A stretch of DNA of 22,885 bases, from the NCBI GenBank assembly GCA_002269645.1, contig NIVC01002223.1, forward strand, positions 1-22,885, given 5' to 3'. The translations under genes and the position numbers were made by a program. Numbering within the stretch: position 1 is the first letter of the stretch; the number at the start of each line of letters is the position of its first letter. The DNA is from Macrostomum lignano. Lineage: Eukaryota. Shown here piece after piece: positions 1 through 22,885 of this stretch. A model generated the notes under the pieces. The model was not told the DNA's origin. It did not search any database and was given only the letters and a program-made list of their open reading frames with translations.

Positions 1-543
1 TGTCCTCACCTGACCGTGATCTCAGTCAACTCGTACTATCTCATACCGAACTTTCAAGACCCAATACGAGTTCCTGCCGGGTCAAATGACCTTTCGCATT
101 TGTAGAAAATCAAGCCCTAATATTCTACTTGTAAGTAGACATTTAGGTGTCTAAGTCGAAAAAGTGAAACAATGAGAAATAGCGACTTGAAATATTTATG
201 ATGTCAACAAAACAAAGAGTTAGACTTGCATGCTGCAGCATGATTGTGCCAAGAAAATTAGATATATTTTCAACTAACAGCCGCGAAAGCAGACAATCAC
301 GGAACAGGCATTGCTGAAACCAAAACAACTTGCACTTAGCAACTAAAAGCGAATTCCAGAAATGCTCAACTCATTGAAACGCGTGTGTGTAACATTTGCG
401 GAAATAGTTTAGGCGAATCGCAATTAATATTAAGATTAAAGTCAATAAATACTACTTAGCGCGCTGGATGAATTAGGAGGGCAACAGCCTAAAGGCACGG
501 GCGCGATGAGGATAAGGGTTAAGTGATGATAACTATGAGGTAA

Positions 544-1471
544 GGACACGGGTCAAGTGAGGACACGGGATAGGTCAAGTGAGGACACGGAATAGGTCAA
601 CTGAGGATACGGGATAGGTCAAGTGAGGACACGGGAAAGGTCAACTGAGGACACGGGAAAGGTCAACTGAGGACACGGGATAGGTCAACTGAGGACACGG
701 GATAGGTCAAGTGAAGACACGGGATGGGTCAAGTGAGGACATGGGATAGGTCAAGTGAGGACACGGAATAGGTCAACTGAGGACACGGGAAAGGTCAACT
801 GAGGACACGGGATAGGTCAACTGAGGACACGGGAAAGGTCAACTGAGGACACGGGATAGGTCAACTGAGGACACGGGATAGGTCAACTGAGGACACGGGA
901 TAGGTCAAGTGAGGACACGGGATAGGTCAAGTGAGGACACGGGATAGGTCAAGTGAGGATACGGGATAGGTCAAGTGAGGACACGGGAAAGGTCAAGTGA
1001 GGACACGGGATAGGTCAACTGAGGACACGGGAAAGGTCAACTGAGGACACGGGATAGGTCAACTGAGGACACGGGATAGGTCAACTGAGGACACGGGATA
1101 GGTCAAGTGAAGACACGGGATGGGTCAAGTGAGGACACGGGATAGGTCAAGTGAGGACACGGATAGGTCAACTGAGGACACGGGAAAGGTCAACTGGGGA
1201 CACGGGATAGGTCAACTGAGGACACGGGATGGGTCAAGTGAGGACACGGGATAGGTCAAGTGAGGACACGGGATAGGTCAAGTGAGGACACGGGATAGGT
1301 CAACTGAGGACACGGAATAGGTCAACTGAGGACACGGAATAGGTCAAGTGAGGACACGGGATAGGTCAAGTGAGGACACGGGATAGGTCAAGTGAAGACA
1401 CGGGATAGTTTAGGTGCAGAGGAGGTAAAATGAGAACACGGGAGGGTCATATGAGGACACGGGTCACATGA
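544..1471. repeat. 22-bp minisatellite (GAGGACACGGGATAGGTCAA(G/C)T)n, about 40 copies, downstream of the DPH5 stop
   Basis: Unit read directly. Edge copies decay to a 17-bp form GGACACGGGTCAAGTGA (544-560; related copy at 1455-1471). Confidence 0.97.
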
Positions 1472-1563
1472 AGAGAGCCCAAAGTTTGGCAAGGACAAGA
1501 TAACTTGAGCCTAGACCTCGCAGTCCACCTGCTCACTACCCGCCCAATTCAGCCCCGGACAAG

Positions 1564-1933
1564 TCAACGCTCCGCAGCGGACGCGTCCACTAAAGCAGCG
1601 TCGGCCTCGGTGTCGGCAAATTGGCGGAGGAACTCGGCTTCGACCGGGTGCAGCCGAGGCGCCGGCACCACCAGTGAGTGCAGCGGCGGCCCGAGGTCGC
1701 GGCTGGCTATGTCGGCGAGGCTGCAGGCGGCGATGCGCTCGTCAGGACTGCCGAGGCGGGCCAGGCCGACGGTCAGGAGTCGCTCCGGCGGCGACAGCTG
1801 CTTGCGACGGTTCAGCCGGTTGCGCAGCTCGGCGGCGTCGGAGTCGGCCAGGAGGTCAGCGTTGTCCTCAGCGGCGGAGGCTTCGGCTAGTAGAGCCAGC
1901 AGCTGCTCAGCGGCCACGGAGCAGCTCATGAAT
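1564..1933 (-). CDS. DPH5: Diphthine methyl ester synthase, exon 3 (last coding exon)
   Basis: Acceptor ccgcAG (1935-1934). The split codon AG+A gives R, then FMSCSVAAEQLL...VGLARLGSPDERIAACSLADIASRDLGPPLHSLVV...LHPVEAEFL and TGA at 1566-1564. This matches the DPH5 C-terminal motifs (VGLARxG, DLGxPLHSL, HPxE). Confidence 0.95.
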
Positions 1934-1989
1934 CTGCGGCGCGGGAAGTCGGCAAGTACATGTAGCAGGGACAGCTTGGAGCGGGCCGG

Positions 1990-2610
1990 TGGGGTCAGGT
2001 GGGTCACTGGGTCAGGTGGGTGACTGGGTCAGGTGGGTGACTGGGTCAGGTGCGTCCCTGGGTCAGGTGGGTGACTGGGTCAGGTGCGTCCCTGGGTCAG
2101 GTGGGACACTGGGTCAGGTGCGTCCCTGGGTCAGGTGGGTCATTGGGTCAGGTGGGTGACTGGGTCAGGTGGGTGACTGGGTCAGGTGGGTGACTGGGTC
2201 AGGTGGGTGACTGGGTCAGGTGGGCCATTGGGTCAGGTGGATCATTGGGTCAGGTGGATCATTGGGTCAGGTGGGTCACTGGGTCAGGTGGGTGACTGGG
2301 TCAGGTGGGTGACTGGGTCAGGTGGGTCACTGGGTCAGGTGGGACACTGGGTCAGGTGGGTCACTGGGTCAGGTGGGTCACTGGGTCAGGTGGGCCATTT
2401 GCTTCAGGTGGATCATTGGGTCAGGTGGGTGACTGGGTCAGGTGGGTGACTGAGTCAGGTGGGTGACTGGGTCAGGTGGGAAACTGGGTCAGGTGCGTCC
2501 CTGGGTCAGGTGCGTCCCTGGGTCAGGTGGGTCACCGGGTCAGGTGGGTCATTGGTCAGGTGGGCCATTGGGTCAGGTGGGTGACTGGGTTAAGCGAGTC
2601 ACTGGGTCAG
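1990..2610. repeat. 17-bp minisatellite (CTGGGTCAGGTGGGT(G/C)A)n filling DPH5 intron 2 (1934-2717)
   Basis: Period 17 read directly (for example CTGGGTC at 2024 and 2041). Confidence 0.96.
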
Positions 2611-2717
2611 TTGAAGTCACTAGGTCAATATAGGTGAGGTCTGCTATCATCACTGAACTGTTGCGTGGCATTGTGCCCTCATCTGACCCTCTGACCTCTG
2701 ACTCGCGACGCACGCAC

Positions 2718-3150
2718 CTAGGCGGCTCGAACTCCGGCCGTCCTCTGAGAAGACTCTCCATCGTTGGCTCTCGCACCCGGATGTCCAGCAGGCACAGGGT
2801 GTGCAGATTCCTCTCCCAATTGCCCAGCAGTTTGTCCAGGAAGCTGCTAGGCCGGCTGACTGCGTCCCAGAACGGCACAGAGACGGTCTCGCCGAAGGTG
2901 TACAACTGCAGGCCGCAGGAGGCGACGGCGGTGAGTACGGAGGCGTTGTGCACCACCCGGTAGGCGACGCCGCGCTGCCTGGCCCGCATGGCGAGGTCAG
3001 CGTGAGTGGTAGCGCCCAGCGGGTCACCCACAACCAGGAAGGACACGTCGGCGCTCTGGGCCGCGGCGAGGATGACGTCGCCCTGCTCGACCAGGTCGCG
3101 GTCTGCCAGCTCCACTGGCCTGCCGTAGAATTCCTCTAAGCGGTCCTTGC
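2718..3150 (-). CDS. DPH5: Diphthine methyl ester synthase, exon 2
   Basis: Acceptor tcccAG (3152-3151), donor AG|GTGCGT (2717). Encodes (G)KDRLEEFYGRPVELADRDLVEQ...FLVVGDPLGATTHADL...VHNASVLTAVASCGLQLYTFGETVS...HTLCLLDIRVRE...EPP, the DPH5 signatures GDPxGATTH, HNAS, GLQLYxFG and HTLCLLDI. 433 nt keeps the phase. Confidence 0.96.
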
Positions 3151-3164
3151 CTGGGACAGATGGA

Positions 3165-3765
3165 CGGGATTGAGATCTGGACTGGGATTGGACTGGATTG
3201 GGATCAGGACTGGGATTAGACTGGATTGGGATCAGGACAGGGATTGGACTGGATTGGGATCAGGACTGGGATCTGGACTGGATTGGGATTTGGAGTGGGA
3301 TCTGGACTGGGATTTGACATTATTGGGATCTGGACTGGGATTGGGATCAGGACTGGGATTCTACTGGATTGGGATCAGGACTGGGATTCTACTGGATTGG
3401 GATCAGGATTGGGATTGGACTGGATTGGGATCTGGACTGGGATCTGGACTGAGATTCTACATTATTGGGATCTGGACTGGGATTGGGATCTGGATTGGGA
3501 GGAGGGATTCTACTGGATTGGGATCTGGACAGGATTGGACTGGATTGGGATCGACTGGAAGGGATTGGACTGGATTGGGATTTGGACTGGGATCTGGACT
3601 GGGATTGGGATTTGGACTGGGATCTGGACTGGGATTGGGATTTGGACTGGGATCTGGACTGGGATTTGACATTATTGGGATCTGGACTGGGATTTGACAT
3701 TATTGGGATCTGGACTGGGATTGGGATCAGGACAGGGATTGGACTGGACTGGGATCTGGACTGGA
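3165..3765. repeat. Compound short-word repeat (TGGGAT/CTGGAC/TTGGAC/TGGAT) filling DPH5 intron 1 (3151-3790)
   Basis: Read directly. It occupies nearly the whole 640-nt intron. Confidence 0.95.
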
Positions 3766-3790
3766 AAAACCAATAGTTGAGTAGACTCAC

Positions 3791-3911
3791 CAACGCTCAG
3801 AATGGAGGTGTAGGCATCAAGGAACACCCGGGCTGACGAGCGAATCAGCTCCAGGCCGCGGACCGTTACGTCCTCTGGATCGGACAGCCCGATGCCGATC
3901 AGGTAGAGCAT
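3791..3911 (-). CDS. DPH5: Diphthine methyl ester synthase, exon 1 (first coding exon)
   Basis: ATG at 3911, MLYLIGIGLSDPEDVTVRGLELIRSSARVFLDAYTSILSV, donor G|GTGAGT (3790). This is the typical DPH5 N-terminus. The spliced CDS is 121+433+370 = 924 nt = 307 aa plus stop. Confidence 0.96.
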
Positions 3912-4458
3912 TTTAGCAACTCAGGGCCGAGCGAACTTCTTCTACCAGCTGAAACATGAGTGCAAATAAAATACAAGGTAAAAGTATGAAATACAAACTA
4001 CTCTACTAGCAATAGGTAGATTCGACTCAGATGGCAACAGAAATTTTTAACGTGCAATATTTTGGAACTTATTATTGTCATTCGGAAGAAAGCTGTTTTG
4101 CTTTGATTTGGTCCAGAAAGAAACAAGCTCCAGTGGTGCAAGTGCACTGAATAAAAAGTCCAAATTGAAAAGGCAATGGGTTTTTTAGCCGAGAAATTGC
4201 ACTTGGCGCAAGTACTACGCTTTTTTGGTTTGCTATACGCAGTTCAGAATCCAGAATTAGATTGGGTCACGGTAAGGCGTGGTGTTTCGTCAGAATTTCT
4301 CTATCTCACTCCCATCTCCCTTCGCGGCACTCTGCCAGCTATGCAGAGACCAAACAATGCAAGCCAGAGAGTGCGTCAGCACTGTAGCTGGGGCCACAAC
4401 ACCCGGCCGGGGCAGGCAGACGCGTGGGAGGAGGCTGCAGGTAAGCGCCGAGACCGCT

Positions 4459-4713
4459 TCACGTGACTTACTGGGCTGTCAGTATCTCTATAGCTCACTG
4501 ACTGTCTCTCTTTATCTTGAGTGAGTGGTCACATGACTCGGAAAGATCGGGCCGCGCCCACAGACTGACAAGCTGATTAATTGTGTGCTTTTCTCGCCTA
4601 ACCTTCGTTTCTACGTTAAATTGAGTCGCACTCGGAGGTTTAAACAGCGCGAGGGAGGGGAGGGGGGGGGAGAAGCCGTCGCTCGATCATTCACAGCTGC
4701 AGTCACATGACTC
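4459..4713. promoter_or_regulatory. Putative promoter region upstream of DPH5 with E-box/M-box cluster (TCACGTGAC 4459-4467; GTCACATGACTC 4528-4539 and 4702-4713)
   Basis: Motifs seen in a GC-rich island upstream of DPH5. Function is inferred only. Confidence 0.35.
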
Positions 4714-5109
4714 TAAGCACCGAGGCAACACCCGCCAGACCCCCCTACTGTCCTTCATCGGATTAGCCAGTGCACTTTAGGACGCGAATTTTCAAAAGAT
4801 TCAGGACTTTGCAGCATCTAATTGTACGAATGAGTGTACTCAGAAACATTGAAAACCGCCGCCCCAGACCGCAATTTTGTAAGGAATCAAAGATCTGCAG
4901 CACTGTACCCTCTGAATGTTGTGTTGTGTCTTTGTAAAATTGAATGTTATTTCAGATGTTGTTGAGAAATTTCCCAGCTTAATATAGATTATGCAGTGTG
5001 AAAATCCCATAATTTTTTTGAATATTTTGTCTGCATTTTTTAGCTTCTAAAGATAAGCAAATCTCATTTGAATTTATACACAATGAATGAATCACGGGCG
5101 ACAGAACAA

Positions 5110-5138
5110 AAGAGAGAGAGAGAGAGAGGAGAGGAGAG

Positions 5139-5195
<57 letters not shown>

Positions 5196-5468
5196 GAGAG
5201 AGAGGAGAGGAGAGGAGAGGAGAGGAGAGGAGAGAGAGAGGAGAGAGAGAGAGAGAGAGAGGAGAGGAGAGGAGAGAGAGAGAGAGAGAGGAGAGAGGGA
5301 GGGAGAGAAGAGAGAGAGAGGAGAGAGAAAGGGGAGAGAAGAGATGAGAGAAGAGGAGAGAGAGAGAGGAGAGAAGAGGAGAGAAGAGAGAAGAGAGGAG
5401 AGAGAAGAGGGAGAGAAAAGAGGAGAGAAGAGGGGAGATAAGTGGAGAAGAGGGGGGGGGGGAGAGAA
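5110..5468. repeat. About 360-bp near-pure polypurine (GA/GGA) low-complexity tract
   Basis: I saw only three T residues (5345, 5439, 5443) and no C in the tract. Confidence 0.97.
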
Positions 5469-7027
5469 CAGAGACACGTGGCCCGGGGCCGGAGTTTGCC
5501 TAACCCTGATCTACAGCCTGGAAATTTATCATCACACACTCGTAAGAAGTAGACTACAATTGCAGAGAAAGGCTACCTGCATAGCCAGACGTTTCTTGCC
5601 AGTCCAGATGTGTAGCTTGAGGTGTCCATGCCCCAGACAGCAAGCGGCAGGCAGATGACAATGACAGCGTGTGGGAGGTTGCAGCAGACCCGAGGAAAGC
5701 AGCTAAGGCTAAGAGAGAAGGCATAACCGATGCCCCTGGGCACAGAGAATTGGCCAAATCACGAGGCGCGCCCGTGAGCCGTGACCCGAGAGCACGCCGC
5801 CGCCAGCTGCTGGCAAGAACTGGCAAGCACTCTTAGTTTCGTCACTCTTTCACCTTTTTCTTGCTTGTCTATCTTTTTTTGTCCGAGAAAAGCCCGGCCG
5901 AGCTTATAGCTAACGAAGTGAAACTTTGCTGAATCGGCAAAAAACTCGGTACAAGCTGAGTCCAACTCAGTAGATAAGCAAGGAATTCCAACTTAACTGG
6001 AATTTTTTAGCATGACAAAAACCGATAGATAATAACACACGCGGGGCGTTCGAACTGAACCAGTGCGGCAGAAAAAGTGATTGTGATGCTAAAATTAGAC
6101 AGGGCAAAGAAAGCATATCTGTCCCGAAAGTTTTTTGTTACAGTCAAATGACACAATGAAGCAGCTCAATAGTAGAAAACAAAAACAAAATTGTCTTTCT
6201 AGCAGGAAACTTCGGAAAAATTTTTTTTGTTTTTGTCAAAACGGAAATCAACCAAAAAAGCAGACCAGAGACCCGATATTCCGTTGGGATTTTGCATCTG
6301 GGATTGCCATATTGCTTCCAAGCTGTGTAAAAACTAAACTAGGGTGCAAAGACAGACGGCCGATGACTCATACAGCTTGAACGAAGAGGTCGGGGGACTT
6401 GCAATGGAGCTGGAAAATGGGAAGGGATGAACGCAGGGCCCTTGGTCTATCCAGGAGTTAATTAAATAGCCGTCTGTCCCTGGAGCCCGCCGCCCACGCA
6501 AGTTCAGGCCGACAACAGAGCGGTTGGCCTACAGGCTGCAGCTCAGTTCTCAACTGGATGAATAGCGGAGACGGGATGAATCGCGGTAGACAAAGGCTGG
6601 GGGAAGCCTGGCAGAGTCTGGCATTGCAGACTTGGCGACAAGTTTGTTGCGGAGGCCAAGTATAGCGGAATTTAGGTCCACAGACGCAAGCGACAGACGC
6701 ACTTGGTTTCAGACGAAACTGACGAAACCCCATTCGAGCTGAGGGCTCATTCCGCTTCCACTCAGCCATTCATTCAGCTCTGGCTGGGGCGGGGCGGCCT
6801 TGGGTCACATGCTTAGCAACCGCCCTCACTCTCTGCCCCCCTCACCCGCGCCCCTCAGCCGCCCACGCCTATATTAGTAGCGGCCAGACGGCAGCGCTGG
6901 CCCCAGTGTCATCGCGGGACCAGCAGCAGACTCGACAGACGCAAACGAACGACTGTTACGACTAGCCTCGTCTAAGATTCCATTCTGAGGATCTACGCAG
7001 CTACTGAACACCAAGCCAAGAGAGAGC

Positions 7028-7103
7028 ATGTCTTCAATAAAGCTGATCGGCACTTTGTTGGCCCTCGGCCTGCTCTGGGCCATCAAAAGCGGAGACTCAA
7101 TTG
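7028..7103 (+). CDS. Uncharacterised secreted Cys-containing protein, exon 1 (signal peptide)
   Basis: ATG at 7028, MSSIKLIGTLLALGLLWAIKSGDSI with a basic n-region and hydrophobic h-region, then a consensus donor G|GTAAGT at 7104. Confidence 0.82.
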
Positions 7104-7203
7104 GTAAGTTATCCCAGCAACAGCATAGCAACCGTGATAGTAATGAAGGAATCATGTAGACTTCTTAACTAATAAAGCAAGTCTATAACGCACGAACCCG
7201 CAG

Positions 7204-7359
7204 CTGTCGGCGGCAACGGCAAGACCACTAAGCTAGCTCGCCAGATTCGCAGCACCGAAGGCACCACACAGTATCCGCCAAAAGATGTGAACGTGTCGTA
7301 CACAAGTTACGACGACTATTGTCCAAACGGGTACATAGCGTACAACAAGTACAACACCC
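7204..7359 (+). CDS. Uncharacterised secreted Cys-containing protein, exon 2
   Basis: Acceptor cccgcAG (7202-7203). Open frame (A)VGGNGKTTKLARQIRSTEGTTQYPPKDVNVSYTSYDDYCPNGYIAYNKYNT, donor C|GTAAGT at 7360. 156 nt, phase 1 to phase 1. Confidence 0.82.
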
Positions 7360-7455
7360 GTAAGTCAAGCTTGTAGTTGGGATTTTCCTTGCCAGAATTC
7401 AGCATAACCGATGCGGCAGATATCATTACTATTATTAATGTTTTGTTATTTTTAG

Positions 7456-7682
7456 GAACGGGAGTATTCGATTGCAAAATCAGAACGGCTGAGATCTGCT
7501 TCGCCCTGTGCGACATGGTGGGCGGCGTCAACTGGGACATGACCAACCCCACCGACATTCTGGACCCCGTCGAGCGCGAGAACTGGTACTGCCGAGCCCT
7601 GCCCAGCTACGCCACCAGGCCGTGCTACTACAAGTCCAAAAAAGAGATCGAGCTGGACGTGGCGGACATGGCGTGGGGCTAA
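7456..7682 (+). CDS. Uncharacterised secreted Cys-containing protein, exon 3
   Basis: Acceptor ttttgttatttttAG (7454-7455). Reads (R)TGVFDCKIRTAEICFALCDMVGGVNWDMTNPTDILDPVERENWYCRALPSYATRPCYYKSKKEIELDVADMAWG then TAA, with strong GC3 bias. Total 459 nt = 152 aa plus stop. Confidence 0.85.
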
Positions 7683-7928
7683 AAGCACTGATGAGCGCGC
7701 GATGCGAGGCTGCCAACAACCAACAGCGGGCATGCAACAAAAATTTCCCCTTGGAACTTTTTTTAATTGAATCTGAATTACCTCAATATGCAAATGACAG
7801 CTCGATGGAATCTCCTGTTTAAACCCAGCCTGTACAGCAAGCAGTACGAGAGGAGTCATTCGAATGAAAATTCCCCCGTCGACTGAAGAAGGCCCAGTTA
7901 ACTTGTGCAATTTAACATAAATAATGAA

Positions 7929-7934
7929 AATAAA
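7929..7934 (+). terminator. Candidate polyadenylation signal AATAAA of the secreted-protein gene
   Basis: AATAAA about 250 nt after the stop and before the 27-bp array. Confidence 0.45.
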
Positions 7935-8029
7935 TTACTTAAATGCCGCATCCATAGCAGCCATGTTCGATTTCAACTTGCAAAACAAATTGATCTTGCT
8001 ATTTTTGGTTTTTTTTTGGCATTGATAGT

Positions 8030-9030
8030 ATAAGCATGAGATCAAACATTGAGATTATGAGTATGAGATCATACATTGAGATTATGAGTATGAGATCATA
8101 CATTGAGATTATGAGTATGAGATCATACATTGATATTATGAGTATGAGATCATACATTGAGATTATGAGAATGAGATCATACATTGAGATTATGAGAATG
8201 AGATCATACATTGAGATTATGAGAATGAGATCATACATTGAGATTATGAGAATGAGATCAGACATTGAGATTATGAGAATGAGATTATACATTGAGATTA
8301 TGAGAATGAGATTATACATTGAGATTATGAGTATGAGATTATACATTGGGATTTTGAGAATGAGATCATACATTGGGATTATGAGTATGAGATCATACAT
8401 TGATATTATGAGAATGAGATCATACATTGAGATTATGAGTATGAGATTATACATTGAGATTATGAGAATGAGATTATACATTGAGATTATGAGTATGAGA
8501 TCATACATTGAGATTATGAGTATGAGATCATACATTGAGATTATGAGAATGAGATTATACATTGACATTATGAGAATGAGATCATACATTGAGATTATGA
8601 GAATGAGATCATACATTGAGATTATGAGAATGAGATCAGACATTGAGATTATGAGAATGAGATCATACATTGAGATTATGAGAATGAGATCAGACATTGA
8701 GATTATGAGAATGAGATCATACATTGAGATTATGAGAATGAGATCAAACATTGAGATTATGAGAATGAGATCATACATTGAGATTATGAGAATGAAGTCA
8801 TACATTGAGATTATGAGAATGAGATCAGACATTGAGATTATGAGAATGAAGTCATACATTGGATTATGAGAATGAGATCAGACATTGAGATTATGAGAAT
8901 GAGATCATTCATTGAGACAATTCTTGGGAGAATACATTGAGATTATGAGAATGAAGTCATACATTGAGATTATGAGAATGAGATCATTCATTGAGATTAT
9001 GAGAATGAGATCATGAGTATGAGATCATAC
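8030..9030. repeat. 27-bp minisatellite (GAGATTATGAGAATGAGATCATACATT)n, about 36 copies
   Basis: Unit read directly. A period divisible by 3 explains the spurious 277-aa and 286-aa ORFs. Confidence 0.97.
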
Positions 9031-9579
9031 AGAGCAATATTGACAGGCAAGTTAAAAGAAAATAAAACTGGCCTGGCAACTGACCGAAAGTAATCAATAA
9101 ATGGAAATATTTTACATTGAATTTGATGCCCTATCTACACTACTAAAAACAGGCACTAAGAGTAATTAAGAATCAAAGTTTGTTTCCCTATAAAATGAAA
9201 ATGAAAACGCTGAAAACAAGCTAGTTTGCCTACACTAAATAAAAAATGGTATTAAGTAAAATTAAAACAAAATTCTCGGACAAACAATAAGGCAAACAAG
9301 GCGCCAAATTATTTATTTTTGAATAGGACGCATTTGTAGTCCAATATTTATTTGTTTACTATTTATAAAACTGCAGCGCAAAGATAAATAACAGTTGAAA
9401 CATTTAATGATAAACTGTTTACCCTCTTGTGTGCAAAACAATAAGTTCAATGTGTTACATAAATATATGCTCAATAGGTTCCAAGTGTGGTGCAATGTCT
9501 CACTTTAAAGTGCAAAAGGCTATTAATAATTGTTTTCGAGACTTACTTGACATATCAGGTGTATTGAGATCTTAGCAGT

Positions 9580-10520
9580 TCTGATTATTCATTTGGATGC
9601 TGGGGTCTTTGTTGCATTGCTGATTATTCATTTGGATACTGGGGTCTTTGTTGCATTGCTGATTAATTCATTTGGATGCTGGGGTCTTTGTTGCATTGCT
9701 GATTATTCATTTGGATACTGGGGTCTTTGTTGCATTGCTGATTAATTCATTTGGATGCTGGGGTCTTTGTTGCATTGCTGATTAATTCTTTTGGATGCTG
9801 GGGTCTTTGTTGCATTGCTGATTATTCAGTTGGATACTGGGGTCTTTGTTGCATTGCTGATTATTCAGTTGGATACTGGGGTCTCTGTTGCATTGCTGAT
9901 TATTCAGTTGGATACTGGGGTCTTTGTTGCATTGCTGATTATTCAGTTGGATACTGGGGTCTCTGTTGCATTGCTGATTATTCATTTGAATACTGGGGTC
10001 TTTGTTGCATTGCTGATTATTCAGTTGGATACTGGGGTCTTTGTTGCATTGCTGATTAATTCATTTGGATACTGGGGTCTTTGTTGCATTGCTGATTATT
10101 CAGTTGGATACTGGGGTCTTTGTTGCATTGCTGATTATTCAGTTGGATACTGGGGTCTCTGTTGCATTGCTGATTAATTCATTTGGATGCTGGGGTCTTT
10201 GTTGCATTGCTGATTATTCAGTTGGATACTGGGGTCTTTGTTGCATTGCTGATTATTCAGTTGGATACTGGGGTCTTTGTTGCATTGCTGATTAATTCAT
10301 TTGGATACTGGGGTCTTTGTTGCATTGCTGATTTATTCATTTGGATACTGGGGTCTTTGTTGCATTGCTGATTATTCAGTTGGATACTGGGTCTTTGTTG
10401 CATTGCTGATTAATTCATTTGGATGCTGGGGTCTTTGTTGCATTGCTGATTAATTCTTTTGGATGCTGGGGTCTTTGTTGCATTGCTGATTATTCAGTTG
10501 GATACTGGGGTCTTTGTTGC
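9580..10520. repeat. 39/40-bp minisatellite (TTGGATACTGGGGTCTTTGTTGCATTGCTGATTATTCAG)n, about 24 copies
   Basis: Unit read directly, with a 40-bp ATTAATTCAT variant interspersed. Confidence 0.97.
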
Positions 10521-11238
10521 TCAAAAATATTTATACTAAAAGTTTACTTCATGCGAAAGCCAATACCTATAGCCCTAGTCCGAATCTGAAAAGTCTTTGT
10601 TAATTCATCGATAAAGCTTGGGAGAAAGTACGGAAATCAGCTCGGCTCCAAAACAAATAGAGCAACAGATTAAGGAGGCTGGACTGAAGTTATGCTGCTA
10701 CATAAATATAGATAGTGCAATGCTAGTTATTACAGTTAACTATATACTTAACATTACTATTCCGTATAAAACAAGCTGAACTGACAATAAACAGATAAGC
10801 AGGCAATGAAAAGTGAGGATTAGCACACAGACAGAGTGGCAGTTGTTCGCACAGATTGATGCTACAAAATTTATCTTTCATAGCATTTAAACTTATTTAC
10901 AAAAAGCAGTGTATAAATAGTAATAGTAACCATGGGAACCAGTTAGAAAAAACCCAGTTTTTCGATTGGCTTTAAGACGCAATAAGTTATAGATGCGTTA
11001 GCTTTCTAGTGCTGATTTGCAAGACTAATGAATATAGTTGAACAATAGACTAGAATATAGATTGACACATTAAAGATAGCAGGTGTTATTAGTATTAATC
11101 CACTAGCACACTCCTCGCTTGAAAAGTAAAAAGTTACAAAATGTACTTCTGACTACTTCAATGGATTTCGTGACATTTCAATTTAAAAAATTCTTAATGA
11201 TATTTGGGCCTAGAGCCTGAGCATTTTTTGAGATTTAG

Positions 11239-11250
11239 TTTATTTTTATT
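11239..11250 (-). terminator. Tandem AATAAA signals, candidate SPOP polyadenylation signal
   Basis: TTTATT at 11239-11244 and 11245-11250 on plus, about 120 nt past the SPOP stop. Confidence 0.4.
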
Positions 11251-11365
11251 TAGATTAATAAATCTTGGTAATAAAGGCTTTTAGTTGACTACAGCCAGGC
11301 TCTTTAAACTATGCACTATTGAATTGAAACAATGGTAGAAAAAAGCGCAATAAATAAAATAAATT

Positions 11366-11641
11366 TCAACTAGCCGGCAGCTTCATTCGCTTTTTAGGTG
11401 TCGGCCCCATGGGCGGCGCGGCCTGAGCGGCCAGGGCTTTGAAGGCTTCGGCAACCAGGTGCGGCTGTCGGCGGACCATCTGGTCCCAGCCGGGGGACTC
11501 GGCGACCCGGGAGGCGTTGGCCAGAATGAACTGGCTGGCCCGTTGGCGCAGCTGAGCGGCGCAGTGCAGGTCGGCCAGCACCAGACAGTCGCAGACGTTT
11601 TCAACTGTCAGGGCGGCGGCTAGGGACTCTTCGCACATCAC
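11366..11641 (-). CDS. SPOP: Speckle-type POZ protein, coding exon 5 (BACK domain, C-terminal NLS)
   Basis: Acceptor catcAG (11643-11642). VMCEESLAAALTVENVCDCLVLADLHCAAQLR...PHLVAEAFKALA...PKKRMKLPAS then TGA, matching SPOP VMCE, LADLH, HPHLVAEA and the basic NLS. Confidence 0.95.
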   Translation of the reverse strand: MMCEESLAAALTVENVCDCLVLADLHCAAQLRQRASQFILANASRVAESPGWDQMVRRQPHLVAEAFKALAAQAAPPMGPTPKKRMKLPAS

Positions 11642-11924
11642 CTGATGGGGAAGGGGCCGATGGGGGGTTGCTAGTATAAAATGAGTGAGGAAAAAAAGAG
11701 ACAGAGGGATAAGAGACACGGGAATAGAGAAGGAAAGAAAAGGGAGGAATACGACAGATGGAAGGAGGTAGTTGACAAAGTAATAAGGGAGAGCAAGTGA
11801 GAAGCGGGGAGGTGAAGAGGGAGTTGCACTCCCAGCGGATGTCTATGGCCATGTCTGGACAGAGGGAGAGAAAATGACATTCTCGCGGCTTTCTTAGTCA
11901 TCTATTCAGTTCATCTGCCATCGT

Positions 11925-12300
11925 CTCTGTTTACTCTGTTTTATCTCCCTCTGTGACCAGTTCAACATTTTTATTCTTATCTCTCTCTCCTGTCTCCTTT
12001 CTGTCTTCTGATTGGCTCTTCAATCTGACCTTTTTCCTCAGTCCGCGCACTTCACCCACCCCTCGTTTCTGTTTACTCTGTTTTCTCTCCCTCTGTCTAG
12101 TTCAGTCTCGTTATTCTTATCTCTCTCCCCCTTGCTGCCTTCTGATTGGCTCTTCAATCTGACCTCTTTCCTCAGTCCGCGCACTTCACCCACCCCTCGT
12201 TTCTGTTTACTCTGTTTTCTCTCCCTCTGTCTAGTTCAGTCTCGTTATTCTTATCTCTCTCCCTTGCTGGCTTCTGATTGGCTCTTCAGTCTGACCTCTT
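11925..12300. repeat. About 133-bp pyrimidine-rich tandem repeat, about 3 copies, in SPOP intron 4
   Basis: CTGATTGGCTCTTC recurs at 12008, 12142 and 12274. Confidence 0.92.
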
Positions 12301-12409
12301 CAAACAGAAGCACAGCTGCACATGTAGATAAGAGAAGCAACAGGGTGGCTGGGGAGCTGAAGGGTAGAGAATCAGACAGAGCCCCGGAGAAGCAAGCAGA
12401 GTCAGTCAC

Positions 12410-12787
12410 CTTGAGCCGGTCCAGCTGGTATTTGTCAGCCGCAGGCAGCAAGCTGTCGGCCATCTGGTCCAGCCGCGGCGCTCGGCCGCTGTACACGTAG
12501 CGCAGCACCTCCCGCATCGTGTCCTCGTCGACATCTTCAACAACAACCCGGCTGGCGCGGCTCTCCTCCATCTGGTGCTGGAACATTGCCTGGAACACTG
12601 GTGACCGGGCCGACAGCACCGCTTTGTGCGCCGGAAGCTCCGCCCCGCCGATGCACAGCGTCAGATCCGCGTGCTGGCCGCGCTCCAACAGCTGGCCGAG
12701 ATCGTCCGCCAGGCGGCACTCCGGCAGCCGGACAGACTGGGCGCTGGACTGGCCAGCCAGGTTCTCCGTCTCGCCGACTACAGACAC
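12410..12787 (-). CDS. SPOP: Speckle-type POZ protein, coding exon 4 (BTB domain)
   Basis: Acceptor ctcgcAG (12789-12788), donor AAG|GTGACT (12409). VSVVGETEN...PECRLADDLG...AHKAVLSARSPVFQAMFQHQMEES...LLPAADKYQLDRLK; 378 nt, phase 0-0. Confidence 0.96.
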
Positions 12788-12805
12788 CTGCGAGAAGGCG
12801 ACGAT

Positions 12806-13125
12806 GGTCCTGACAATGTCTGACATTGTGATGATTGGTCCTGACAATGTCTAACCATTGCAATGATTGGTCCTGACAATGTCTGACATTGCAATGATTG
12901 GTCCTGACAATGTGACAATGTCTGACATTGCGATGGTTGGTCCTGACAATGTCTGACCATTGCGATGGTTGGTCCTGACAATGTCTGACTATTGCGATGG
13001 TGGTCCTGACAATGTGACAATGTCTGACATTGCGATGATAGTCCTGACAATGTCTGACCATTGCGATGGTTGGTCCTGACAATGTCTGACCATTGCGATG
13101 ATAGTCCTGACAATGTCTGATCATT
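12806..13125. repeat. About 31-bp minisatellite (TCCTGACAATGTCTGAC(C)ATTGCGATG(A/G)TTGG)n in SPOP intron 3
   Basis: Read directly; about 10 variable units. Confidence 0.93.
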
Positions 13126-13164
13126 TTAATATTGATCTATTTTGACCATTTTTTGGCTCTATCA

Positions 13165-13413
<249 letters not shown>

Positions 13414-13466
13414 CTACTAAGACTGCGTATCAGTAGCGTAGGATGCAAATAGCAAACCATACGAAC

Positions 13467-13621
13467 CCATAGCTTTTGTCTCCTCGCGTTTAGCATTTAG
13501 CAAAGAGAATTTGAATTTTGCGCGAACTTCATTCCTGCTGCCGCAATTCACCAACAGCAGGTAGAGGGACAAGTAGTCCTTGCTCTCCTCGTCCAGGCCT
13601 TTCGGATTTATGCGAAGGCAC
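13467..13621 (-). CDS. SPOP: Speckle-type POZ protein, coding exon 2 (MATH domain)
   Basis: Acceptor ttccAG (13623-13622), donor G|GTTCGT (13466). (W)[51 protein letters not shown]; 155 nt. Confidence 0.96.
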
Positions 13622-13699
13622 CTGGAATTGAAGGCCATGCAATGCAAATTATTAAATGCTGATATTAAAATATAATATTTTCCTCGTTCTAATATTTAG

Positions 13700-14320
13700 T
13701 CACACTGATGCCTGCTTATTCTAATGTGTATTCACACTGATGTCCGCTTATTCTAATGTACATTCACACTGATGCCTGCTTATTCTAATGTGTATTCACA
13801 CTGATGTCCGCTTATTCTAATGTGCATTCACACTGATGTCCGCTTGTTCTAATGTACATTCACACTGATGTCCGCTTGTTCTAATGTGCATTCACACTGA
13901 TGTCCGCTTATTCTAATGTGCATTCACACTGATGTCCGCTTGTTCTAATGTGCATTCACACTGATGTCCGCTTGTTCTAATGTACATTCACACTGATGTC
14001 CGCTTATTCTAATGTGCATTCACACTGATGTCCGCTTGTTCTAATGTGAATTCACACTGATGTCCGCTTATTCTAATGTGCATTCACACTGATGTCCGCT
14101 TGTTCTAATGTGCATTCACACTGATGTCCGCTTGTTCTAATGTACATTCACACTGATGTCCGCTTGTTCTAATGTACATTCACACTGATGTCCGCTTGTT
14201 CTAATGTACATTCACACTGATGTCCGCTTGTTCTAATGTACATTCACACTGATGCCCGCTTATTCTAATGTACATTCACACTGATGCCCGCTTATTCTAA
14301 TGTACATTCACACTGATGTA
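13700..14320. repeat. 32-bp minisatellite (CACACTGATGTCCGCTT(A/G)TTCTAATGT(G/A)CATT)n, about 19 copies, SPOP intron 1
   Basis: Read directly. The AATGTACATT variant is a perfect palindrome. Confidence 0.96.
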
Positions 14321-15316
14321 CAATTATTTAACTTGGATCACGGAATAAAACGGTGTTCACTGAATATCATAACCAGCCCCTCACTCAAGAGTCAAAGTTT
14401 AATTCAACTTGTTATCAGTGAAGAACTTCAGAGTGCTACTAGCGTGAAATCGCGCCATTTCAAACAGCCGCGCGCACTCACAGCGCAGTTCTCTAATTCG
14501 TACTGGAAGCAATTTCTGGAAAATTCTAGAACTCGCGAGTAATGGACAGTCAGGCCGCCAGGCGGAGGGCAAGTGGCACCTTGGCGGGCATTTTTCGTAA
14601 CTGCGCACTGCCAGAGTCTAAACTGCAGATGGCTAAAAATAGACTTAGACAATTTTGTCAAGTGAAAAAGTCCTCTCCCCCGGACTGTTGCACTTTTCTC
14701 TCCTGGTAGCAAACTTTACAACAGACAGGAAATCATTGTTCACAAAAAACATCTAAGGGGAGAACTGAACAACTTATGTAGGGGATAAATTAGCAGCCCC
14801 GACTAACTGATATAACTAGAAGTGCAAGCACATTAGAATTGCCAGCCAAGTGTGGCGCCACCGCCTACTTAAGATTATTCTTATCGAAGCTATACTTATA
14901 AATGACCGACTAAGCCCTATACTAATTTATTACACTATAGAAGAACCCAGTTCTGTTATGTGACTAATAAAAATGATTGAACAAAGTTCAAATAGAGCGC
15001 TAACCTTTGACATTTGAATGCTTAGATTAAAATAATTTGTAGCCAAATAAAGCAGGGGTCACTGCAATGTCATCGCAGCTAAGATCTGATATGCCAATTG
15101 AATTACACAGATATTGCAAACTAGATGAGGATAGTAGCTGGTCCCTCCATGGACTACTATAGAAAGCATCTGGACCGGAAGGGTTATTGAAACAGCAAAG
15201 TTCGATACGATTGGAAATCACTCTCAATCAGATGGATGAAATCTGAATTCAAGGTAGTCACTATTGATAAACAAGATTAATACTTTCTGGATTTTGTGAG
15301 GTGCTCTATCACTTCT

Positions 15317-15767
15317 GTCTGTCTTGGTGTCTGTCGGTCTGTTTGTCTATCTGTCTTGGTGTCTGTCTGTCTGTTAGTCTGTCTGTCTGTTTGTCTATCT
15401 GTCTTGGTGTCTGTCTGTCTGTTAGTCTGTCTGTCTGTTTGTCTGTCTGTCTTGGTGTCTGTCTGTCTGTTAGTCTGTCTGTCTGTTTGTCTGTCTGTCT
15501 TGGTGTCTGTCTGTCTGTTAGTCTGTCTGTCTGTTTGTCTGTCTGTCTTGGTGTCTGTCTGTCTGTCTGTCTTGGTGTCTGTCTGTCTTGGTGTCTGTCT
15601 ATCTGTTAGTCTGTCTGTCTTGGTGTCTGTCTGTCTGTTAGTCTGTCTGTCTGTTTGTCTGTCTGTCTTGGTGTCTGTCTATCTGTTTGTCTGTCTGTCT
15701 TGGTGTCTGTCTGTCTGTTAGTCTGTCTGTCTTGGTGTCTGTCTATCTGTTTGTCTGTCTGTCTTGG

Positions 15768-15800
<33 letters not shown>

Positions 15801-15802
15801 TT
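15317..15802. repeat. Interrupted (TCTG)n microsatellite, SPOP intron 1
   Basis: TCTG runs interrupted by TTGGTG, TTAG and TTTG. Confidence 0.97.
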
Positions 15803-15900
15803 GTGAAGTATTTTCTATCCCTTTGCAGATGCTAAACGTTTTGTCCCGTCGTGGGTCAGAACTTCAGGCCCGTCTATGTCAAAACCTGTATAGGTCTCTA

Positions 15901-16647
15901 GGACCAGGAGCGGCCCAGACCCAGTTAAGAACCAGGAGCGGCCCAGACTCAGTTAAGAACCAGGAGCGGCCCAGACTCAGTTAAGAACCAGGAGCGGCCC
16001 AGACTCAGTTAAGAACCAGGAGTGGCCCAGACTCAGTTAAGAACCAGGAGCGGCCCAGACTCATTTAAGAACCAGGAGCGGCCCAGACCCAGTAAAGAAC
16101 CAGGAGCGGCCCAGACCCAGTAAAGAACCAGGAGCGGCCCAGACCCAGTAAAGAACCAGGAGCGGCCCAGACTCAGTTAAGGACCAGGAGCGGCCCAGAC
16201 CCAGTCAAGAACCAGGAGCGGCCCAGACTCAGTTAAGAACCAGGAGCGGCCCAGACCCAGTCAAGAACCAGGAGCGGCCCAGACTCAGTTAAGAACCAGG
16301 AGCGGCCCAGACTCAGTTAAGGACCAGGAGCGGTCCAGACTCAGTTAAGAACCAGGAGCGGCCCAGACTCAGTTAAGGACCAGGAGCGGCCCAGACCCAG
16401 TCAAGAACCAGGAGCGGCCCAGACTCAGTTAAGAACCAGGAGCGGCCCAGACTCAGTTAAGGACCAGGAGCGGTCCAGACTCAGTTAAGAACCAGGAGCG
16501 GCCCAGACTCAGTTAAGGACCAGGAGCGGCCCAGACCCAGTCAAGAACCAGGAGCGGCCCAGACTCAGTAAAGAACCAGGAGCGGCCCAGACTTATTTAA
16601 GACCCAGGAGCGGCCCAGACTCAGTAAAGACCCAGGAGCGGCCCAGC
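15901..16647. repeat. 28-bp minisatellite (ACCAGGAGCGGCCCAGACTCAGTTAAGA)n, about 26 copies, SPOP intron 1
   Basis: Period 28 (ACCAGG at 15931 and 15959). Confidence 0.97.
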
Positions 16648-17260
16648 CAAAGACTCGGGGACTTAATTTAAAAGTAACTCCTAAAACAAAAACAATAACT
16701 GTATAAGAGAAATAAAACTACATAACTATTCCATAGCAAACGAACCTCTCTCACATTCGCAAACACTCACTGTGTACACAGACTGCCGCTTGCACTCCTT
16801 CAGCACTCAAAGCCCCCTCTTACCCCTTGTTTTTCTATTCGTGTATAAACACTCCCTCAGTTCATGAAGTCCCAGTCTTGCAGTTGCTGTTTGCACTGCC
16901 ACTGGCCCCGATTACACAGGGCTTAAGTATTGGTCTTAACACACTGTTGAGCTCGTGAAAATATGCAAAACACCCCCCCCCCCCCCTAGAGGAGACAGAC
17001 CAGTCAGCTCCCCCCCAGTCGGGTGTCTGTTTAAACGAGTTATGCTACTGTGTCAGTTTGCCAAATGACGCATGATACAGAACAGCGAAATGTTTTTCTT
17101 GAAGAATGATACACGCGTTAATGCGCCTGGATTAATGAACCAAAACGGGCTTGGCTACACAGTGCATGCAACTGGCTTCAGGAAATTTGGAAATAATCAA
17201 AACAAACAATTGGAAAGGACAACAAGTGCAAAAGTAACACTAACCCGTGTACACGAATCT

Positions 17261-17592
17261 GGGGTTGCAGCCTGGTGGTCAGGGGGTCAGACTCACGACA
17301 TAAAGGTTGGGGGTTCGATTCTCAATCCAGTTGGAACAATTTGAGTCCTTGAGCAAGACACTTAACTCTGCATTGCTTCAGTTCACCCAGCTGTAAAATG
17401 GGTGCCAACATTAGCTGGGGCAATTGAGGGTGTGTGTGGCGACCCCCCCCCCACCAGTCCTTGGACTGAACAGCCGTACGCAGCCTTCAGATGCGCCGCG
17501 CAATAGCTGCGGCTGAGCTGTCGGTTGCAATCTGCCCATTGGGGCAGGTAATGAATTACTATTACTATTATTATTTATTATTATCATTACTA
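17261..17592 (+). mobile_element. tRNA-derived SINE with CORE-like central domain, antisense in SPOP intron 1
   Basis: tRNA-like head with an A-box-like CAGCCTGGTGG and B box GGTTCGATTCTC (17312-17323). Segment 17341-17403 (GTCCTTGAGCAAGACACTTAAC...GCTTCAGTTCACCCAGCTGTAAAATGGG) aligns by eye to the MIR/CORE consensus (GACCTTGGGCAAGTCACTTAAC...GCCTCAGTTTCCTCATCTGTAAAATGGG). A 3' stem-loop and a (TTA/CTA)-rich tail follow. Confidence 0.8.
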
Positions 17593-17773
17593 ACTTCAAA
17601 TCTACGTGTAGTTAATTCAATTTTTCGTTTTTTGCTGCCTCCTCCAACGGGATGCGTAGATTGCTAGTCTAAGCTAAAATATGAATACAAAGATCAAAGC
17701 TACACATACATCAAACTAATAAACGCATTCAGACTCAAAGCCCTGCTCAAATAAAAGCAGACTTTCGACTCAC

Positions 17774-18018
17774 CATCGCAGTTTATCATTCGGCCCCGCC
17801 GAGAACGTAGACGATTTGAGAACTTCGCCCATCTCCTCTCGACAGAAGCTAAAATTATGAATAGCCCACAGGTAGGTGAATTTAGTAACTTTCATCTGGG
17901 TGCAGCACCAGCTCTCGGCCACGGGCGGGCCCAAATCCGGCGGCATAGAGGGACTGCCCGGCCGGGACGAGGAGGACCCGGCAACCGAGGTCGGGTCGTT
18001 GGTAGAGTCGAGCATCAT
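17774..18018 (-). CDS. SPOP: Speckle-type POZ protein, coding exon 1 from the first genomic in-frame ATG (true start may lie further 5', see findings)
   Basis: MMLDSTND...[52 protein letters not shown](W), donor TG|GTGAGT (17773). Matches [11 protein letters not shown] and [12 protein letters not shown]. Spliced total 1182 nt = 393 aa plus stop. Confidence 0.9.
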
Positions 18019-18173
18019 GATGGGGTCCGGCGGCGGGCGCTGCTGGATGACAGGGCGCAGAGGCGGCAGCTCAAGTCCCAGGTGAGGCGGCTGGCCCACG
18101 CCCGGACTGTGCAGCCTGGGCTGGTGATGAGGAATGGCTGCGGCGGCTGGAGATGCTTCGAGTCTTGCTGCTT

Positions 18174-18203
18174 CTAAAGCAGCGGCTGCGGGATAAAAGT
18201 CAT
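18174..18203 (-). other. Out-of-frame u[12 protein letters not shown] in the SPOP 5' region
   Basis: gccATG at 18203-18201 and TAG at 18176-18174, read directly. Confidence 0.5.
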
Positions 18204-18389
18204 GGCTCTGAGGTTGCTGTTGTTGTTGCAGCCGAAGCTGCTGCTGGCACAGCGGCTGAATGGTGGCAGTCTATTGAATGAAACAATTCAACTCGAGATT
18301 GCCTCTTTAGGTTCGGGTGTAAGTACAGAAAATTTCTAACTTAAACTATTTTCTACTAAAAGAAAGGCCAGGCAAAAAAGGCAATGACC

Positions 18390-18660
18390 GGGCCAATAGC
18401 AGTTGCGAGCCAATCGTTGACGCGTTTGGTCAAGGCCGAAGGGGCGGCTTGTACGCTTATACTTGGAAACGAACCTGGCCTAATCCGACAAATTACGCAT
18501 TACTGCTGGGGCAGTGCGCAACACGAGGGAGTGCAGGCTGCACTTTAGTTACCCGACTAAAACGTGGGCGGCTGCCAGGCTGAGGCGGGTGGGGCGCATG
18601 GCGGACAGCAGAAGACAAGGGGGGGGTAAGGAAGGGCACTAAATGAGAGGAGAGGGTAAA
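18390..18660 (-). promoter_or_regulatory. GC-rich putative SPOP promoter (CCAAT and GGGGCG boxes)
   Basis: GAGCCAATC near 18407-18415 and GGGGCG boxes near 18441 and 18591, inside an otherwise AT-rich flank. Confidence 0.35.
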
Positions 18661-19247
18661 GACTGGCGCTGAATCAACCGTCTAGCGAGTGTCCGTTGAA
18701 AGTGCAAACAGGTGCAAAACTAATTATGGTTATTGATAATAGTCAAAGCGCACTTTAACTACAATCTCTTGGAGTTGTGCCATTTTGCCATTTTACCGCA
18801 GCCTTTTTATTTTATCGATTGATTTTAGCTATGAAATTATGAAACACTGTCAAGATAGGAGTAAAGGGGCATCCAAATTCACTGTACATTATTGAATCAG
18901 AATAGTTTGACATGAAATCATACAGCCTAACAACAAAATCTTAATTTACAACCATAGGACAAGGCAAATTAAGACAAAAATATTGAAACATAATCAAACT
19001 ACTTAATAAACTCCATTTCTACATTATGTTCATACTTTGAAGCTCATATTATACTTCAATATACTTAATTACATGCCTTGTCAAATGCCTACTGAGAGTA
19101 GTATGCAATGTATGAAGCATCAGTATGAAAGTTCCCCATGGCTAGTGCTAAGGAGTTGGACTAATAAACGATCATTTAGGTTGAGATCTAAATTGAAATA
19201 AGTCTAATACTTACTTTAAATAAAGTTTAAAGACATTTATTGTCATT

Positions 19248-19573
19248 TGTCATGTACATATTTAAGTAATACTTTTGGCTTTTGCAATAGGCTAAGTTAA
19301 GTACAATTTGAGGCAGCGCTGGATTCTACCGCTGTACTTATGACTAAGTGACTAGCTGATTGACTATTGAAATATTGACTGTACATCCAGTGTACCCACC
19401 ACCCCGATTTCGTACCCCGTGCGCCCCGCCACCCCAATGCGTTAATAATTATATATTGAGCTTCGTTTGTGTTAGCATCGTTTATGATTAATATATCGAG
19501 ACTGAGACATCGTTTATTCACAATACCAAATCATCGTGTTGCTCAGTTGAACTCTTAATTAAACGACGCGACA
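19248..19573 (+). repeat. Putative 5' LTR (TGTCA...CGACA)
   Basis: Ends in ACA just before the PBS-like motif, with ATTAAA at 19558-19563. Start TGTCATG at 19248 (alternative 19241). It cannot be confirmed without the 3' LTR. Confidence 0.45.
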
Positions 19574-20575
19574 ATGGCGTCGCAAGCAGAAAGGCAGAGT
19601 CATGAACTCAATTTGGACGACGCCGACATGGCCGAAGCATGGATGCAGCGACTCTCAGCCACAGCGCGCATCAAAAAGCTAACAGACTCGGATGAGGCTC
19701 GGGACAAAACTGACCTATTCTTATCTAAGGCCGGCCTTCAGGCAATTCGCACGCTATCCCTAATGGCAGCACCAAAAAAACTTGATGAGATGAAATTCGA
19801 TGACATCAAAAAGCTAGTTGACGAGACGATCCGGCCGAAAAAGTCACTTGTAATTGCCGAACGCACCAGGTTCCTCAGCTTGAAGCAGGAATCGGGTGAG
19901 ACCGTCATAGCCTACTACCGGAGGCTGAGGGCTGCTACGTCACACTGCGAGTTTGAAAAGCTGGGCAGCAAGCAGACAAAGGAGGACGACATGATTACCA
20001 TGCAACTAATTGACGGCCTAAACTCCTCAGAGCACAAAAAAAGAATCTTGGAGCGCCTACAAAACGAAGATGGAGAAACGCCACTCGACAGGATCTTGCA
20101 GAATTTGCAGCAGCTTGAGCAGATCCGTGACTACAACACGCCGGCTCCTGCTGACATCGCCTTCGCCGGTCAACAAAGGGGAGTCTCCTCACCTGCCAAG
20201 CCGCAGCCGTCAATCAAATGCGGGTTCTGCGGCGCCAATCACCTGAGGGGCAACTGCCCAGCCTACGGCAAAAAATGCTCCAAGTGCCAAAAAAGAAATC
20301 ACTTTGCGGCTGTCTGCAGATCACGAGCTGTCCATCAGGAAATCGCAGTCGATGCAGAAGAAGCAGACGTGTATACTCTTAGCCCCAACAGAGCTAAAGC
20401 GGGCCTCTTCAAGACCATCAAAATCAACGGCCAGGGTATCTCAATGCAAGTCGACACCGGAGCTGAGATCAGTCTGATTCCGCAGAACCTCTGGCGCCAG
20501 CTGGGCCGGCCCACCCTGCGCAAGTGCAGGAGAATTCTCCGGCAGTTCGACGGTTCCAGCATTGCCTGCCTCGGG
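19574..20575 (+). pseudogene. gag: Retrotransposon gag and N-terminal half of the aspartic protease (genuine frame to about 20575)
   Basis: CGFCGANHLRGNCPAYGKKCSKCQKRNHFAAVC knuckles from 20219 and MQVDTGAEISLIP (D at 20453). The frame shifts at GGG 20573-20575. Confidence 0.88.
19575..19589 (+). other. Putative primer-binding site TGGCGTCGCAAGCAG (tRNA-Ser-like)
   Basis: Begins with TGG one base after the putative LTR end. Its reverse complement CTGCTTGCGACGCCA resembles eukaryotic tRNA-Ser 3' ends (from recall). Confidence 0.5.
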
Positions 20576-22885
20576 AATTCACTGCGTCACTCGAGACCAA
20601 CTCGAAATTCGTCACGATTGACCTGGTTGTCACCGCCGCGGAGAAGAAGCACGGTCTGCTTGGCATGCACAACATAAAGCTCCAAGAAGACGCGGTCACC
20701 ATCAACGCGGTCCAACAGCTCGGATGCCTCAAAGGGTTCAAAGCTAAGATTAGACTGGTGGAAGGAGCCAAAGCGTTCTATTGTGCTGCCCGGTCCGTGC
20801 CGCTACACCTCAGAGACTTGGTGGTGCGCGAGCTGCAAAGAATGGAATCCGAGGGTATCATTGAGGCGGTTTCTCCCGGAGGCAGCCAATCGCCTATTGT
20901 CAACGTGCTCAAGCCAAATGGAAAGGTTCGTGACTGTGCCGATTTTAAAGCTGGTGTCAATCACCAGATATGCAATGACACCTACCCGATCCCGGAGATG
21001 GAGACGATTTTTTCTGAGATAGCAGGCATGTCGCACTTTGCTAAACTGGATCTCTCTGATGCTTACCTGCAAATCGAACTCGATGAAGATAGCCGAGAGG
21101 TGACGACAATCGCGACACCTTTGGGTCTCTTCCGCTACAAAAGGCTGGTTCCCGGGCTGAAATCTGCATCGGCCATTTTCCAGAAAGCCATGGAAACAAT
21201 CCTACAGGATGTCAGCAACAAGATTGTCTACCAGGATGACGTCCTCCTGGGAGCGAAGTCCAACGCCGAATTAAGGAGCAAAGTGCAGCACGTTCTCCAG
21301 ACGATGCGAACTGCTGGAATGACGATCAACCTAGAAAAGTCCAATCTAAGCGCAACGGAGGTCAGATTCCTCGGCTACAGCATCAGCGCGAGCGGGATCA
21401 CCCCGGACCCCAATCTGGTCGGAAAAATTCGCTCAGTGAACTCGCCGAAGGACAGAAAGCAGCTCGAATCGTTTCTAGGACTTTCCAACTTCTTCGGGAG
21501 GTTTATTAAGAATTACTCTGACGTCATAGAACCGCTCAATCAACTCCGGGGCCGAAACGTTGAGTTCGTCTGGGGCCCAGCCCAGGAAGCTGCCTTCACG
21601 CGAATCAAGGATCTGCTGTGCAGCGAGCCTGTAATCAAGCCGTATGACAAGCACAAAGAGACCACGCTCACTACCGATGCTAGCGAGAAAGCCATCGGAG
21701 CGATCCTCTCGCAGGGCAACCACCCGATCATGTACTTCAGCCGGAAACTGAGCAGTGCAGAAGCAGGGTATTCAAACATCGAGAGAGAGGCGCTGGCGAT
21801 CGTTTAGGCTATGGAGCGTGCGAAACAGTTCCTATTAGGGTCGCGCTTCACACTCAGAACGGATCATCGCCCGCTGGAATACATCTTCGGGTCGATGGGC
21901 AATCAAACTGATGGCCTTTGACTATGACATCGTCTACACTAAAGGCGAATCGATTCCGCAAGTAGATGCACTTTCGCGGCTGGATTTTGAAGGTGACAGC
22001 GACACCGAGCTGACAGAGCGGCCGGAAAGCATCATTCACTGGACTGGCGAGGCTGTGATCCGTGGCAGGAGCTGAAATCAGAGACCCAAAGGGACCGACT
22101 GCTGCTTGATGTCATGAAACGCGTTGCTGTCAACAGATGGTCAAACTGCTCGCCAGCCGAACGACCTTTCAAGGCCATCCGACACGCCCTCACGACCGAC
22201 GACGGAGTTCTCTGCTACGGTGATCGCCCAGTCATCCGGCTGTCCTCCGACAAGGCGTTCTTGGAATTGTGCACGATACGCATCAGGGATCTGGCTCAAC
22301 GCGCGCTCGCCTACAGAACTCAGCCTGGTGGCCCGGCTATTGCAGCGACGTCGAGGCCTACGTTCGAGGTTGCCCGACCTGCTCAAGACTGCGCCCGAGT
22401 GGTCTGGAGAGTGTCCACAGGTGGCCCGACGAGGAAAAGCCGTGGCACAGGGTCCACATGGATCATGCGTGTGTGCCGAGGGTCGGACTCCTGCTCATTC
22501 TAGTTGACGCTATGTCCGGCTGGCCCGAGGCTGTACGAGTGCAAAACAGGGACGCGGCGACAGTCAAGCGGGTGTTGCAGACAGTCTTTGCTAGGAACGG
22601 CGTGCCTCATGTGCTGGTCAGCGACAACGCCGCCGAGTTCCACGACGCCAATCTGATCGCCTGGCTGGAAAGAATCGGCTGCCGCGCCATCAAGACTCCC
22701 CGCGACACCTCAGTCTAACGGCTTTGGCCGAGCGGATGGTCCAGTCTATCAAGAGAGCATCTGCGGCGTGGGACATCCGAAAGCTACGAGTCGTTCCTGT
22801 CCAGGGTACTCCTAAACTACACAGGTGTGTGCCGCATGCTGGGCGCCAGCAGAGCCCGTCACAGCTCATGGGTCGACAACTACGC
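20576..22885 (+). pseudogene. pol: Retrotransposon pol (protease C-terminus, RT, RNase H, integrase), disrupted
   Basis: RT with FAKLDLSDAYLQI and YQDD (21229-21240). TAG at 21805-21807 where W is expected. Probable deletion at 21892/21893, then RWAIKLMAFDYDIVYTKG..VDALSRL. Integrase VHDTHQG..WWPG..CPTC..HMDH..VSDNA, and SNG(L)AERMVQSIK recoverable across indels. Confidence 0.9.

Follow-up and report, generated by a model that had tools for sequence, protein, structure and literature searches.

Gene structure and genomic context

The stretch of DNA analyzed here (the window) covers contig NIVC01002223.1 of the flatworm Macrostomum lignano (assembly GCA_002269645.1) over its full 22,885 bp. 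On its forward strand, three segments (7028-7103, 7204-7359 and 7456-7682) splice in frame into a coding sequence of 459 nt with a TAA stop codon at its end. An earlier note on this DNA had proposed such a gene, with three exons joined in phase through GTAAGT donors, and translation across the splices gave the same 152-aa protein. Exon 1 (7028..7103, +) carries the start codon and a predicted signal peptide (M1 to about S24/A26) and ends in phase 1. It is followed by intron 1 (7104..7203, +; 100 nt, GTAAGT...CAG). Exon 2 (7204..7359, +) would encode a basic propeptide (to R41), then a disordered linker, and lastly the N-terminal part of the domain, which is rich in Tyr and contains C65; the pLDDT is below 50 at residues 21-53, and the pI is 12 for the propeptide (residues 27-41) and 4.6 for the mature part. 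Intron 2 (7360..7455, +; 96 nt, GTAAGT...TTTTTAG) lies in phase 1 at the codon directly 5' of the family's invariant TG-F-C motif, and exon 3 (7456..7682, +) holds the domain core and the TAA stop, with the predicted C84 strand, the C92-x3-C96 helix, W104, two strands (bearing C123 and C134) and a C-terminal helix. Both donors are of the G|GTAAGT type, and the acceptors are CGCAG| and TTTTTAG|. An in-frame stop was found 5' of the ATG, and translation into unspliced intron 1 halts at 43 aa. The six-frame list of open reading frames holds exon 3 alone, within the ORF at 7377-7682, just as the earlier note had observed. Farther out, a candidate TATA box (TATATTA, 6871..6877, +) can be read about 150 nt 5' of the ATG, and a candidate polyadenylation signal (AATAAA, 7929..7934, +) about 250 nt past the stop codon, before a 27-mer minisatellite at 8020.

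The coding sequence is not unannotated: the exact CDS is already in GenBank, where its product is called a hypothetical protein. On NIVC01002223.1, the public annotation has a gene at exactly 7028-7682, with a 152-aa product identical to that of the spliced model, and the protein is 100% identical to "hypothetical protein BOX15_Mlig017821g3/g5". To produce the deposited annotation, its authors assembled a genome-guided transcriptome from RNA-seq (StringTie/TACO) and called ORFs with TransDecoder, with transcript boundaries taken from trans-splicing and poly(A) reads (PMC5730564). Because this annotation derives from RNA-seq transcripts, the splice junctions have second-hand transcript support. 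The deposited CDS, its RNA-seq-based annotation, the introns held in common with relatives and the synonymous bias described below together place the three-exon gene model far above chance.

The gene lies between a TP_methylase-domain (diphthine-synthase-like) gene upstream (1564-3911, -) and a MATH-BTB (SPOP-like) gene downstream (11366 to about 18099, -), with the ORF at 17770-18099 (-) resembling the first MATH exon. The contig is crowded with long minisatellite arrays, whose units measure 16-134 nt and recur up to 39 times, and also has an (AG)n tract; such minisatellite and repeat tracts lie at 551-1408, 1992-2627, 3161-3764, 5111-5442, 8020-9014, 9581-10520, 11921-12300, 12798-13125, 13686-14319, 15314-15798 and 15903-16646. 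One of them, an array of 37 copies of a 27-mer that starts about 340 nt past the stop codon, yields long spurious ORFs on both strands. These repeats agree with the tandem-repeat content of 15% reported for the M. lignano genome (PMC5730564). At the far end of the window (19574-22885, +) are LTR-retrotransposon-type ORFs for a Gag with a CCHC knuckle, a protease, a reverse transcriptase and the start of an integrase, set in different frames and running past the end of the contig.

Gene copies, paralogues and selection

A search for paralogues, which the earlier note had suggested, returned four near-identical copies and two old paralogues from the same genome. The near-identical copies are on four further M. 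lignano contigs, and two of them are free of any substitution in the gene. A third (L004) shows four exonic differences, of which three are synonymous and one is T47S, plus three intronic ones. The remaining copy, L012 (NIVC01001440.1, 2217-3468), is 99.76% identical and lacks a single G at two exon 1 sites (window-equivalent positions 7049 and 7077) and one more in the 5' flank, and the annotation has no more than a 55-aa ORF at this locus. This copy is either a young pseudogene or the result of long-read indel errors. A duplicated karyotype and assembly redundancy have been reported for the M. lignano DV1 line (PMC5730564), and the near-identical copies fit with both. The same two neighboring genes, on the strand opposite to the gene, flank copies L001 and L004, and L003 has no called neighbor.

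The two old paralogues, Mlig005456 (57% identity, 2.7e-33) and Mlig014950/029358 (56%, 2.5e-28), are deposited as uncharacterized hypothetical proteins (BOX15_Mlig005456 and Mlig014950/Mlig029358). Mlig005456 (NIVC01002410.1 and NIVC01000807.1; 6001-6523) is nested in a topoisomerase III-beta-like gene, on the opposite strand, apparently within an intron of that gene.

Across the diverged gene copies we counted three synonymous changes and one non-synonymous change, corresponding to an omega of about 0.1, albeit from small counts. For the paralogue pairs, pS was 0.68-0.77 (i.e., saturated) and pN was 0.30-0.35. By these estimates the protein is slowly evolving under purifying selection, with an omega of about 0.1-0.2, unlike fast-evolving reproductive proteins.

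A family of flatworm proteins

The protein had been described as an orphan. This description did not survive our searches: in addition to the copies and paralogues, we found homologues in schistosomatids, cestodes and a monogenean, in which the cysteines and intron positions are kept. When 1.84 billion representative proteins were scanned in full with HMMER/phmmer, four matched, all from flatworms, and those other than paralogues came from the cestode Hydatigera (3e-05) and from Schistosoma spindale (2e-04). Profile searches then matched 13 flatworm proteins at 1e-18 to 1e-48, adding the cestodes Echinococcus, Taenia crassiceps, Anoplocephala, Mesocestoides, Hymenolepis/Rodentolepis and Dibothriocephalus, as well as Trichobilharzia, Heterobilharzia and the monogenean Protopolystoma. 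No homologue from outside the flatworms appeared in the profile searches at E≤1. Echinococcus multilocularis has two family genes, deposited as "expressed conserved protein" (CDS37945.1) and "expressed protein" (CDS37946.1). The E. granulosus members (EGR_03869/EGR_03870) were found as cluster members, a further relative is HmN_000522200 of Hymenolepis microstoma, and the relatives from S. spindale, Trichobilharzia, Heterobilharzia and Protopolystoma are unnamed.

All family members possess an N-terminal hydrophobic segment (a predicted signal peptide) and the same six cysteine columns. The invariant columns are G80, F82, C84, T88, C92, L95, C96, W104, C123 and R124, with C134 and Y136 also nearly invariant, giving a family signature of G-F-C...T...C-x2-L-C...W...C-R that is kept across the alignments. 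Echinococcus and Anoplocephala members share 84% of their domain residues, cestode and schistosomatid members 40-47%, and Macrostomum and neodermatan members 24-30%. The neodermatan members differ from those of Macrostomum in lacking the propeptide with its RxxR site, in having a shorter C-terminus and in carrying two extra cysteines. Since these two cysteines are present in all neodermatan members and in no Macrostomum member, they probably form a fourth disulfide with one another.

We mapped introns by threading each protein through its own genomic locus. All genes examined (the Macrostomum paralogues, Echinococcus and Schistosoma) have a phase-1 intron where the signal peptide ends. Both intron positions of the M. 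lignano gene, with their phases, are also found in the paralogue Mlig014950. The second intron falls in the same place before TG-F-C in the two genes (NT|RTGVFDC and NT|TTGVFDC, respectively), as it does in Echinococcus (DE|MTGNFKC and DE|STGNFKC) and in S. spindale (DN|ATGNFMC). Two of the three Macrostomum paralogues thus keep this intron, which is gone from Mlig005456. The common positions and phases therefore back the exon model as well as phylum-wide homology. Judged from its sequence, the M. lignano protein is a member of an unnamed, flatworm-restricted family of putatively secreted proteins with six or eight cysteines.

The two E. multilocularis members (LN902847.1, 5840-6512 and 8001-8527) are tandem neighbors on one strand, separated by about 1.5 kb, and the 281-aa "two-repeat" protein of Hydatigera is probably a fused model of such a tandem pair. 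The C-terminus of another family protein (P0016) looks mis-spliced, with a GTGTGT donor after ...HYRC. Full-text searches for the identifiers Mlig017821, HmN_000522200 and those beginning with EGR_ or ECG_ found no papers, and keyword searches of the literature for a described flatworm-specific family of secreted cysteine-containing proteins gave nothing relevant.

Candidate secretion and processing signals

The earlier note had read the product as a small secreted protein with six cysteines, and this description held up: the three-exon gene is real, it encodes an N-terminal hydrophobic segment, and the cysteines are at positions 65, 84, 92, 96, 123 and 134. The predicted signal peptide consists of an n-region with K5, a hydrophobic stretch from L6 to I19 (mean Kyte-Doolittle value of 2.5) and small residues at -3/-1 near positions 21-26. 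The protein has no second hydrophobic stretch of membrane-span length.

The RxxR site and the N-glycosylation sequon named in that note were both read where they had been placed, the candidate furin/proprotein-convertase site R38-Q-I-R41 at 7239..7250 (+), with the cut expected before S42, and N55-V-S at 7290..7298 (+). The suggestion that the former could be a furin-type site gained from comparison, as L-[AL]-R-x-x-R|S is kept in all three Macrostomum paralogue groups: LARQIR|S in the protein studied here, LARLKR|S in P0009 and LLRRSRR|S in P0008. Two of the three sites show the full furin consensus R-x-K/R-R, and ours shows the minimal R-x-x-R. Upstream of the first cysteine, the stretch that follows the signal peptide varies in length and sequence among the paralogue groups, with indels, and R-x-x-R|S is kept across the paralogues although their synonymous sites are saturated. 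Retention of RxxR in such diverged, indel-bearing surroundings is as expected for a genuine convertase site. Residues 21-53 are predicted to be disordered (pLDDT below 50 in the first AlphaFold2 model described below), so that the site is probably exposed. The piece to be excised has a pI of 12, and the mature part, S42-G152, would be a protein of 12.8 kDa with a pI of 4.6. The conservation of this site speaks for a short propeptide that is cut off by a furin-type convertase, a cleavage that we infer from the comparison. The proposed layout of signal peptide, basic propeptide, RxxR or R-x-K/R-R, serine and disulfide-rich mature part is the same as in proproteins processed by furin-type convertases, such as the precursors of hormones, growth factors and toxins. 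These form a processing class rather than a homologous family, and the M. lignano protein would belong to it by virtue of a candidate site. The neodermatan homologues have no comparable propeptide.

The sequon column reads N-M-T in Mlig005456 and has no sequon in Mlig014950. Two other features of the protein may be mentioned. It ends in ...A-W-G-stop (7672-7682), and this C-terminal glycine (G152) could be an amidation donor; it is not conserved, as the paralogues end in ..EWP and ..GYE. In addition, Y61-D-D-Y64 is a possible context for tyrosine sulfation that is conserved in part only.

Predicted structure

That the family had not been recognized from the sequence is in keeping with our own tests, as Pfam, a sequence search of the PDB and Foldseek all failed to place the protein in a well-characterized family. 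Pfam scans gave no match for the protein at E≤10 and nothing meaningful for 14 relatives, and the PDB sequence search with the single protein found no match. A first AlphaFold2 model of the full-length protein, built from six sequences, had a pLDDT of 66 and returned no match in Foldseek. The second model, of residues 52-152 and built from 15 sequences, reached a pLDDT of 88.1 and a pTM of 0.80. It predicts a strand at about residues 81-85 (with C84), a helix at 89-98 (with C92 and C96), a long loop that holds W104, two strands that bear C123 (121-125) and C134 (133-138), and, at the C-terminus, a helix of residues 139-151. When this model was compared with 350,542 PDB chains in Foldseek, the best match had an E-value of 3.4, with TM≤0.27, and BFVD likewise held no neighbor. 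A domain of no known fold is thus a provisional description of the model, given that Foldseek is weak on small disulfide-rich domains.

Proposed function and alternative readings

Our combined findings suggest, with a probability that we put at roughly 0.6, that BOX15_Mlig017821 is a transcribed gene for a pre-pro-protein of the flatworm 6/8-Cys family, which is secreted, is processed by a convertase and functions extracellularly as a binding or ligand-like protein. The predicted signal peptide encoded by exon 1 would direct the nascent protein into the ER. There, its six cysteines could form up to three disulfides, locking a compact alpha/beta domain with the predicted order of strand, CxxxC helix, two strands and C-terminal helix. 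A furin-type convertase would then cut after R38-Q-I-R41 and remove the short, very basic propeptide, as the conservation of the site suggests. The acidic product of about 12.8 kDa (S42-G152), possibly N-glycosylated, would be released and may serve as an extracellular binding or ligand-like module. The ligand-like role is suggested by the small size of the protein, its low copy number (one to three family genes per genome, with no large expansions), its conservation across the phylum and the purifying selection estimated above, and also by T88, W104 and R124, which are conserved residues of surface type. This is an argument from evolutionary pattern, and a structural or glandular secretory product would be expected to have the same sequence features.

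The main rival reading is that of a product of exocrine glands (a seminal, adhesive, cement, mucus or rhabdite protein), discharged to act as a material or to manipulate the mating partner, and a gland or seminal role was among those that the earlier note had suggested. Numerous secreted proteins of M. lignano are gland-specific and belong to no known family, and the predicted signal peptide, small size, acidic mature part, tyrosine content (11 of 111 mature residues) and possible glycosylation site would all suit such a product. However, the suggestion fits poorly with the conservation of the protein in Macrostomum, tapeworms, flukes and a monogenean, at an omega of about 0.1-0.2, despite the very different glands and mating of these animals. 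In addition, the four Mlig identifiers had no occurrence in the text searched of supplements of Macrostomum papers, including those of a seminal-fluid screen and of a study of reproduction-related genes, although this counts for little as other identifiers may have been used there or the files may be incomplete. We consider a gland product rather unlikely.

A divergent PAN/Apple domain, with the protein or carbohydrate binding known from PAN modules, was suggested by the UniRef names of our protein and of its Hydatigera, Hymenolepis diminuta and Rodentolepis nana homologues, all of which are called "Apple domain-containing protein". PAN/Apple domains (PROSITE PS50948, Pfam PAN clan) are defined by the cysteine pattern C...C-x3-C-x5-C...C...C, paired 1-6, 2-5 and 3-4, and by a five-stranded antiparallel sheet that cradles one helix. 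As in these domains, the family has a C-x3-C helix that may be disulfide-linked to beta strands. Moreover, the neodermatan stretch [ST]-[AG]-x-x-C-x3-C-x5-C-x-x-W-x-F recalls the PAN helix region, and hhalign aligns it there. Yet the M. lignano protein has no counterpart of the third cysteine of C-x3-C-x5-C, which the neodermatan members possess, and the hhalign probability against five PAN/Apple sequences was 3.5%. Neither the protein nor its paralogues matched a Pfam PAN model at E≤10, the single cestode match (PAN_4, E=1.2) scored 9.7 bits against a cut-off of 27, and no PAN/Apple chain was among the Foldseek hits at E≤10 when the model with a pLDDT of 88 was compared with the PDB. The paralogues bear other automatic names ("Kp4 domain" and "G_PROTEIN_RECEP_F2_3 domain"), and labels so discordant therefore appear to stem from weak profile matches. 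The local motif of the neodermatan members probably accounts for the "Apple" label, and we regard a PAN domain as improbable.

Release of an antimicrobial or toxin-like peptide of the cysteine-stabilized alpha/beta (defensin or scorpion-toxin) type on removal of the propeptide would give the precursor a familiar shape, since the arrangement of signal peptide, propeptide, RxxR and mature part is common among defensin- and toxin-like peptides. The order of strand, CxxxC helix, strand and strand is also the same, with a C-x3-C helix likewise predicted to pack on a beta-hairpin, and the neodermatan homologues have C-x-C (C-R-C) on the next strand. Nonetheless, the M. lignano protein has C123-R-A at this position rather than C-x-C, and in the neodermatan proteins C-x-C is on the middle strand and not on the last one. 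The family domain is two to three times larger than this motif, with an extra C-terminal helix, and the mature part of 111 aa is acidic (pI 4.6), whereas defensins are cationic. There was no Foldseek or Pfam match in favor of a defensin-like protein, and the low gene copy number lacks the expansion typical of defense families. Such a peptide is very unlikely here.

A remnant C1q/TNF-type domain in the N-terminal half is highly improbable. The family profile does match the C1q signature (F-x5-N...Y...TG-F-x-C-x-V-P), with C1q B at E=0.0056 and C1q-like and adiponectin chains as well, and Pfam C1q reached E=0.25 in two members, which is below the cut-off. However, the C1q match spans only about 28 residues, and the value of 4.8e-07 for adiponectin reflects a threefold repeat within a single-chain trimer, the E-value for a single stretch being 0.35 or worse. 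In addition, the predicted domain is an alpha/beta domain of 100 residues rather than a jelly roll of 130, and Foldseek gave no C1q/TNF chain. The likeness to the signature, at about residues 58-86 (with its exon 2 part within 7204-7359), is probably a local motif. KP4 killer toxin, for which UniRef named a paralogue isoform, was rejected, with no Pfam match at E≤10 and no such chain among the Foldseek results for the PDB and BFVD; insulin-like, CHH/ITP, cystine-knot and eclosion-hormone proteins were rejected too, as their cysteine spacings misfit and the two cysteines confined to Neodermata are lost jointly. Because PAN, C1q and the alpha/beta motif all misfit, we assign the protein to the unnamed flatworm family alone.

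Our preferred reading, that of a secreted, convertase-processed protein with a binding or ligand-like role, can be taken one tentative step further. The family may represent a flatworm-specific hormone- or cytokine-like ligand with a fold so far absent from solved structures, arising no later than the common ancestor of Macrostomorpha and Neodermata and retained in Echinococcus, Taenia, S. spindale, Trichobilharzia and Heterobilharzia, with the propeptide having been added in Macrostomum. We offer this as a possibility that is itself doubtful.

Implications

The gene was already deposited, and uncharacterized small families of secreted, disulfide-rich proteins are common; the finding is thus useful rather than startling. 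RNAi works in M. lignano. Transgenesis is also available in this worm (PMC5730564), and with both tools at hand the function of the protein is testable in a harmless laboratory species. The family is well conserved within cestodes and schistosomatids, and it has neither a Pfam model nor a PDB neighbor for its confidently predicted structure. Proteins that are found throughout the flatworms and are absent elsewhere are candidates for lineage-specific biology, and they may be selective markers or targets in tapeworms and flukes.
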